Of a DNA stretch of 64,000 nucleotides, positions 1 to 64,000 are shown one piece after another. This stretch comes from Candidatus Bathyarchaeota archaeon (GTDB lineage Archaea > Thermoproteota > Bathyarchaeia > Bathyarchaeales > Bathycorpusculaceae): positions 384,001 to 448,000 of the forward strand of contig CAWHVC010000003.1 in the NCBI GenBank assembly GCA_963832745.1, given 5' to 3'. Below the pieces are notes generated by a model. The model made no database searches, had not been told where the DNA came from, and worked only from the letters and a program-made list of their open reading frames with translations. Each line of letters begins with the position of its first letter. Position 1 is the first letter of the stretch. The translations under genes were made by a program, and so were the position numbers.

Positions 1-120
1 AGGCAACGGCATTGATGATTCTTCCGAAGGAAAAAGCGTGAATGTTGCTTCGGCCAGTAGCAGGGCTAACAGTACCGCTAAAATTGTTGCCATTAACATT
101 TTTGTTTTTAAGCCGACCAA
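1..120 (-). CDS. N-terminal fragment of a secreted/membrane protein (runs off window start)
   Basis: Manual translation from TTG at 120: MVGLKTKMLMATILAVLLALLLAEATFTLFPSEESSMPLP; basic N-region plus hydrophobic core typical of a signal peptide; divergent from the regulator at 312/369. Confidence 0.6.
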   Translation of the reverse strand, partial: MVGLKTKMLMATILAVLLALLLAEATFTLFPSEESSMPLP

Positions 121-311
121 CTTGTTGCTTCTCTCAATTTGCCTGTAGTGGTTCCTGCAGTATTTAACAGTATTTTAGTAAGTGACTGTACTATTTTTTA
201 TACACTTTTTTTCCAGCAGCTAAACGTCTGGTTCTTTAATGGTAACAGGTAAAAAGGGTAGTTCTTAAATTGTTGATTTAATCTAATTCTTTCTGCGAGG
301 GGGTAAAGAAG

Positions 312-731
312 TTAACTGAAGGTTCAGCTGATATTTTAAAGGGAACAACTCTTGATATTTACCGGTTAATGCTAAAATCAAACAAGCCTCTGGGCATACG
401 GGAAGTCCAGCGTGCACTAAACTTAAGCAGTCCCTCAGTCGCACAGTATCACCTATCAAAACTTGAGCAAGCAGGACTCGTAAAAAGAGACGTTGGAAAC
501 TATGTTGTAAACCGTGTCCTACTGGAAAGTTTTGTTAAAATCAACCGTTTCCTTATCCCGCGTTACCTGTTTTACTCAGTCTTCTCACTGGTCATTCTTG
601 TTTTGGAACTTACAATTCTTAAACCAACAGTTTTTAGCTCTTACTATTTCTTTTATGCAACAGCAACCTTAGTGTTCTTCCTAATCTTTTGTTACGAAAC
701 CGTTAGAGTATGGCTTAAAGGCAACCTATAA
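312..731 (+). CDS. Membrane-anchored winged-helix (ArsR-like) transcriptional regulator
   Basis: HTH GIREVQRALNLSSPSVAQYHLSKLEQAGLV then two TM helices; frame is open upstream of ATG369 (LTEGSADILKGTTLDIYRLM) with GAGGGGG RBS-like motif at 297-303. Confidence 0.8.
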   Translation, partial: LTEGSADILKGTTLDIYRLMLKSNKPLGIREVQRALNLSSPSVAQYHLSKLEQAGLVKRDVGNYVVNRVLLESFVKINRFLIPRYLFYSVFSLVILVLELTILKPTVFSSYYFFYATATLVFFLIFCYETVRVWLKGNL

Positions 732-863
732 CAAGCCAACTTTAAACAAACTAAAATTTTTGTTAACAATTTTATCATGCTTTTTTTGGTTTCTTTAGGT
801 AAGGGTTAAATGTCAAGGTCGCACATGCATACTTTAATAATCCGTAAAGGTTTGGTTAAAGAA

Positions 864-1478
864 ATGCAATCCGCTAAATCAGGAAGGGCATTCGTTTCAG
901 TTGACCCAAGCAAATGCATCGGATGTGGACTTTGCGAGTTTGCTTGCACCTTAGAGAAAGGCGAGCAGGTTTGGAACCCAATCCGTTCAAGAATCCGTGT
1001 AGTCCGCATGGCACCCATGTTCAATTTTGCTTTATCATGCCGCGGATGCGATGACGCAAGATGCGTAAAATCATGCCCCGAAAAAGCAATCACCCAATCA
1101 GAAACTAACCACCTGCTAATTATTGACGAAAAGAAATGCAAAGGCTGCGACTGGTGCGTTCAAGCTTGCCCACGCGGTGGAATCACCATTCACACTGGCA
1201 CAGGGAAAGCTATAGCATGCAACCTCTGCGAAGGCGAACCTAAATGTGTTGAAATATGCCCTGAAGATGCACTAGAAATTGTTAGTTCTGACGAAGAAGC
1301 AGATAAACGCTTTAACGATGCATTGGAAAATCTGCCTGCAGTAACAGAAAAACTGGCGACACAAATAAAGAATCGTGAATGGAAGCCACTGCTTGCTACT
1401 TCAGAGCAACGTACACAAAAAATTACTGAGAAGCTTCAATCCTTAAACAAGAAAGCACTCGAGAAACAACACAAATAA
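864..1478 (+). CDS. 4Fe-4S dicluster ferredoxin-like electron transfer protein (DmsB/HydN-like)
   Basis: Four Cys clusters: CIGCGLCEFAC, CRGC..C..CP, CKGCDWCVQACP, CNLC..C..CP; ATG864 more likely start than 810. Confidence 0.9.
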   Translation: MQSAKSGRAFVSVDPSKCIGCGLCEFACTLEKGEQVWNPIRSRIRVVRMAPMFNFALSCRGCDDARCVKSCPEKAITQSETNHLLIIDEKKCKGCDWCVQACPRGGITIHTGTGKAIACNLCEGEPKCVEICPEDALEIVSSDEEADKRFNDALENLPAVTEKLATQIKNREWKPLLATSEQRTQKITEKLQSLNKKALEKQHK

Positions 1479-1503
1479 TCCTCTCTTTTAACCGGTTTCT
1501 TTT

Positions 1504-2370
1504 TTATTTACTGTTTACAAGTGGCTTTTCCCCTTCAAAACCTCTTAAGAGGTTATCAATGTCTGCCCCGTTTTTTTCGCCCATATAGCCGCCTTCAAAC
1601 ACAAAAAACGTTGATTTGCCTAATTTTGCAATCCGTTGTCCAATCTGGTAAAAACTTTTTTCAGTAAGTGCCAACGAGGCTAAATCGCCCAAGTGCGTGT
1701 CACAGCCGACTGAAACTGCCAACACTTCAAACTCGCCCAAATCAACCATGCCCAAAGCTTCATCCAAAGTACTAAGATAAACGTCTTCTCCACAATCGCT
1801 TGGCAGTCCATAATTAATGCAGTTGCCTTCGGTTAATGCGCCCGTTCCAGGGTAATTAGGTGACTGATGCACTGAAACATAAGAGACTTTGGGGTCGCCT
1901 TGAAAAACTTCTTGTGTGCCATTGCCATGGTGCCCATCAATATCTAAAATCAACGTAGGTTTATTGAGTTCTTTTACGGCAATTGCAATGTTGTTTAGAT
2001 AACAGAATCCTCGTGTGTAAACTCCAAGCGCAGCTCCGTACCTGCCAACATGATGTCCCGGAGGCCGCGTTAATGAGAAACCGTTGATTTTTGACGCTAA
2101 AATTGCTCCGCCGACTGAAAGTCTTGCGTACTCAAAAATTTTGTCATACGCGGGCGTATCGGTGTCTTCAACTAAGCCTTTTTTTAGGTTCCAAAGGTAC
2201 TCGGGGTCATGAACCGACATTATCTGGTCTTCTGTTGCAGGTTTTGGTTCAACGAATTCGTAGCCGCGGTCAAAAAGAATGTCTTTTGCAACTTTAACTC
2301 GTTGGGGTCCTTCAACATGCCAGGTGCCGTAGCCTAAGCATTTGTCTGAGTAGACAATCCTTGTTTTCAT
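1504..2370 (-). CDS. Histone deacetylase / acetoin utilization deacetylase family protein
   Basis: RPPGHH, GFCYLNN, DIDGHHGNGTQ, GCDTH-GD, EGGY motifs. Confidence 0.93.
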   Translation of the reverse strand: MKTRIVYSDKCLGYGTWHVEGPQRVKVAKDILFDRGYEFVEPKPATEDQIMSVHDPEYLWNLKKGLVEDTDTPAYDKIFEYARLSVGGAILASKINGFSLTRPPGHHVGRYGAALGVYTRGFCYLNNIAIAVKELNKPTLILDIDGHHGNGTQEVFQGDPKVSYVSVHQSPNYPGTGALTEGNCINYGLPSDCGEDVYLSTLDEALGMVDLGEFEVLAVSVGCDTHLGDLASLALTEKSFYQIGQRIAKLGKSTFFVFEGGYMGEKNGADIDNLLRGFEGEKPLVNSK

Positions 2371-2466
2371 GTCTCTCTGCCATTAGACAGATAAGCATCG
2401 GTTTCACATTTAAAATATAACCATAAAACAGTGATAAACGCCTGCTAACATGGAGAAAAAAAGACT

Positions 2467-4419
2467 TTGACAAATGAAAACCCGTTTGATTTGTTCCGCC
2501 AAGAATGCCGCGCCGCATTAGCGCAAGCCATAGAAAAGACCTTTCCAGACGCTGCCCTGCCAACTATCAACTTAAACAAAACTCCAAACATCGAGTTAGG
2601 CCAACTTGCTTCTTCACTGAGTTTTGAGTTGGCAAAAAAACTAAGCATGAAACCCCTCGCGGTCGCTGAGCAGCTTGTCAAAGCTATTGATAAGTCACGG
2701 TTTGATTTAATTGAAAAAATCGAAACCGCAGGTGCAGGCTACATAAATTTTTACATTAATTTCCTAAAGTTTTCCCAGTTAACATTAGAATCAATTAAAG
2801 CTCAAAGCAAAAGTTACGGTTACATAAAAACGGGAGCACCAACAAAAATCATAGTCGAACACACCAGCGTCAACCCCTTGCATCCAATTCATATCGGGCA
2901 AGCACGAAACCCCATGATAGGCGACACCCTTGCACGCATCCTAAAGCTGCGTGGTCACGACGTTTCAACCCACTACTATATTGATGATGTGGGTCGTCAA
3001 TCCAGCGTGGTCGCTTACGGTTATGAGAAGCTGGGCAGACCTAAACCAACCGAAAAACCGGACCTTTATGTAGGCAAAATCTACACAGTCACTTGTTGCA
3101 TCGTCGAAATCAGTCGGCTTAAAAAAGCAAAAGAAGCTGCAGTGGCGGCCAAATCATCAGATGATTTTGTCAAGGTAAACAAGGAACTTGATGAATGGAC
3201 ATCAATCGCGGCTGAACTAACAGAAAAATACCCTGTCCTCTTTGAAGCTTTACTAACAAAAATTAATGAAGATGAAAATCCAGAAGAAGAAATCAACCGC
3301 TTAAACCGCAAATACGAAGATGGCGAACCCAATGCTAAACAGCTTATTCGGGAAGTCAGCGATTTGTGCCTTGATGGTTTCCGCCAAACTCAAAGCCGCG
3401 TGTCGGTGCATTATGATTCTTGGGATTGGGAAAGCGATTTTGTTTGGAGCGGTCAAGTTAACGAAGTCATGGCTAAACTGAAAGCTTCGCCGTTTCTTTA
3501 CTTTGAAAACGGTGTATGGGAGTTTGACGCAAACAAAGTCGCAGACGTTATGCAGCTTAAACCGAAATTGAGCATGAAAGAAAACCATGAAATCCCACCC
3601 TTAACTTTGATGCGTGCTGACGGAACCACTCTTTACACGACCCGTGATGTTGCTTACAGTGTTTGGAAGTTCCAGCGTGCAGATAAAGTCATTAATGTTA
3701 TTGGTATGGAGCAGTCTTTGGCGCAGTTACAACTTAAAGTGGCGCTTTACGCTTTAGGCTACACCAAAGAAGCAGAAAACTTTGTCCATTTTGCATATAA
3801 CTTGGTGTCGTTGCCTGGTTACAAGATGAGTAGCCGTCGTGGACATTACATCACTTTTGACCAAGTCCTCGACGATGCAGTTGAACGTGCTTATCAGGAA
3901 GTTTGCAAACGTTCACCCATGTTTACTGAAGAAGAGAAACGCAGCATCGCCAACTTTGTCGGCATCGGCGCCGTCCGCTACGCCTTAGTTGATGTGGACC
4001 CGGGCAAACAAGTTGTTTTCACTTGGGACCGCGTGCTTAACTTTGAAACCAACAGCGCCCCCTACGTGCAGTACACTCATGCAAGAGCCTGTAGCATCCT
4101 GCGAAAAGCCGCCGTCGACAACACAACTGCCCCAGCTTTTGAAAAGTTAACTGAAAAACTTGAACGAGAACTAATCCTGCAACTCGCTGGGTTCCCAGAC
4201 ATGTTCATAGAAGCCACAGAATACCTTAAACCAAGCATGATAGCTGACTACGCAAACGCGCTTGCAGACAAATTCAACACTTTCTACAATGCGTTACCAG
4301 TCATTAAGGCTGAAACTTCCGAGCTTAGTAGTGCACGTTTAGCTTTGACTGATGCCATCCGAACAGTGCTAAGCAATGCTTTGGCGTTGATTGGGGTTAT
4401 TGCACCCGAACGCATGTAA
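2467..4419 (+). CDS. argS: Arginyl-tRNA synthetase
   Basis: EHTSVNPLHPIHIGQARN (HIGH), KMSSRRG, YVQYTHARACSIL, C-terminal PERM. Confidence 0.98.
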   Translation: MTNENPFDLFRQECRAALAQAIEKTFPDAALPTINLNKTPNIELGQLASSLSFELAKKLSMKPLAVAEQLVKAIDKSRFDLIEKIETAGAGYINFYINFLKFSQLTLESIKAQSKSYGYIKTGAPTKIIVEHTSVNPLHPIHIGQARNPMIGDTLARILKLRGHDVSTHYYIDDVGRQSSVVAYGYEKLGRPKPTEKPDLYVGKIYTVTCCIVEISRLKKAKEAAVAAKSSDDFVKVNKELDEWTSIAAELTEKYPVLFEALLTKINEDENPEEEINRLNRKYEDGEPNAKQLIREVSDLCLDGFRQTQSRVSVHYDSWDWESDFVWSGQVNEVMAKLKASPFLYFENGVWEFDANKVADVMQLKPKLSMKENHEIPPLTLMRADGTTLYTTRDVAYSVWKFQRADKVINVIGMEQSLAQLQLKVALYALGYTKEAENFVHFAYNLVSLPGYKMSSRRGHYITFDQVLDDAVERAYQEVCKRSPMFTEEEKRSIANFVGIGAVRYALVDVDPGKQVVFTWDRVLNFETNSAPYVQYTHARACSILRKAAVDNTTAPAFEKLTEKLERELILQLAGFPDMFIEATEYLKPSMIADYANALADKFNTFYNALPVIKAETSELSSARLALTDAIRTVLSNALALIGVIAPERM

Positions 4420-4435
4420 CTTTCCTCTTCTACAA

Positions 4436-4566
4436 TTCAACATGTTAATGGCGCGTTTTTTAGCCAATAGCACCTACCCCCCTTAGTGATTGCTGTTTTC
4501 ACAAGTTTTTTGAGTTTCTACCTACCCTATAGGTTCTGCATATTATTTCTAATAGGATCCAAATAG
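4436..4566. repeat. ~130-bp non-coding site, contiguous ('empty') copy; its halves recur at 46471-46520 and 50489-50545
   Basis: 4472-4491 ACCTACCCCCCTTAGTGATT is the exact reverse complement of 50489-50508; 4546-4566 TTTCTAATAGGATCCAAATAG is the exact reverse complement of 46471-46491; flanks also similar. Confidence 0.9.
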
Positions 4567-4582
4567 GTTGGTGGAGAAGTGT

Positions 4583-4637
4583 TTGGTGCGGAGGGTGGGA
4601 TTTGAACCCACGAACCCCTGCGGGATAGGAGCCTCAG
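4583..4637 (-). repeat. Outer att site: 55-bp duplication of the 3' half of tRNA-Leu (anticodon loop to CCA)
   Basis: Identical to 20742-20796. Confidence 0.97.
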
Positions 4638-4670
4638 GGCGCTTTGCGCCAGTCTCTTTGATGATGCCAT
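4584..4670 (-). pseudogene. Integrase N-terminal fragment int(N)-1 overlapping outer att
   Basis: ATG4670 gives MASSKRLAQSALRLLSRRGSWVQIPPSAP, in the same frame across att as the integrase ORF at 19843-20814. Confidence 0.7.
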
Positions 4671-4691
4671 ACGGGTGCAACGTTTACCCGT

Positions 4692-5039
4692 TTGAATTAT
4701 GACGAGTTTAAGGCGGTCTTTATAGGCAATAGCAAAAAAGTATTCATCAGCTATATCCCATCTGAAATAGGTGAAAGAATTGCAAAGGGCAATACTGTCA
4801 ATTACGATCGGGTGCAGAAGCTAGCGGAGTGTCATTTGAAAAGACTCTGTTACGCTGATTTGCGTGAACTTTTCGCTTCGTTATCGGTCAAAAATTTGAA
4901 GCAACCTGAAATCGATTTCTTGCAAGGAAGAATAGCTGCTATCGTTTTTCTTAGAAATTACTTTAACCCTCAGTTCATAAATGATCTACAAAAAAGAGCA
5001 TTACAAAACGCTCGTGAAATGCTACCTTACAACTGGTGA
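4692..5039 (+). CDS. Hypothetical protein
   Basis: 115-aa ORF, first in a co-directional run; no motif recognised. Confidence 0.5.
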   Translation: MNYDEFKAVFIGNSKKVFISYIPSEIGERIAKGNTVNYDRVQKLAECHLKRLCYADLRELFASLSVKNLKQPEIDFLQGRIAAIVFLRNYFNPQFINDLQKRALQNAREMLPYNW

Positions 5040-5088
5040 TATAGTAGACCTACGAAGACATTATATTACCCACAACTAAATACAAAAG

Positions 5089-6183
5089 GTGGAAAAAATG
5101 GTTACCAGTGAAGAACTCGATGCATTAGACGATATATGTTTCGTAACAATTGACCAGTTTCTTAGGAATCATAACTTATCCGTTTTGGACAACAGATTGC
5201 TTGCAAATTACAAGGGTGAATTGGATGCTATTGCTGTAATGAGAGATATTTGGCTTAAAGAAATGCAAGCATCTCCTGAAAAACTAATAGATGTCTATGA
5301 ACAAACAAACGACCGCAAAAAAGTCATACATTATGAGAATCTTGTTGATGCTACACTAATCAATTTTGCAGCAGAACTTTTTGCCTCCATTCTTGGCGGG
5401 ATTATAAGCGGCATTATTGTGGCAGAATACTCAGAAAATCGAAAAAAGATCTACACAGGGATTAAGAAACTTTACAGAAAACCAATAGACAAGTTAAATG
5501 AAGCGGCGGGTAAAGTTTATGAAAAGTACGAAAAAGCCTTGAGGTATATCTTCCGTGCTTTGATACTGAAGAGTTATACTGAAAAACGCCAACTTCCATT
5601 TGACCAATATTTGCATGTTAGAGAAAGCATACGCCAAGAAGTTTATGGGTCTTCAAAGGCAAACTTGTCAAACGAGTTTGAGCAGTTCGAGAGATGTTTC
5701 CTATTTAATCACGGCTTACTAGATATGAAAGATTCGTTTGCCCAAAAGATTGCATTTGAACTAATCAAAAATTCAATTGATACAGACATTCCCAGTAGGA
5801 GTAAAACGCTTATCTCACAGACATCAGAGATTAGTCCAAAAGATTTTGATTCATACGAAGTAATTTTAACTGGTCTTGGGTGCGGAAAAAAAGGCATCGC
5901 CGCTGGCGAGGTTGCACTTGTTCTCTCTTACGATGATTGTCAAAACGTAAAATTAGGGGACGTCATGGTTTTTCATGAAATGAACCCAGACTATGTAGAG
6001 GCAGCAAGACGTTCGTCAGCTTTAATTGCAGAGGTGGGAGGTTTAACGTCTCACACCTCAATAATTGGTAGAGAACTAATGAAACCTGTAATCGTTAGCG
6101 CTGAAAATGCCACAACAATACTAAGAAACAGAGAAAAAATAATTGTTGATTCGACCAAAGGTGTTGCCTTTGCCCAAACATAA
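5089..6183 (+). CDS. Unknown N-terminal domain fused to PEP-utilizing enzyme mobile (phosphohistidine swivel) domain
   Basis: C-terminal GDVMVFHEMNPDY...ALIAEVGGLTSHTSIIGRELMKPVIV...IIVDSTKG matches the GGxTSH swivel signature; hydrophobic helix FASILGGIISGIIVA in N-part. Confidence 0.85.
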   Translation: MEKMVTSEELDALDDICFVTIDQFLRNHNLSVLDNRLLANYKGELDAIAVMRDIWLKEMQASPEKLIDVYEQTNDRKKVIHYENLVDATLINFAAELFASILGGIISGIIVAEYSENRKKIYTGIKKLYRKPIDKLNEAAGKVYEKYEKALRYIFRALILKSYTEKRQLPFDQYLHVRESIRQEVYGSSKANLSNEFEQFERCFLFNHGLLDMKDSFAQKIAFELIKNSIDTDIPSRSKTLISQTSEISPKDFDSYEVILTGLGCGKKGIAAGEVALVLSYDDCQNVKLGDVMVFHEMNPDYVEAARRSSALIAEVGGLTSHTSIIGRELMKPVIVSAENATTILRNREKIIVDSTKGVAFAQT

Positions 6184-6246
6184 TGATGAAAAATTCGCAA
6201 GTATTTTATACAAATTAAACACAATAAGCTGTCCAAGAGAAAAAAA

Positions 6247-7344
6247 ATGAAAACATTTGAAATAGATTCGCTTCCTTTCGCTCTAGAGCTAATGCTTAAT
6301 GAATTTACCAAATTATCGTTAAAGAAAAAGTGGGGATCGATAAAGGTCATAACGCTTTTCTCTGAAACCTCCTTTGAAAATTTAGTTAAGAGAATAAACT
6401 CTTCAGACATGGAAGTTAAAAGCGATAAAGTAAATGATACCGATGGAACCACTTTATTTTCTTGCACTGCACTAAGAGTATTTAGAAGAAATGGTGAAGA
6501 AACAAAAATAACAGGCAACTTCTATGCAATCCAGAAAAAGCCTTTCTTGTATTTAATTACTGGAGAAAGAAATCCCTTTTTACCGAAAATACTTGCGCCT
6601 ATTGCAAAGAATTTTTACCCCGATGCTATCAGGACATTTATTACCTCTGAGGATTTACTCCAATTATTATCGGATTTTTCAACAACAAAAGGGATTGAAC
6701 TTCGATATACTGAATTTGTTTACAAAAGCATGTTTGAAAAAGCATTCACCGATAGAAGAAATGAAAAAAGAGGTGCCTTTGCTGAATATTCCCCTTATTT
6801 TATGGCGTTTAAGAAAGCTAGAGAACAAGGAGGACGCGTTGACCGAATCAAGGTTTTTGGAGGAGGCAATTCATTTAGTATCTCACGAAGCGGGATTATC
6901 AAAATATATTCAGGAGTTTTCACCAATTTTTATCAATTCTTTATGGCAAGAATCGGCACAATTTCAGTTGAGCGATGGAAAGTTTTCGAAAAGAGAGCTA
7001 GATCAGAAACCCCCAATAAAATACCTAGACCTGTTTTAGTAAATTTTGATACGAACGTTTTTGATGATATCGCCGAGAGAAAGCTACTAATCAAAATTTT
7101 AGCAGAGTACAGTAATTGTGAATATTCAATCATACATGGCGGAAACCCACATGTTTACGTTGCCATCCTTGACAAAACGGATAACTCCTCTTTTACGGTT
7201 AGAACCTACGAAAATAATTCACTCTTGCTTACACCACAAATTAGAACAACAAAATCTTCGCTAGTTAGATTTTCCAAGTTCCTGTTGGATCGGTTCCAAG
7301 AAGGAATACCCGCGGAGTTCCAAATTGAGGGTGCTGTAACTTGA
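6247..7344 (+). CDS. Hypothetical protein, translationally coupled to downstream nuclease
   Basis: 365-aa ORF; TTGA start/stop overlap with 7341. Confidence 0.8.
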   Translation: MKTFEIDSLPFALELMLNEFTKLSLKKKWGSIKVITLFSETSFENLVKRINSSDMEVKSDKVNDTDGTTLFSCTALRVFRRNGEETKITGNFYAIQKKPFLYLITGERNPFLPKILAPIAKNFYPDAIRTFITSEDLLQLLSDFSTTKGIELRYTEFVYKSMFEKAFTDRRNEKRGAFAEYSPYFMAFKKAREQGGRVDRIKVFGGGNSFSISRSGIIKIYSGVFTNFYQFFMARIGTISVERWKVFEKRARSETPNKIPRPVLVNFDTNVFDDIAERKLLIKILAEYSNCEYSIIHGGNPHVYVAILDKTDNSSFTVRTYENNSLLLTPQIRTTKSSLVRFSKFLLDRFQEGIPAEFQIEGAVT

Positions 7345-8405
7345 TTGACGCTAAAGTTGCAGCCTTCGAAGCAGTAGAACGACAAAAGAAGCTTCAGAAG
7401 CTAAAAGATGAACGTTTGGTGGAATATGACCGATATTACCAAACAGTTCTACTTACTCTAGGATTAAAAAACTATTTAGAAACGCATGCAAGAGATTGTC
7501 GATTTATATCCGCTGAACCTTGTTTCTCAAATTCTCAGGGCTCGGAGATTAGACCCGATATAGTGCTACAACATAACGGAAAGAAAGGTATTCTATGTGA
7601 AGTTAAAACGTCAATGCCCCAAAAAGACGAGCATTTGCTTGCGACATTGAAACAATTAGAGCGATATTCTCAAGAAGTTTTTGGTTGGGAAACGATAGAT
7701 AGAACGGTAGATTTTCACGAAACGTTGCTTTTATGTCATGCCTTTGATTATGACAGAGTTTCTGAAAAGCTGTCCCAATGGTCAAAGGAAGGTTTGCTGA
7801 AGATTTCTAACGTGGTCTTGTGTGAGTGGATAATGGCACCTAACCCAAAAACCGCGAAAGAAGAATTAATGATACGGTTAAGGGAGGGCAGAACTAGCTG
7901 CGAAGAACTAAACTTGCTTTTGAAGAAGAACATAAACGTAGATATCAAGCAATTAATTGTCGAAGTTGAAGAGTGCAAATTTACTCGAAAAGAACCGCCT
8001 GTGGAATATACAATGGCTCAATTATGGATGCACGTTTTTTCAGAAATCAACCGAGACCCAATTGATTTCGAAGTCCCCATAAACAAGCTACTGGAAATTG
8101 TTTATGATTATTACATTTCATGGTCTAATATAGAAGGAGAATTTTCACAAGTCAGGGAGAGATGGATAAAAAAGGCTATGCAGGCATTTTGTAACATTGG
8201 AATGGCAACTCCAGTTACGGAAAAACCAAATACTTACAAAATCTTGACTTCAAAATCAATTCCGAAAAATGTTCAAGAATATGTAATTGAACGCCTTTGT
8301 GAAAAGGCATTGGATGAAAAGATTCCTAAAAAAAGCATTGTTCTGAGACCAGAGGAAAATAAGCAAATTACTGATTTCTTAGGTGGCAAAAAACCAAACG
8401 GATAG
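7341..8405 (+). CDS. Putative PD-(D/E)xK nuclease with C-terminal helical/wHTH-like region
   Basis: E...RPDIVL...ILCEVKTS...QLERY pattern of restriction-endonuclease-like fold. Confidence 0.7.
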   Translation: MIDAKVAAFEAVERQKKLQKLKDERLVEYDRYYQTVLLTLGLKNYLETHARDCRFISAEPCFSNSQGSEIRPDIVLQHNGKKGILCEVKTSMPQKDEHLLATLKQLERYSQEVFGWETIDRTVDFHETLLLCHAFDYDRVSEKLSQWSKEGLLKISNVVLCEWIMAPNPKTAKEELMIRLREGRTSCEELNLLLKKNINVDIKQLIVEVEECKFTRKEPPVEYTMAQLWMHVFSEINRDPIDFEVPINKLLEIVYDYYISWSNIEGEFSQVRERWIKKAMQAFCNIGMATPVTEKPNTYKILTSKSIPKNVQEYVIERLCEKALDEKIPKKSIVLRPEENKQITDFLGGKKPNG

Positions 8406-8893
8406 CTTACAAGCAAGTTTTCTGTGATTTTAAAATTGGGTTATCCGTTTTTTGCTCTATGAGTTATGTTTGCCCGCATAATGCGGTAAGAAGTTGGCGG
8501 GGGCTAGCGTCATTTTGGGTTAATGAATAATTGCATTTAGCAAAGAGAAATTATCTACCCAAATTTTCTGCACCTGCTGGAAACTGGCTAAGGTAATAAG
8601 CTATAGGTTATTAATACGGCTAAAACTAAATTCTTAGTAATTAGCAAATTATTAATTATTAAGAAAACAAGTGGATACCTTAGGTAGTGCCATGTCCGAT
8701 GCTTTTTAGCTCTTTTGCAAAATATCCTGTTTGACCTTTGCTATCGCTCGTTTACACGCACTATAGCGGTTGCAAAGGAAAAACTAGAGCCAATGTGTGG
8801 CATACAATTCCCCGCAAATCTATGGTAAACAATTTGTTGGTAAAATGGTAAACATGGAAAAAGCCGATTCCGTGTTCCTTTATCAAAAGGAAC

Positions 8894-8918
8894 TGGTGCG
8901 GAGGGTGGGATTTGAACC
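8894..8918 (-). repeat. Inner att site: 25-bp copy of tRNA-Leu 3' end (T-loop to CCA)
   Basis: TGGTGCGGAGGGTGGGATTTGAACC identical to 20743-20767 and 4584-4608. Confidence 0.93.
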
Positions 8919-8992
8919 AATGGATTTTCTTTCCCGAAAGAAACCCCAGCTAAAGAAAGGGCGTCCTTGTTATTGGTTGATTGTGTTTCCAT
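8894..8992 (-). pseudogene. Integrase N-terminal fragment int(N)-2 overlapping inner att
   Basis: METQSTNNKDALSLAGVSFGKENPLVQIPPSAP shares the att-encoded VQIPPSAP frame with the integrase ORF. Confidence 0.7.
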
Positions 8993-9007
8993 ATGCTTGT
9001 TTTCTCC

Positions 9008-9077
9008 GTAACAGATTATGTTACAATAAATTAGTTAGCGATAGACAGATATAAACGTAACGTAATATGTTACGTTT
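9008..9077. promoter_or_regulatory. Two palindromic operators GTAAC-N7-GTTAC between divergent int(N)-2 and a small ORF
   Basis: 9008-9024 and 9057-9073 (the second extends to AAACGTAAC-N7-GTTACGTTT); extra half site 9083-9087. Confidence 0.7.
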
Positions 9078-9088
9078 GAGGTGTTACG

Positions 9089-9256
9089 GTGCATAAGGAA
9101 TTACTCAGCGACAAAGAACGGCTAATACTAAAGCACTTTTTGGAGTCAGGAGAAAAGCAAGAAGGCTTTAGAATGCTCAAAATGCGTATACTTCGCAACT
9201 ATTCCCTGATAAGTGAAGATTTCAAATTAATTACAGAGTTAAAACAAAAGCTATAG
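9089..9256 (+). CDS. Small basic protein, candidate repressor/excisionase (not in ORF track)
   Basis: GTG start after GAGGTG RBS: MHKELLSDKERLILKHFLESGEKQEGFRMLKMRILRNYSLISEDFKLITELKQKL. Confidence 0.65.
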   Translation: MHKELLSDKERLILKHFLESGEKQEGFRMLKMRILRNYSLISEDFKLITELKQKL

Positions 9257-9338
9257 TAGCCTTATCAAGAGGCATTATAAACCAAATGCAAGTAAAGGCT
9301 ATTAGACAAATTAAGAATTCAACACTATCGGTCAGGTT

Positions 9339-10121
9339 TTAGGGGCTTTTTGATTCAAACAATGGGTTTTTCTTCATAATTTCATTCCATTCAACAATCT
9401 CTTGCTTAAAAATCGCACATACCGACTTGTAGAACTCTTGGTAGTACTTTGTATAAAGGTCAAGGTATTTTTCAACATGTAGGTCAATTTGAGCATCATA
9501 CTTGAAATTAAAATTATTAATTATATTCAACGATTCCTTTGACCAGCCCTTACCTGTATATCTTCCAGAAGGGCACCAACTTAATAATTGGTCTTTATCT
9601 AACGTGAGGCTGATATTGTAATTCCGATTTTTTAGTGGTGGTATAACATACCAATAACTAGCAAAACATAGCGAATAATGGTCATAATACCGTCTGATAT
9701 CATTAAGGAATTTGACGCTTCCATTATTGCAGAAATTATTTTTTGCTATCTCAAAATCATCAATGGATTTAAGCTTCTCTGAAATCTTTTCATCAATCTC
9801 AATATTTCTCATATGTTGAAGTGCAGAGTATGCATCTGAACAAAAATGCTTGATATGACGATTTAACGCAAGAACTTTCAAGTAATTATCATCATACTCA
9901 TCTTGTGCTTTCTCCATCTCTATTTCCATTAGCTTTTGAAGTTCTTTTAACAAATCCTCTTTATCCAATTGGAGCAAATAACAATCTTCATCCAGTCTAT
10001 CCAGATTGCGTATAATTCTTCCACCAACAGATTGCTCCTTTAATTTTTGCCAATCCAAGTATTTTATTTTACCCACTCTCAGTTTTAGCAATGGTCTAGT
10101 TATTGGCTTAAAGTTTTTCAT
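9339..10121 (-). CDS. Hypothetical protein, HEPN-like candidate RNase
   Basis: Helical protein with Rx4H motif (IRRYYDHY). Confidence 0.55.
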   Translation of the reverse strand: MKNFKPITRPLLKLRVGKIKYLDWQKLKEQSVGGRIIRNLDRLDEDCYLLQLDKEDLLKELQKLMEIEMEKAQDEYDDNYLKVLALNRHIKHFCSDAYSALQHMRNIEIDEKISEKLKSIDDFEIAKNNFCNNGSVKFLNDIRRYYDHYSLCFASYWYVIPPLKNRNYNISLTLDKDQLLSWCPSGRYTGKGWSKESLNIINNFNFKYDAQIDLHVEKYLDLYTKYYQEFYKSVCAIFKQEIVEWNEIMKKNPLFESKSP

Positions 10122-10174
10122 AATTTAGATTCTACGGATAATTTTTTTAAGCAATTTAGCAGTATATTGCGTTT

Positions 10175-10897
10175 ATGTCTAATGCTCTCAAAGGTCTATG
10201 TGTAGCTGTACTTATTGTTGGCATAGTGCTATCGGCTACAATGTTTATAGTCAAATTTCCAGTAGCCACTCAAGTTCCCTACCAAGTACAAGTACCGTAT
10301 GAAGCAACAGAAACAAAGACTCAAAACTTAGACCACCGAGAGAGCTACCAAATACAAAGCGGACATCTTGCTTACTCGAACTTTGACCTTGAAGCTGGAA
10401 AAAGTTTAGTGGTCACTTGGCAGGTTGATAATACAGTATCTGTGTATATAACAACCCCTTCACAATTTGACTCAGCAAAACTATTGGGTATCCCTACCTC
10501 TTCTTTGTCAAGAGAGCAAATGACAGGTTCAGGCACGTTATCTTATCAGATACCTAGTGCTGGAACATACTATGTTATAATCAGCCCCTATATGAGTGAT
10601 GTAAACGTGGCTTCTTACAAATCTGACCTACAATGGCAAGAGCAAGTAACTAAGTATAGAAGTGAAACAAGATACCAATATGAAACAATTTACACATCAA
10701 GCACTTTTGGAATCAATTTAGGTGTAAGCATTCTAGTCTTAGGCTGTATCTTAACACCGCTAAGCTTTGTGAATATTAAGCCGATGATTAAGAAAACAAA
10801 AAATTTTAACAAAGTAACTTGTGATTACTGCAATACAACCTATGACAAACATATAGACAAGTGTCCTCATTGTGGAGCAAGAAATAAAGTCCTTTAG
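10175..10897 (+). CDS. Membrane protein with extracellular beta-sandwich and C-terminal zinc ribbon
   Basis: N- and C-terminal TM helices; GTYYVII beta-strand; CDYC..CPHC. Confidence 0.8.
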   Translation: MSNALKGLCVAVLIVGIVLSATMFIVKFPVATQVPYQVQVPYEATETKTQNLDHRESYQIQSGHLAYSNFDLEAGKSLVVTWQVDNTVSVYITTPSQFDSAKLLGIPTSSLSREQMTGSGTLSYQIPSAGTYYVIISPYMSDVNVASYKSDLQWQEQVTKYRSETRYQYETIYTSSTFGINLGVSILVLGCILTPLSFVNIKPMIKKTKNFNKVTCDYCNTTYDKHIDKCPHCGARNKVL

Positions 10898-10953
10898 GTT
10901 TGTTTCTTTTTTGCTAAGTCTTTTATGTTACAACCTAACAAACAAAGCACGAC

Positions 10954-11691
10954 ATGACAGCAGATTCAAGTGAAGACATCTTTCGGATTCAATTAGGGCA
11001 AAATAGCATTAAATTGCTTCAATTCAGAAAAAATAAGTCATCTGGTGATATTTACGGGTGGTTTGGTATTCCAGACGTGGGTTTGCATATTTCGGGGCAT
11101 ATGCCAAAACCACCGCTCCACCCATATGCACATTTACACCTAAAGAGCGATATTTTGGGAATTCATGAAGATATTGCTGATTTTGACCCTACTGATGTAG
11201 CGGATTATTATCGAGATTTTGCAGAGGATTTTATTAATGACTTCTATGAACCAGAACCAGATGAATCTATAACGATGCTTCCCATGACAGCACATACTTT
11301 TACATCTGGAAGCTTTAATGTGCCACGTCTGTTCCAAGCGATGACAGGAACATATTACCGCACAAATGGCAATAGGCTCTCTAGACTTTTGACTAATAAC
11401 CCATCTCTTTTAGATACCATTGGAATTTCAGACAATGGGATAGTATTACCTATTGATACAAATGTCATCTTTGAAATTCCATTCAAGTCACGCTTCAATT
11501 ACTTCAATAAATTACTTTTAGGTAAACCGCTAAGTTCATTTGCCGACCCGATAACAAAAGCATTAGAAATTGTTCAACGTAATAGCCCAAACTCTTTAAC
11601 TAAATGGATTCCACCTTCAACTGTTGGAAGCTTCATTCAAGAAACCCAAGCTATTATCAAAAAAGCAAAACCGCAAATAATCGATTACTAA
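10954..11691 (+). CDS. Hypothetical protein
   Basis: 245-aa ORF; His-rich HxSGH..HPYAHLH segment. Confidence 0.7.
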   Translation: MTADSSEDIFRIQLGQNSIKLLQFRKNKSSGDIYGWFGIPDVGLHISGHMPKPPLHPYAHLHLKSDILGIHEDIADFDPTDVADYYRDFAEDFINDFYEPEPDESITMLPMTAHTFTSGSFNVPRLFQAMTGTYYRTNGNRLSRLLTNNPSLLDTIGISDNGIVLPIDTNVIFEIPFKSRFNYFNKLLLGKPLSSFADPITKALEIVQRNSPNSLTKWIPPSTVGSFIQETQAIIKKAKPQIIDY

Positions 11692-11750
11692 AAACTCAAA
11701 AGAACAACTTGCAATTAAATGCTTAAACAAAAAGGAAAAGAAAGGAATAT

Positions 11751-12488
11751 TCAAGATACTGGTTGAATGCTGTAGCTTTTTGCACTGTAGGGTGCTTCTT
11801 TACCGCATTCGGGACAGAATTTACTATTGTTTACAACCGTTCCACAGTGCAAACAAATCTTTGTTATTGGCTGACTTTGGTTATTGAGTGCATCTGGTTT
11901 AAATGATACTGCCAGTATCCCACCAATTAACCCAAATATTGTTCCAAGCCCCATTATCGAGGAAATAATGATTGTGTTACCCCATTTTGTATGTTCTGCG
12001 GGATTAGCCATCATCTTTCTAGCTGAATGTATTATAATTACTGCTGAAAGCAAACACAACAAACCTATCCCCAAATATATTCCGAAATAGGCAAAATAGG
12101 GGTCTGTAACATAAGTTCCTGTTCCATAAGGAGTAGTAACCCACCAACGTCTTACTCCACCCATTCCAGTATTTGATGGAATAGAATAAAACAAATTAGC
12201 ACAATATACGCCAAATGCAATAAGAACTAAAGAAATGAAAGTCCCTATGGAGCCGCCAACCATTGAAAAATTGTAGGCACTTGTTGGTTTGCTCATAATC
12301 ATTTGATTACGTAGATTTTCTTCAGTGGTTGATTTATTCGCTTGAGTAGTTGGGATAGAAATAACCGCCTTCCTACAGGCTTTACAAAGATATTTCCCGT
12401 TAAATTCTGGATGCTCTGTTTGAGACATCCATTTAGTACCATCAAAGGTTCTTTTTTCGCATCTTGTACACTTAGGCATTGAAACCAT
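11751..12488 (-). CDS. Zinc-ribbon membrane protein
   Basis: N-terminal CTRC..CKAC, 3-4 TM helices, C-terminal CLHC..CPEC. Confidence 0.8.
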   Translation of the reverse strand: MVSMPKCTRCEKRTFDGTKWMSQTEHPEFNGKYLCKACRKAVISIPTTQANKSTTEENLRNQMIMSKPTSAYNFSMVGGSIGTFISLVLIAFGVYCANLFYSIPSNTGMGGVRRWWVTTPYGTGTYVTDPYFAYFGIYLGIGLLCLLSAVIIIHSARKMMANPAEHTKWGNTIIISSIMGLGTIFGLIGGILAVSFKPDALNNQSQPITKICLHCGTVVNNSKFCPECGKEAPYSAKSYSIQPVS

Positions 12489-12544
12489 TCCTTTTTATTC
12501 AAAACGTATTATCGATAAGTAGACAGCTTATTCTTTAAAAGTTT

Positions 12545-12611
12545 GTGCTACCAATGGGTGCTACTCCATTGGTGCTCGAAAAAACACTTGTTCAACATAA
12601 GGTGCTACCAA
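12545..12611. promoter_or_regulatory. GTGCT(A) direct repeats upstream of AbrB-like gene
   Basis: GTGCTACCAA 12545, GGTGCTACTCC 12557, GGTGCTC 12571, GGTGCTACCAA 12601. Confidence 0.55.
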
Positions 12612-12625
12612 ATTAGGGACACAAC

Positions 12626-12814
12626 ATGATTGAAGGCGAAGGTAAAATGATAAATCGCCCAACACAAACCGGCGGAAAAACCTACGACAAATACTTCATT
12701 TACATACCAATCGAAGTCGCCAGAGATACTGCATTCCCATTTAAACCTCAAGAAAAATTAAAAATAAAAATTGACATAAACAACAGAATGCTAACAGTAA
12801 AAAAAATTGAATGA
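12626..12814 (+). CDS. AbrB/SpoVT-like swapped-hairpin DNA-binding protein
   Basis: KYFIYIPIEVARDTAFPFKPQEKLKIKI pattern; clearly similar to 33404-33601. Confidence 0.75.
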   Translation: MIEGEGKMINRPTQTGGKTYDKYFIYIPIEVARDTAFPFKPQEKLKIKIDINNRMLTVKKIE

Positions 12815-12895
12815 CAGCTACTCCATAATTTTCAATTGAACGAGCAAATATGTTTTGAGTGCTTTTAAGTTAGCCACAGTAAGCGTCCATCTACA

Positions 12896-13351
12896 GTGAA
12901 AAAGATGTCTGTTAATTATACTTCGAAAAGTGCCCTATTAAAAGAAGTCTTAACAAGAGCCAACAAAAAAGAAAAACAAGAATACGAAAACATACTCAAA
13001 AAACAAATTGTTTTAGGCGAAAGATTTGACACCATTTTGAAGGAATGGCAAACCATCAGAGACAAACAAAACCACAAATATGGCCCACAAGAACCAAAGA
13101 AAAGCCAGAAATCCACAGAAGAAATGTCTACAGATGAATTCATGCGAGAAATGAAAGAGCATAACAAGTATTTTCATGACTCCCTTGAATGGAACACTGA
13201 GCAAATTGCAACCAACAATAGGCAGATAGAAAAAATCAGTCAATTAATAGAGTTAACAACTGAGTTCATATCCCTTGAAAGTGAAGTAAAATGGCTTTTA
13301 CTTTCTATAGCTCTCAGAACGCAACCAAATTTGCTGAGATATATAAAATAA
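12896..13351 (+). CDS. Hypothetical coiled-coil protein
   Basis: 151-aa K/E-rich helical ORF. Confidence 0.6.
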   Translation: MKKMSVNYTSKSALLKEVLTRANKKEKQEYENILKKQIVLGERFDTILKEWQTIRDKQNHKYGPQEPKKSQKSTEEMSTDEFMREMKEHNKYFHDSLEWNTEQIATNNRQIEKISQLIELTTEFISLESEVKWLLLSIALRTQPNLLRYIK

Positions 13352-13415
13352 CGATAAGAAATATACTATGTGACATATTAAATGTCTAACATCCATAATG
13401 CAGTCGCTGACTAAA

Positions 13416-13765
13416 CAAATACCCCGTATATTATGCAAATACCCCCGCAATTGTAAAGAGCCAGAGGGGTTTTATTTTACATATATAAAAACTTCCTTTT
13501 AAATAGCCAGACAATTGAAGAATTGACTCCACAGTTGACCGTATGAGCCACTGATTGTCCATGTTAGGAACTGATTTCAAACAACCGGTTCCAGAATCAG
13601 TGTCATGGAAAAGCATGGACTATTCGGTTTCAGGAACTGAATAACCAATAGAAATGATACAACCATATAAGGGTAAAATTAGAAGTTAATTAATAAATAA
13701 TAACATTATGTCAATTTAGTTACTTTTATAGGGGCATTTTTGCCCAAAATCGGTGAATCAGTTCC
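13416..13765. repeat. Candidate replication origin of the element (short direct/inverted repeats plus AT-rich tract)
   Basis: CAAATACCCC x2 (13416, 13436); GGAACTGA(TT) 13567, 13633 and inverted 13756; CACTGATT/AATCAGTG and GTCCATG/CATGGAC inverted pairs. Confidence 0.45.
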
Positions 13766-13778
13766 AGCAAGTATTGGC

Positions 13779-14162
13779 TTAAAACTCATAATAACTGCCT
13801 AGTTCTTTTGCTACTTGTTGCCAAATCTGCTTATTGCTAACTTTCCGTTTAACACCTTTTTCTGCTCTTTCACTTTCCAAACGACCTCTTGTATGATTAA
13901 AGAGTATTTTTGTAGATGAAGTGAATAGAGACCGCCCTGTTAGCTCAAGTTCAAATTTAAGGTCTGTTTTTTCCAGAATAAGTGGTAAATCGGTGATGAT
14001 GGCAACTATAGCTTTCTGTTTGATTATGTTCTTCATTTGTCTGTGTTTCTTTATTTTGTCATTCTGTAATCTTTCTCTTTCGATATCTGTTAGTATTCCT
14101 CTGTAGGGCTTTCTTGAGTGCTTATCGTTTTCTATGGAAATTGTCACGTTGAGGCACGACAT
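13779..14162 (-). CDS. Hypothetical basic protein (possible DNA-binding regulator)
   Basis: RGILTDIERERL motif, highly basic; divergent from replication genes. Confidence 0.6.
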   Translation of the reverse strand: MSCLNVTISIENDKHSRKPYRGILTDIERERLQNDKIKKHRQMKNIIKQKAIVAIITDLPLILEKTDLKFELELTGRSLFTSSTKILFNHTRGRLESERAEKGVKRKVSNKQIWQQVAKELGSYYEF

Positions 14163-14203
14163 AAGTTGTAAGCAGTTTGATGCTATATATAATATACTAA
14201 AAT

Positions 14204-15785
14204 ATGGTGGAAATATTGACAGAAGAATTAGAAGATAGCGGTTCTATTCCGCTAATAAGTACCGATGGATTGACTCCATCAAATAATAATCAAGTAAAAG
14301 ATAAAAAAGAAAAGCCTAAGATAGTTTCAAAGTCACTTTTATTCATTGGCGATGATATTGAAAACTATAGTAAACGTGGACTTTATGAAGCTGTCTTTTT
14401 TAATAGTCAACCCTATTTCTTGCGATGCTTTAACGCTGACCGAACAGGTAATAGTCCTAAACTGTTTGCCCTTCAAAAATCAATTTCAACTTATGAGGAA
14501 TCGACAAGCGGTAATCCTCAAAAAGTTATGTTTGCTCCCAAAGTTACTTCACTTGAACTGTTACCATTCGATTTTGGAGAAACAGAATTAGAATCTGTCT
14601 TTGAGGGTAACAAATACGCAATCCCAACAACTCAGGAACTGTTTGACCGCATTTATGCCATGATTAAACTGTATGCAGACATCTCTTCTGATTGGTTAAA
14701 TGTGAGCTCATTGATGGTTTTGATGAGTTACGAACAGCACAAGTTTAACTGGCTTCCATATCTGGGCATATTTGGCGATACTGGAAGTGGAAAGAGTGTC
14801 CTTACTGAGATTCTAAGTTATTTGTGTTACCGGTGTGGTTATTTCTTTGAAACAAATAGTGCTGACATCTATCAATATCTGAGCGAATATGAGGATACAA
14901 TCCCTTGTTTGGCTGAAGATGAAACTCAGGGACTAGAAAAAGATAGTGAAAAAATTAAAATTTACAAATCAGGTAGTTCAAAAAGTGGTAAGGTAATACG
15001 AATCCTACAAACCCCAAACGGTCGAAAGTTATTATCCTATCCAACATATTGCTTCAAAATCATAACAGGCGAACAAACTCCAACAGTTAAGGGGCTGAAT
15101 GAACGTATACTATGCATTCCTTCCTCCAAAGGCAAACCCTCAAAACATTGGTACGATAGAACCGATAAAGATACCAACGAAATTAAACGGTTAAAATGGG
15201 ATTTACTCAAGTGGCGCATGGCCAATTATTGTAATAGCTATCAGAATGAAATCAACTCTACGAGTAGGATAGAAGATAACCTAAAGCCCCTAGAAGTGTT
15301 GGCGAAAGGATTATCGATATCATCAGACCTTGAAAAATGGGCAAAAGAAACAATACAAAAAAGCGAAAGCGAAAAGAAATCGACCCTTGAAGGCTGTACC
15401 GTTGAAGCCGTGTATACAATAATAAACAGAGGACTATTTGCAAAGGAAACTGTACTTCAAGGTCAATTAGCTTCAAAACTCTTCATTAGCTTTGATACTA
15501 TTTGGGAACAAATTAAAACAATCACTCTAGGCAACAATGGATAATGAAAAATTGCAGACCGTTGAGTTTGGTGAGATTACTAAGAACAAGATTGGTAGAA
15601 TTCTAAGCAATATTTTTGCTAGTAAATCAGTTTCAAAAGCGGATGCCACGAATAATAAAGTTAGGTGCCGTTCATTCGAAATAGAGATGTTACTAAGGGT
15701 TATAAGCAATTATTTTGATGAACCTGAAACTGAACGATTGAACCTAAAAATTCAGCAAAGTAACGGCGAAGAAGCAGAACTCTAA
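14204..15785 (+). CDS. P-loop ATPase / putative replicative helicase with C-terminal wHTH; split by a +1 frameshift near 15533
   Basis: Walker A GDTGSGKS, Walker B LAEDE, Arg finger-like LNERIL; ORF 15537-15785 continues it if one base is removed (TITLG-TMDNEKL). Confidence 0.7.
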
Positions 15786-15798
15786 AGGCGCGTTAAAT

Positions 15799-16818
15799 AT
15801 GTCAGAGAATCACATAACAAAAGAAGAGCTATGGGAAGAGTTTTTTGGAAATTTTGGAAGAGACTTCGGAAATCCGCAAAGGTGGTTCTCAAACAATCCC
15901 TCAGATATTTACTGGTTCATCGATGAATGCACAAAAAATAAACTACCCGCATTTATGAGTGTTCAACCAAAGAATTATAAAAATACAATCAAGGGCCTTG
16001 AGAAACTGTTTTTTGATTTTGATTACTCAGCAACAACTCAAGCCACAGCTATAGATGAAATAAATAAATTACGAAAAGAAATGGAGAAAGAAGTTACATT
16101 CTTTCTAAAACACTTGGATGAATTAAACATAAAACCTCTTGTGGTACAAACGTACAAAGGCTTTCATGTCTATGTTTACCTAGATTATGTCTACAGTTTA
16201 AAAGGGCAAGATAAACTATTGAAAGAAGTGTATAAGCAGTTACAGCTAGCACTCTTACAAGGTTATGAATACAGATTTATTGATTGGCACGTTATTGGCG
16301 ATATTAATCGCCTTTCTCGAATTCCATTATCAATTCACCAGAAGACAAGCGCAGAATGCATAATAGTTGACAATCAACTTAGACCCGATAAGATAAGAAG
16401 TTTAGAGTTTTTCAAGTTATATGGCTTAAAAGAAGCTGATATAAACGCAATCATAAAAAAGATAGTTAAAAACAAGAAGCCGATAGATAGCACTCCAAAA
16501 GACTATCCTATTAACTCAACCAACAACTTCAAAGATATTCGACCATGCTTCAAAAAAGCAATGGTTGCTAGAGAAATGTGCCATGAACAAAGACTTGCCT
16601 TGTTGCTAGAGATATATTCTCTTGGCAACCATGACATAGATAGTATAGTTCAATATTTTACGTGTTTCAATGACTTTAACGAAGATGAAACAAGTAAGCA
16701 AGTGCAATGGTTCCTACAGAATGAGATAGAGAGAGGATTCACTAAACCATACCGATGTAAAACAATAGCTGATAAAGGTTGGTGTATAGGTGAACAATGC
16801 CCTCTTAAAATTAATTGA
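15799..16818 (+). CDS. Archaeo-eukaryotic primase, fused PriS catalytic and PriL C-terminal Fe-S domains
   Basis: AEP motifs FFDFD, TYKGFHVY, GDINRLSRIP; PriL-type RPC..H..R..PYRC..GWC..QCP. Confidence 0.85.
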   Translation: MSENHITKEELWEEFFGNFGRDFGNPQRWFSNNPSDIYWFIDECTKNKLPAFMSVQPKNYKNTIKGLEKLFFDFDYSATTQATAIDEINKLRKEMEKEVTFFLKHLDELNIKPLVVQTYKGFHVYVYLDYVYSLKGQDKLLKEVYKQLQLALLQGYEYRFIDWHVIGDINRLSRIPLSIHQKTSAECIIVDNQLRPDKIRSLEFFKLYGLKEADINAIIKKIVKNKKPIDSTPKDYPINSTNNFKDIRPCFKKAMVAREMCHEQRLALLLEIYSLGNHDIDSIVQYFTCFNDFNEDETSKQVQWFLQNEIERGFTKPYRCKTIADKGWCIGEQCPLKIN

Positions 16819-17454
16819 ACCACGTTTTAGGATGCCTAAAAAGCCCCATTTCCAAAGATAGCTTTTCTGACTCGTTTTCTGCTATTTCCGAATAGACCAG
16901 AAAACCTAGAATGTAAGGCAACTTTAAACGAATTTTTACTAAACTAATCAACCTGTTACCTTGTTGTACCGTTACTCGCATTTTCTCGATATTCGGGGTC
17001 AATTTTCCAGTTGTCAGATATGTTGTATATACTGCAATCCCTCTTCGAATGCTCTTAGGCGAAGACCCCATCTTAATTTTCCAGTTAGAGACCAATAAAA
17101 GAAGCTAAAAAATTCTAATGGATAAAACTTCTTGATGTAGGGATTTTTGGAGTGTTGAATATAGTGTGCAAGTTCATGGTCAAGTATAACAAATTGCTTC
17201 TCTTTGCTCTCAAAGATTTTTGAACAGCTAACGTATACAGTGTTGTTTCGGTAAGATGATACTTCAGAAGATGTTATCTTAAGTTTGGGTTTGGTTACCC
17301 CTTCAACTTTAAGCGTATCTGTAACAATAGAAAATCTTTCTTCAAGCATTTGGTTAAGCTTCAATTCCTCTGTTCTTTTTTTCTTATAAAATAAGAATGG
17401 AAAACGCTTGAAAGTTGAATCAGAGATATTCATGGAAAACCTCAGTGAATTCAC
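16811..17454 (-). CDS. Putative zinc metallopeptidase (HExxH), frameshifted near 17038
   Basis: HELAH plus downstream FEEG(I)AVY once 17014-17454 is joined to 16811-17095 by one added G. Confidence 0.6.
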
Positions 17455-17534
17455 GTTACCTTTGCGATAAAGTTAGCGTTAAATCTTTAAATAAAACTTT
17501 TTACCGTTGAACCTAAACTTGGAGAGACAATAGT

Positions 17535-17720
17535 ATGGTTAAATGTATAAACTGTCAAAATCTTCTACAAGGTCATATGATACTTAGACCTGTTAATGGT
17601 GAAATAAAAGAATCCTGTATGTTATCTAAAGAAGTTATAGCTATGTCAGAAATTTCACGTATAGTAAATAATGATTTCGAATGTCAACAGGATGACGGAG
17701 AAACAGTTAAACCCCAATGA
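17535..17720 (+). CDS. Small Cys-containing (Zn-finger-like) protein
   Basis: CINC..C..C, GGAGAG RBS upstream. Confidence 0.5.
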   Translation: MVKCINCQNLLQGHMILRPVNGEIKESCMLSKEVIAMSEISRIVNNDFECQQDDGETVKPQ

Positions 17721-18464
17721 AGAAAGAGAATGGCCTAAATTCAAGAAAGTAAAATAAAACTTTGACTTTTTCCTTTTTTAATTTATATAAAAATGTTAAA
17801 AGTGTAAAATTTTTAATTGGTTAATCCTGATGTTTGCCCAAACAATTTTTAACCGTAGAATGTCACGTTTTTGTTAGGTTTTGTCACCTTTTGTTAGCTT
17901 AAATTTAACCACATAGGTAATACGTTTGTTTTAGGTAATCATAATTTAACATGCATGTTATAGAGGAACAAACAAGATAGAACTTGAGGTTGTGAGCCTC
18001 GAGCATGTCTTGTCCTCTATTGCTTCATATTCCCAGAATCTTAGTTTTTGGATGTTGGTTCCTTGAAGACGGAGCACTGGTCGTAGTGGTTCGAAGTTGC
18101 CTTAAGTGGTTGGGAAGTGTTTGTTTGTGGGTTAATTTTTTATTTTTTGCTGATTTTTTGAGACTTTTAAATTTAATTACTATTTTAAAGAATAAATGAG
18201 ATACCCTTAGTAAATTACAAGTCACTTGATATAATTAGTAAAAGGCGAATCGTTGCCACCACTGCACGACCTAAAAGCTATGGCAGACAAAAAAGAAGCC
18301 TAATTTACGTATGCGATAACTTCCCTTCCAATTTTAATGCAGATGACTCAACCGCTCGGTAGTTGGAGATACTTTTTTGACCTTTTCACGGGGTTGGTGT
18401 ATCTACCTAAGTTATGACTTCAAGGTAACAAAAAAACTAAAAGCTTAAACATATAGTAATTAGC

Positions 18465-19547
18465 ATGGCTCAAACGGTCGGTAGCACCAAACAAGCAGGC
18501 AATAAGCAACAAAACGATTGGCACTCAAGTAATCTTCATAACCTGTGGGATAATTCCAAGCAACGAATAATCCTTTTGATAGTTGACCTAGCGGTCATAT
18601 TCGGATTTTTGTTAGTTCTAAGTATCATATCGCCATTTTTCAATGGCATAAATGTGTTAATTACACTCACCATTTCCTTCCCGTTAATAATATTAGGCAT
18701 AGTGTACTTTTACAGGAGTTCATCGCAACTTTTAGCAGAGGTATATCTCAGCAAACATCTATCTTGGGTCAAAATGGACATTGCGAATTTAATACAGCTC
18801 AGCAAAATTGAGGATGAAGAGCGAAATGAAGATTGGGATAACCAAATTGAAAAAAACAGGCATTTTCTCCAACAAGACATCAGTAAAGCAAGGGTAATTC
18901 TTAAGGAATATATTGATTATTCAGAGATAGTTTTACCACCAATTTATAATTATGAGCTAGATAGGCTTCAAAAAAGCATTGACGTTTTTTTCAATTGTAG
19001 CAGTGAGGTATTATTTCCCTGTGCCCATACCTTTTCGGATTCAGAGACTTTTGAGAAAATGCAGGCTGAATACTGGGATTCATCAGAAATTCCTTTTCTG
19101 CATCCGATATCAATGCAAGAGGTTAAGGAGATTGAGGCTGAGGTAATTGAGGAAAACAAGAAAAAGGATTTTCCTGACCCTAGAATAGCAAGAATATGTG
19201 AGTATAACATTCAAGCTTTCGATGAGTTTATAGAATATTTGGGTAGAGTACTCTATGCAAGGGTGCGACCACATGCGATATTAAGGTATAGGCATCCGAT
19301 TAATCTACTAGAACTTTCGAGATTTTTTACATATTGGAATGTTGTTTTGGCTTCATGTAGGAATACCGAAGAAATTTACCCTAAGGTAAAGAAAGATGTT
19401 ATTGAGTACTATAAAACCATGAGCAGTAATGAGAGGCTACAAAAAAAGAGAATAACTAGCCTTAAGGACAGCATTTTATTGCTCATAGTTGGCGGTATTA
19501 TATCAGCGTTTATAACTTATGTTATGGGTTCCGTTGGTATCGTTTAG
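18465..19547 (+). CDS. Hypothetical membrane protein
   Basis: Two N-terminal TM helices, helical soluble domain, one C-terminal TM helix. Confidence 0.75.
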   Translation: MAQTVGSTKQAGNKQQNDWHSSNLHNLWDNSKQRIILLIVDLAVIFGFLLVLSIISPFFNGINVLITLTISFPLIILGIVYFYRSSSQLLAEVYLSKHLSWVKMDIANLIQLSKIEDEERNEDWDNQIEKNRHFLQQDISKARVILKEYIDYSEIVLPPIYNYELDRLQKSIDVFFNCSSEVLFPCAHTFSDSETFEKMQAEYWDSSEIPFLHPISMQEVKEIEAEVIEENKKKDFPDPRIARICEYNIQAFDEFIEYLGRVLYARVRPHAILRYRHPINLLELSRFFTYWNVVLASCRNTEEIYPKVKKDVIEYYKTMSSNERLQKKRITSLKDSILLLIVGGIISAFITYVMGSVGIV

Positions 19548-19842
19548 TCTATTGTAAACCTTTTGATGTGACAGTGACATGCATTTCTCAGGAAAAGGTC
19601 TATGTTAGCCCTCTTCTATTTTTTCAGGGAATAATGGGTCATCAAAAAGAACTAAGCCATCGCCTTGACTGTCGGTCGAGTTTTCGTTAGTTTGTTTATC
19701 CTCCTGACTCCCACTAACTTTAGGGATTTTTAACTTACAGAGTTTATATAGGAAAACCAAAGCAAAAAGAGCTAAAAAAAAAATAAGATAAAATTTAGAA
19801 CAAAGCCCATGGTTAAGGCTAACAAATCAATCATTAAATCAC

Positions 19843-20814
19843 CTAATAGAGTGTTTTTGGCTTGTTTAAGCAGTAGCCCCAATCAGTTTTTGTTACCAAG
19901 TTAAAGCCTTCTGAGAGATAACTAGTTAGTTCTTCTTTACTTTCTGCATAAACAACGTCATATTCGTTAGACTTTATCCACGATTTGACTATGTGAACAT
20001 ACCGCAAAGTATTGTTGATGTCGCAGTGTCTAGCAAATCGTTGAGTGTCCACAATGTCCTTAGTCTTAAAGTAATGCCATGAAATAGCATAGTGCCGAAA
20101 TGTATGAAAATGAATCTTATGAAAGTCTTGATTGCCTGTTTCTTTAGCTAATCTTTGCCTATAATCAACGATGGAATCGTTAATTCCAGTGGGTTTATTG
20201 ATGTTTGAGAATATTCGCTTTTCATTTCTTGGCAATTGGATAAGCAAACCAATTAGTTCATCAGATAAGCTATAGGTTTTAGTTCTGTGCCCTTTGTTTC
20301 CTGTTATCTTTACAGATTTTGTTATCAGGTTTAGGTCACTCCAATTCAAAATCCAAGCTTCACCACTGGAGCAACCAGTTTCCACGGACAATAAAATCAT
20401 AGACCTGACATGAATAGACCTAATTCGATACACAAACTGTTTAACCATCTCAGGATTAGGCACAAACATCTCTTCATTGTCACACGCTCTAAAATTCGGT
20501 CTATTGTAAGGTATTTTCTTAAACTCTGCATACTGAGTAATCGCATCAAGACAATTTGACTTAGACTTATCACACCAAGAAGAACTTAACACTTGAGCGG
20601 TCATGTCATTTGGTGAACCTGATAGTTTAGCAAAAAACCGAAGCTTCCTACTGATACTTGAATCACGATTACCTTTAGTGAACTTTAGCCATAAACCAAA
20701 ATTCAAAAGGTCAGATTCTTTGGACTTCCACAGGTTCTTTGTTGGTGCGGAGGGTGGGATTTGAACCCACGAACCCCTGCGGGATAGGAGCCTCAGTCCT
20801 ACGCCTTTGGCCAT
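19843..20814 (-). CDS. int: Tyrosine integrase, C-terminal fragment int(C), overlapping tRNA-Leu (SSV-type partition)
   Basis: ETGCSSGE, K in GNKGH, HTFRH, ARH, TLRYVH; frame runs through the tRNA. Confidence 0.92.
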   Translation of the reverse strand: MAKGVGLRLLSRRGSWVQIPPSAPTKNLWKSKESDLLNFGLWLKFTKGNRDSSISRKLRFFAKLSGSPNDMTAQVLSSSWCDKSKSNCLDAITQYAEFKKIPYNRPNFRACDNEEMFVPNPEMVKQFVYRIRSIHVRSMILLSVETGCSSGEAWILNWSDLNLITKSVKITGNKGHRTKTYSLSDELIGLLIQLPRNEKRIFSNINKPTGINDSIVDYRQRLAKETGNQDFHKIHFHTFRHYAISWHYFKTKDIVDTQRFARHCDINNTLRYVHIVKSWIKSNEYDVVYAESKEELTSYLSEGFNLVTKTDWGYCLNKPKTLY

Positions 20815-20830
20815 GCTGGGCGACCTCCGC
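20743..20830 (-). tRNA. tRNA-Leu(GAG), CCA encoded, long variable arm
   Basis: Acceptor stem GCGGAGG/CCTCCGC-ACCA; anticodon arm TAGGA-CTGAGGC-TCCTA; T-loop GTTCAAAT; TATA-like TTTATATT at ~20863-20870. Confidence 0.97.
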
Positions 20831-21028
20831 TCTGTTGTGATGCTGTCTTGAGGCTTTTCGGAAATATAAATTAGTTGTTACATTTAAAGGCTTTACTTTG
20901 CGTGTGGAGGTTTTTGGGTAGGATTTGTTTATTACTGGGGCAGGGTTGATTGTTTTAGGGGATATACAGAAGGTTTATTTCCCGCACAGTTTATAACAGT
21001 GTTATAAAATTTGTGGTTGGCAAACAAG

Positions 21029-21955
21029 ATGACAAAAATATACAACAACGTCCTTGAAACAATCGGCAAAACACCCCTAATAAAAATTAACAATTTAACA
21101 CAAGGCCTAAACGTCACAGTAGCAGGCAAATTTGAAGCCAGAAACCCAGGCGGAAGCGTAAAAGACCGCATCTGCAACGCCATGATTGAAGAAGCAGAAA
21201 AACAAGGCCTACTCAAACCCGGCGCAACCATAATAGAACCAACAAGCGGAAACACCGGCATCGGCTTAGCCATGGTAGCCGCAGTAAAAGGCTACAAACT
21301 TATTCTAACAATGCCAGAAACCATGAGCATCGAACGCCGAAACCTACTCAAAGCATACGGTGCACAACTCGTCCTAACCCCGGGAACAGACGGGATGGCT
21401 GGCGCAATAAAAAAAGCAGAAGAACTCCTTGCAAACACACCCGGTTCGTTTATGCCGCAGCAATTCAAAAATTTAGCTAACCCAAAGGTTCACCGTGAAA
21501 CTACAGGGCCAGAAATTTGGGCTGACACAGACGGCAAAGTAGACATTGTCGTTGCAGGCGTCGGTACAGGCGGAACCATAACGGGCATTGCAGAGTACAT
21601 CAAACCGCTTAAAGCTGATTTTAAAGCAGTCGCTGTTGAGCCAGCAGGTTCACCAGTACTAAGTGGAGGCAAAAAAGGTCCACACAAAATACAAGGCATT
21701 GGCGCAGGTTTTGTTCCAGATGTACTTAAACTGGATTTGGTTGACGAAATCTTCAAAGTAGCAGATGATGACGCTCTTAAAACGGCTAGGCAGCTTGCTC
21801 AAAAAGAAGGCTTACTAGTAGGCATTTCTGCTGGTGCAGCCGTGTTTGCAGCCATCGAAATCGCTAAACGCCCTGAAAATAATGGCAAATTGATTGTTGC
21901 AATTTTGCCAGATACCGGAGAAAGATACCTAAGCACCCCATTATTCCAAGAATAA
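21029..21955 (+). CDS. cysK: Cysteine synthase A (O-acetylserine sulfhydrylase)
   Basis: [40 protein letters not shown]. Confidence 0.97.
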
Positions 21956-22044
21956 CCAAAAAAGCCTCAACATATTTTGTGTTGTTTACGCTTTTTTTAT
22001 ATTTACCTTTAATCTACTAGTAGAAAAAATGGGAAGCAGAAAAC

Positions 22045-23100
22045 ATGGAACCCAAAGCTAACCAGCCCAGCTCTAAAAACTGTGAAGAATGCAAACAAAG
22101 AAGAAGCGGCGAATATGATTGCTGGAACCCAGACAAAATGATTGAAGCACTTATGAAAAATCACGATCAGGGTGAGGAGCATTGGGTTGAAAACGGCTTA
22201 CCCAATCTTGTAGACAAGATAGTGACAAACTATCACACTTTTGGCGGGATGGACCATCTAGAAGGCAGAGATTTGCCATCCAAAAAAGTCGTCATCGAAG
22301 TTTTAGATGACATCTTCACAGTTCTGTTTCCAGGCTATTTTGGCGATTCCGAAATCAGCAAAGCCAACATAAAATATCATTTAGGAACTAAATTAACATC
22401 CATATACACACGTTTAACCATCGAGATAGAAAAAAGCCTCAAATACATATGCAGAAAAATCAGCGAATGCCCACAAGACATATGCCAAAAACGTGCACAC
22501 GTGGTCGTTAAAGAACTTCTTGAAGCATTACCTGAAATCCGTTCAACACTTAGCAGCGATATAGAAGCAGCATACAACGGTGACCCAGCCGCGGTAAGCA
22601 CAGACGAAGTTATCCTAAGTTACCCGTGTGTAATGGCAATCACAACTTACCGGTTAGCACATGAACTTTACATCCGCTGTGTACCGTTAATTCCAAGAAT
22701 AATGAGTGAACACATGCATTCCCTAACAGGCATCGATATTCATCCAGGCGCAAAAATTGGCAAAAGCTTCTTTATCGACCATGGCACGGGGGTTGTTATC
22801 GGTGAAACCGCAGAAATCGGCGAGAACGTGAAACTTTATCAAGGCGTAACCTTGGGTGCATTGAGCTTTCCTAAAGATGAAAAGGGCAACATCATCAAAG
22901 GCCGTAAACGACACCCCACAATCGGCAATAACGTTGTCATTTATAGCGGTGCAACTTTGCTGGGAGGAGACACAGTCATTGGGGATAACGTGGTGATTGG
23001 TGGAAACACTTGGATAACCACTTCAGTGGAAGCAGGCACCAAAATTACTAGGGGACCTGAAGAGTCCACTTACAAGAAAGAAAAGAATCATGACCATTAA
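22045..23100 (+). CDS. cysE: Serine O-acetyltransferase
   Basis: DPAA, TGIDIHPGAKIG, FIDHGTGVVIGET, KRHPTIG. Confidence 0.95.
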   Translation: MEPKANQPSSKNCEECKQRRSGEYDCWNPDKMIEALMKNHDQGEEHWVENGLPNLVDKIVTNYHTFGGMDHLEGRDLPSKKVVIEVLDDIFTVLFPGYFGDSEISKANIKYHLGTKLTSIYTRLTIEIEKSLKYICRKISECPQDICQKRAHVVVKELLEALPEIRSTLSSDIEAAYNGDPAAVSTDEVILSYPCVMAITTYRLAHELYIRCVPLIPRIMSEHMHSLTGIDIHPGAKIGKSFFIDHGTGVVIGETAEIGENVKLYQGVTLGALSFPKDEKGNIIKGRKRHPTIGNNVVIYSGATLLGGDTVIGDNVVIGGNTWITTSVEAGTKITRGPEESTYKKEKNHDH

Positions 23101-23122
23101 AAAACGAAAGTTAATTGCTTTA

Positions 23123-23599
23123 TTATAGCAATCTAAAGTTTTCTTTTACAGTCGTTAAAACTACATGGGTGTTAGTTCGCTCAATGTAGGGTAACGCTAG
23201 CAAACGTTTTGTGAAGGCACCAAGGTCTTCTCTGCTTTTGAATTTGGCTATGATAACAGCGTCAGTTGAACCAGTAACGTCATAGACTCCGCAGACACTT
23301 GGAATTTTTGCTATTTCCATTTCCATCTCAAGCAACCTTCCTTTGGATACAGTAATTTCTGTTACAACAGTCAATTGGTAACCAAGTTTTTCATGGTCCA
23401 AAGTAACAGAGTAACCTTTGATGAGGCCATCGTCTTCCATTTTTTTGATTCTAGACAAAACTGTGCCAACAGATACCCCAACGTTTTTGGCTATTTGTCT
23501 GCTTGAGAACCTTGCGTCCTCTAAGAGGCTTTTGAGAATTTTAACATCTGTTTCATTTAGCTCCAAATCCAAGACTTCCCTGTACGTTCTTCCAGCCAA
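23123..23599 (-). CDS. Lrp/AsnC family regulator
   Basis: D..IL..L.EDAR HTH, RIKKME.GLIKGY, VTGSTD. Confidence 0.95.
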   Translation of the reverse strand: MAGRTYREVLDLELNETDVKILKSLLEDARFSSRQIAKNVGVSVGTVLSRIKKMEDDGLIKGYSVTLDHEKLGYQLTVVTEITVSKGRLLEMEMEIAKIPSVCGVYDVTGSTDAVIIAKFKSREDLGAFTKRLLALPYIERTNTHVVLTTVKENFRLL

Positions 23600-23772
23600 A
23601 TTAATGTTTTCGAAACATACTTCTTGATATTCACGTGGTTATATTTATAAAAGTTTAGTTTTAGAGTATGAAATAGAACGGTGAAATTATGGTACACGGC
23701 ATTTGGCTGTGTTAAGTAAATTCATAGTAACGTTAAATTAGCAGGGTTAGTCCCAATAGTGAGATTGAGAAA

Positions 23773-25323
23773 ATGCAAACCAAAGTTGACACTATACTAG
23801 TACTTGACTTCGGAGGGCAATACTGCCACTTAATCGGCAGAAGAATCAGAGAACAAAGCGTTTACTCCGAAATTGTTCCCCATGACATTTCGCCTGAAGA
23901 AGTCAAAGCCTTAAACGAAAAATTCAATGTTAAAGGCTTAATTTTATCCGGTGGACCCTCAAGCGTTTATGGACCAAACGCGCCAAAACTACACCCAAGA
24001 ATTTTGGAGGTCAACCTGCCAATTTTGGGTTTATGCTATGGACACCAGATTTTGGCTCAGTTAACCAAAGGAAAAGTTGAACCTGCAACCTGCAAAGAAT
24101 ACGGCATAGCCTATGTAAGCATAGACAAAGCCGAAGGCGTTCTTGAAGGCTTAAGCAGCAAAGAGAAAGTTTGGATGAGCCACGGCGACACCGTCTGCAG
24201 TTTGCCAGACGATTTCGAATCTTTAGCCCACACCAATAACTGCCCCGTTGCAGCTTTTAGGCATAAACAGAAACCCATCTACGGCATTCAATGGCACCCA
24301 GAAGTAATACACACTGAGAACGGCGCCCGCATGCTACACAATTTCATCTTTAACGTTTGCAAATGTGAACCTAACTGGCAAATGGAAGATTTAATCGAAA
24401 AGATGGTTCAAGAACTAAAAACCGAAGTAGACAACGGAAGCGCCATTATTGGTTTAAGTGGCGGAATCGACTCAAGCGTAGCCACAGCCCTTGCGGCTAA
24501 AGCATTAAACGAGAAATTAACCGCAGTCTACGTTGACCATGGGTTTATGCGGGAAGGCGAAACTGAAGCCATACGAGAAACCTTTAGCAAATTCAAAATT
24601 AACTTCATCGTAGCAGACGCCCATGAAAGATTCATCAAAAAACTCCAAGGCGTAACTGACCCTGAACGCAAACGAAAAATCATCGGTGAAGAATTCATCC
24701 GTGTGTTTGAAGAATACGCCGTCAAATCCGGCGCCCAATACCTAATTCAAGGAACTATTTATCCTGACCGCATAGAATCTGGCTTCCGCAAAAATAGCGA
24801 CGTAATAAAAAGTCACCATAACGTAGCCGGTTTGCCTGAAAAAATTGAGTTCAAAAAAATCCTTGAACCCTTACGGGACTTATACAAAGATGAAGTACGC
24901 AAAGTTGCAAAAATGTTGGGGTTACCAAATGAGCTTGTAAACCGGCAGCCGTTTCCAGGTCCAGGCTTAGCAGTTAGAATTATTGGTCCTTTGACTGAGG
25001 AAAAGGTTAGAGTTGTTAAGCATTCTGATAAGATTGTTCGGGATGAAATCGAGGCGGCTGGTTTAGCGGAGAGTCTTTGGCAGTATTTTGCAGTGGTTAC
25101 TGATACTAAAGCTACAGGCGTTAAGGGTGATGCAAGAGCTTACGGTTACGTGGTTGCGGTACGAGTTATGGAAAGTCGTGAAGCCATGACTGCAAGCTTT
25201 GCTAAACTTCCCTATGAGGTGCTGGAAAAGATTTCGACGCGAATAACTAACGAGGTGCCAGAGGTTACTCACGTAGTTTATGATATAACTCACAAGCCGC
25301 CAGCAACAATCGAATGGGAATAA
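23773..25323 (+). CDS. guaA: GMP synthase (glutamine-hydrolysing), fused A+B
   Basis: DFGGQY, GLCYGHQ, WHPE, SGGIDS, KSHHN, KPPATIEWE. Confidence 0.98.
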   Translation: MQTKVDTILVLDFGGQYCHLIGRRIREQSVYSEIVPHDISPEEVKALNEKFNVKGLILSGGPSSVYGPNAPKLHPRILEVNLPILGLCYGHQILAQLTKGKVEPATCKEYGIAYVSIDKAEGVLEGLSSKEKVWMSHGDTVCSLPDDFESLAHTNNCPVAAFRHKQKPIYGIQWHPEVIHTENGARMLHNFIFNVCKCEPNWQMEDLIEKMVQELKTEVDNGSAIIGLSGGIDSSVATALAAKALNEKLTAVYVDHGFMREGETEAIRETFSKFKINFIVADAHERFIKKLQGVTDPERKRKIIGEEFIRVFEEYAVKSGAQYLIQGTIYPDRIESGFRKNSDVIKSHHNVAGLPEKIEFKKILEPLRDLYKDEVRKVAKMLGLPNELVNRQPFPGPGLAVRIIGPLTEEKVRVVKHSDKIVRDEIEAAGLAESLWQYFAVVTDTKATGVKGDARAYGYVVAVRVMESREAMTASFAKLPYEVLEKISTRITNEVPEVTHVVYDITHKPPATIEWE

Positions 25324-25474
25324 ACTTCCCAATTTTTAATATTTTTACGCTTAAAAAGTCAATAGCACCTGTTCTCTTAGAAAAAAATTTTGCTTAAGCC
25401 CTTTAGCCTTTGACCTATTAGCGTTTCTCCATACCAGTTTATATAAAAACTTAGCATAGTGTAATTTATCTAAG

Positions 25475-26572
25475 GTGAATTATCTGAAGGCAGTGATTTT
25501 AGCAGGCGGATTTGCAACACGACTAAGGCCATTAAGCTGTAGCAGACCAAAAACGCTTTTTCCAATAGTTAACAAGCCGTTGCTACAATGGATTTTTGAA
25601 GGACTCGCTGCCAACGAAATAAATGAAGCGGTCTTAGCGGTTAACGCGTTAACTCAGTTTCACATAAAACAACAAAAAACGCCTAAATGCGGCTTAAAAA
25701 TCAAGTATGCAATTGATCCACCCAAGACGCCGCTGGGAACCGCTGGACCAATAAAGAACGCGGAAAAAATAGTCGGCCATGATGAACCGTTTGTTGTTTT
25801 GAATGGAGATATATTTGCTGACATTAATTATAAGCAGTTGCTTGATGTGCATACAAAAACCGGCGCGTTAGCAACTATTGCTTTGTGCAAAGTTGACGAC
25901 CCCTGCAGGTATGGTGTTGCAGAACTTGAAAACGGAAACTGTATCAAAAACTTTATTGAAAAGCCAGCCAAAGGGCAAGAACCAACCAATTTAATCAATG
26001 CGGGAGTTTATGTTTTAAGCCCAAAAGTTTTCGATTACATTCCTAAATGTAAACAATGCTCGATGGAGCGTGAAGTTTTTCCGGCGCTGGCAAAAGAACA
26101 CAAACTTTTCGGGTACATGATAGATGGGTTATGGATGGATATAGGTAAACCAGAAGAGTACCTGTTAACCAACAAGATAATCTTAGACAACAAAGCAATG
26201 GCTAACCAGCTAAAGGTGCCTAAAAAATTTCAAGTTAAAATGCCGGTAGCAATAGATAGAAATGTAGCTATAGGCGAAAAATCAGTTATCGGCCCCTACG
26301 CAGTTTTAGGCAAAAACGTCATTGTTGGCAATAATGTACAGATTTGTAATTCTGTAATTTTCCCAGACGCAAAAATCAGTGACAATGCAATAGTTGACGG
26401 CGCAATAGTGGGTGAGGGCGCAGTAATCGGTAAAAATGCTCAAATTAACAATGGTTGTATTGTTGCTGACCAGGTTAAAATCAGAGACAACATCAGTTTA
26501 ACCAGGGATTCAGCGGTTTGCCCTGCTAAGGAGATATCTGAAACTATTTTAAAAAGAAACATCATCTGTTAA
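25475..26572 (+). CDS. NDP-sugar pyrophosphorylase (mannose-1-P guanylyltransferase-like) with hexapeptide repeats
   Basis: LAGGFATRLRPL..PK, GTAG, NGD, EKP, WMDIG. Confidence 0.92.
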   Translation: MNYLKAVILAGGFATRLRPLSCSRPKTLFPIVNKPLLQWIFEGLAANEINEAVLAVNALTQFHIKQQKTPKCGLKIKYAIDPPKTPLGTAGPIKNAEKIVGHDEPFVVLNGDIFADINYKQLLDVHTKTGALATIALCKVDDPCRYGVAELENGNCIKNFIEKPAKGQEPTNLINAGVYVLSPKVFDYIPKCKQCSMEREVFPALAKEHKLFGYMIDGLWMDIGKPEEYLLTNKIILDNKAMANQLKVPKKFQVKMPVAIDRNVAIGEKSVIGPYAVLGKNVIVGNNVQICNSVIFPDAKISDNAIVDGAIVGEGAVIGKNAQINNGCIVADQVKIRDNISLTRDSAVCPAKEISETILKRNIIC

Positions 26573-26592
26573 AACGTGCAAGGTCGATTTAG

Positions 26593-27960
26593 ATGAGTAC
26601 AAGAAAACTTTTTGGAACAAACGGCGTGCGAGGACTCGCCAACGTTGAATTAACTCCTGACATGGCTGTTAAAGTTGGTTTAGCTATTGGAACCTTCTTT
26701 GGAAAGAAAAACCTTCTTCTTGGGTATGACGCAAGAACTAGCGGTCCAATGCTGGCTAGAGCAGTAATTTCAGGTTTAACTTCAACCGGCTGCAACGTGT
26801 ATTTTGTCGGAATGGGGCCCACGCCTTCACTTCAATTTGCCGTTAAAAATCATAAAATGGACGGTGGAGTCATCATTACTGCTTCACATAATCCTGCTCA
26901 ATACAATGGCATTAAAGTCATTTGGAGCGACGGCATAGAAACCTCACACGAGCAGGAAGAAGAAATAGAAAAAATCTATTTTGAAAACAAAATCAGTTTT
27001 GCTCCCTGGGACAAGCTGGGAGAACTACGCGAACTTCCTGGCATAAACGATGAATACATCGCCGCCATCAAAACCCATGTTAACCCAGAAAAAATCGCCC
27101 AAAAACACTACCATGTAGTAATTGACGCAGCAAACAGCGTCGGAGGATTAACCGCGCCACCCCTAATGCGTGATTTGGGCTGCAAAGTAACCAGTCTAAA
27201 TGCAAACATTGATGGTACGTTCCCTGGTAGACAGCCTGAGCCGCGCCCGGAAAGCCTTGGCGAGTTAGCTGCAATCGTAAAAGCTATCGGTGCAGACATG
27301 GGAGTAGCCTTTGACGGCGACGCTGACAGGTCAATCTTTGTTGGTGAAAACGGCGAAATCTACATGGGCGACAAAACCTTTGCAATCGTGTTAAAACAGT
27401 ATCTTCTGAAAAACAAGGGCGCCACAATTGTTACCCCAGTTAGCTCATCGACTCTAATTAAAGACACTGCAGACGCTTACGACGGCAAAATAGAGTGGAC
27501 AAAAGTAGGCAGTGTAACAGTTTCACAACGAATGAAAGAAGTAAACGCAAAATTGGGCGGTGAAGAAAACGGCGGAATATTTTATGGGCCACACCAAGCG
27601 GTAAGAGACGGCGCCATGACAACTTCGCTGATTCTGGAAATCATGGCTGAAACAGGCAAAAAGCTCTCCGAACTCGTCGCTGAGCAACCGCAGTACTTTA
27701 TTGAGAAAGGCAAAATCGAATGTCCTGATGAAAAGAAAGCTGCCCTGCAAACAAAGATTTACGAGCAAGTTAAAAACGAGAATGTCAGCACAATTGACGG
27801 CGTAAAGATTTGGTTTAGTGATAAAAGCGCAATTTTGATTAGACCAAGCGGTACGGAACCAGTGTTTAGGCTGTATGCTGAAGCAAAGGATAAAGAAAAA
27901 GCATTAAAGCTAGTTGAAGAGTACAGTTCAAGGCTTAAAGAACTACTCCAAACTATTTAA
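26593..27960 (+). CDS. glmM: Phosphoglucosamine mutase / phosphomannomutase
   Basis: FGTNGVRG, TASHNP, DGDADR, RPSGTEP. Confidence 0.9.
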   Translation: MSTRKLFGTNGVRGLANVELTPDMAVKVGLAIGTFFGKKNLLLGYDARTSGPMLARAVISGLTSTGCNVYFVGMGPTPSLQFAVKNHKMDGGVIITASHNPAQYNGIKVIWSDGIETSHEQEEEIEKIYFENKISFAPWDKLGELRELPGINDEYIAAIKTHVNPEKIAQKHYHVVIDAANSVGGLTAPPLMRDLGCKVTSLNANIDGTFPGRQPEPRPESLGELAAIVKAIGADMGVAFDGDADRSIFVGENGEIYMGDKTFAIVLKQYLLKNKGATIVTPVSSSTLIKDTADAYDGKIEWTKVGSVTVSQRMKEVNAKLGGEENGGIFYGPHQAVRDGAMTTSLILEIMAETGKKLSELVAEQPQYFIEKGKIECPDEKKAALQTKIYEQVKNENVSTIDGVKIWFSDKSAILIRPSGTEPVFRLYAEAKDKEKALKLVEEYSSRLKELLQTI

Positions 27961-27996
27961 CATCCTTTTTTAGGCCACAAAACAATAGGGGGGTAA

Positions 27997-29352
27997 ATGC
28001 CCAACATGCCTTCAGTGTTAAACCTACAACCGCAAGATTTAGATTCAAAAGAGAAACGTTCCAAGTACGCAGTCAGCATTATCGGGTGTGGGCAAATTGG
28101 GATACTTTACGCAGAAGCTTTCGCAGAAGCAGGCTACAAAGTTACATGCAGCGACGAAAACCAAAGCCTGCTAAAACGGTTAACGAAAGCCAAAAACTGC
28201 TGCGCAAACCCCGAAGTCGAAACACAACTAAAAAAACACATTAACCAAGGCAACTTGACCACTTCAAATGTGCGAAAAAACACTGTTTCCCAGAGCGACA
28301 TCATAGTTTTAGCCATTAATGTTCGGATGGATAACAAGAAAAATTCTGACACAAACGAACTGGAAATGGCGTGTAAACAGATTGGCGCCGCTTTAAAGAA
28401 GGGTTCACTGCTGATTTATGTAGGCATCGGCGGCTTTGGCTCAACGGAAACCTTGCTAAAAGAAACCCTTGAAAACACTTCAGGATTAAAAGAAGGCAAA
28501 GACTTCCTTTTAGCTTATAATCCGCTGCATTTTTCCAAAACGCATTTAATCAAATCTCTTGAAAATATAGAGTTAATTATTGCCTCAGCAGACCAGCAGA
28601 GTTTAGATGCGGCAGCAATCGTTCTAAAAACGTTAACGCCTAAAGTTAAACAGACAAGCCAAGTTAAACTTGCAGAACTTGCCGTGCTCTTCAAAGTAGC
28701 GCAACATGACGCATGTATGGCTTTGGCTAATGAGTTGGCGGTTTTCTGCGAAAATGCTGGAATGGACTACTTTAACGTTCAAGAACTAGTCAGCAATGAA
28801 GATTCAAGTTTTTGCCCTACGATTGCTGAAGAGGAAAACAGGAAAGAAACATATCTGCTGATCGAAAGCGCAGAAAACCTAAACGTTAAACTGCGTTTGC
28901 CGCTGCTAAGCAGACAAATTAATGAGGATATGGTTAAGCATGCAATCAATCTTACCCAAGAAGCCCTAAGGAGTTGCGACAAAAGCTTAAGAAGAGCAAG
29001 AGTTGCCGTGCTTGGAACAGCCAACCAGAACACTGCAACATCAGAATACATCAAATCGGCAACTACTAAAGGCGCTAAAATCACGCTTTATGATCCGCTT
29101 CTGGCTAAAAATGAAACGCTGGAGCCCACGCCAATTTTAAAGAGGAGTTTAAGTGAAACCGTTGAGGGTGCAGACTGCCTTGTAATTTTAACGGGACAGG
29201 AACAGTTTAAACGGTTAAACCTCAAAAAACTTAGGACAGTTATGAAGAGCCCTGCTGTACTTGTAGATTTAATAGGAATAACTAACCCGAAAAAGGTGCA
29301 GGCAGAAGGCTTCATATATTGTGGAATAGGAAGAGGAATGGATAAACCTTGA
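27997..29352 (+). CDS. UDP-sugar dehydrogenase (WecC/Ugd)-like protein lacking catalytic residues
   Basis: GCGQIG Rossmann and overall domain order retained; PER, catalytic Lys and GGHC motifs absent. Confidence 0.75.
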   Translation: MPNMPSVLNLQPQDLDSKEKRSKYAVSIIGCGQIGILYAEAFAEAGYKVTCSDENQSLLKRLTKAKNCCANPEVETQLKKHINQGNLTTSNVRKNTVSQSDIIVLAINVRMDNKKNSDTNELEMACKQIGAALKKGSLLIYVGIGGFGSTETLLKETLENTSGLKEGKDFLLAYNPLHFSKTHLIKSLENIELIIASADQQSLDAAAIVLKTLTPKVKQTSQVKLAELAVLFKVAQHDACMALANELAVFCENAGMDYFNVQELVSNEDSSFCPTIAEEENRKETYLLIESAENLNVKLRLPLLSRQINEDMVKHAINLTQEALRSCDKSLRRARVAVLGTANQNTATSEYIKSATTKGAKITLYDPLLAKNETLEPTPILKRSLSETVEGADCLVILTGQEQFKRLNLKKLRTVMKSPAVLVDLIGITNPKKVQAEGFIYCGIGRGMDKP

Positions 29353-30299
29353 ACAAGCTTGGAGTAGCAGTAATCGGAACAGGGTTCTGGGGAAAAAACC
29401 ACGCCCGAAACTACAAAGAACTTGAAAACACAAACTTAGTTGCAATTTGTGATGTTAGCCCTGAACGTGCCAAAACCATTGCAGACCAGTACGGCGCAAA
29501 AGCTTACACTGACAGCGCAGCCATGCTTAAAGACCCTGAAATTCAAGCCGTCAGCGTCTGCACATGGTCAACAAAACTCGCCGAAGAAGCTCTCAAATGC
29601 TTAAATGCAGGCAAACATGTGCTTGTTGAAAAACCCATGGCTACTGACACAAATCAAGCCCAAACACTACTAGACACAGCCAAAGCAAACGGCCTACATT
29701 TAACCGTTGGTTTTTTGATGCGTTTCATTCCGGGTTTGCAGCAGATTCGGCAAGCTGTAGAGTCTAAAAAAATCGGTGAACTGGTGTCTGCAACTGCTAA
29801 AAGGGTTACACAGTGGCCCGAAAGAATTGGAGACGTCGGCGTCGTAAAAGACACTGCAATTCATGATATTGATGTTATGCGTTTTATTTCCGGAGAGGAC
29901 CCAGTGAGCGTTTATGCTAAAATGGGCAATATGCGGCACCGCCAATTTGAGGATTACGCGCAAATCATGCTTACTTATGAGAGCGGCAAAACCGCCTTTA
30001 TCGAATCCAACTGGTTAACCCCATACAAGATTCGCTCGTTAAACGTAACGGGCAGCGAAGCCATCATGCGGCTGGATTATAACAGCCAAGAATTGTGGAT
30101 TGAAAACGCTAAAGAATCAGTGCAGCCAAGAATCCCCTTTGAGGAACCACTAAAAGCTGAGCTTAAACATTTTGCTGAATGCATCACTGAAAAGAAGAAA
30201 CCAATGATTACCGGCGAAGACGGATACAAAGCGTTAGAAATCGCGTTAGCAGCTATGGAGTCTTCAACTAAAAACACAATTATAAAACTTAACAAATAA
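29349..30299 (+). CDS. Gfo/Idh/MocA oxidoreductase (UDP-GlcNAc 3-dehydrogenase-like)
   Basis: GTGFWG, VLVEKP, DTAIHDID. Confidence 0.92.
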   Translation: MNKLGVAVIGTGFWGKNHARNYKELENTNLVAICDVSPERAKTIADQYGAKAYTDSAAMLKDPEIQAVSVCTWSTKLAEEALKCLNAGKHVLVEKPMATDTNQAQTLLDTAKANGLHLTVGFLMRFIPGLQQIRQAVESKKIGELVSATAKRVTQWPERIGDVGVVKDTAIHDIDVMRFISGEDPVSVYAKMGNMRHRQFEDYAQIMLTYESGKTAFIESNWLTPYKIRSLNVTGSEAIMRLDYNSQELWIENAKESVQPRIPFEEPLKAELKHFAECITEKKKPMITGEDGYKALEIALAAMESSTKNTIIKLNK

Positions 30300-30321
30300 T
30301 TGAAAAGTTGAAAAAAGCAGG

Positions 30322-30594
30322 TTAACCCTTTAGGTTAAAGGGTTTGCCTTCTTTAACTATATTTTCAGGAACCTGTTCTTTCCACTTCTTTAAGAACGGC
30401 AAGTCATCGGCTTCCTTGCGTAACTCGTCAGGAAGCATTTCAGGTATTTCGTCACGTATGGGGTACCACCGGTGACATTCTGGGCAAACGATTAAACCTT
30501 CGACGATTTCGTCTTTTTCCTCAAACACCAGCAAGTCAAGCGGGTGATGCTTGTCAATTGGGCAAGCGAGAATCTCCATTAATTTACGTTTCAT
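30322..30594 (-). CDS. Trm112 family methyltransferase activator
   Basis: MKRKLMEILACPIDK..EGLIVCPECHRWYPIRDEIPEML; start corrected to ATG30594. Confidence 0.92.
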   Translation of the reverse strand: MKRKLMEILACPIDKHHPLDLLVFEEKDEIVEGLIVCPECHRWYPIRDEIPEMLPDELRKEADDLPFLKKWKEQVPENIVKEGKPFNLKG

Positions 30595-30628
30595 GTTAGC
30601 GTCACATTGTATAGTTAAAACTTGTTTA

Positions 30629-31486
30629 CTATAAAAACTTGCTTGGCAAACCCGACACGCAAATATCAAGCACCGTTTGATACCAATAAGGACCAGTACT
30701 ACGAACAACACGAGAAAAACCAAAACTGTAGCTTACACCTAAAGCATCCAGGCATACAGCAACTTTTTGGCAGGTCCTCTCGATTGGGTCTTCCCCCTTA
30801 GCGGCATGCTGAAAATCGAAATAGTGAATCCACCCTCCAGACGGTTTTAAAGCCATTAAAGCGTACGGCAGATACTCAAGCGCTAACTCTGGCAACGGCA
30901 TCAAAACACGGTCAGCCATGCCCTGTAGTTGCAAGGAAATGATTTCTTTTGCGTCACCCAACACGGGAACTACTTGGTTAACTACTCGGTTGAGCCGAAC
31001 GTTTTCCTGCATGCAAGCATAAGCGGTTGGGTTAACGTCGATAGAGTAAACTTTAGAGCCAGAAGCTTTGGCGATTAATATTGAGAAGCAGCCGACACCT
31101 GAAAACATGTTTACCACTACTTCGCCCCGCGTTACAAGGCTTGGTATTCTTTGGTGTTCAAGCAGTAGCCGTGGTGAAATGTAGCATTTCTCAACATCCA
31201 CTCGAAAAAGACAGCCGTGCTCCTTATGAACCGTAACCGTACGGTTTTCGCCCGCCAAAAACTTTAGCTGCCTAACCCTAAAATCGCCTTGAACAGCGCT
31301 GGTTTGCATGAAAACCGCTTTGATTTTGCGGGGGTAAAGCTTCATTATCGCTTCTGCTGCTTTCTTTGCGTTTTCAGCATCGTCATTTGGAGCTTTGATT
31401 ACTGCTATGTCGCCTACGATATCATAAGAATTGTAAACTTTAGTCGAGTCCAAGGTGTTAACTCTTGCTTTTAGCCTTTGACGCAT
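30629..31486 (-). CDS. Trm5/Taw2 family SAM-dependent tRNA-modifying transferase
   Basis: YDIVGDIAV, HKEHGC, NMFSGVG, DVNP, MPLP. Confidence 0.88.
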   Translation of the reverse strand: MRQRLKARVNTLDSTKVYNSYDIVGDIAVIKAPNDDAENAKKAAEAIMKLYPRKIKAVFMQTSAVQGDFRVRQLKFLAGENRTVTVHKEHGCLFRVDVEKCYISPRLLLEHQRIPSLVTRGEVVVNMFSGVGCFSILIAKASGSKVYSIDVNPTAYACMQENVRLNRVVNQVVPVLGDAKEIISLQLQGMADRVLMPLPELALEYLPYALMALKPSGGWIHYFDFQHAAKGEDPIERTCQKVAVCLDALGVSYSFGFSRVVRSTGPYWYQTVLDICVSGLPSKFL

Positions 31487-31555
31487 TTTAATCTCTTTGT
31501 TTATTGGAAATGTTTAAAAGTAAAATGCTTTTCTTTGTAGGAAGAGGCGTTTCCA

Positions 31556-31717
31556 ATGGAAAAATCAGGAATTGTTTATGAATGTATGCGTTGCGGTGCA
31601 AAAGTACCATCTGAAGAGTTAGAACTCCGCGGTGGAGAAACAAAATGCATCATCTGCGGTTACCGCATTTTAAAGAAAGTAAAACCGCCAGTAGTTAAAA
31701 GAGTTCAATCAAGATAA
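31556..31717 (+). CDS. rpoP: RNA polymerase subunit Rpo12 (RpoP); not in ORF track
   Basis: MEKSGIVYECMRCG...KCIICGYRILKKVKPPVVKRV. Confidence 0.93.
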   Translation: MEKSGIVYECMRCGAKVPSEELELRGGETKCIICGYRILKKVKPPVVKRVQSR

Positions 31718-31770
31718 AAACATGGAAACTCGCTCAAGCGGCGAGCAAACCAATTTTTTAAATAAAAATT

Positions 31771-32094
31771 TTAATAAAAATCATCGTCTTCGTCGCGACG
31801 GCTGAGTTTGCGCAATGCCTTTCCTTTAAGATGGACATTCGTTGGTTTTGGGTCATCTACGAGTAAATCGTCAGGTTCACGTTCGACGGTTTTTCTTTTT
31901 ACTGTTTCGCCACATATTCCTTCGGGTAGCAAACGTCGCTTAAAGCACATTGCATAGGTACATTTTGCAACGTTACAGTATTCGTCACCGTCTTTGCACC
32001 AGACACCATCTCGTCTGAACCAAGCGGCATTTTTCCCACACTTAAAAGATGAGCACGATGGTGAACAAGCTTTTGATTGAGCCAACAGATACAC
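31771..32094 (-). CDS. Cys-rich hypothetical protein
   Basis: Eight Cys in N-terminal two-thirds. Confidence 0.7.
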   Translation of the reverse strand: MYLLAQSKACSPSCSSFKCGKNAAWFRRDGVWCKDGDEYCNVAKCTYAMCFKRRLLPEGICGETVKRKTVEREPDDLLVDDPKPTNVHLKGKALRKLSRRDEDDDFY

Positions 32095-32262
32095 CTCAAG
32101 TTGCTTTCAAAATCTAAAGCGTCAGTATTTTTTTGTATTCCTTAGCTTTTACCTTCCGTTAAACAAAATATAAACTTTATTGTAATTCAATCACGATTAG
32201 GACATCACAATCCTTGAGGAGAAGAAACTGTTTAGGAAAGGAAACATTATAAAAACACGTTT

Positions 32263-33258
32263 ATGGTATCTATTGGCAATTCATCTTTGGAATGTGCCGT
32301 ATTGGAACAAACAATTCCAGACCAGCTTGTAGCGACCCTGAAGAAACAAAAATATCACCTCATAGGCAACCATTCCGCAGTTAAACGCTGTAAATGGCTA
32401 TATGAATCATTAGTTAACGGCAGAGTCTGCTACAAAGAAAAGTTTTACGGCATAAAAAGTCACCAATGCCTCCAAATGACCCCGTCACTGTACTACTGCA
32501 CGCAGCAGTGCCTGTTTTGTTGGCGGGCTCAAAGCGGCGATTTGCAGGTTACATGGGACGAAATGAAACTGCCCCCGCTAAACCAGCCTGAAGAAATCGT
32601 GACGGCAAGCATTAAGGCGCAAGAAAAAATTTTAAGCGGCTACAAAGGGCACCAAAGAGTGGATTGGCGCAAGCTTACCGAAGCCTATCAACCTAGAAAC
32701 GTGGCAATCAGCTTAACAGGTGAACCTACACTTTATCCAAGCATCAGCGAGTTGCTTAGAACCTATAGTCAGAAGGGATTTACTACTTTTCTTGTTACAA
32801 ACGGAACCCTTCCGGGCAGGTTGTCAAAATTAAGTCAGGAACCAACACAACTGTATATTTCCTTATGTGCGCCAAATGAGCAGGTTTACAAGCAGGTTTG
32901 TCGTCCACTTATGCCTAACGCTTGGGGCTTTCTTAACGATTCTTTGGAGCTGTTTCAAAGCTTCAAATGCCGAACAGCACTGAGGATGACTCTTGTTAAA
33001 AACCATAACATGAGCAACATCGATCAGTACGCTAAACTGGTTGAGAAGGCCAATCCAACCTTTATCGAAGCAAAAGCATACATGCATATTGGTTTTTCGA
33101 ATTTGCGGCTGGGTTTTGACGATATGCCTAATCTTGAGGAAGTCAGGGCGTTTGCTGAAGCGTTGGCGGAGAAAACAGGCTACAGCGTGATAGATGAATC
33201 ATCAGATAGCCGTGTTGTTTTGCTTAGCCGCAAGGGTGCAAATAGCAAGCAAGCATAA
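32263..33258 (+). CDS. taw1: 4-demethylwyosine synthase (radical SAM)
   Basis: HSAVKRCKW, CYKEKFYGIKSHQC, CTQQCLFCWR, SLTGEP. Confidence 0.96.
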   Translation: MVSIGNSSLECAVLEQTIPDQLVATLKKQKYHLIGNHSAVKRCKWLYESLVNGRVCYKEKFYGIKSHQCLQMTPSLYYCTQQCLFCWRAQSGDLQVTWDEMKLPPLNQPEEIVTASIKAQEKILSGYKGHQRVDWRKLTEAYQPRNVAISLTGEPTLYPSISELLRTYSQKGFTTFLVTNGTLPGRLSKLSQEPTQLYISLCAPNEQVYKQVCRPLMPNAWGFLNDSLELFQSFKCRTALRMTLVKNHNMSNIDQYAKLVEKANPTFIEAKAYMHIGFSNLRLGFDDMPNLEEVRAFAEALAEKTGYSVIDESSDSRVVLLSRKGANSKQA

Positions 33259-33403
33259 TGCTCAGAAATTTAAGCGTTAAAATGCAAATAATTCATTTTA
33301 AACAGTTTTTTTACTTCGTTAAAAGTAGCTTTAGGATAAACTTAAATAGCAATTATACAGCCTAAATTAAACTAGGCATTTAATTTAGCGGTGGTGACGC
33401 TGG

Positions 33404-33601
33404 GTGGTAAGCGAAGGAAGAGGACGCTTGTTTAGAAGAAAGGATGGAAAATATTTAGTTTATATTCCCAAAGATCTCGCCGAGGACAGCATGTTCCCAT
33501 TCAAAGGTGCTGACTCAATATTTGTAAAAGTAAGCTTCACATTAGGAGACCATGAACTCGTAATTGAAGAATGGAAAGGTTCCGAGCAAACTGAAGAGTA
33601 A
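33404..33601 (+). CDS. AbrB/SpoVT-like small DNA-binding protein
   Basis: KYLVYIPKDLAEDSMFPFK; GGTGGTGA RBS. Confidence 0.75.
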   Translation: MVSEGRGRLFRRKDGKYLVYIPKDLAEDSMFPFKGADSIFVKVSFTLGDHELVIEEWKGSEQTEE

Positions 33602-33687
33602 GCCTCAAAAAGACTACCCCCAGTTTTTCTTATTTTTTTAAAACGGATAAATAAGAAGCCGCTTTAACTATTCTTAAAGGTGAAACC

Positions 33688-34314
33688 TTGGCTACCCTAA
33701 AAGCTGTCCTTGAAGAAGTAAAACAGGACTTAATGCAGAAAGACAAAATCCATGAAGAAACACATGAAGACATGCGTAAAGCAACCAGTCTATCCAAACA
33801 GGCAATCCTTCTGATTCATCAAAAAAAGCAGGCTGAAGCAGAAAAAATGCTCAATGAAGCAACACAAAAAATTGCCAACCTGCAAGTTTGCGCCAAACAG
33901 TACCCTGACATAATCTACAGCGGCATGTTTAGCGCTGCACTTCAAGAATACGCTGAAGCCAACATTTTCTTAACACTGATAAAAGAAAATAGATTTGTTA
34001 CGCCCAAAGAAATCAATGTACCCTCCATTGACTACACACTGGGCTTAGCGGACGTCGTAGGCGAATACAGGCGTTTAGCCCTTGATGCACTTAGGGAAGG
34101 AGACGCAAAAAAAGGGGAAGAATGCCTCAAAGTGATGGATGAAATCTTTATCGAACTACTCGCTCTTGATGAAGCATACATGCTCGTACCTGGATTAAGA
34201 CGAAAATCCGATGTTGCAAGAAAAATAATTGAGACAACACGCGGCGACATTACACAAGAAGTAAGACGCAAATCACTTGAAGACTACCTAAAACGTTTCG
34301 AGCCAACCAACTAA
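33688..34314 (+). CDS. Translin family (C3PO-like) protein
   Basis: QEYAEA, YTLGLADVVGE..R, LRRKSD. Confidence 0.92.
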   Translation: MATLKAVLEEVKQDLMQKDKIHEETHEDMRKATSLSKQAILLIHQKKQAEAEKMLNEATQKIANLQVCAKQYPDIIYSGMFSAALQEYAEANIFLTLIKENRFVTPKEINVPSIDYTLGLADVVGEYRRLALDALREGDAKKGEECLKVMDEIFIELLALDEAYMLVPGLRRKSDVARKIIETTRGDITQEVRRKSLEDYLKRFEPTN

Positions 34315-34730
34315 ACCCAAAAAGCAGACAAGAAAAGCGAAAACTTGAAAACCCAAGCAATTTTTCTATCCAAAAAGCCCGTCATATTCAAACTTGTTTA
34401 GCCCAAAAAGTAATCAAGCAAAACATCCGTCTACAGAAAATTCTAAATGTAAGCCCAATTTATGAATAACCCAATTATCAAGTTGTAAACCACAAACAGT
34501 GCCAGAAAGTTAAATTTTCGTGCATAATGTTGCCAGCTATAGTAATTTAAATTCAACGTAATATAGGGAAGTATTTAAGAAAAAAATTGGTAAAATAATA
34601 CTTATCGTTCATTTTAGCTGCATAAAAAATGCCTTTAGACTTGTTATAGCAAAAATTTATATATTGACTTACTTAAATACAATAAATATGTTTTCATGTA
34701 AAATTAATATAAAAAACGGAGAACTATAAG

Positions 34731-35133
34731 CTGAAAAAGATATTTTTAGGAGTATAGGTGTGACTTTAGTTGCAGTGTTGTCTTTGACTGTTTTTCCAGC
34801 ATTTGTGCAGGCGGCAGGACATCGATATGTAGAATACGGAGACAGTGCGACTTTAAGCTGGTCAATAAATTCGTGGGTTGATTGCTACTGGGACGACAAT
34901 TATGTCATCAATCAACCGCAATCAACCAAAGGTCATTATTCTTCGGCCAATGGTATTACGGTCTTCTGTACGGAAAATTTCTGGGACAATGCGGAAAACA
35001 GCTATACATTATATGGGAATGTTGTGAGGCAACATTTGACTCGCTCATCGGCGACACTTGGCATATCTACACAGAGGCTTGGTGTAGCCCCGCATACCCT
35101 CTATCATATGGTGGCGAGTGTAGATACTTTTGA
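34731..35133 (+). CDS. Small secreted Trp/Tyr/Cys-rich protein (apparent frameshifts near 34753 and 35016)
   Basis: Signal peptide ending VQAA; C-terminus from the 34882 frame (..WHIYTEAWCSPAYPLSYGGECRYF*) stops in a TTGA overlap with the next gene. Confidence 0.5.
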
Positions 35134-36006
35134 TACGAAAGCCAATCTTAGCAGTGTTTTGCGCGCTGCTTTGCCTACTCCCCCTTCATTTTTCTTTTTC
35201 TGTAGCCAGCGCAATTAATGATCCTTTGCCTTCAACTTTTCACGTTACATTTCAAGGCTACATGCAAGCGCCCTCAGGCTCATCTTCAACTGATGATGCC
35301 CCAGTTTTGACCTTGCAATTCTTGAACGGAACAATTTATAAGGCTGAAACCACGCGTTTCACTTTCTCTATGGACGAATCACCAAAAGGCGAATGTATTG
35401 CAAAGTTTACACTCTTATTTGGCGATTTTTATGACGAAATATCTTTACCTGCAAGTGTTTCAAATGGTCGTGTTTTTATAGACTCCATTCCAACAGTATT
35501 TGTTGTTAGTCCAGATTCTTTAATCGATGATAACACTATTGAAATTTATCGAACAGAGAACATATCGCTCTCGGGCACTGTTTCAGGTGAAGGAAGACCA
35601 TCAACTTTAAATTGAGGATTATCACGTCTTTTCAAAAGTAGTTCGAGCTTCATACGAACAAACTGATTCAGGGATGTTTGTCTCGTCTCCTCTGTTAACT
35701 TTTGATTCAAAAACAGGTATACTTACTAGCGCTACAGGTCAATTTAGTGATGTGCTTTTAAACAAGTTAGGAGTGTCCTTTATTTTTGGCGGACTTTTTG
35801 ATTTACTGGATTATTCCGAAAATTTAAATTTCACTTTAGTACGCCTTTCTCCACCATTTGAGCTCATTATATTACCTGCAGTGGGAATATTGTTTGTTTT
35901 AGTAGTGTCGTTAGCCTATAGATCCACAAAAAAACGAAGAGCTGCAGGCAAATCCTACTCAAAAAATTCATTAAAATCCGCCACTCAGGATATAAAAAGA
36001 CGGTAG
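35130..36006 (+). CDS. Secreted protein with C-terminal TM anchor (frameshift near 35608)
   Basis: 35130-35615 and 35674-36006 join by removing one A (TL-IEDYHVF..SGMFVSS); TM plus RSTKKRR tail. Confidence 0.65.
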
Positions 36007-36015
36007 GTACACGTT

Positions 36016-36942
36016 ATGGCCTCTGAAGTTATTGGTGAATTTAAGTCTGTGAAAAAGCGGTTTAATGCTACAGTGGCACTTGATAACCTTAGTATGAAAG
36101 TGTATCGGGGAATTAATGGATTGATTGGCCCGAATGGGGCCGGTAAAACAACGGCCATACGATTAAGTTTGGGGTTAATTAAGCCTGATGATGGTAAAGC
36201 CGAGTTATTTGGGTTTGATTGTTGGAGCAATTCTTATGCTGTTCGTCGTAAGGTAGGTGTTTTGTATGAAAAGCTTGCTTTTTATGATAATCTTTCTGGG
36301 CTAGAGCAGTTAAAGTTAATGGCTAAGCTAAAGGGTGTGGGTGAGCCTTTAATTGAGATTAAAGAACTTTTGAAGCTTGTTGAGCTTGACGAGACTGCTC
36401 ATGATAGACGGATTGGCGGTTACTCAGCAGGTATGCGCCAAAGACTTGGGCTTGCACAGGCGCTTTTGGGCAATCCAGAGCTTGTGATTCTAGATGAACC
36501 TACTGCTAATTTAGACCCATTGAATCGTACAAAGGTCCTTGAGCTTTTATCGGTTTTGAATAAAGAGAAGGGCACGTCTTTTTTGATTTCAAGCCACATA
36601 TTACCTGAGCTTGAAAAAGTGTGCAATACTTTTGTTTTAATGGATAAGGGTAAAATGTTGCGTCAGGGGTCAATAGAGCAAATGTTTGATAACTCTTCTT
36701 TAGTGAATTTTATTGTTAAGGTGAAACCTGTTGAACCTTTGTTGACTCTTTTGAAAGATGAAAAGTATGTTGAGAACCTGTTAGTGATTGATGATTCTTT
36801 GCATGTGACAGTGAATGATGCTGTGCTGTTTAAGCAGCGTTTGCCTTTGCTTATAAGTCAAGAGGGGTCTTCTTTGGATGAGTTTAAAATCGTAAAGTCT
36901 GATTTGGAGTCAATCTTTAGATCAGCCGTTGAGGGGGTTTAA
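36016..36942 (+). CDS. ABC-2 type exporter ATP-binding subunit
   Basis: GPNGAGKT, YSAGMRQR, ILDEPT, SSH. Confidence 0.96.
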   Translation: MASEVIGEFKSVKKRFNATVALDNLSMKVYRGINGLIGPNGAGKTTAIRLSLGLIKPDDGKAELFGFDCWSNSYAVRRKVGVLYEKLAFYDNLSGLEQLKLMAKLKGVGEPLIEIKELLKLVELDETAHDRRIGGYSAGMRQRLGLAQALLGNPELVILDEPTANLDPLNRTKVLELLSVLNKEKGTSFLISSHILPELEKVCNTFVLMDKGKMLRQGSIEQMFDNSSLVNFIVKVKPVEPLLTLLKDEKYVENLLVIDDSLHVTVNDAVLFKQRLPLLISQEGSSLDEFKIVKSDLESIFRSAVEGV

Positions 36943-36947
36943 AGAGT

Positions 36948-37778
36948 TTGTCGGTTAAAACAGGTTTGGCATTATTGAAAGCTGAGATGGGTAAAGTTTG
37001 GGGTAGACCGATATTGGAGATTACGATTGCCCTTATGGCTATATTGTCCGTTTCTTCAATCAGACCTTTTACTTATATTGTTGAACAATCTACTTCTTCA
37101 GCTTTTTTTCAATCTATGGTAGCAGAGGGTATTGGTGCTGCAGTAGTCTCGTTGATGTTGCCTTTGATACTTATGTGTGCGATTTTAATTTCTTTGTCTT
37201 TTGCTAGAGATTATGAGCAAGGGTTAATGCAGTCGCTTTTATCTTTGCCAGTATCGCGCAGATTACTTTTCACAACGAAGTTTATTGCAGTAATTCTACC
37301 ATTAAGCTTGCTTTCTTGGTTTTTTACATCCTTCTTCGCAGGAATTACTTTTTATTCAAACCCGTTGCTTGTTTTACAGCTTTCATTTATTGCTCTTCCT
37401 GTTTCACTATTATTTTTGATGTTTTGTGGAGGTATCAGTGTTTTAATTGCTTTAATGATAAAGCGTACCATACCCTCCGTGCTGGCGGGGATGCTTACAA
37501 ACTTTTTCTTCTGGTTCATAGCATCGGTAAACTCTAATTATGCAAACTCACTTGGAGAAGATTTTGCTAATTATTTGTGTTTAACACCTTATAAGGGATC
37601 GCTTGTCTTTTTGGATAAATTACTGGGTATAGAGAATAATGTAGCACCCTCATTTGTAAACTCACTCCAGAATAGTCTTTCGGTGGATAGTTTTGGTGTT
37701 TTATCGGTTTTTTATGCTTGTGTATTTGTCATTCCAACGTGTATTTATTTCTGCAGGAGGTTTGAAATACGCGAATAA
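36948..37778 (+). CDS. ABC-2 type exporter permease
   Basis: Six TM helices, DYEQG...LSLPVSR..LFTTKF. Confidence 0.92.
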   Translation: MSVKTGLALLKAEMGKVWGRPILEITIALMAILSVSSIRPFTYIVEQSTSSAFFQSMVAEGIGAAVVSLMLPLILMCAILISLSFARDYEQGLMQSLLSLPVSRRLLFTTKFIAVILPLSLLSWFFTSFFAGITFYSNPLLVLQLSFIALPVSLLFLMFCGGISVLIALMIKRTIPSVLAGMLTNFFFWFIASVNSNYANSLGEDFANYLCLTPYKGSLVFLDKLLGIENNVAPSFVNSLQNSLSVDSFGVLSVFYACVFVIPTCIYFCRRFEIRE

Positions 37779-38321
37779 ATTTTTTAAGGATTGGTTTAAT
37801 TCTGATGATCCTTGGCGCATTCTTACCGTTTTATTTTTGGACCGCTCCCCTGCCAATATATGGATTAGCAAGTATTGGGACAGCCGAACCAAACGAAACT
37901 TGGAGTTATAGCAAATTTTTGCCTCCTGTTGGTGTAGGAACCATTAAGGTAGGATACAATTTAGAAACGGGTAGATCCTCCTCAGCTACGATCACGCGGA
38001 AGTAGTGCTGCCTATTCATTTGGTAGTTACTAGTCCGTCGAATGTGACTTTAGTTGACGTAGAGGGTGTTAAGCCACATTGGTTCAAATAAATTTTGAGC
38101 GTTGGGAACATGGTGTTCATTGAACAAACATGGCGATGAAATTCTGTGGAACATGCCGAATGGTAGAAATTTTCCAAGAGACAATAACGGTTGTAAATAG
38201 AGAAAATGACAAGTTTCTTATTAGCATAATTTTAACGGTAAGTGGATTAGTGCTTTTTTGTTTAGGCTTAATCACATCTTTATTTTCAAAAAGCAAAACG
38301 GATAGGTACAAAAAATTATAA
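37762..38321 (+). pseudogene. Membrane-anchored protein broken by several frameshifts
   Basis: Fragments MKYANKF/RIGLILMILGAFL, YDHAEVVLPIHLVV and TM plus KSKTDRYKKL lie in different frames. Confidence 0.45.
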
Positions 38322-38491
38322 TATATGTTAACTTCGGGGTTTACTAAGTCGTTTGGTGGTATTGCCAGTGGAGCAACGACGCTATTTTGTATCGGAAAAC
38401 AAATGGCAACCAAAGAACACAACCGTTTAACCGCCGATTTAGAGCAAAAATAATATCTTAAAGTTCACCTAACGCTATGCAGTGAAAAAAT

Positions 38492-38846
38492 ATGGCTGCA
38501 CAGGAAAAAACGGAAAACAGCGGAAATAACATTTAGTGATTTCGAAAAACTTGACTTAAGAATCGGCAAAATCATAGAAGCAACCCCTGTTCCAGAATCC
38601 AAAAAACTAATCAAAATCCAAGCAGACTTTGGCACTGAAAAACGCCAATGCATCGCCGGCCTACTCAAATATTACAAGCCCGAAGACTTGGTAGGCAAAA
38701 AATTTGTGTTTCTACTTAACTTGCAACGCCGTATGATTGCAGGGCTTGAATCACAGGCAATGATACTTGCCGCTGAAGATGCTGCAGGTACCGTGTCAGT
38801 GTTGCAGCCGGAAAAAGACGTTGCTGAAGGCAGCAAAATCGGGTAA
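38492..38846 (+). CDS. tRNA-binding protein (Trbp111/CsaA/MetRS C-terminal OB fold); +1 frameshift near 38515; not in ORF track
   Basis: MAAQEKTE-TAEITFSDFEKLDLRIGKI...NLQRRMIAGLESQAMILAA. Confidence 0.88.
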
Positions 38847-38950
38847 GCAGGCAACACATTTTTTGCCTGTTCCAATTTTTAGGTTTAGGAAAAGTAAATT
38901 AATTATTTAGTTGGGATATTGTTAGTAATTTATTGTGGAAGGTTACGTTA

Positions 38951-39955
38951 ATGGCAGTTAATGAAGAAGCACTGATGTGGGTAGAAAAGTACCGTCCAAA
39001 AACCTTAGATGACGTAGTGGATTTACACGACATCGTAGAAAGTCTAAAAGCGTTTATGAGAAACCCAAAAACCATGCCGCACCTAATGCTTGCAGGCATA
39101 CCAGGCACAGGAAAAACTACAACTGCCTTATGCATTGCGCACGAACTATTTGGCATCCAAAACTGGAGAAACTTTACTTTGGAGCTTAATGCTTCAGACG
39201 AAAGAGGCATCGATACAGTTCGTGAACGCGTCAAAGATTTTTCACGTTACAGTCGCGGCGCGTTTGGAGATGTACCCTTTGCACTGGTTATTCTTGACGA
39301 ATGTGACCAAATGACTGGACCTGCCCAGACCGCACTTAGACGCATAATGGAAACCAGCAGTCGCACCTCAAGATTTATCCTAATTTGCAATCAATCAAGC
39401 AAAATCATTGAGCCTATACAGAGCAGATGCGCGATTTTTCGGTTCTCACGCCTTGACCGAAACGCAATGAAAGAGCATCTTCTATGTATTGCTAAAAAAG
39501 AAAAAGTTGATATTTCACCTGAAGCAGCAGAAAGAATAGTTGACTATTCTGAAGGCGATCTGCGTCATGCAATTAACGCCCTTCAAACTGCAGCAGCATA
39601 CAAGGAAGGTGGCGCAATTGACGAAAAAGTTGTTTCCCAAGTTATAGGTGAAGCCAGCCCCAAACAGGTCCAACTTATGCTTAACAAAGCCATTAACGGG
39701 GACTTTATGGAAGCCCGAAAAATCATGTATGACATCATAGGCACTTACGGTTTTACAGGGGGAGAAATTATTCGTCAAATGCAGCGGGAACTTTTCAAAA
39801 TCAGCTACATAACTCCTGAACAGAAAGCTGAACTCAGCAACATTTTGGGAGAATATGATTATCGTCTTACACAGGGAGCAAACAATGACATTCAGTTAAG
39901 TGCGCTTTTAGCCCAATTTGTCAAAGTGGGTAAAACTCAAGGGGAAATCAGTTGA
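38951..39955 (+). CDS. rfcS: Replication factor C small subunit
   Basis: WVEKYRP, GTGKTT, ELNASDERG, DECD, IQSRC. Confidence 0.97.
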   Translation: MAVNEEALMWVEKYRPKTLDDVVDLHDIVESLKAFMRNPKTMPHLMLAGIPGTGKTTTALCIAHELFGIQNWRNFTLELNASDERGIDTVRERVKDFSRYSRGAFGDVPFALVILDECDQMTGPAQTALRRIMETSSRTSRFILICNQSSKIIEPIQSRCAIFRFSRLDRNAMKEHLLCIAKKEKVDISPEAAERIVDYSEGDLRHAINALQTAAAYKEGGAIDEKVVSQVIGEASPKQVQLMLNKAINGDFMEARKIMYDIIGTYGFTGGEIIRQMQRELFKISYITPEQKAELSNILGEYDYRLTQGANNDIQLSALLAQFVKVGKTQGEIS

Positions 39956-41178
39956 AAAACGACCTATGGGTCGAGAAGTACCGGCCAAGCACCATAAAGG
40001 ACGTCATTGGAAATGAAGAAGCGAAAGCTCTTTTTGTTGAATGGCTGGAAAATAAGCATCACACCAAAAAAGCAGTGCTACTTTACGGTCCTCCAGGCGT
40101 AGGTAAAACCACTCTTGTTAACGCCGCCGCTAATGAGTACAATTTTAGAATCATCGAAATGAACGCTAGCGACACCCGAACAGAAAAAGCCGTAAACCGC
40201 ATAGCTGGGCCAGCCACATCGTTTGTGGGTTTGGACAAGTTTTCCAGCGACGTCAAGGGCAACATGCTGTTTATGGATGAAGTCGACGGCATAGCAGGCA
40301 ATGAAGACCGTGGTGGAGTTAGTGCAATCATAAAAATTGTGGAAAACGCCCGCACTCCAGTTATAATGGCAGCCAACGACCCAGAACTTGACAAGCTGCG
40401 ACCGCTAAAAAAAGTTTGCCTGCTTATACGGTTCCAGCAAGTCCGCGTCCCACTAATTATAACGGCACTTAAGAGGATTTGCGAGCAGGAACACATTAAA
40501 TACGAGTTTGAAGCGCTTGAGAAAATCGCTTTGAACAGCCGTGGTGATGTGCGGTCGGCTATTAATGACTTGCAGGGTTTAAGTGAGGAAGGCAAAACCT
40601 TAACGCTGCAGGATACGTTGGCGTTGGGTCTACGAAACAAGGATATCAGCATGTATGATACTTTGAAGGGTTACTTTTCTGCAAAAAACCTCGCGGAAGT
40701 TTCAAGCCTTCTCAGTTATTCAAACGTTGACTATGATGACTTGCTTATGGCAGTCGGTGACAACATGCCCCGCCGCTACAGCGACCCCGTTGAACTTGCA
40801 GAAGCATACGATTATCTTTCTCAAGCAGACGTTTTCCGTGGAAGAGTCGGAACAGAAAACTGGCATTTGCTGAAGTACTTCTTTAACAATCTTGCTCAAG
40901 CAGCAGCGGTTAACCCTGAATCATATAAGCCATTTGAGTTTATTTCGCCGCCAATTAAAGTCATAACGCTGTTTTGGACCAAAGGTAAACGTACAATGCT
41001 AGCCAGCATCTGCGCAAAAATCGGTGCTCAATGCCATGTTAGCAAGTACGAAGCAAAAATGATTTTTGTACCATACCTTAAACTGATGCTGCAAAAGAAA
41101 AAGGCAAACGAGCTTATTGAATGGCTAAAGCTTACGTCTGAAGAAGTAACTTTCTTAACAGGTTTGAAAATGTTTTAG
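39952..41178 (+). CDS. rfcL: Replication factor C large subunit
   Basis: WVEKYRP, GPPGVGKT, EMNASDTR, DEVDG. Confidence 0.96.
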   Translation: MKNDLWVEKYRPSTIKDVIGNEEAKALFVEWLENKHHTKKAVLLYGPPGVGKTTLVNAAANEYNFRIIEMNASDTRTEKAVNRIAGPATSFVGLDKFSSDVKGNMLFMDEVDGIAGNEDRGGVSAIIKIVENARTPVIMAANDPELDKLRPLKKVCLLIRFQQVRVPLIITALKRICEQEHIKYEFEALEKIALNSRGDVRSAINDLQGLSEEGKTLTLQDTLALGLRNKDISMYDTLKGYFSAKNLAEVSSLLSYSNVDYDDLLMAVGDNMPRRYSDPVELAEAYDYLSQADVFRGRVGTENWHLLKYFFNNLAQAAAVNPESYKPFEFISPPIKVITLFWTKGKRTMLASICAKIGAQCHVSKYEAKMIFVPYLKLMLQKKKANELIEWLKLTSEEVTFLTGLKMF

Positions 41179-41191
41179 GAGCACATGAAGG

Positions 41192-41530
41192 ATGGTTGTT
41201 TTAAATAAGAAGGGGTTTAAGCTCCCACGTGTCGAAAGAGAGAAATTTATTTTGCTGATACGGTTGGGATTGGATTATAACCGCGATAAAATGCTTTTCA
41301 GCATAAAAAATTACAATAATATTAACCAACTGCGTGATGCTTTACAGGACATTTTAAAATCTGAAATATTGTTCACCCAAACCTGTGTTGTATGCGGAAC
41401 AGATTTTGGTTGCAATACTTGCAAATATGCTGAGTCCTGCCCAACCAAGGATTTGCCGTTTAGCTGCGTCTGCTCTCAATGCCTTCGTCCCAAAAAGAAT
41501 GCACAACAATCGCTGCTTAGCGGATTCTAA
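41192..41530 (+). CDS. Cys-rich hypothetical protein
   Basis: C-terminal CxxC/CxxCxxxxxC/CxCxxC cluster. Confidence 0.7.
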   Translation: MVVLNKKGFKLPRVEREKFILLIRLGLDYNRDKMLFSIKNYNNINQLRDALQDILKSEILFTQTCVVCGTDFGCNTCKYAESCPTKDLPFSCVCSQCLRPKKNAQQSLLSGF

Positions 41531-41606
41531 TTTTTCATTAAAGTTCTGTTGGAAGAAAAATTTTTTACAGAAAAATTTAAGACCAGTAAACCCTATAGAA
41601 GTAGTT

Positions 41607-41918
41607 ATGTCTAGTGAGTTTGCTGATTATCTTGCGGACTTTTTGAAGAGGCAGGCAAAAAACTATAAAACTTACTTGTTGTCCGCGTTAGAAGCCCAAG
41701 ACCACTGTATCTCAATATTAGGTTCAAGTGGAGGAGTAATCAATGATTCTAAGGACATCCGCAATTTGGAGTTTCTTTGTGATGCAAAAATTTTTGAAGA
41801 GAAACTGCAGTTTTCAAGATCAGGTCGCAATGAATACAAGATTTTCTGTTTGACAGATTTAGGCGTAAAACTGGCTGAAGACTTAAAAAAAGATAATATA
41901 GTGACAATTCAGCCGTAA
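41607..41918 (+). CDS. Small wHTH-like hypothetical protein
   Basis: Start corrected to ATG41607; LEFLCDAKIFEEK...FCLTDLG. Confidence 0.7.
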   Translation: MSSEFADYLADFLKRQAKNYKTYLLSALEAQDHCISILGSSGGVINDSKDIRNLEFLCDAKIFEEKLQFSRSGRNEYKIFCLTDLGVKLAEDLKKDNIVTIQP

Positions 41919-41977
41919 ATAGTGGTTCACACCAACATTATCGGCTAAGGTTACTCTCTACATAGAAGTTAGGATTT

Positions 41978-42240
41978 TTAGCAAGTTTTGAGTTTTACTG
42001 CAAAGTCTTGTCCTTTTTGCGTCAACCTAAACACCCTAACTTGACTTTTCCCATTGTTGAGCATTTTTTCTTCGAAGATTTCGGCATCCCTTAAGAATTC
42101 CAGTTTTTTAGTTCTTGATTGGACGGTTGGTCTGCAATTAATTGTTTATCTTCATTGTTAAAGGCGTCTATAACGTATTTTTCAAGAGTGACGGCTTTTT
42201 CTGTTATGTAGGTTGTTAAATATTCGTCTAACCCTGACAT
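41978..42240 (-). CDS. Paralog of 41607-41918; frameshift in T6 run 42104-42109; not in ORF track
   Basis: MSGLDEYLTTYI...ELK-KLEFLRDAEIFEEK...FRLTQKG. Confidence 0.65.
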
Positions 42241-42417
42241 TAAGAACCCTTATCAAGAATCACGCATGTAGGAATATAAATGTGATTATGAATTGTTCAT
42301 AAAAAAGGTAAAAATATGAACATTATTTCATAAATAGAGACTAAACTCTGGACAATTAAAAAAACAAAAGAGGGCTGTTTTTAGGCAGCCACTTGCTTAA
42401 ACGCATTTACACCCAGT

Positions 42418-44508
42418 TTAAAGGAAGAACTGGATGATGATAGGCAAGAACACAAGCGTTGTCACGGACATTAACTTGATAAAGATGTTCTGTCCTGGCC
42501 CAGCTGCATCTTTCATTGGGTCGCCAACTGTGTCGCCTATAACTGCTGCTGCATGCGCTGGGCTGCCTTTGCCGCCGAATTGTCCACTTTCAACGTATTT
42601 CTTTGCATTGTCCCAAGTGTTCCCTACGTTTCCCATGAAGAGACCAAGTAGCAAGCCTGTGATGATAGCGCCAGCCACCATACCAATCATAGCTGAGGGA
42701 CCCAAAGTTATACCCACGATGATTGGTGCTAAGATTGCTACCGCGCCTGGGATGATGAGTTGCTTAAGTGCGTTGTCTGCAGTAATTTTGACGCATTGAG
42801 CATAATCGGGTTTAGCTGTTCCTTCCATTATGCCGGGGATTTGGCGGAATTGTCTGCGGATTTCTTTTACCATTCTGTCTGCACCGTTGCTTACACCTAA
42901 GACCACAACTGCAGTGAAGAAGGGCGGCATTGCTGCGCCAATTAGGATACCTGCAAATGTTCTTGCGTTAAGCAAACTCAGTATGGCGTCAGTTCCGCCT
43001 GCGATTGTGGCTGCGTATGCTGTGAAAGCTGGCAATTGCGTGATGGTTACAAAGAATGCGATTGCCGTTAGTGCTGCTGAACCGTCTGCGAAGCCTTTGC
43101 AAATTGATTTCATTGTGTTTCCGACTGAGTCAAGTTTGTCTGTGATGTCTCTTACTTTGGGGTCAAGTTTTGCTTGTTCTGCTATGCCTGCCGCGTTGTC
43201 AGTAATTGGTCCGTAAGCGTCTGCAGCTACTACGATGCCGATAATTGAAAGCATACCGACGGCTGAAATTGCTACGCCGTAGACTCCGCCCAGTAGGAAA
43301 GATGTCATTTCGGCTATGGCGATGAATATTATGGGAATAACTACGCTGTAGTGACCCATTGAGAAACCTTTTAGGATGGTCAATGCTGGCCCTTGTTCTG
43401 ATGCTGCTGCAGTGATTTTTGTTGGTCTGAAACTGCCGGAAGTGAAGTAGTTCGATGTTTGACCGATGATTACACCCGCGACTAAGCCGCTTATTAGTGA
43501 AATGAACACACCAGATGATAGAGTTTCATACCAGCCCAAACCAAGAACACCCATTAGCACAAAGAAAATTGCTGATGCAGTGACGATTGTGGCTATTATG
43601 GAAGCGCGGGTTAACGCTTTTTCTGGTGAACCTCTAACTGTGAATGTCGTAAATATTGATGAAATGATGCCGACGCCCGCGATGACTAAAGGAAGCAAAA
43701 CCCACGCCATGTTTGGAATGCCTGGTGAAATTTGAAATTCTGGAAGTACCGCGCCAAGAATCATTGTTGCAATGATTGAACCCACATAGGATTCGAACAA
43801 GTCAGCACCCATGCCTGCAACGTCACCTACGTTGTCGCCGACGTTGTCTGCAATTACACCGGGGTTTCTTGCGTCATCTTCTGGAATGTGCTCTTCGACT
43901 TTGCCTACAAGGTCTGCGCCTATGTCTGCTGCTTTAGTGAACATGCCGCCTCCGACACGCGCAAATAATGCAACAGTGCTTGCTCCGAAACTAAAGCCTA
44001 TAACTTCATTTACAACTGTGGGGGCAGTAGCAGCATCCAAACCGCCAAATAATGCAAAAACGCCCAAAACACCTAAAAGACCAATACCGACAATGCCAAA
44101 ACTTAGAACACTTCCGCCTTTAAAGGCGATGTCTAAAGCTTTTGATAAACCCTGAGTTCTTGCCGCGTTTGCGGTTCTTGAGTTAGACCGCACTGCAATG
44201 TTTAAGCCGATAAAACCGGTTGCGGCTGAACAGACTGCGCCAATAACATAAGATATTGCCATCAGGGGAGTTACAAATATGGCTATGCCGGCTGTGAGGA
44301 CGGCTACGATTATGGCAATAACGGAGTATTGTCGTTTTAGGTAAGCGGAGGCACCTTCTCTGATGTATGCAGAGATTTCTTTCATTTTATCGGTGCCTTC
44401 GTCCTGTTTTAGAATTTTCCATGAAGTGAATAATACGAATAATATGGAGAGTATTCCTGCGAGTGTTATAAACAGCGATAGCTCAAAGACGCCTATCATT
44501 TTTTCCAC
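42418..44508 (-). CDS. hppA: Membrane-bound ion-translocating pyrophosphatase, K+-independent signature
   Basis: DIGADLVGKVE, DNVGDNVGD, GNTMKS (Lys at the A/K site), GDTVGDP. Confidence 0.96.
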   Translation of the reverse strand: MEKMIGVFELSLFITLAGILSILFVLFTSWKILKQDEGTDKMKEISAYIREGASAYLKRQYSVIAIIVAVLTAGIAIFVTPLMAISYVIGAVCSAATGFIGLNIAVRSNSRTANAARTQGLSKALDIAFKGGSVLSFGIVGIGLLGVLGVFALFGGLDAATAPTVVNEVIGFSFGASTVALFARVGGGMFTKAADIGADLVGKVEEHIPEDDARNPGVIADNVGDNVGDVAGMGADLFESYVGSIIATMILGAVLPEFQISPGIPNMAWVLLPLVIAGVGIISSIFTTFTVRGSPEKALTRASIIATIVTASAIFFVLMGVLGLGWYETLSSGVFISLISGLVAGVIIGQTSNYFTSGSFRPTKITAAASEQGPALTILKGFSMGHYSVVIPIIFIAIAEMTSFLLGGVYGVAISAVGMLSIIGIVVAADAYGPITDNAAGIAEQAKLDPKVRDITDKLDSVGNTMKSICKGFADGSAALTAIAFFVTITQLPAFTAYAATIAGGTDAILSLLNARTFAGILIGAAMPPFFTAVVVLGVSNGADRMVKEIRRQFRQIPGIMEGTAKPDYAQCVKITADNALKQLIIPGAVAILAPIIVGITLGPSAMIGMVAGAIITGLLLGLFMGNVGNTWDNAKKYVESGQFGGKGSPAHAAAVIGDTVGDPMKDAAGPGQNIFIKLMSVTTLVFLPIIIQFFL

Positions 44509-44819
44509 CTTTTGCGTGTAAATGTTTCTGCATAGTGTCCGTTCACTCCCATATAAACCTATTTAATGATTGTTCATAGTTTTATTTAAAAAACAAAAAG
44601 TTTTTAATATAAACTCGTTTTTTCTGAAAAAATGTCATGGTACAGACCATTTTTGGGAACAAAACACAAATCACAAGTAGGCTTTTTATTTTTTAAAAAA
44701 ACATGTAAAAATGAACATTTGTTTTATTTATTTCATAAATCAAAAGTTTTTTCGCATGTTTGCTATTGCATAGTATTAAATACTAAACAAACGCAAAGAA
44801 GCTTTTTAGAGAAGGAGAA

Positions 44820-46439
44820 ATGGACAAAGTGAGTGAAAGAGTACATAAAAACGGTTCATACCTAAATGGAAAATCAACCGCAGGAACACACACCAGAGTA
44901 AAGGACACAAGCACAATCAGCGGCATGTGCCCAATCTGCATCCGCGACTGCCCAATCCTTTGCGAAATCAGCCTTTCAGCCTTCCGTGGAAGAGAAGCAC
45001 TCTACCCCGAACCAGCCCAATTCGGAACCAGCACTGCCGGTGCCTTGAAAAACTTTGGCCTTGACTGGTCACATTTCAGCATTCAAGCTGGACTCTTCGA
45101 TGCACAAGGAATAACTGAAACATCAGAAGAAGCCATATTCCCCAATGCCAACACAAAAGTAACCGTAGGCGGAATGCCCCTAAAACTCCCCATTTTAACA
45201 GGCGCGTTTGGTTCAACCGAAGTGGCAAGGGCAAACTGGGACGCGCTCGCCATCGGCGCTGCACTTTCCGGCGTCTCAGTTACAATTGGCGAAAACATTG
45301 CAGGCATGGATGTCCAGTCAGAACTAACGGATGGAAAAATTACCCATTCACCCGAACTTAAACGCAGAGTTGAATCTTTCCGCAAGTTTTGGGACGGAAA
45401 ATATGGCGACGTTATCATCCAAACAAACGTGGAAGACAAACGTTTAGGAATCGACGCATATGCCCTGTCCAAACTTGAAGCAAACATTATCGAACGTAAA
45501 TGGGGACAGGGTGCCAAAGCCATCGGCGGCGAAGTGCGTCTTAAAAATATTGAAAAAGCCATTTTACTAAAGAAAAGAGGCTACATTGTAATTCCAGACC
45601 CTGAAGACCCCGTGATTCAACAAGCATTCAAAGACGGCGTTTTTAACACGTTTGAACGCCACAGTCGAGTAGGCATACCTAAAGAACAAAGTTTCCTTGA
45701 AGACATAGACTGGCTACGCCATCAAGGAGCAAAAAAAGTCTTTCTAAAAACCGGCGCATATCGCCCCTCAGCTGTTGCTTACACTATGAAGTTTGCTTCA
45801 GAAGCAAAAATTGACGCGTTAAGCTTTGATGGTGCAGGTGGCGGAACAGGAATGAGTCCAGTTCCCATGATGGATGAAATGAGCATACCCACCATTTACC
45901 TGCAAGCACTCGTGTTGCAATGTGCACAGATTCTAAAGGCCAAAGGCAAATATGTTCCAGACTTGGTTATGGCAGGCGGTTTTATCGAGGAAACAAGCAT
46001 CTTCAAAACTATAGCGTTAAGCAATTTTGGTGAAGGCCCCTTGGTTAAGGCAGTTTTGATGGGTCGTTCACCAATAACAGCAGCCATGAAAGCAAGCTAC
46101 TTCAAACAACTATCGGCAGAAGGCAAACTGCCTAAAAGCTTCGAAGATAAATTTGGAGCTACACCAGACAAATTCTTCATAGCCACACCCGAGTTAAAGG
46201 CGAAGTACAGCAACCGTTTCGGCAAGATTCCGCTTGAAAGCATCGGAGTCTACACTTACCTAACAGACCGCGTCGGCGTTGGGTTAAAACAGTTGATGGC
46301 TGGCAACCGCAAATGGAACCTCAGCTTAATCAACCGCAGTGACTTGATGAGCCTAAGCACGCTAGCAACACAGGTTACAGGCATCCCGTTGGCACATGAA
46401 GTAGAAAATGATGCAGTCAAGAAAATCCTTGACTACTAA
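44820..46439 (+). CDS. FMN-binding glutamate synthase family protein (GltB domain-2 type)
   Basis: KWGQGAK, DGAGGGTG, AGG; N-terminal CxxCxxxCxxLC. Confidence 0.9.
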   Translation: MDKVSERVHKNGSYLNGKSTAGTHTRVKDTSTISGMCPICIRDCPILCEISLSAFRGREALYPEPAQFGTSTAGALKNFGLDWSHFSIQAGLFDAQGITETSEEAIFPNANTKVTVGGMPLKLPILTGAFGSTEVARANWDALAIGAALSGVSVTIGENIAGMDVQSELTDGKITHSPELKRRVESFRKFWDGKYGDVIIQTNVEDKRLGIDAYALSKLEANIIERKWGQGAKAIGGEVRLKNIEKAILLKKRGYIVIPDPEDPVIQQAFKDGVFNTFERHSRVGIPKEQSFLEDIDWLRHQGAKKVFLKTGAYRPSAVAYTMKFASEAKIDALSFDGAGGGTGMSPVPMMDEMSIPTIYLQALVLQCAQILKAKGKYVPDLVMAGGFIEETSIFKTIALSNFGEGPLVKAVLMGRSPITAAMKASYFKQLSAEGKLPKSFEDKFGATPDKFFIATPELKAKYSNRFGKIPLESIGVYTYLTDRVGVGLKQLMAGNRKWNLSLINRSDLMSLSTLATQVTGIPLAHEVENDAVKKILDY

Positions 46440-46470
46440 ACCCTCATCTTTTCATTTTTTTGTTTTTAGG

Positions 46471-46520
46471 CTATTTGGATCCTATTAGAAACTATATGGT
46501 AGAAACCTATAGAGGGTAGG
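46471..46520. repeat. Left half-site flanking the Lrp-Lrp-propeller cassette
   Basis: Reverse complement of 4521-4566 (21 bp exact, remainder similar), ends in GGGTAGG. Confidence 0.85.
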
Positions 46521-46526
46521 CCAGAG

Positions 46527-47021
46527 TTAGCTTTTTTTGGGCAAATCTAATCCGTCGCACCTGATTTGGATTTTTGGAATCAAAGAATAGCCGAAGTAAG
46601 TCTGCGGCAGTAACATGGTTTCTATGCGGTCAATCCCCTCACATTTTCTGATTTCGCCAATAATCAAAGCTATCTGCTCTAAGTCTCTAATCCTTGCCCA
46701 AACAAAAAAATCAAATTCACCCATCAATTCATTAACCAAGCACACATCCAGCACAGCCTGAAGTTTTTGGAAGAGCACCTTTTTATCTGCGCCCCTCAAA
46801 CAAGTTAACATCAGAAAAGCGGTGCCTTGCTCCCCAAGCTTGCGGCCGTCAACAAGAATAGTGATTTTATGTATGATTCCCTCATTTTTCATTCTTTCAA
46901 ATCTTTTTCTCACAGTTTCTCTTGAAACACCTATTCTTTGGCTGATTTCCGAGAAGGGCATTTGTGCATCTTTAATTAATTCAGTTAAAATTTGAGTATC
47001 GATAGCATCCATGTCCATCAA
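46527..47021 (-). CDS. Lrp/AsnC family regulator
   Basis: DAQMPFSEISQRIGVSRETVRKR, GEFD. Confidence 0.93.
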   Translation of the reverse strand: MMDMDAIDTQILTELIKDAQMPFSEISQRIGVSRETVRKRFERMKNEGIIHKITILVDGRKLGEQGTAFLMLTCLRGADKKVLFQKLQAVLDVCLVNELMGEFDFFVWARIRDLEQIALIIGEIRKCEGIDRIETMLLPQTYFGYSLIPKIQIRCDGLDLPKKS

Positions 47022-47497
47022 TTTTCAGTCACCCTTAAGTCTCTTTCAAAGCTTCTATGACGACTGCCTGTCCAAATATTCACGTTAACGCTATTTACGC
47101 CTTGAATGTTCCGAATTTTAGAAATAGTTTCGTTTAACTCGTTTATGTCATGAGTCATAATGAATATGCATAAATTATATCTTCCAATGCTCTCAGCACA
47201 AATCACTACATGTTCTATCTGCCTAATTTTGGTTTTTACTTCGCTTACTAAAGTATTGCATACGTCAACAAGCACAGTAACCTCATAGGGGTCGCCAAAC
47301 ATTTCTTTATTTAGAAGCAGAGAGGTACCGATGATTACACCATTTATTTTCAGTTTTTTTATTCTTCTCAGAACCGCTACAGGAGTTATTCCACATTTTT
47401 CAGCAATGCTTTTCTGATTTTCTCTAGCGTCGGCTAAGAGAATTTTTAAAATTTCGATATCTACTTTATCGATTTTAGCGCCCGTACTAATCCCCAA
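47018..47497 (-). CDS. Lrp/AsnC family regulator
   Basis: DARENQKSIAEKCGITPVAVLRRIKKL, GRYN. Confidence 0.93.
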   Translation of the reverse strand: MGISTGAKIDKVDIEILKILLADARENQKSIAEKCGITPVAVLRRIKKLKINGVIIGTSLLLNKEMFGDPYEVTVLVDVCNTLVSEVKTKIRQIEHVVICAESIGRYNLCIFIMTHDINELNETISKIRNIQGVNSVNVNIWTGSRHRSFERDLRVTEN

Positions 47498-47598
47498 ACC
47501 CAGCCCGTAACTATTACAAAATCATTTTACTAAAAAAACTTGCCCTAATTTTACAACAGGAGTTACAAAAAATTCAAAAAAGGCCTGTTTAAGTTAAT

Positions 47599-47668
47599 TT
47601 TTGCAACATATTTTTGTTTTGCAAAATATTCAAAAAAACACGTAAAAAATTAACTTTTGCAAAATATT
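47599..47668. promoter_or_regulatory. Three TTTTGCAA(A/C)ATATT boxes in divergent promoter
   Basis: Copies at 47599, 47617 and 47655. Confidence 0.65.
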
Positions 47669-47739
47669 TTGACATATTTTGAAAAGGCTTAAAAGGCAAA
47701 ACAAAGGAACGCTCTCTGAACGGAGGAAAAAAATTAAAA

Positions 47740-50305
47740 ATGCAAATGAAAATAAACAAAAAAAACAGAATGATACTTGCAACTATTGTAACAACGCTAT
47801 TTCTGCTGTCATCAATCGCTGCAATAATACCAGTAAATGCACAACAAATGCAAAACCCAAACACTGCCGGCGGCGCGTTACCCGCAGGAGTAAACCCTGA
47901 TGTTGTAATGGAAGGAAAAGTATTCCTCAGCTTCAGCCCTAACCCAATTGGAGTAAACCAAGAATTACTAGTCAACGTATGGAGCATACCTGCCCCCGGA
48001 GCCAACAGAGCCCACACAGGATACACTGTCACATTCACAAAACCAGACGGAACAAAAGACGTCATCGGACCCTTTAACTCATTTGTAGCAGATGGAACTA
48101 ACTGGTTCACATACACCCCAGACCAAGTTGGTAACTGGACAGTACAATTTACATATCCAGGCGACTACTATCCAGCAGGAAGATACGTCAACGGCGTTCT
48201 TAACAATTCAGCACCACCCGGATCAAGCTTCATGGACCAACGCGATTATCCAGAAACATGGTATAAACCAGCTGAAACCCCAGTACAAACACTTGAAGTA
48301 CAACAAGACCCCGTAATGTCATGGTATTCACCACTACCAACTGATTATTGGACAAGACCAATCTCTCCAGAAAACAGAGAATGGTCAGCAATCGGCGGCA
48401 ACTACCCTTACGCATACTACAACACTATGTGCCGTGATAATGGCCCATTCATCACAGCCCCAAACACATCGCACATAGTCTGGAAACAACAAGAAGCAGT
48501 AGCTGGCATTATAGGCGGTGAAGCAGGAACAATACAGCATATCAGCTCAAGCAGGCACTCCAAGCGTAATTTACCTCGGCAGATGTTACCAAACTCTAAC
48601 AGTACCAGTCAACGGCGTTCCCACAAGCTGTGCAGTATGCTATGATTTGCAAACAGGAAAACAATACTACGCCATACCGGTCGCGCAAGGCGGAGTAACA
48701 CCAACAGCAATATCTTATATTTCACCAACCGCAGTAGCAGGCATCGGAAGCATCGCTTCAGGCAGTTTCACTGTTGAATTAATAACATTAGCTGGTGGAG
48801 CAAGCATGTATGGGCCTCCAGCACCGCTGCGACTATACAAAATAGACCCATATACAGGCGCTGTCACTTTTAACATGTCACTACCTGCATTAGCATCGGG
48901 AACAATTTACAACAACGGCCTTGTACTAAGCACACAGACAATTAACGCATCACGCGGCGAATATAGGCTAATAAACTGGACTACCGCTGGATCTAGCACA
49001 AACTTTGCAACAAGAATATTCAGCAACGTAAGCTGGCCAACCAACATGGCACCTGGTGGACAGGGATTATCAGCCGATTTCAATACTGGAGTAGCGGTTG
49101 GAACAGTAGCAGGCATCTATGGATCAAACTCTAATGGAGCAGCCGTTACTGGAGGAGACTTCGGATTAGCTTCAGGCGCTTACGGAACACGGATAGTTGG
49201 AATCAGCCTAATAACAGGACAAGTACTCTACAACTTTACAACTACAGACACATCATTCCAGCCCGGAGCAAACTCTTACGTAGACGGAAAACTCCTAATG
49301 CCAATGGACATGGGCATTCTTAACTGCTATGATGTACTCACCGGAAAACTTCTTTGGACCTCTCATGATTTTGATTACCCATGGGGAGCATTCGGAGCAT
49401 ATAACGCTGAAGGAGCATACGGCTTATACTATTGGCAAACATACGATGGAGTAGTTGCATTCAACGTAAGCACAGGACAACGACAATGGAAATTCCAGGC
49501 ACCTGCACCAGCATTTGAAACGCCTTACACAATGTCTAACGGTAGTAGTCAATATGCCTTCTTTGGCGCAGCCCAGATAGCTGACGGAAAAATCTATACA
49601 TACAACACCGAACACACCGCAAGCCAACCAATCACTAGAGGTTGGAAACTCTATTGCATTGACGCATATACGGGCGAAGGATTATGGAACATCACAGGTC
49701 CAATGCAACCAGGCGCAATATCAGACGGATACCTAACCGCAGGCAACGCATATGACGGATACATGTACGTCTTTGGCAAAGGTCAATCAGCCACCACAGT
49801 ATCAGCACCTCAAACCCAAATCACCACCGAAACAAACGTCATAATTTCAGGAACCGTCCTAGACCAGTCACCAGGACAACCAGGCACACCATGCGTTTCC
49901 AAAGAATCAATGACGGGAATGATGGAATACATACACATGCAGCATCAAATGCCAGCAGACGTTATAGGCGTACCAGTATCTATTGACGCAGTTGACCCCA
50001 ATGGCAACTCAGTACATTTAGGGGATGCAGTAAGCGATGCAAGCGGCACATTCTCATACGTCTGGACCCCAACAGTGGAAGGCAACTACAAGATAACTGC
50101 AACATTCATGGGCGACGACTCATACGGCAGCAGTTGGGCAGAAACACACGCAACCGTAGTTAATGCCCCAGCAACATCACCTTCACCATCGCAGGTCAAC
50201 TTTGATTCAGTCAACAGCAACATAACAACCACAATCATAGCAGGAGTAGTAGCCATCATCATTACAGTACTACTAGTTGGTTTGCTAATACTGCGAAAGA
50301 AATAA
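47740..50305 (+). CDS. Secreted PQQ-like beta-propeller repeat surface protein with C-terminal TM anchor; +1 frameshift near 48528
   Basis: Signal peptide; repeats D..TG..LW; GYMYVFGKG; TM plus RKK; ORFs join as GGEAG-QYSISAQ. Confidence 0.85.
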
Positions 50306-50429
50306 ATCGCAAAAACCAACACCATTTTTTCTTTTTTTAAAAAAATCTAAGAAGGCATGTCTGGACTAAATTTTCAAGCCAAAATTATTTTGAAATTCAG
50401 GTGTTCAATTTCCCTATCAAATCATATAA

Positions 50430-50545
50430 GGGTAGGTCTTTTCAGTAGGGGTAGGCTCTAACTGCGTTTTTTCAACCTCAAAATTGCAAATCACTAAGGG
50501 GGGTAGGTCCGTATTGGCTAATTTTTGCGCTATTAACATGTTGAA
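50430..50545. repeat. Right half-site flanking the cassette
   Basis: 50489-50545 is reverse-complement similar to 4436-4491 (20 bp exact); extra GGGTAGG at 50430 and 50449. Confidence 0.85.
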
Positions 50546-50663
50546 AAACAGTGGTAATTATGAAAGAACGGTTTGTATACAAAAGCATCAACCAAACACA
50601 GTTTTTCACCATGGCAATTCTTATCTAGCCCCTCAGAATTACCGACAAGTATAGAAGGCACTT

Positions 50664-51917
50664 TTGATGTCGCAAGAACAAACACCCTTAAGCGTAGCCC
50701 AAACCCAACTCAGGCTCGCAGCCAAAAAACTTCACCTTGACGCAGGCATGCATAAAATGCTCAGCCAACCAAAACGCACACTCACTATCAGCATTGACGT
50801 GCACATGGATAATGGCAGTATCGGCGTCTTCAGCGGCGTTCGTGTGCAGCATTGGGATGTTTTGGGACCGTTCAAAGGCGGATTGCGCTTTTACCCCGGT
50901 ATAACTATAGAAGAAGTCACGGCGCTTTCGATGCTTATGACTTGGAAATGCGCGATTGCTGGGATTCCGTTTGGCGGCGCCAAAGGCGGCATCTGCGTTG
51001 ACAGCAAAAAACTCAGCAAACATGAACTTGAACGAATAACAAGACGTTATGTCAGTTTAATCTACAATTATTTAGGACCTCACCTTGATGTTCCAGCGCC
51101 AGACATGTACACTGACCAGCAAACCATGGCGTGGATAATGGACACTTACAGCCAATTAACCGGTTACAGCGTACCAGAATGCGTTACAGGTAAACCAGTA
51201 GAAATCGGCGGCTCCGAAGGAAGAACCGAAGCCACTGGACGTGGAGTAATTCATTGCATGCGTCAAGCTGTAGAAAACAATGGCATAAAACTCAAGAACG
51301 CAAAAATTGTCGTTCAAGGTTTTGGAAACGTTGGCTACCACGCAGCAGTCGCAGCACAAGAATTGGGATGCAAAATCGTTGCAGTAAGCGATTCCACAGG
51401 CGGAGTCTACAATCCCGATGGTTTAAACCCCCAAGCGGTTTTAGCTCATAAGGAGCAAACTCAAACGGTACAGAACTACAAGGACTCAAAGAGCATAAAT
51501 AACGAGGAGTTGCTTGAGTTGCCTTGTGATGTTTTGATTCCTGCGGCGTTAGAAAATCAGATTACATGCAAAAACGCTGACCAAATCAAGGCTAAAATGA
51601 TTGTTGAAGCCGCCAATGGACCGACCACACCTGAAGCTGACAAAGCATTATACGAGAAGGGTGTCTGCTTAATTCCAGACATTTTGGCTAATTGTGGAGG
51701 CGTTACAGTTAGCTATTTTGAATGGGTACAAAACTTAACTAGAGAGTACTGGCCGCTTGATTTGGTTAACCACAAATTGGAAGATAAAATGACCAAAGCC
51801 TTCAACGATGTTTACGCTCTTGCAAAGAAGGAGAACAGCGATTTGCGTACTGGTGCGTTGATGCTTGGCGTAGGCAGAGTAGCGGAAGGGGTTAAAATGC
51901 GGGGACTATGGCCTTAA
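50664..51917 (+). CDS. gdhA: Glutamate dehydrogenase (Glu/Leu/Phe/Val family)
   Basis: KGGLR, MTWKC, GGAKGG, DVPAPD, GFGNVG, EAANGP, SYFEW. Confidence 0.95.
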   Translation: MMSQEQTPLSVAQTQLRLAAKKLHLDAGMHKMLSQPKRTLTISIDVHMDNGSIGVFSGVRVQHWDVLGPFKGGLRFYPGITIEEVTALSMLMTWKCAIAGIPFGGAKGGICVDSKKLSKHELERITRRYVSLIYNYLGPHLDVPAPDMYTDQQTMAWIMDTYSQLTGYSVPECVTGKPVEIGGSEGRTEATGRGVIHCMRQAVENNGIKLKNAKIVVQGFGNVGYHAAVAAQELGCKIVAVSDSTGGVYNPDGLNPQAVLAHKEQTQTVQNYKDSKSINNEELLELPCDVLIPAALENQITCKNADQIKAKMIVEAANGPTTPEADKALYEKGVCLIPDILANCGGVTVSYFEWVQNLTREYWPLDLVNHKLEDKMTKAFNDVYALAKKENSDLRTGALMLGVGRVAEGVKMRGLWP

Positions 51918-51934
51918 CCTTTAACTTTCAGTTT

Positions 51935-52192
51935 TTAACCCCATAAATCGTCGGGAATCTCTGTTTCTGCGTCTTCGTTAGAAATGTATTCAACCGCGAT
52001 TTGCTTGTAATCGCCTACGTATTTGGCTTTAATTCGGTCAACAAGCTTTCTTATGTCTTTATCATGATCTAAAACAGCAAGATTCATAACTGCAACCCAT
52101 TCATCAATATATTTGCTGGATAGTTTGTCATAATTATCTATTATCCAACGGTTGTTTTCTTTAAAGCTTGAAAACCTTTCAGTCATATCCAC
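51935..52192 (-). CDS. DUF5678-like small protein
   Basis: W..NY..L..KY.DEWVAV. Confidence 0.7.
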   Translation of the reverse strand: MDMTERFSSFKENNRWIIDNYDKLSSKYIDEWVAVMNLAVLDHDKDIRKLVDRIKAKYVGDYKQIAVEYISNEDAETEIPDDLWG

Positions 52193-52377
52193 GCACGGTT
52201 ATACTTAACTTTTGATGCTTTAAATTGCTTGCCAAAACTGTCAGCAATATGCAAAAAAACATCATCAAAAACAAAATCGAGCATAAGGACAATTCTTTAC
52301 TTTTTTAATTTTTTTGTTAGAAAACCCTTAAAGGTGGTTCTTGCGTTAACTGTTGAATCCCTAAAGGGCAAAACAGT

Positions 52378-52947
52378 TTGAGAGGGAAAAAAGGGATGCC
52401 AGCAAACATTGGAATATTGGATTTTTGTTACGAGAACTCGTTAACTACTGTTGTTGCCAACCGTAACTTTGCTGAAATGAAACTGGCAGGCTTAAATGTG
52501 GGCCCATTTGATGAGGGCAACGAGTACCAAGTCTACTACTGGATAGCTAAAGAGCTTAAAGAAGCAGGCATAGTGCACCTACGCGAAGAAGAAGTGTTAG
52601 ACGCAGGAAAACTGTACAAAGTGCAGTGGAAAGAAGGCGTTCAGATTCCAGGTATGATTTCAGAGTTACCGCAAGATTTTTACCCTAAACTACGCAGGTA
52701 CCTAGCCTTTGCCGAAACTGAAGCGGTTCAACCAGAAAAAATCCAAGAATACCACAAAGCCAAAGCATTAGCAAAAGACATAATCAACTCGCGTCTCAAA
52801 AAAATTATCGCGTTGTCATCAGCTTCTGCCCAAAGCGACCAAGTGCTAAAAAAATTAACCAGCGAAGAAAGAATTATCTATGACCAGCTTGGCAAAATAA
52901 TTTCTACTTGGAAAATCCAGATCCTTCAAAAACAAGAAAAAAAATAG
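52378..52947 (+). CDS. GINS complex subunit (Gins23/Psf2-like)
   Basis: YWIAKEL, LPQDFY, R.KKI, LTSEE; directly upstream of MCM. Confidence 0.85.
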   Translation: MRGKKGMPANIGILDFCYENSLTTVVANRNFAEMKLAGLNVGPFDEGNEYQVYYWIAKELKEAGIVHLREEEVLDAGKLYKVQWKEGVQIPGMISELPQDFYPKLRRYLAFAETEAVQPEKIQEYHKAKALAKDIINSRLKKIIALSSASAQSDQVLKKLTSEERIIYDQLGKIISTWKIQILQKQEKK

Positions 52948-52959
52948 GCGAAACCTTGA

Positions 52960-54996
52960 ATGGCTAAAGATGTTGAACTGATTGATCCACAAGAACGATT
53001 CTTAGAGTTCTTTAAGAAAGAAAAGTATAGAACTAGAATTAGCCAATTAGCCATTACAGGAAAAAGCAGCGTCACAATCGATTTTGATGAACTTTACAGT
53101 TTTGACCAAGCCTTAGCCGAGCAATTGCTTAACAAACCTGAAGAGTACATGCAACACGCAAGCAAAGCATCGTACGAGCAGTTAAGAATTGAGGATGCCG
53201 AGTTTGCGGAAAAAATAGAAAAAATCATCATACGCGTCACCAGACTTCTGGGCAAAGAGGTACTCCGCAAACTAGGCTCTAAAAACATGGGCAAACTAAT
53301 CCTTGTTGAAGGCATTGTTGTCCGCGCCACACCCGTCCGCCCAATGGTTCAGCAAGCAGCGTTTAAATGCAAACGTTGTGGAACTGTAATGAAGGTTGAG
53401 CAAACAGGACAATTCCTTAAAGCGCCAGCAATCTGCATGGCACCTGATTGCGGCAAGGACGGACCGTTTGAGTTTGCCCAAGAAGAATCTACATTCATTG
53501 ACTCCCAAGACCTAAGGTTGCAGGAAAAACCAGAAGATTTGCCGCCTGGACAGTTACCCCGAACTTTAGCTGTCAAACTAATTGGCGACGAAATCGTTGA
53601 CTTAGCCCGCCCTGGAGACCATGTTTCCATCGTCGGCATAGTCCGTGCTCATGCGCCTTCACTAATTGGCATGGGAAAACTACGTACATTCATCCTTCAA
53701 CTTGAAGCCAACTCTGTTGAATTATTAGGCAAAGAACCAGAAAGCTCTCCACCCTCACCGGAAGAAGAAGCAAAAATCCTTGAACTTTCACGGGACCCTT
53801 ACGTTCACAAGAAAATTATGAGTGCTATTGCACCCTCAATTTTCGGCAATGAGCACTTAAAAGAAGCTGTCATGTATCTGCTTTTTGGTGGAGTTTCAAG
53901 AAGTCTGCCGGACATGATGGTAAGAGGCGAAATGAACGCGCTCATCATCGGTGACCCAGGTACCGCCAAGTCACAGTTACTCCAGTACGTTTCCCGCATT
54001 GCCCCAAGAGGCTTGTACACTTCAGGCAGAGGCACCACCGCCGCAGGTTTAACCGCAGCCGTAGTTCGAGAAAAAGGAGGTTCAATGTCGCTTGAAGCAG
54101 GCGCACTTGTCTTGGCAGATAAGGGCATTGCTTGCATCGACGAAATGGACAAAATGCGACCTGAAGACCGAGTTGCCATCCACGAAGCCATGGAACAGCA
54201 CACCGTTTCAGTAGCTAAAGGAGGTATCGTCGCAACTCTAAACGCTCGCACGTCAGTTCTGGCGGCGGCTAACCCATCACTTGGCAGATATGAACCGAAC
54301 CGTACAGTAGCTGAAAACATTTCCTTGCCAGTCACTATCCTTTCACGTTTTGACTTAATCTTCGTGCTCCGCGATGTGCCCAACAAGGAGTCGGACAGCA
54401 GAATGTCTGAGCACATTTTGGAAATTCACAGACGTGGCATCAGCCCAGTTGAATCGCAAATCGACCGCGAACTATTACGAAAATACGTCAGTTACTCTAA
54501 GAGCGTGTATCCAGCTTTAAGTCCTGAAGCCTTAAAACGGTTAAAAGAGTTCTATTTGGCTATGCGTAACGCCAGCGAGACGGAAGGCTCTCCCGTTGCT
54601 ATTACCGCCCGTCAACTTGAGGCTTTGGTTCGGATTGCTGAAGCGCGTGCACGTGTTGCGTTACGTCCAGAGGTTACGGCAGAGGATGCGGAAGCTGCAA
54701 TTGCAATTATGAAGAAATCACTTGAAGAAGTTGGAATTGACTTATCATCTTTCAAAGTGGACATTGACATCATCATGACCGGCAGGCCTAAAAGCATTAG
54801 GGACCGCTTACACATTGTCCTATCAGTGCTCATGGATATGGAAAAGCAGACAGGCATTGTTGAAAGAGACGCGTTTGTCAGTGAACTGGAAACCAAACAT
54901 AAGATTCCCAGAGGCGAAATTGAACGCATGATAAGCCAACTTCTCCGTGAAGGCACCATCTATGAGCCACGCGAAGGATGTCTCAAGAAAACTTAG
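52960..54996 (+). CDS. mcm: MCM replicative helicase
   Basis: Zn finger, GDPGTAKS, IDEMDKM, LSRFD; no intein. Confidence 0.98.
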   Translation: MAKDVELIDPQERFLEFFKKEKYRTRISQLAITGKSSVTIDFDELYSFDQALAEQLLNKPEEYMQHASKASYEQLRIEDAEFAEKIEKIIIRVTRLLGKEVLRKLGSKNMGKLILVEGIVVRATPVRPMVQQAAFKCKRCGTVMKVEQTGQFLKAPAICMAPDCGKDGPFEFAQEESTFIDSQDLRLQEKPEDLPPGQLPRTLAVKLIGDEIVDLARPGDHVSIVGIVRAHAPSLIGMGKLRTFILQLEANSVELLGKEPESSPPSPEEEAKILELSRDPYVHKKIMSAIAPSIFGNEHLKEAVMYLLFGGVSRSLPDMMVRGEMNALIIGDPGTAKSQLLQYVSRIAPRGLYTSGRGTTAAGLTAAVVREKGGSMSLEAGALVLADKGIACIDEMDKMRPEDRVAIHEAMEQHTVSVAKGGIVATLNARTSVLAAANPSLGRYEPNRTVAENISLPVTILSRFDLIFVLRDVPNKESDSRMSEHILEIHRRGISPVESQIDRELLRKYVSYSKSVYPALSPEALKRLKEFYLAMRNASETEGSPVAITARQLEALVRIAEARARVALRPEVTAEDAEAAIAIMKKSLEEVGIDLSSFKVDIDIIMTGRPKSIRDRLHIVLSVLMDMEKQTGIVERDAFVSELETKHKIPRGEIERMISQLLREGTIYEPREGCLKKT

Positions 54997-55006
54997 ATGA
55001 ACCGCC

Positions 55007-56098
55007 ATGAAGCCGATTGTAGTAGTCACAGGTACAAGGCCAGAAATTATTAAAATGGCACCCGTAATTCGCGCACTGCAAGCAGCCGGTTTGCCGTACG
55101 TGTTTGTTCATTGCGGCCAACATTACGATTATAACATGGCTCAACAGTTTATCGAAAACTTAGAGTTGCCAGCGCCAGACTTTAACCTCAAAATCGACGC
55201 CACCTCACCCGGAGGACAAACGGCTGACATCCTGAAACAGTTTGATAAGCTACTTGTTGAAGTTGACCCATCGATTGTTCTTGCGGAGGGTGATACTAAC
55301 ACGGTTTTGGCAACTTCACTTGCCGCAAACAAAAGCAGAGTTAAAGTGGGGCATGTTGAGGCGGGTCTTAGAAGTTTTGACTTACGCATGCCTGAAGAGC
55401 ACAACAGGCGCTTAGCCGACCACATTTCAGATTACTTGTTTGCGCCAACCCCAAGAGCCAAAACCAACTTAGAAAAAGAGAACGTTTGGGGCAAAACATT
55501 CGTTACAGGCAACACGGTCATCGACGCTGTTAACCAACATTTACCCATGGCGCAAAAAAAGGCAACCATCCTTAATCAGGTTGCTTTTGAACAATTCGCC
55601 TTGGCTACGGCGCATCGAGCAGAAAACGTTGACGATTTAGCAGTGCTTAAAACCTTCATGGAAGTCTTCGCTGAGTCACCATTGCCAATTGTTTATCCCA
55701 TGCATCCTCGAACAAAAAAACGTCTGCAAGAAAGTAGCCTCTACGACAAAGTTTTAGCTATGAAAAACGTGCTTGTCCTGCCACCATTGGGGTATCTTGA
55801 TTTTCTTGCACTCATACGCCGATGTGACGTGATTATTACTGATTCAGGAGGCATTCAAGAAGAGGCAACTGCGCCCAGCATACGAAAACCCGTCTTGGTA
55901 ATGCGTCTATCAACAGAGCGGCCTGAAGCGGTAGAAGCGGGTTTTGCAAAAATTGTGGGCACCGAGAAAAAACAGATTCTTTCTGCGCTTAACAAGTTTG
56001 ACAGTTGGGGTAAGTTGCCGAGTGTTTCACCTTTTGGAGATGGAACAGCTGCCAAGCAAATTGTGGATATCTTGAAAAAAGAATTTGTTATTAGTTAA
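55007..56098 (+). CDS. wecB: UDP-N-acetylglucosamine 2-epimerase (non-hydrolysing)
   Basis: GTRPE, GQH, HVEAGLRS, TDSGGIQEE. Confidence 0.96.
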   Translation: MKPIVVVTGTRPEIIKMAPVIRALQAAGLPYVFVHCGQHYDYNMAQQFIENLELPAPDFNLKIDATSPGGQTADILKQFDKLLVEVDPSIVLAEGDTNTVLATSLAANKSRVKVGHVEAGLRSFDLRMPEEHNRRLADHISDYLFAPTPRAKTNLEKENVWGKTFVTGNTVIDAVNQHLPMAQKKATILNQVAFEQFALATAHRAENVDDLAVLKTFMEVFAESPLPIVYPMHPRTKKRLQESSLYDKVLAMKNVLVLPPLGYLDFLALIRRCDVIITDSGGIQEEATAPSIRKPVLVMRLSTERPEAVEAGFAKIVGTEKKQILSALNKFDSWGKLPSVSPFGDGTAAKQIVDILKKEFVIS

Positions 56099-56112
56099 AG
56101 TTGGAAAAGAGT

Positions 56113-56889
56113 TTAGGATATGTAGGTTGTTTTCTTTTCGTCTTGCTTCTTTGTTTCTTCTGCTTGCAACACACGTTTCTCTTCGATTGCCTGTAAACGT
56201 GTAACCATGGTTTCTGCACGCGAGATTTCCTCGTTTAACCCGTTTAAGTCAACGTCAAAGTTGAAGGTGCTCTTTAAAATTTCAAGCACACTTTTTGCAG
56301 CTAACGGGTCGGGAAGGTAACCACGTGTTTCACCTAGCAAGCATAGTGCATCAATTTTTTTGAATTTGGACAAGCCTAAGATTAAGCCTGCGGTGCCAAC
56401 AATTGGACTTCCTGAAGTGCTTAAGGATGCGCCTGCGGCTAAGGATTTGTCTATTACAGTTTTAGAGGTGGCGGCGACAAAAACTTTTGGTTTGTCTTTT
56501 GCTTCCATACGGTATCCCCCGATGGTTGCAACTGTTTGAACATGGTTTTTCTCTGCATAGTCAAGCATGCGGTCGGCGATTTCGTATTGACCTTCAATAG
56601 TTTGTGATTGGCTGTCACCAGTGAACAGGATTAAGTCGCTTGCGTCTTCTTTTGGGTTTTTCCAGTAATAGAATGCGCCCCGTAGTAAACGTACATTACC
56701 TTTTTTGTTAACTAAAACAAAGTATGGAAAATGTGGTGAGTACAGGTAAGCGATTTTTTGGGCTTTAAGCTGTTTAATTAAGTAGCGCATGGCGATTTTG
56801 CCAACTAAGCCTAATCCTGGAAGTCCTTCGATTAAGACTGGATTGTTAGGGTGGATTTCTGTGAGTTCTTTAATGTAGGTTTCTTTCAT
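56113..56889 (-). CDS. PAC2 family proteasome assembly chaperone-like protein
   Basis: EGLPGLGLVG, GDSQ, LLGET.GYLPDP. Confidence 0.92.
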   Translation of the reverse strand: MKETYIKELTEIHPNNPVLIEGLPGLGLVGKIAMRYLIKQLKAQKIAYLYSPHFPYFVLVNKKGNVRLLRGAFYYWKNPKEDASDLILFTGDSQSQTIEGQYEIADRMLDYAEKNHVQTVATIGGYRMEAKDKPKVFVAATSKTVIDKSLAAGASLSTSGSPIVGTAGLILGLSKFKKIDALCLLGETRGYLPDPLAAKSVLEILKSTFNFDVDLNGLNEEISRAETMVTRLQAIEEKRVLQAEETKKQDEKKTTYIS

Positions 56890-57056
56890 TGTTCTTCGCT
56901 ACCTCTTTTCATTGCCATACGATATTTTAGGTATTTATCGTCTGGCGAAAACTTTGCTGGATGAGGAATCTTTACAGGACCACTACAGTAAGGACACGCA
57001 GTCTTGTTTAACGTGTAATGATTGCAGTTAACGCATTTTCTAAGTTGCCATACCAA
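56886..57056 (-). CDS. nop10: H/ACA RNP protein Nop10
   Basis: RKC..C..YTL...CP.C..PHPAKFSPDDKY; start corrected to TTG57056. Confidence 0.95.
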   Translation of the reverse strand: MVWQLRKCVNCNHYTLNKTACPYCSGPVKIPHPAKFSPDDKYLKYRMAMKRGSEEQ

Positions 57057-57057
57057 A

Positions 57058-57843
57058 CTATTTTTCCCTTCTAAAAGTGCCTTGCCCGCCTGCTTTAGTA
57101 ACGTTTGACACGACACTTAGAGCAGCCTTCTCAAAGACATCCTCAGCTTTCTTGTAGTTTTCCGCTCGAGCTTCAATACTGTATTTTGGCGCAGCGATAA
57201 CGTAAAATTTTACGCTGGCTGCACGGATTTTTTCTGCCTTTGCGGCTTGGAATGCTTCTTTAATTACTTTTACACCATTTGGTTTTGTGCATCTGATTTC
57301 AAGGATGCCTTTAACCTTAACCATTTTTACGTGAATGCGGTCTTCAGCTACTTCAGCAAAAGCTTTAGCAATATTTTCAGGAACACCGATTTTAACTAAA
57401 GCTTCAGGTCCGTCTTTAACTGCTTTTTCAAAGCCCTCGTAAATGCCGAACTTTTCGTCAATTTTTTCGGCGGCTTGCTGGTAGAGTTCATCAACGCTTA
57501 AGCTAACTTTAGCTGCGACTTCGCGCAGTAAGGCTTCGCCTTTGCGTTCTTTTTTCCATAACATGATTTTTTCGATACGTTCACGTTTGGTTACTCGACG
57601 TAGTGAAAGGTCGATGTGCCCTTTTTCGGAATCTACACGTAAAACTTTTAGGACAACTTTTTGTCCTTCGCGCACAAAATCGCGGATATTACGAATCCAA
57701 GAAGAAGAAATTTCTGAAACGTGTAGTAAACCACGTTTTTCGAATTCGTCGAGTTTTGCGTAAGCACCGTAGTCAGTAACAGTCTCTATCGTAGCTATTA
57801 CTAACTCGCCATTCTCTGGCCATTCAGGCTTACGCTCCGCCAT
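57058..57843 (-). CDS. eif2a: Translation initiation factor aIF2 alpha
   Basis: S1 domain LLHVSEIS, IDLSLRRV, AAPKY. Confidence 0.97.
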   Translation of the reverse strand: MAERKPEWPENGELVIATIETVTDYGAYAKLDEFEKRGLLHVSEISSSWIRNIRDFVREGQKVVLKVLRVDSEKGHIDLSLRRVTKRERIEKIMLWKKERKGEALLREVAAKVSLSVDELYQQAAEKIDEKFGIYEGFEKAVKDGPEALVKIGVPENIAKAFAEVAEDRIHVKMVKVKGILEIRCTKPNGVKVIKEAFQAAKAEKIRAASVKFYVIAAPKYSIEARAENYKKAEDVFEKAALSVVSNVTKAGGQGTFRREK

Positions 57844-57860
57844 TTTGCACATTCACTCTT

Positions 57861-58058
57861 TTATTCTAACGCGGACAGTATTTCGCCGTTGATTTTTGCT
57901 TTTCCGCCTGAGGGTGCAGCTAAGGTTTCGTTGCATACGTTGCAGGTTACTTTGTTTGTGGCGTGGCTGAACACTAATTGTTCATTGCCGCATTTTAAGC
58001 ATTTGACACGTAGGAAACTGCTGCTTGGTTTGGGGATAAGCTTGTTCCATTCTGACAT
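57861..58058 (-). CDS. rps27e: Ribosomal protein S27e
   Basis: FLRVKCLKC..VFSHA..CNVC..GGKA. Confidence 0.97.
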   Translation of the reverse strand: MSEWNKLIPKPSSSFLRVKCLKCGNEQLVFSHATNKVTCNVCNETLAAPSGGKAKINGEILSALE

Positions 58059-58080
58059 AACATTTTACTCCTTTTAAAGT

Positions 58081-58356
58081 TTAAACTAGGGCTAGTTTTC
58101 GTAGCCTTATTCCATCTTTGTGGCGCATGTAACCGCATTTTTTACATTTCAAACGTAAAGTTTGTTTTTTGGTTGTTTTGGCGAATTCATGTTGTAGTGG
58201 ATATTTTTGTCCACCGTAGCCTTTCTTTTCTCTATCGTGGTGGCGTTCGCCTTTAGCCATGGCTCTACGTTTTCCAGCCTTGTATAGGGTTACATTGTGA
58301 GCTTCATGATCTTTACATTTTGGACAGTAAGTCTTGACTTCTTTAGGAACGTTCAC
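58081..58356 (-). CDS. rpl44e: Ribosomal protein L44e
   Basis: TYCPKC..H, GYGGQ, KTTKK..LKCKKC; start GTG58356. Confidence 0.97.
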   Translation of the reverse strand: MNVPKEVKTYCPKCKDHEAHNVTLYKAGKRRAMAKGERHHDREKKGYGGQKYPLQHEFAKTTKKQTLRLKCKKCGYMRHKDGIRLRKLALV

Positions 58357-58473
58357 TTTGTTCACTACCAGCTTTAGCTTTGCATAAAAGTAACGCACAC
58401 ATTCTTATACTTTTTCGCTGACGAATTTTAAAAAGTAACTCACAGGTAACACTTTAACTATCAATTTTTTGTT

Positions 58474-58580
58474 TAGAAGTTGTTGCCGCAGAGCCTCTTA
58501 GCACAACAACAACCAACAGACTTAGTTAACGTTTGTGTTTTGGGCTTTGCTGTTTTAGGGGGTTTCAGGCTGGTTGTGGC
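58474..58580 (+). ncRNA. Candidate structured RNA (long irregular hairpin)
   Basis: TAGAA/TTCTA, TGCCGCA/TGTGGCA, GAGCCTCTTAG/TTAGGGGGTTTC, ACAGAC/GTTTGT pairings with several G-U pairs. Confidence 0.3.
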
Positions 58581-58629
58581 ATGTTCTACAAGTATATGGA
58601 TCCAATAATTGTAAATAGCCAACCGTCAT

Positions 58630-59475
58630 ATGGCTGATAGGGAAATGAGCATGTGCGTTGAAGAGATTAAACCAACCTCATGGCAAAAACTTGTTAACGA
58701 ACTTTTCAGGGATTGCGCCTTACAAGAACATATTATGCGGTACCGATCTCTTTACGCATATCGAGGACTTTCCGATAGCACTTATACCTTAAAAACCTCA
58801 CTGATACGCCTGCACGACAAAAACATTAATTGTTGTCAAAAAGTTGAGCCGCATCTTCTTAAAAATTTTATGAAATACTCAAGGGAGGATTATCCAAGCT
58901 ACTCGAAATGGCAATGGCTAGCACTTGCCCAACATCATGGCTTACCAACAAGATTACTAGATTGGACTTTTTCTCCTTTTGTTGCGTTACACTTTGCCAC
59001 TGCCGACAGCAAAAAATTCGATTGCGATGGTGCAGTATGGCTTGTCAACTTCGAAAAAGTGCATAAAGAATTGCCTACAGAAATATATAGCCAATTTGAT
59101 AAAGAAGGGTCATATGTCTTTACCGTCACATCTCTCTCAAAGATAGCAAAAGATTTGGAAACATTTGACAAGATCGATAATAAGGGTAAGCCATTTGCCT
59201 TATTTTTTGAGCCACCATCACTTGATGAACGAATTGTAAATCAATCTGCCTTGCATTCGATTATTTCCAGCCCAACAATGCGATTTGATGAACTCTTAGA
59301 GCAGCATCCTAGTTGGTACAAGAGAATAATTATCCCTAAGCAACTAAAAGCTGAAATTAGAGATAAACTTGACCAAGCGAATATAACAGAAAGGGTTCTA
59401 TTTCCAGGACTAGATGGATTGAGCAGTTGGTTGTCAAGATGGTATGGACCCAGCTATTTAACGAGTTTGCGCTAA
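58630..59475 (+). CDS. FRG domain-containing protein
   Basis: AYRG, AQHHGLPTRLLDWT..P.VALHFA, RIVNQSA, LFPGLDG. Confidence 0.93.
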   Translation: MADREMSMCVEEIKPTSWQKLVNELFRDCALQEHIMRYRSLYAYRGLSDSTYTLKTSLIRLHDKNINCCQKVEPHLLKNFMKYSREDYPSYSKWQWLALAQHHGLPTRLLDWTFSPFVALHFATADSKKFDCDGAVWLVNFEKVHKELPTEIYSQFDKEGSYVFTVTSLSKIAKDLETFDKIDNKGKPFALFFEPPSLDERIVNQSALHSIISSPTMRFDELLEQHPSWYKRIIIPKQLKAEIRDKLDQANITERVLFPGLDGLSSWLSRWYGPSYLTSLR

Positions 59476-59743
59476 GTCTTTCCGTTAGTCCAAATAGTCA
59501 AGTTATCATTTGCCTATACTGCTTAGAATCCTTAACCATAAGGGCTAGAACGCCAGTGACATGATGATACAGACAAAATCCACGACAACACCTAAAATAA
59601 CATTTGACTATCCTGTTGTATAAAATTTACAGATATATCCGACAAGATTGGAGTTACAAAGATATAACCCAAATAGGCAAACACAGCCTAATGCTGCCTT
59701 CATACTTATTTTTTCGGGTTCATAGACTATTAAATGTCTATTT

Positions 59744-60769
59744 GTGAATAACAGTAAAACTAATAATAGAACTAACGTTAATTTGCTTTTTATGAAACTA
59801 AACGAACTTGAGGAGTACTTACAACTAATTTTTGACAAGGAAATTAGCGATCAAAAATACGAGAAAAAGGACCTATTTAATTGCCCTAGCTTAGACCTTA
59901 CAAAACCCATTGTTTACCCTAACGGTCAAACCCTTGTGGATTTATTTTCGAACGTTAGCAATGAAATAGAACTAAATAAAAGGGTTCTCGAGAGACTTAA
60001 GAAAGAAATCATCAAAGCCCCAGAAGAGCAGAGTGCATCGGTGATGACTTATACATTTTATTGTGGAATTTCCCCTCTTTGTTTTTTTGCCTTAATAGAA
60101 TCAGGTTTTGTGAATGAAGCCATAGATTGTCTAAATCTAAGAATACAAACCTCGTATGGTATAACTAGATTAGTAAATATATATTTAGAAAAAAACATCT
60201 TTAATTACGATCAGTTAAACCATCTGGCAAAGCGATATAAAGACCCAGATTATTCCAGAAAGATCTTGGATAAAAAGTTTAACATTTTTAAAAAACAGCT
60301 AAAAACTATCAATTTAGAGATAAATCAGGACAAAATAATCGTTTCACAAAAAATTAAAAACTACGGATTCAGCGATAAATATAATGAGTATCTCAATTTG
60401 ATAGATGAATTTATTCGAACTGATGCTTCAAAAGTAATGAATGCAGGTATGATTAGCACTCTCAGATCATTCATGGCTGAGTTAATTACTGACATTGCAA
60501 ATAGAATCGCCTTTTACGAAAAAGAGACAATTCCAAAGTATGAGGGGCATCAAGAGTTGGGCAATATTAGAATTTACTTAAAAAAGAAGTTAGAACTGAG
60601 TGAAAAAGACCACAAGCTCATCAATGCTATTGTCGAAGTCTTACATGAAGAGGGCGCACATTCTATGATGACAAACAAAGAATATTTTCGGCTTTCAAAG
60701 AATATTGTGATAGAAGTAGCCCTTTTTATATTATTAAAATATGAGCAGAAATACGGAATAGCGAAATAG
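59744..60769 (+). CDS. Hypothetical protein, C-terminus Abi_C/HEPN-like
   Basis: AT-rich ORF (likely start ATG ~59792); helical C-domain LRSFMAE...HEEGAH. Confidence 0.55.
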   Translation: MNNSKTNNRTNVNLLFMKLNELEEYLQLIFDKEISDQKYEKKDLFNCPSLDLTKPIVYPNGQTLVDLFSNVSNEIELNKRVLERLKKEIIKAPEEQSASVMTYTFYCGISPLCFFALIESGFVNEAIDCLNLRIQTSYGITRLVNIYLEKNIFNYDQLNHLAKRYKDPDYSRKILDKKFNIFKKQLKTINLEINQDKIIVSQKIKNYGFSDKYNEYLNLIDEFIRTDASKVMNAGMISTLRSFMAELITDIANRIAFYEKETIPKYEGHQELGNIRIYLKKKLELSEKDHKLINAIVEVLHEEGAHSMMTNKEYFRLSKNIVIEVALFILLKYEQKYGIAK

Positions 60770-60908
60770 TAGTCCTTAAGTTACAAGGTAACTCGCTCAT
60801 AAGTGGTATCTACGATACATCTCAAGTTAATTTTCTCCTTACAGAGCGACGATAAGTTACTATATGCTCGCTTACTATAAGAGCAAAATAAAGTGATTTA
60901 AAAAAGTT

Positions 60909-62333
60909 TTAATCTCCTCGTGGGATTGTCAAAAAGAATGGTTCTGGCCCCATTTCTGCTGTTGCATAAACAGCTAAAGCCATAGCCCAAAAAGCGTCGT
61001 CGTTTGTTCCTTGTGGGTGGTGATACCCGATTGTGCCGTCTTTGTTTAGGCTATAGCGTTCAACGTTAAGTTCTGTGCAGATTTCTCCCCTGTAAGGTCT
61101 TTCCCAGTGAAGAAGGGGATAAAAGAGTTGGCGGTTTGCCATGCGTTGTTTGAGCAGGCTTGCCATTTCGCTTTTTCGTGGTACACTAAAGTTTACTCCT
61201 TCCGCGTTTCGGATGCCTGCGGCTTCCATGTCGGCGATTATGCTTGGGCCTTCGCGTGTGAAGTCTACGCGGATTTTTTGGAATCCGTGCCAGCGATCTT
61301 GCAGGGCTTTAAGGTAACCTAAAACGGTGGCGTATATGGTGGGTTGCTGGAAGATTTTGAGGTGCCGCAGAAACAGTCGCTCGTCAGCTTTTTCTATTAC
61401 GGCAAGGGCGGTGTAGTCGCGGGTTTGAGCCAAATCCAACCCAACAAAGAATGTTCCTCGGCGTTCGGTTTCAGGGTTGTATTCCTGCAGGTCTTCTCCG
61501 CAAGTGGCTATGGTGCCTATGCATTGGGCGATTTGGCTTTGGGTTAACCATACGTCTTGGTCTTCTGCCCATTCCGCCTGCATCTCACGGCGCCAACGGA
61601 TCGGGTCATCACCCATCTGGGTTTTGATTTTCTGTATTATGCCCTGCTTTAACGGTCCATTGGGTTCCATGGCTTGTTCGACGGTTACGTGTGAGGTTTT
61701 GTAGTCGGCAAAGTCTTTGTGGTTAAAGATTTTGAAAAAGACGCTGTCGGTGTGCCATGGTGTACTGCTGCAGACGAATTTGCCATCTGTTGTGCCAAGA
61801 GTGTAGAGAATGGCGTCGTATAGTTCTTGGTCGTTGGCGACAAAATTGAATTCGTCAGCGTAGACCACGTGGAGGGTTGGTCCTCGGATGGTTTCGGGGT
61901 TGTTTGGGAATGCTTCGATTGTGCTGCCGTTGGTGAAGTGGATTTGGGTGCGTTGAGGCTTAAACGCGTAACCCGAAGGCAGTTTGTGGGTGAATGCTGC
62001 GATGCGTGAGAGGATTCGTTTGGTTTGCCGCCAACTTGGACCTACTATGCCGACTGCGCTGTCTGGATGCGTTACTGCATACCATAATAGCAGGGCAGCT
62101 ACAATGAAGCTTTTGCCACTTTGGCGGCTCCACCGTGCCGCTGTAAACTGGTTACCCACAAATAGGCGAATAAACTGTTCTTGATAACTAAACGGCGAGA
62201 ACCCCAAGAGTTCCCTGCAGAAAACTATGGGGTCACTGCTGAGCAACTCTGTTTTTTCTTGCGCCAACTCTTCGGCTAGCTGGTTATTCTGTTGGAGCTT
62301 GTGCCACCGTGGTAGGAACTGGTTGGGGCGCAG
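60909..62333 (-). CDS. terL: Terminase large subunit (ATPase plus RNase H-like nuclease)
   Basis: YQ adenine motif, RQSGKS Walker A, VYADE Walker B, SSTP motif III, GLDLA..D, VD, NDD; frame is open to CTG62333 (ORF track start 62267). Confidence 0.92.
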   Translation of the reverse strand: MRPNQFLPRWHKLQQNNQLAEELAQEKTELLSSDPIVFCRELLGFSPFSYQEQFIRLFVGNQFTAARWSRQSGKSFIVAALLLWYAVTHPDSAVGIVGPSWRQTKRILSRIAAFTHKLPSGYAFKPQRTQIHFTNGSTIEAFPNNPETIRGPTLHVVYADEFNFVANDQELYDAILYTLGTTDGKFVCSSTPWHTDSVFFKIFNHKDFADYKTSHVTVEQAMEPNGPLKQGIIQKIKTQMGDDPIRWRREMQAEWAEDQDVWLTQSQIAQCIGTIATCGEDLQEYNPETERRGTFFVGLDLAQTRDYTALAVIEKADERLFLRHLKIFQQPTIYATVLGYLKALQDRWHGFQKIRVDFTREGPSIIADMEAAGIRNAEGVNFSVPRKSEMASLLKQRMANRQLFYPLLHWERPYRGEICTELNVERYSLNKDGTIGYHHPQGTNDDAFWAMALAVYATAEMGPEPFFLTIPRGD

Positions 62334-62751
62334 GGTTTTGGCTTATGTTTTGCAGGAGCGCGGCATATTTTGCCTCCATATCGTTTAGTTTGGCTTCGAT
62401 TTCTCGGTAATTGATGTAGTCAGCTAAGATTTCCTTGTAGGCGCGGGCTAAGGTGGCGACGACTTGGAGCCGCTGCACCTCGGTTTTGCTTAAGCCTGGT
62501 TCAGATGCGGCTTCTAAGGCTCCGGCAAGTTTTCTGAGAGTTTCTTCTACGCTTGGCAACTCTTCGGGCAACGGCAATTGTTTCTCGGTTGCTTGCCCAC
62601 TGATTTGCAGTCCAAGACGTTGACTTTTAACAAGAACCGCAGTTGGCTGCCTACACAACGCTGCAGCTATAACGTCAAGAGGCGTATTTGCCAGAACCAG
62701 TTTTCTTAGTTGGGCTTCTTCTTGAGGCGTCCAAGGTAATCCACGAGTCAC
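62284..62751 (-). CDS. HTH plus helical protein, candidate terminase small subunit
   Basis: WTPQEEAQLRKL..LDVIAAAL.R..AV..K..RLGL HTH, then coiled helices; GGTGA RBS; directly upstream of terL. Confidence 0.65.
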   Translation of the reverse strand: MTRGLPWTPQEEAQLRKLVLANTPLDVIAAALCRQPTAVLVKSQRLGLQISGQATEKQLPLPEELPSVEETLRKLAGALEAASEPGLSKTEVQRLQVVATLARAYKEILADYINYREIEAKLNDMEAKYAALLQNISQNPAPQPVPTTVAQAPTE

Positions 62752-62919
62752 ATTTTCACCTGTACAACTGGAAACGCAAGGTTGCTTTTGGAGTTTTTTA
62801 TCGTTAAAAAAGGTGCATAATTTAATGTCTTTTGTAAACTAGTTAAATGTTAAAGCTTTTTTTAGAGCACATTTTTAAGTTTCTTACCGTTATGGGAAAC
62901 TTTTTTTATACAGACAACT

Positions 62920-63141
62920 ATGTGTAAGAGATACAAAGGATGGAACGATAAGCTGGACCAGTTAAATAACATTTTAATTTTCTTGGTTCTTATTCCAATG
63001 CTTGTGAGTTCATTTATCGGCATATTAGTCTACATCTTTGGGGTTAATAACACGTTAATTTTGTTTATAGTTGGAATTGTTTGTTTTCTAGCCTTTTCAG
63101 GGTTTGTTCGCTTACTATGCAAACTATTTAGTAGCAGCTAG
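62920..63141 (+). CDS. Small two-TM membrane protein
   Basis: 73-aa hydrophobic ORF with a TATA-like box upstream. Confidence 0.5.
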   Translation: MCKRYKGWNDKLDQLNNILIFLVLIPMLVSSFIGILVYIFGVNNTLILFIVGIVCFLAFSGFVRLLCKLFSSS

Positions 63142-63274
63142 ACACATGAATTTGCCATAAAAAATATTCAGCAAATCAGAGCGCCTAAATCAGTTTTCCT
63201 AGATTGCAACGTTTGGGAAACTCTTTTTATGACTCCGCTTCACCGTATTATGTTCAAGATGGATTGGTAACTCA

Positions 63275-64000
63275 ATGCCTAACGTTTTTGAGCAAATCAG
63301 AAATCAACCCAGCATGCTCTTGCCATTGTTACCACTGATAGCATTTGTTATTCCTCTGCTTGGATTATACCTATTCAATCCTGTCGAACCCTTCATAGGC
63401 ATAACATCAGATTATACAGCTCAAAAAACGTTCGAGTCAATGTGGAAAGGCAGAACCTTTGAATTATTCTTTGTTTGGTTAATCGGCCTTGAACTTATTT
63501 TAGGCTGGGAAAACTTTAAAGAAACAAAATTAAAAAAACTTGCAGCCCCACGCACCATAGCGCTCATAGTAGCTTTAATCCTTCCAACACTTTACGTTTT
63601 GGCATCATACACTTTTGGATTAAATGACACCATCGTAAATTGGGCGCTTTCAAACAATGTTCAGGGCGGCTGGGCTACAACAATGCCCGTATCCATTGAA
63701 TACTTAGCCTTTGCAGCCGTCTTCACGGCAGTAGCGTTTTTGATGTTTGGCAAAAAAGGCTTAATCAACTATGCCTTACCAGCGTTTTTCATGATAATGG
63801 TTGGAGTAATATACATCATTGACAACGTGTACCCGTACGGCCAGTTTACGTTGTTCCAGTTTTTTGTTCCAACCGCAGCCGCAACAGCCGCAGCATTCTT
63901 CAACCTAATGGGATACAACACAGTTTTAACTCAACAGACAGACATGGTCCATGGAACAATGCCAGTCTTAACTGTTTCAGGCCCAGCAGGAGTCACACAG
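63275..64000 (+). CDS. Exosortase/archaeosortase family protein (partial, runs off window end)
   Basis: Multi-TM ORF, FESMWKGRTF and IDNVYPYG..FQ..VP motifs resemble thaumarchaeosortase-type proteins; catalytic Cys not within window. Confidence 0.65.
   Translation, partial: MPNVFEQIRNQPSMLLPLLPLIAFVIPLLGLYLFNPVEPFIGITSDYTAQKTFESMWKGRTFELFFVWLIGLELILGWENFKETKLKKLAAPRTIALIVALILPTLYVLASYTFGLNDTIVNWALSNNVQGGWATTMPVSIEYLAFAAVFTAVAFLMFGKKGLINYALPAFFMIMVGVIYIIDNVYPYGQFTLFQFFVPTAAATAAAFFNLMGYNTVLTQQTDMVHGTMPVLTVSGPAGVTQ

Follow-up and report, generated by a model that had tools for sequence, protein, structure and literature searches.

Bathyarchaeia rank with the most abundant archaea in sediments, and next to nothing is known of how their genomes change. 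Elsewhere, REPs take part in genome rearrangements, and the BOX elements of Streptococcus pneumoniae, organised as boxA - boxB(n) - boxC, are considered to move in the manner of MITEs and to form RNA folds. As described for enterobacteria and pseudomonads, REP/BIME repeats are short, non-coding and intergenic and are built of mosaic modules (PMC2817692, PMC3333891, PMC1525189). Integrons, archaeal ones included, have been described as comprising an IntI integrase, single-stranded attC hairpins and tandem cassette arrays of mostly the same orientation (PMC9668308).

Here we define a lineage-restricted mosaic repeat of Bathyarchaeia whose copies keep their positions from one species to another, vary by whole internal units and lie at the breakpoints of inversions and translocations; a few of them bracket genes for secreted, membrane-anchored proteins. 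In an uncultured lineage, the repeat provides a concrete and testable way into the study of genome plasticity and of the turnover of surface proteins. No published description of the family was found in the Bathyarchaeota miniature-inverted-repeat literature or in PMC11697101, a Bathy-6 genome paper whose main text has no mention of repeat, integron, transpos-, mobile or MITE.

The repeat resembles REP/BIME sequences in its copy number (>100 per genome), intergenic placement, mosaic modules and variable linkers, in the insertion of other DNA at its copies, and in the conservation of position between related genomes. Unlike them, it has an archaeal host and no REP-associated Y1 transposase (RAYT; PF01797 gave no match), its units are direct repeats whereas REP units alternate in inverted orientation and form stable stem-loops, and its cargo consists of ordinary genes rather than insertion sequences. 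The likeness to BOX is one of organisation only: both are non-coding and dispersed in spacers, and in both a head module is followed by internal units in varying number and then by a tail module (here A - unit(1-3) - D - E), but neither MITE-like mobilisation nor an RNA fold applies. What the locus shares with integrons and attC is the notion of genes entering a repeated recombination site whose core then stands on both sides; an integron was ruled out, as no IntI exceeded the cut-off (best TIGR02249 score 33.6 bits versus 265), the repeat has no hairpin fold, its copies are dispersed singly (about one per 20 kb, not <4 kb apart) and the orientation of cargo genes is mixed. An integrative element would differ in carrying an integrase gene within its inserted DNA, beside one att site, whereas the cargo at the locus described below is two Lrp genes and a propeller only.

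The gltB-gdhA locus and the repeat family

The window, the whole 64,000-nt stretch of DNA that was analysed, contains the following features.

4436..4566, minus strand: full copy of the mosaic repeat with two units (in order, module A, unit, 45-nt spacer, unit, module D, module E); it scored highest of all profile hits, at 108 bits
44820..46439, plus strand: left neighbour, a glutamate synthase-related gene (gltB-like; Pfam Glu_synthase 2.8e-10)
46471..46542, plus strand: L half, comprising quasi-palindromic module A (CTATTTGGATCCTATTAG) and the first G-run unit, with GGGTAGG ending at 46520; profile positions 1-70
46527..47021, minus strand: first Lrp/AsnC-family regulator (Pfam HTH_AsnC-type 8.6e-15; NCBIfam LysM/AsnC-like below cut-offs)
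47018..47497, minus strand: second Lrp/AsnC-family regulator (Pfam HTH_AsnC-type 1e-11, AsnC_trans_reg 1.2e-7)
47740..50305, plus strand: secreted beta-propeller of PQQ-like type, anchored to the membrane at its C terminus and carrying Ig-like domains (Pfam PQQ_2 2.4e-8, Big_3_5)
50414..50545, plus strand: R part, comprising a degenerate first unit (GGGTAGG at 50430), middle unit (50449), C unit (50489-50508), hairpin module D and module E (...ATTAACATGTTGAA)
50574..50602, plus strand: F motif TGTATACAAAAGCATCAACCAAACACAG, upstream of and native to gdhA, frequent 3' of R ends
50664..51917, plus strand: right neighbour, glutamate dehydrogenase gdhA (Pfam ELFV_dehydrog 6.5e-85)

The reverse complement of 4436-4566 reads CTATTTGGATCCTATTAGAAA...ACCTATAGGGTAGG, a spacer, and then AATCACTAAGGGGGGTAGGTGCTATTGGCTAA...GCGCCATTAACATGTTGAA, that is, L, spacer and R. 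The L half recurs at 46471 with a 21-nt exact match to this copy, and the R half at 50489 with a 20-nt exact match (inverted-repeat pair I6) and an additional 34 nt at 82% identity (pair I1), in the order and orientation of that reverse complement. These matches are above chance, since I1, I2 and I6 are the top-ranking inverted-repeat pairs of the entire window. The initial annotation had described this site as recurring split around two Lrp/AsnC genes and a secreted beta-propeller with no recombinase inside, and its sequences, coordinates and orientation were confirmed; Pfam agreed on the genes and found no recombinase domain within the block.

GGGTAGG occurs at 46514-46520, 50430-50436 and 50449-50455. 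Homology on the R side begins at about 50414, earlier than 50489, and takes in two more G-run units, so that the L and R sides each hold the same ~25-nt unit. Profile positions 39-132 were matched at 50446-50544, and from 50414 the R part aligns with three-unit copies such as C1:537760. The propeller, one of 25 paralogue loci, is present in this assembly as two overlapping frames (47740-48645 and 48518-50305), its reading frame being broken by one extra A near 48532 in comparison with the sister genome G008. Base composition gives no clear sign of a foreign origin: GC is typical in the propeller, at 0.43-0.47, and somewhat low in the Lrp genes, at 0.32-0.40. Of the F motif there are 13 genome copies, 7 of them directly 3' of an R end; it also lies upstream of gdhA in G003 and named relatives that have no repeat there.

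Three rounds of nhmmer profile searching in the source genome (G000) gave 58, 144 and 151 matches. The final set comprised 63 L+R copies, 61 L only, 26 R only and 1 other, and 142 of the 151 were intergenic under a crude longest-ORF gene model. The proposal that the two halves belong to a single type of element is upheld; the 130-bp site, taken originally for a special empty site, is one of the 151 dispersed copies. Alignment of 45 of 61 full-length copies gave a layout of module A (a quasi-palindrome), 1 to 3 units of ~28 nt, module D (a small hairpin) and module E, for a copy length of 85-200 bp. Each unit ends GGGGGTAGGT, the units are direct repeats of one another, the spacers between them vary, and the element has no coding capacity. 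Copies are scattered, and tandem L-L-R arrays also occur. Within this Bathyarchaeia genus, BLAST detected the repeat in 7 of 41 genomes, and the family is limited to a subclade of that one genus.

Several functional candidates were rejected. A promoter or terminator module was ruled out, as the copies are not preferentially oriented with respect to the genes beside them (62 complete copies in contexts 17/16/17/12), and a strand or replication bias by the mixed orientations along all five contigs. RNA folds of both strands were no better than those of shuffled sequence (whole-element z-scores, DNA folds included, -0.9 to +0.84), and Rfam returned at gathering score only tRNA-Leu in the window and nothing at E <= 0.1 at four other repeat-bearing loci; a structured RNA was ruled out on these grounds. 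When two copies were folded as DNA, each strand in turn (z = 0.15, -0.90, 0.58 and 0.60), no attC-like hairpin appeared. Modules A and D are small local palindromes, and their outer half-sites are mutually inverted in the alignment (CTAWTRG). Neither target-site duplications nor clear terminal inverted repeats were seen at the flanks of 51 full copies; all that was present was a CAAC/GTTG match of 4-5 nt, along with the inverted half-sites. The repeat differs in these respects from a MITE, and also in having no transposase-bearing partner among the families searched: TnpB (PF07282) and Y1 transposase/TnpA (PF01797) had no match in the genome, which is 99% complete, ruling out IS200/IS605-type ends. 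That transposase search covered these two families.

Sister-species comparison and the age of the block

Copies of the source genome were compared in detail with those of one sister genome, G008, at about 82% DNA identity. Seven orthologous copy pairs were 73-94% identical, and in 6 of the 7 the lengths differed, by 14-63 nt, with the difference in every case falling between the first G-run and module D; the copy at 4436-4566, for example, is 130 nt in the source genome and 84 nt, with a single unit, in G008 (L123). For 18 of 20 G008 copies, which as best BLAST hits are a biased sample and were examined for breakpoints at repeat-bearing sites only, a G000 repeat lies at the point where flank homology stops. 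The repeat is not actively transposing, since most copies occupy the same positions in the sister species.

The family marks sites of DNA gain, loss and reshuffling between genomes. At four G008 loci (L122, L126, L128 and L133) the two flanks map to different regions of the source genome, and L123 has a local rearrangement relative to it. The DNA 3' of the propeller in G008 adjoins another repeat copy in the source genome (C3:382777), and at the C5:299895 locus both G008 partners likewise show DNA found beside another copy. A split L-607 nt-R block of G008 (L124) is missing, together with neighbouring DNA, from the source genome, where its flanks are 324 nt apart, and at L125 and L132 the orthologous sites are in an L-only or R-only state without cargo. 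Where the differences are gene-sized, their breakpoints do not always coincide with GGGTAGG: G008 has a second gene added to one cargo with no unit between the two genes, and G000 has 1.4 kb in place of module A at one site.

At 80 gltB loci of relatives, gdhA was directly downstream in 38, the Lrp pair in 2 and something else in 34, with 6 cut off; judged by this gene order, adjacency of gltB and gdhA is the ancestral state. An empty L-R junction, anticipated in this interval, was found in none of 18 gltB-gdhA spacers tested; R alone occurs in one of these (L044), where an R-only copy (profile positions 69-131, E = 2e-5 over 18 spacers) lies just upstream of the F motif between adjacent gltB and gdhA, with neither L nor cargo. 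GGGTAGG-like remnants were seen by eye at the corresponding place in L045 and L042. In G003 and the other 17 of the 18 spacers, L, R and cargo are all missing together. L054 retains the L half in the corresponding position 3' of gltB, and a diverged form occurs there in G008 and L038.

The L-Lrp-Lrp-propeller block was found only beside gltB (G008, L038 and L054) and at no other repeat copy, and its DNA was not found in five other repeat-bearing genomes (G042, G052, G005, G012 and G046), which points to vertical descent rather than mobility. Genome comparison thus suggests, as the best reading, that the bracketed block is an old, fixed, vertically inherited rearrangement; its status as a mobile cassette at this locus is not supported. 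Two marsh-metagenome read sets contained only 0.08 and 0.06 of sampled words, and their alignment at 85% likeness yielded short contigs scattered over the locus. One joint among these, 46520->50575, has a shorter side of just 20 letters and the multi-copy F motif on its right; joints of this sort can come from repeats or from other organisms, and it weighs neither for nor against a junction.

Split pairs and their origin

Five split L...R pairs were seen in the correct order and orientation and none in a wrong configuration, whereas label shuffles gave a mean of 0.70 correct pairs (P = 0.00055). Cargo lies between two G-run units in all five. Paralogous genes for secreted, membrane-anchored surface proteins are enclosed by three of the five pairs, and each of the four gene-bearing cargos includes a secreted, anchored protein. 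No L...R pair encloses a transposase. Since correct pairs are enriched, cargos are paralogous and repeat-bounded differences occur, L and R are not simply scattered at gene ends: paired orientation, surface-protein cargo and interspecies differences were all seen. What stands of the proposed filled-versus-empty platform is this enrichment and the repeat-bounded presence or absence of DNA between species; the absence of empty junctions in the 18 spacers and the confinement of the block to gltB count against it. The further suggestion that such elements explain the expansion of propeller genes fails, since only 3 of 25 propeller paralogues lie <=1.5 kb from a repeat, versus 5.2 expected.

We lean, at a little better than even probability, towards a BIME/BOX-like mosaic repeat that serves host recombination as a hot spot, with the block as an old fixed rearrangement. 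The internal direct repeats and the many dispersed copies would be substrates for host recombination and replication slippage, such that the inter-unit stretch would be gained and lost, gene-sized DNA would at times be trapped between an L part and an R part, and breakpoints of inversions and translocations would fall at copies. One such event would have placed the Lrp-Lrp-propeller block between the ancestrally adjacent gltB and gdhA before the split of G000, G008 and the genome(s) behind L038 and L054, with vertical inheritance since. We infer host recombination at the units as the cause; that L at 46471 and R at 50489 were formerly one contiguous copy is about an even call. Homologous recombination of two complete copies leaves complete copies, not one L only and one R only, so the insertion step is unexplained in this account.

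The two sides could also be independent partial copies, with R resident upstream of gdhA, L arriving separately after gltB, and their matching order and orientation coincidental. Such an origin is unlikely, though it accommodates much: the R-only copy of L044, the remnants in L045 and L042, the common L-only class, the tandem arrays, the cargo-free partial states at L125 and L132, and the two units flanking the cargo, which by eye are only about two thirds alike. Set against it is the shuffling result, by which about 1 in 7 of the observed pairs is expected by chance, and the alignment of the R side with complete three-unit copies from directly after module A, so that it looks like everything but the part that L supplies.

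We regard as distinctly improbable a dedicated cassette platform, in which the G-run unit would be an att-like core and a trans-acting site-specific recombinase would insert and excise circular cassettes, giving unit-cargo-unit. Core direct repeats of 8-15 nt do flank the cargo in all five split pairs, the G-run has short inverted arms by sequence (ACCTA...TAGGT; a small hairpin in the fold), orthologous copies differ precisely by the core-to-core segment, and both the enrichment of split pairs and the anchored protein in every gene-bearing cargo would fit. However, cargo-free two-unit copies hold the same direct repeats, which are therefore a property of the element rather than an insertion footprint, and the added G008 gene and the 1.4 kb in G000 end outside the core. 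No second copy of any cargo, nor the same cargo at a second repeat site, was found, and no recombinase lies within or adjoining any cargo. Two tyrosine recombinase families, tested among 9 PF00589 hits, occur in 34/41 and 35/41 genomes of the genus versus 7/41 for the repeat, so that the recombinase expected to track L and R was not found in either; the integron integrase score likewise tells against the platform. The nearest PF00589 hit of the contig, at window positions ~19990-20421 beside tRNA-Leu, is part of another element. As for delivery of regulator and surface-protein cassettes, the three paralogous surface-protein cargos agree with it, and the lack of the block at any other copy and of machinery among the families searched does not. 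It is very doubtful that an unrecognised archaeal recombinase, acting in trans, uses the unit as its attachment core and shuttles single surface-protein and regulator genes into and out of ~150 dispersed docking sites; if true, such an array-less 'scattered integron' would diversify the Bathyarchaeia cell surface.

On the least probable reading, L and R would be the ends of a composite non-autonomous transposon moving with its cargo and the 85-130-bp copies its MITE-like miniature form, to which the joint loss of L, R and cargo from G003 and 17 of 18 spacers, the L124 block, the free cargo orientation and the inverted CTAWTRG half-sites would conform, but target-site duplications, clear terminal inverted repeats, an autonomous partner (PF07282, PF01797) and any second cargo copy were not found, and 18 of 20 positions shared with a sister species at ~82% identity imply little recent movement. 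Matched half-sites around a gene block can mimic a filled-versus-empty transposon site; in this case they belong to a 150-copy family, and the block they enclose is old and of vertical descent.

Two observations count against the hot-spot account. The secreted-protein family is enriched near repeats (8/14 versus 2.4 expected, P = 0.0009, or 0.003 with a tandem pair counted once), an association not expected of a purely passive hot spot. Conservation of orthologous copies (73-94%) equals or exceeds that of the neighbouring genes (about 82-87%), which hints at a selected cellular function outside the hot-spot account.

Repeat halves and genes at the focal locus

The reverse complement of 4436-4566 (hereafter the empty site) reads as a left part (L), a short spacer and a right part (R), as the initial annotation had described it. 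Inspection of the sequence also bore out the recurrence of L at 46471 (21 nt exact) and of R at 50489 (an exact match of 20 nt and a further 34 nt at 82%, repeat pairs I6 and I1). The R-side homology starts near 50414 rather than 50489 and takes in two extra G-run units, and the GGGTAGG motif is found in the window at 46514, 50430, and 50449. The genes enclosed by the two halves (the block) and their neighbours are as follows.

Features of the focal locus
44820-46439, glutamate synthase-related gene (gltB), neighbour of the block
Between L and R, minus strand, two Lrp/AsnC regulators
Between L and R, plus strand, secreted PQQ-like beta-propeller
50574-50602, F motif, GTATACARAAGCATCA(A/C)C(A/C)AAACA, also at 12 other places in this genome
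50664-51917, glutamate dehydrogenase (gdhA), neighbour of the block

The propeller gene is present as two overlapping frames (48518-48645), with an extra A near 48532 relative to the sister species G008, where that A is missing and the gene forms one uninterrupted frame. The split reflects either a pseudogene or an error in the assembly.

A mosaic repeat family and its split copies

The whole assembly (3.02 Mb, contigs C1 to C5, with the window at C3:384001-448000) was searched with the 131-nt empty site using nhmmer, which returned 58 matches at first, then 144, and finally 151 after two profile rebuilds. By profile coordinates, 63 contained L and R, 61 L only, 26 R only, and one neither. When 45 of the 61 full-length copies were aligned, the module layout below emerged; many copies have an additional conserved module to the left.

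Modules of the repeat
Module A, CTATTWGGATCCWAWTAG, quasi-palindrome
Repeat unit, YTATGCAGAAACCTATAGGGGGTAGGT, about 28 nt, one to three per copy with spacers of variable length
Module D, TATTGGC..loop..GCCATTA
Module E, YATGTTGAAAAWCAGT

Genes were called with a crude longest-ORF model, by which 142 of the 151 matches fall between genes. Among these are 62 complete copies, oriented without preference with respect to the adjacent genes (17, 16, 17, and 12 in the four contexts), a pattern that speaks against a role as promoter or terminator module. Folding as RNA or DNA was no better than that of shuffled sequence, and the repeat matched no Rfam family. By BLAST, the repeat was found in seven of the 41 genomes of the genus, the present one included; copies are numerous in G008, G042, and G052, with five hits in G005 and one each in G012 and G046.

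The enclosure of cargo by a split copy, proposed in the initial annotation, proved to be a real pattern. Among 20 pairs of consecutive matches lying 150-5000 nt apart, five consisted of L only followed by R only in the right order and orientation, against 0.70 expected when labels were shuffled over the same positions (P = 0.00055), and L/R pairs in a wrong configuration numbered zero.

Split L-R pairs
Focal locus, gap 3904 nt
C3:709665-710667, one gene (709725-710549), cargo 871 nt
C5:299895-300913, one gene (300417-300680)
C2:387822-389036, one gene (388062-388862)
C5:382338-382700, gap 217 nt, no convincing gene

Each of the three roughly 1-kb pairs carries a gene from one family of 270-300 aa proteins; of these genes one is forward, two are reversed, and one of the three is broken. 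These proteins have a signal peptide followed by a PSVPEF motif, which appears again before a C-terminal membrane anchor; the family matched nothing in Pfam or NCBIfam. Of the 14 loci for this family in the genome, eight are no more than 1.5 kb from a repeat, compared to 2.4 expected (P = 0.0009, or 0.003 with a tandem pair counted once). The suggestion that the repeat explains the expansion of propeller genes did not survive the same kind of count, since only three of 25 paralogue loci are that close, where 5.2 were expected. Two G-run units flank the cargo in all five split pairs, but cargo-free two-unit copies carry these direct repeats as well.

The split loci were then compared with G008, whose genes share about 82% DNA identity with those of the genome under study. 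C3:709665 is also a split pair in G008, there with 1984 nt of cargo and two secreted-protein genes not separated by a unit. C2:387822 reads R, gene, L here, and G008 has an intact 147-nt copy by the same R-side flank; the L-side flanks are not orthologous. The two flanks of C5:299895 lie on separate G008 contigs, with an intact 85-nt copy preceding the right flank, and both G008 partner sequences adjoin yet other repeat copies in our genome.

For 20 further G008 copies with flanks, a biased sample of best BLAST hits, a repeat of our genome stood at the end of flank homology in 18, the exceptions being loci L117 and L124. At L124, a G008 block of L, 607 nt, and R is wholly missing here, and at L125, the copy is complete in G008 and an R-only, cargo-free remnant here. 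For L122, L126, L128, and L133, the two flanks correspond to separate regions of our genome or differ in orientation, the break falling at the repeat, and L123, the orthologue of the empty site, has undergone local rearrangement. At L116, a 1.4-kb gene replaces module A in our genome, so ends do not always fall at a G-run. Seven orthologous pairs of copies were 73-94% identical; in six, one copy is longer than the other by 14-63 nt, and the extra sequence always falls between the first G-run and module D. For the empty site, the lengths are 130 nt here and 84 nt in G008, a difference of exactly one core-to-next-core segment.

History of the gltB-gdhA interval

Examination of 80 gltB loci in public Bathyarchaeia genomes revealed gdhA directly downstream in 38, at distances of 83-1349 nt and in close as well as distant relatives; the adjacency also occurs in G003 and in G023, a member of another family. 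The remaining loci had an Lrp pair (two, L038 and L054), a contig end (six), or other content (34). This distribution indicates that the adjacency is ancestral and that, compared with this original order, the block is an insertion. An L copy follows gltB at the same place in L054, where it is intact, and in G008 and L038, where it has diverged, so the L-Lrp-Lrp-propeller arrangement is older than these species. On the 3' side of the propeller, G008 has a small complete repeat copy, then genes that in our genome adjoin the C3:382777 copy. The block DNA was not found in G042, G052, G005, G012, or G046.

The empty L-R junction sought between gltB and gdhA in relatives did not materialize: 18 of the 38 adjacent spacers were searched with the profile at a lax threshold, and none holds one. 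The spacer of locus L044 has R alone (profile 69-131, E = 2e-5), directly before the gdhA F motif. Either R was already resident at gdhA before the block arrived, or L044 once had an L part that was since lost, as at L125; we consider the two about equally probable.

At loci L135-L139, a gdhA orthologue was not found in G008, G042, or G005, where the best hit was a paralogue with 29-30% identity, and the G052 gdhA is interrupted by stop codons; the gene seems to be in the process of being lost from the repeat-bearing relatives that were tested. At L065, L066, and L068, where gltB and gdhA are adjacent, one or two Lrp/AsnC genes follow closely after gdhA on the opposite strand. They are distant from those of the block (22-30% identity), and their position suggests that Lrp-type regulators may be functionally tied to the glutamate gene pair rather than being foreign cargo.

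The F motif lies upstream of gdhA here, in G003, and in many named relatives. Seven of its 13 copies in our genome, the gdhA-upstream copy among them, directly follow an R end, and five are grouped at C1:212-220 kb. Stretches of 28-33 nt are 91-100% alike in many genomes of the genus, compared to only 70-80% identity for genes, and the motif may be a shared promoter or operator.

Nature of the repeat and likely mechanism

The element is best classed as a mosaic intergenic repeat that is new and restricted to its lineage, and a sequence look-up turned up nothing resembling it elsewhere. BOX elements consist of a head, n units, and a tail, and the repeat is similarly organized. REP/BIME clusters are sites of insertion and rearrangement, and the repeat resembles them in behaviour; unlike them, it has neither a Y1 transposase nor palindromic stem-loops. 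It is a member of neither family. The repeat also lacks the defining features of MITEs that were tested through PF07282 and PF01797 searches and the flanks of copies. Judged against an account of integrons (PMC9668308), it lacks every defining feature tested for them as well.

Most likely, host recombination or replication slippage would act at the direct repeats inside the element and from one dispersed copy to another. The high conservation of orthologous copies and the enrichment beside one surface-protein family suggest an extra cellular role. The cassette platform of the initial annotation we regard as quite improbable. No recombinase lies within the focal cargo, and the genome had no match to PF07282 (TnpB) or PF01797 (Y1 transposase) and no integron integrase above the cut-off. 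None of nine PF00589 hits is inside a cargo, the nearest ones being 0.4-21 kb from a repeat. The families of the two largest occur in 34 and 35 of the 41 genus genomes, and searches of repeat-rich G052, a genome only 61% complete, did not recover them; their distribution thus does not follow that of the repeat.

The 3' part of tRNA-Leu(GAG), at 20743-20830, recurs exactly at 4583-4637 (55 nt) and 8894-8918 (25 nt), and the tRNA is abutted by a gene for a tyrosine recombinase (19843-20814, minus strand). The tRNA fragments and recombinase are the signature of one or two putative integrated elements at about 4.6-20.7 kb; the empty site is located 16 nt beyond the distal fragment, on its outer side. 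An inverted match of 29 nt (83%) joins 5072-5100 and 44497-44525, both containing AAAAGGTGGAAAAAATG. It spans the starts of two unrelated genes, an ORF (5089) and a pyrophosphatase gene (44508, minus strand), and probably reflects a ribosome-binding and start context common to both.

Follow-up and report, generated by a model that had tools for sequence, protein, structure and literature searches.

The 64-kb stretch of bathyarchaeal DNA analysed here (the window) carries a large terminase gene, TerL, and a small partner gene, S1, which very probably form a virus-derived terminase module that now resides in the chromosome and is passed on vertically. One ancestral S1-TerL unit from tailed viruses of Bathyarchaeia would have lost all but these two genes and spread to several chromosomal sites; purifying selection would have maintained it during descent with the host in the Bathy-6 family. 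Terminases count as a hallmark of tailed viruses. That selection has preserved several pairs devoid of capsid genes suggests that a viral DNA-packaging motor has been put to new use. The capsid-less terminase here takes the form of a lineage, with a single origin, several paralogues, fixed sites and constraint at the level of housekeeping genes; this lineage is present in about half of the sampled genomes of an archaeal family widespread in sediment and soil.

Both genes lie on the minus strand. By comparison with orthologues, TerL occupies a conserved 484-codon frame (60909..62366; ATG at 62366, stop at 60909–60911). S1, the TerS-like partner, encodes 155 residues (62284..62751; GTG start with GGTGA 7 nt upstream), and its final 83 nt overlap with the start of the conserved TerL frame. 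Homology to three orthologous loci (L034, L035 and L036) begins in a conserved leader upstream of S1 (62752..62831, minus strand) and covers oriented positions 9919–11830, equivalent to 60922–62833 of the window. The host flanks, syntenic in all three loci, are rpl44e (58081..58398, minus strand; PF00935, 8e-27) and, on the S1 side, the partial gene of an archaeosortase-like membrane protein (63275..64000, plus strand), of which the pair is a conserved syntenic neighbour in four genomes. The initial annotation, made from the sequence alone, had described an island of < 5 kb between rpl44e and an archaeosortase gene. The first of these boundaries stands; the archaeosortase label is weak, coming from TIGR04297 alone (24 bits against a cut-off of 250, 2.4e-5) for a 242-aa partial ORF. 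The extent of the island had to be revised as well: the variable part amounts to only 2.4 kb from the TerL stop to rpl44e (58517..60936, unstranded; homology gap at oriented 11815–14236), and the pair itself is conserved by synteny.

The island holds five ORFs. Beyond the pair these are only an FRG-domain protein (58630–59475, plus strand; FRG 3.1e-28, PADLOC PDC-S15 2e-48) and a 341-aa protein without a match in profile searches (59744–60769, plus strand; GC 0.31), both in the variable segment, and a 73-aa ORF. Profile searches with Pfam, NCBIfam and PHROG found no portal, capsid or integrase among them, in agreement with the initial annotation, nor does any of the five represent a replication/primase gene of the phage-satellite type. 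No convincing direct repeats that could be att sites bracket the island or the pair, and there is no tRNA within 24 kb. The pair had also been noticed as GC-richer than its neighbours, and this is borne out by values of 0.50–0.51 over 61000–62749 against 0.31–0.36 and 0.33–0.40 on the two sides (genome 0.41–0.42).

The phylogenetic tree comprises 145 TerLs, including 77 from IMG/VR (from the best 80 of 159 matches). The window's TerL falls in a 37-row clade (support 100 in both trees) which contains none of these 77 IMG/VR sequences. Its members are chromosomal loci, the subclades follow the flanking host genes and the sites are fixed across species; one subclade of eight rows includes the four archaeosortase-side orthologues, and another of ten rows is mostly found beside UbiD/aconitase X. 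The clade may not be purely chromosomal, since 5/37 loci have another virus-type gene within 10 kb and in one of the clade's loci, on a 4.8-kb contig, a homologue of the major capsid protein adjoins the pair. The closest homologues of the window's TerL (67–96% identity) likewise belong to pairs that lack capsid genes and occupy fixed sites in the chromosome.

TerL is under purifying selection as strong as that on neighbouring housekeeping genes. In clade A (four genomes) dN/dS is 0.058 for TerL and 0.138 for S1, with 0.02–0.13 for 16 flanking genes and similar dS; in clade B (seven genomes) the values are 0.080 for TerL, 0.153 for S1, 0.064 for UbiD and 0.085 for AcnX, with dS near saturation. 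The initial annotation had argued that the locus is not a normal provirus, and had named as the opposing explanation a single recent deletion remnant under relaxed selection with its closest homologues in complete proviruses. The nearest homologues lie outside complete proviruses, and their contexts together with the low dN/dS of TerL in both clades rule out such a remnant.

The sister lineages of the chromosomal clade are tailed viruses with the gene order capsid – tail – c3 – c7 – S1 – TerL – ABC ATPase. IMG/VR contigs whose TerL is 53–69% identical to that of the window (best 80 of 159) all fall outside its clade. Among these 80 loci, S1 is found in 69, a tail protein in 60, an ABC ATPase in 59 and a tube protein in 34; the major head protein on IMG/VR contigs matches phrog_267 (5.4e-14). 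Behind the TerL of one clade-B locus a 31-aa vestige of the ABC gene persists. Chromosomal pairs have a median GC of 0.47 against 0.42 and 0.41 for their flanks, and viral loci have 0.48–0.50; the GC of the pair exceeds that of the upstream flank in 20/22 loci and that of the downstream flank in 22/22. The gene behind type-2 TerLs was considered as a portal and rejected; it encodes an ABC-type ATPase with a GNAT-like part.

Searches of the window's own, 99%-complete genome extended the result for the island, and neither yielded a capsid, portal, tail-tube or integrase gene. Profiles PF05065, phrog_9232, phrog_267, PF04860 and PF18906 found no match in the genome; the portal model was validated on a relative's provirus, which it finds at 1.7e-34. 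The search with the capsid profile phrog_1650 was uninformative (its control matched nowhere). By tblastn, neither the portal and MCP from proviruses of relatives nor the capsid/tail clusters of the related viruses have a match in the genome. Since the genome has no provirus of related type, any capsid must come from outside. It does hold a decayed viral module of the related kind (C2:230236–232025; c3-c7-c2 and an ABC fragment, with TerL gone) and further decayed viral pieces at C1:402925–403702 and C1:410033–411813.

The description of the pair as an orphan holds for its context, which is free of virion genes, but not for its number, as the window's TerL is one of four copies in the genome. 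The window's copy (C3:444912) is accompanied by copies at C3:49350 (71% identical at the amino acid level), C3:179684 (60%) and C4:141750–143091 (frameshifted), by S1 copies beside the TerLs and by fragments, among them one of 42 aa on C5. These loci have the two genes alone in common. Matches were found in 32 of 41 sampled relatives (20/24 within the genus), many of which have 2–10; the relatives with several matches each are Bathy-6 Bathyarchaeia. Class-wide, at E ≤ 1e-100, 84/401 genomes are matched, and 68/147 within the family. The 54 type-1 loci comprise 41 intact and 11 broken ones, and two at contig ends. The function of the pair is dispensable, as seen from an early stop in the window's copy (see below), the frameshift in a second copy of the same genome and the 11 broken loci among the 52 that can be scored.

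TerL is confirmed by its sequence as a T4-type large terminase with the motifs of a packaging ATPase and an RNase H-like nuclease. It matches Terminase_6N (PF03237, 2.6e-18) and phrog_2 (1.2e-36, residues 23–435), and its match to Terminase_6C (PF17289; 4e-4, 20.8 bits) is slightly below the cut-off of 22.6; phrog_2 and phrog_5909 cover the C-terminal nuclease. In the numbering of the 452-aa ORF (see below), the N-terminal ATPase has Walker A K52, Walker B D138/E139 and C-motif S168-T169-P170, and the C-terminal RNase H-like nuclease has D278, D335 and D423/D424, the motifs being named after those of T4 gp17. The ATPase residues (R/Q/G/K, D-E and S-T-P) and the nuclease residues D311, D368, D456 and D457 are invariant in 38/38 aligned family members. 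Aligned with T4 gp17 (PDB 3ezk, 3.3e-12), TerL matches at Walker A/B (SRQxGK[ST], DE) and at the first nuclease Asp.

The initial annotation had called the pair intact and TerL complete. All ATPase and nuclease motifs are indeed present, but codon 8 of the 484-codon frame is TAA as assembled (62343..62345, minus strand, read 62345–62343), where the three orthologous loci have AAA (Lys). The rest of the frame, with all catalytic motifs, is open, and the change would have been gained very recently, which we regard as highly probable. The same base change replaces K by I in the overlapping S1 frame, and the class-wide search likewise flags ‘1 TAA’ for this copy. The TAA may be an assembly error, as no reads of the source strain were found: none of the sequencing runs searched contains > 0.09 of the sequence words, and no RNA run is listed among the matches. 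In relatives' contigs (∼ 88–90% alike), the base that gives AAA at 62345 is present in 4/4 sequencing runs. The longest TerL ORF with a canonical start (TTG; 452 aa, 60909..62267, minus strand) is possibly a restart product that would lack the 33 N-terminal residues, and the CTG at 62333 is possibly another restart. This CTG had been proposed as the probable start of TerL, an appearance that arises from the open remainder of the frame after the TAA; the family frame starts at the ATG at 62366. Type-2 family members start ∼ 24 residues into the type-1 frame, so a shortened TerL product could still fold.

S1 is predicted to consist of an N-terminal three-helix HTH, a further helix and a 50-residue helix (model pLDDT 79). 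Residues 1–45 resemble the GcrA DNA-binding domain (TM 0.90, rmsd 1.1) as well as Tc3 and Myb domains, and residues 5–52 match phrog_323 (‘transcription regulator’, 6.5e-6); Pfam and NCBIfam gave no match. There is no fold match to the whole protein and no TerS among the 50 Foldseek matches listed (best E 0.076). Neither by sequence nor by fold does S1 resemble a solved or curated small terminase, and toward a known TerS there is a single lead, a similarity of 0.81 to a Terminase_5 cluster in the Atlas. Of the earlier description as an HTH-helical, TerS-like gene overlapping terL, the overlap is upheld and the HTH is seen in the model, but no described TerS family matches. S1 lies upstream of TerL and co-oriented with it at 51/84 genome loci and at 69/80 viral loci (best 80 of 159). 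Prediction of an S1+TerL complex gave a score of 0.00, ‘no answer’, which is evidence neither way.

Homology between loci ends at the TerL stop and the variable DNA lies on the TerL side, where 42/115 flanking ORFs are common to several loci, compared with 60/107 upstream. In L034–L036 unrelated genes, including PIN/MazE-type pairs, replace the segment between TerL and rpl44e. Relatives carry small cassettes whose point of insertion is exactly the TerL stop and behind which ∼ 100 nt of the TerL 3′ end recur as a direct repeat (equivalent to 60909..61010, minus strand, in the window). Such fragments, nine in 8/84 loci, comprise the last ∼ 90–240 nt of the gene and lie 539–2489 nt downstream of the full TerL, on the same strand, behind the inserted cassettes; in five aligned loci (six fragments) homology stops at the TerL stop codon. 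The window has no second copy of the TerL 3′ end, the single match being the gene's own end, and its genome has five matches, namely the four genes and a lone fragment on contig C5. Inspection of the inserted cassettes revealed no recombinase. Cassettes near the pairs include PIN/MazE pairs, FRG/PDC-S15, PDC-S01 and PDC-S70. As a separate observation, then, small cassettes insert at the 3′ end of TerL, from which it follows that the variable DNA begins exactly at the TerL stop; these insertions point to an undescribed site-specific insertion system. A special enrichment of known defence genes on the TerL side was considered and dropped, as PADLOC matches are equally sparse on both sides (∼ 5–8 positive proteins per side, of 115 downstream and 107 upstream in 22 loci). 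PADLOC 2.0 assigned no family to TerL or S1, or to the type-2 TerL and its leader genes.

What the module does, whether satellite- or GTA-like packaging in trans or domesticated DNA cutting, the options named in the initial annotation, is a matter of more tentative judgement. The likeliest single mechanism, which we put forward with clear reserve, is that it acts in trans on the packaging of infecting related viruses. S1 would bind DNA through its N-terminal HTH and assemble TerL, which would retain a translocating ATPase and a nuclease, and the module would act with the procapsids of the infecting viruses. On one branch of this mechanism, packaging of the virus would be diverted or spoiled and the host protected; on the other, chromosomal DNA would be loaded, from the pair into the adjacent variable DNA. 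The diverged paralogues within a genome would match several virus lineages. A resident virus-derived module combined with this mechanism in trans is the best explanation as a whole, although we would still not bet on it at even odds. A bolder version, which we consider doubtful, has a battery of S1-TerL units, all descended from one captured viral module, engage the procapsids of infecting relatives and so both sabotage virus packaging and launch directional packaging of the neighbouring, cassette-accepting DNA from the TerL stop onward, as a host-owned device for lateral transduction and interference without capsid genes of its own. If the module does act in trans, it would represent a new archaeal route of gene transfer or of virus interference.

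Other explanations were weighed against the same data. A capsid-independent defence or toxin–antitoxin-like system, in which S1 would bind DNA as a regulator or serve as antitoxin and TerL would use ATP to cleave invading DNA or, once triggered, that of the host, strikes us as rather unlikely. It would fit a small HTH gene that overlaps a large nuclease gene, diverged copies that are several per genome and frequently lost, the purifying selection, and the proximity of PIN/MazE, FRG/PDC-S15, PDC-S01 and PDC-S70 cassettes. However, PADLOC does not recognize the pair and known defence genes are no commoner downstream than upstream. Furthermore, the whole motor is invariant, including the ATPase coupling motif that a simple nuclease does not need, and the partner that TerL had in the viral ancestor, the ABC ATPase, has been lost. 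Should the nuclease reading be true, a viral motor would have given rise to a defence or addiction module of a new type. We regard it as improbable that TerL persists chiefly as a landing pad, with its 3′ end as the attachment site of integrating cassettes or viruses that supply a copy of this end themselves: the nine fragments behind cassettes and the start of the variable DNA at the TerL stop agree with this, but a site of ∼ 100 nt cannot account for constraint that extends over all 484 codons and S1, the cassettes show no recombinase and the window lacks the repeat.

Inert relics of several old provirus integrations, decaying slowly and without present function, are an explanation that is already disfavoured and that we judge very improbable. 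Decayed viral pieces do exist in the same genome (the C2 and C1 loci), 11/52 scorable copies are broken, that of the window among them, and the GC of the pair is still virus-like. Against decay stand a dN/dS of 0.06–0.08 over a dS of at least 0.6, equal to that of housekeeping neighbours, the 41/52 intact copies and a clade that is monophyletic, chromosome-only and syntenic; moreover, the same two genes survive each time, and capsid, tail and ABC genes never do. Least credible to us is an autonomous selfish cassette, a 1.9-kb unit that moves between sites by itself, for example through breaks made by TerL. Sharp borders of the unit in unrelated contexts (from ∼ 80 nt upstream of S1 to the TerL stop) and several copies per genome would be expected of such an element, but copies within a genome are 60–71% identical with saturated synonymous sites, which argues that there was no recent transposition; nor are there terminal repeats or target duplications around the pair, and clades hold the same site across species.

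With intact copies, related viruses and enrichment cultures in existence, the role of a capsid-less terminase becomes testable. The resident module preferred here can be set beside several known systems. PICI small terminases and PLE of Vibrio are examples from phage satellites that redirect or block the packaging of a helper. Such satellites form islands that can excise and that encode an integrase, replication functions and regulators; they usually carry a TerS or an inhibitor, not TerL. The role proposed for the pair is similar in idea, that of a chromosomal element that exploits or spoils helper packaging by means of terminase-related proteins, but unlike PICI, P4 and PLE the window's island has no integrase, replication/primase gene, regulator or att sites. 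T4 gp17 works with a portal. The window's TerL shares with gp17 (PDB 3ezk, 3cpe) the order of ATPase and nuclease domains and motifs that align, but it is distant (E 3e-12) and ∼ 100 residues shorter, and no portal is encoded here.

Our literature search found no paper on orphan terminases and none on Bathy-6 with mobile elements; work on Bathyarchaeia viruses mentions terminase, in the text available, only in ordinary proviruses (10.1101/2023.08.24.554615 among them). The sole capsid-less terminase found in print, there read as a relic in the accessible text, is that of NitKor-E1, a cryptic integrated element of Ca. Nitrosopumilus koreensis AR1 (Krupovic et al., 2019; PMC6563490). As far as the available portion of that article describes it, TerS and TerL are its sole tailed-virus genes, in a short island with VapBC-type genes; the authors call the function of the terminase ‘enigmatic’ and state that terminase was previously unseen in non-viral elements. 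The element is a single one, with a tyrosine integrase and a restriction enzyme. Compared with this description, the pair here is likewise the only set of viral genes and has neighbours of TA or defence type (FRG/PDC-S15 here, PIN and MazE-type in the orthologous islands), but it belongs to a whole clade with several paralogues per genome, fixed syntenic sites and measured purifying selection, and the window's pair has neither integrase nor att repeats. GTAs and the ‘domesticated’ head-tail elements of Thaumarchaeota are, in the accessible parts of the sources, virus-derived packaging genes which the host retains in the absence of genes for replication or integration (PMC6563490, PMC5797428); these keep a full head (and tail) set as described there, whereas the genome studied here has no detectable capsid, portal or tube gene.

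Further comparisons are with tailed viruses or proviruses of Bathyarchaeia in IMG/VR (L127–L206, e.g. L135), which have the same S1 and TerL families, the same gene overlap and the same GC; unlike the window's clade, these viral loci carry a head protein, a tail tube, tail proteins, c3, c7 and an ABC-type ATPase directly behind TerL. Two canonical proviruses of the same genus, L114 and L116, share the order small gene – TerL, but their TerL is only 35–36% identical, with genes for a portal (phrog_9232, 4.1e-34) and for a major head protein (phrog_1650, 1.1e-15) behind it. The tree places the two proviruses as sister to the S1-TerL family as a whole.

The larger gene (60909–62267, minus strand; 452 aa from a TTG) encodes a T4-type large terminase (TerL): Pfam Terminase_6N matches at 2.6e-18, phrog_2 covers residues 23–435 at 1.2e-36, and Terminase_6C scores 20.8 bits, slightly below its cut-off of 22.6. 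Its alignment with T4 gp17 (3ezk, 3.3e-12) spans the regions of Walker A, Walker B and the first nuclease aspartate. All 38 family members in an alignment share, without variation, the R/Q/G/K of Walker A, the D-E of Walker B, the S-T-P of the coupling motif and four acidic residues of the nuclease; the motif names follow those of gp17. The conserved TerL frame of the family has 481–490 codons, and its first ∼33 residues (MPRS.K.KA+T.RPNQ...), which overlap the end of the upstream gene S1, are themselves conserved. In the window this frame begins at ATG 62366 and its codon 8 (62345–62343) is TAA; the gene is thus not intact, as the initial annotation had it, and the CTG start proposed there is merely the remaining open part of the interrupted frame. 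The three orthologous loci have AAA here, relatives' contigs from four of four sequencing runs carry the AAA base, and a class-wide search independently reported one TAA in the window's copy; the stop may be an assembly error. A product restarted at CTG (62333) or TTG (62267) would retain all domains.

S1 (62284–62751, minus strand; 155 aa) belongs to no Pfam or NCBIfam family. Its AlphaFold model (pLDDT 79) opens with a three-helix HTH, followed by a linker that bears an invariant LPxELPSVEE motif and by two further helices, the second 50 residues long. Foldseek gave no match to the whole protein (best E 0.076), and its 50 listed matches include no small terminase of solved structure; residues 1–45 of the predicted model can be superposed on the DNA-binding domain of GcrA (TM 0.90, rmsd 1.1 Å). 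ESM Atlas groups S1 with unnamed ∼150-aa proteins from Uroviricota and Bathyarchaeota, and a Terminase_5 cluster there is a mere lead (0.81). Position and predicted architecture fit a putative small terminase, without a match to a described TerS family.

The pair has a GC content of 0.50–0.51 versus 0.31–0.40 in flanking sequence, which bears out the earlier remark that it is GC-richer than its neighbours, and versus 0.41–0.42 in the genome. It lies in an interval of ∼4.9 kb, below the 5 kb first stated and flanked as stated by rpl44e; the 'archaeosortase' named as the other boundary owes that label solely to a weak NCBIfam match. The interval also holds a 73-aa ORF, an FRG-domain gene in the variable segment (58630–59475, plus strand; PADLOC candidate defence family PDC-S15, 2e-48) and, next to this, a 341-aa gene of 31% GC (59744–60769, plus strand) without a match in Pfam, PHROGs, NCBIfam or PADLOC. 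Profile searches of the interval with these four collections gave no integrase, portal or capsid gene, in line with the initial annotation. No tRNA was found at the locus, nor repeats bracketing the pair or the island.

Profile searches of the whole genome (99% complete, five contigs) gave no match to an HK97-type capsid (PF05065, phrog_267), a portal (phrog_9232, PF04860) or a tail tube (PF18906). The portal model detects the provirus of a relative; the phrog_1650 search was uninformative, its control having no match anywhere. Searching the genome by tblastn with portal and capsid proteins of relatives' proviruses yielded nothing, and with the tail block and all recurrent viral-contig clusters nothing but decayed leader/ABC fragments. 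These comprise a decayed module (G000:C2:230236-232025, G000 being the window's genome) with flanking-gene clusters c3 (96% identical to that of a sister genome), c7 and c2 and, immediately behind them, a 237-aa ABC ATPase fragment, lacking the TerL that in relatives sits between c2 and ABC; c7 with an ABC fragment (G000:C1:402925-403702); and c3-c7-c106 plus pieces of S1, without TerL (G000:C1:410033-411813).

The pair is not single-copy. phrog_2 matches four TerL loci in the genome and, beyond these, one weak unrelated sequence. The four S1–TerL loci are the window's, one 71% and one 60% identical to it, and one with a frameshifted TerL, and their homology at both DNA and protein level is confined to the two genes; S1-only fragments also occur. 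Matches were found in 32 of 41 sampled relatives (the window's genome included), many with 2–10. Class-wide (E ≤ 1e-100, up to three candidates scored per genome), 84 of 401 genomes have matches; the family contributes 68 of its 147 genomes and the genus 32 of its 56. Stops interrupt 10 of the 145 matches listed (hand count). Hosts of named records are Bathyarchaeia, the closest being 'Bathy-6' MAGs (TerL 93–96% identical).

Clustering of the ORFs flanking 84 genome loci separated two gene layouts. In type 1, whose TerL shares ≥ 57% identity with the query, S1–TerL stands alone. Type 2 (∼50%) reads c3 - c7/c6 - c2 - TerL - ABC-type ATPase, and at some of its loci tail genes (tube protein PF18906, 1.4e-16, and tail protein) form a block ahead of it; type-2 TerLs naturally start ∼24 residues into the type-1 frame. 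The ATPase, 480–540 aa long and partly GNAT-like (ABC_tran 1.3e-15, phrog_293 5.5e-42), always lies behind TerL in the viral relatives and in chromosomal type-2 modules (e.g. L097:11296-12783) and weakly matches PADLOC mad3/mad8 and PtuA; such a conserved neighbour is unusual for a terminase.

IMG/VR holds 159 relatives. Among the best 80 of these (TerL 53–69% identical), S1 is present in 69 contigs, the tail protein in 60, the ABC ATPase in 59 (e.g. L135:11453-12895), c3 in 56 and the tube protein in 34. The representative contig L135 (9–12895) runs from a major head protein (phrog_267, 5.4e-14) through tube, tail, c3, c7, S1 and TerL to ABC. The contigs of this set represent tailed viruses or proviruses in which the terminase ends the structural operon; in the L135-type group S1–TerL stands at the operon's 3′ end behind head, tube and tail genes, not ahead of a portal. 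Two genomes of the genus also carry canonical proviruses in the order TerS-TerL-portal-capsid (portal phrog_9232, 4.1e-34; capsid phrog_1650, 1.1e-15); their TerL shares only 35–36% identity with that of the window and branches as sister to the entire family. Viral loci have a GC content of 0.48–0.50, similar to the orphan pairs. Virus-like values are retained by 22 type-1 loci (median 0.47; 0.50 for the window's pair, 60909–62751), without amelioration despite the long residence in 0.41–0.42 GC genomes indicated by synonymous divergence.

Two TerL trees (68 sequences, IQ-TREE; 145 sequences, FastTree) both recover, with support of 100, a clade of 37 sequences that are all chromosomal loci with S1 only (two without a called S1). 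No IMG/VR TerL in the tree (77 sequences, drawn from the best 80 of 159) falls inside it; its closest neighbours are virus-context sequences. The window's TerL sits in an 8-member subclade with three syntenic orthologues, and the copy beside UbiD belongs to a subclade of 10 that mostly share this flank. The third intact copy of the genome groups apart, with viral contigs, and therefore represents a second, independent capture. The other 28 recurrent viral-contig clusters are absent within 10 kb of 32 of the 37 loci. Three exceptions have small accessory genes and one a 31-aa ABC vestige immediately behind TerL, which agrees with an origin by deletion from S1-TerL-ABC. The fifth, L048 (a 4.8-kb contig), has a divergently oriented major-capsid homologue (182–1090, minus strand; 55–63% identity with the head protein of the viral group) beside a pair nested in the otherwise capsid-less clade.

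Host genes recur as type-1 flanks; one locus has UbiD, aconitase X and an amino-acid kinase, and the window's locus has the archaeosortase-like neighbourhood. At orthologous loci both flanks are the same; homology breaks at the TerL stop codon and returns 2.4–5 kb on, and the intervening stretch differs in each genome, holding PIN/MazE-type pairs, a 983-aa gene or eight small genes in relatives and FRG in the window. ORFs common to several loci number 42 of 115 downstream versus 60 of 107 upstream. By the Nei–Gojobori method, dN/dS at the window's locus (four genomes) is 0.058 for TerL, 0.138 for S1 and 0.02–0.13 for 16 flanking host genes, with dS of 0.59 for TerL versus 0.32–1.30 for flanking genes. 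At the UbiD locus (seven genomes), where dS is close to saturation, it is 0.080 for TerL, 0.153 for S1, 0.064 for UbiD and 0.085 for AcnX. TerL is uninterrupted at 41 of 54 type-1 loci, broken at 11 and cut by a contig end at two; given this and the low dN/dS, the genes are constrained yet losable. Relaxed selection on a single recent deletion remnant, the outcome that the initial annotation had set against its own reading, does not agree with these values. We reject a recent deletion remnant as an account of the module.

Eight of the 84 genome loci (L034:11361-12127, L046:3250-4049, L050:2173-3910, L040, L057, L061, L063 and L073) carry insertions exactly at the TerL stop codon, with nine extra fragments of the last ∼30–80 TerL codons (∼90–240 nt) lying 539–2489 nt downstream of the full-length gene, always on the same strand. 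In five aligned loci homology comprises the last ∼90–100 nt up to the stop codon, including the HDD...ALAVYA coding part. Between gene and fragment lies a small cassette, which is a PIN gene in the orthologue closest to the window and a PDC-S70 pair (1.7e-37) elsewhere; PDC-S01 (matched by a homologue at 4.9e-103) lies in the L061 interval, and at one locus two cassettes, each with its fragment, follow in series. This looks like site-specific insertion, with the footprint expected if incoming DNA recombined at a site in the TerL 3′ end and carried a replacement end; no recombinase was seen in the cassettes. The window has no downstream fragment; its genome has a single isolated 42-aa C-terminal TerL end (C5:458686-458811).

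The data support well that S1–TerL descends from viruses as a two-gene terminase module with one origin, and that it now resides in chromosomes as paralogous copies, is passed on vertically and is constrained. Because the whole motor is conserved, we favour translocation as its activity; this would require a portal, which only an infecting virus could provide. Since related viruses exist, our tentative preference is that S1–TerL acts in trans on their packaging, by interference or by loading host DNA toward the variable side. Against this stand the missing TerS match of S1, known defence genes that are equally sparse upstream and downstream, the frequent loss of copies and the clade member that adjoins a capsid gene. 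The pair might instead be a nuclease module of defence or toxin–antitoxin type that works without a capsid, a possible but rather doubtful reading. A landing-pad role, on which the insertions at the TerL stop codon bear, is unlikely; that the pairs are inert relics, with TerL at the dN/dS values of its host-gene neighbours, we consider quite improbable, and a self-mobile cassette very improbable.

The closest published case that we found, NitKor-E1 of Nitrosopumilus koreensis, is judged 'enigmatic' and probably a relic in the available text (PMC6563490). As in our pair, TerS and TerL are its sole viral genes; however, it also carries VapBC, a restriction enzyme and an integrase, the last of which the window's island lacks. 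What is new beyond NitKor-E1 is the capsid-less terminase as a lineage, of which we found no description in the literature searched. In the text available, the Bathy-6 genome paper has one ordinary 46.8-kb provirus as its sole mention (PMC11697101) and a survey of Bathyarchaeia viruses describes complete viruses (10.1101/2023.08.24.554615).

Two contigs of one MAG (L053 and L054) carry near-identical pairs with the same flanking genes, reflecting either recent duplication or assembly redundancy. A contig binned as Chloroflexota (L088, titled Candidatus Limnocylindrales bacterium) carries S1–TerL at 52% identity; it branches at the base of the otherwise Bathyarchaeia-only family and represents either mis-binning or transfer.
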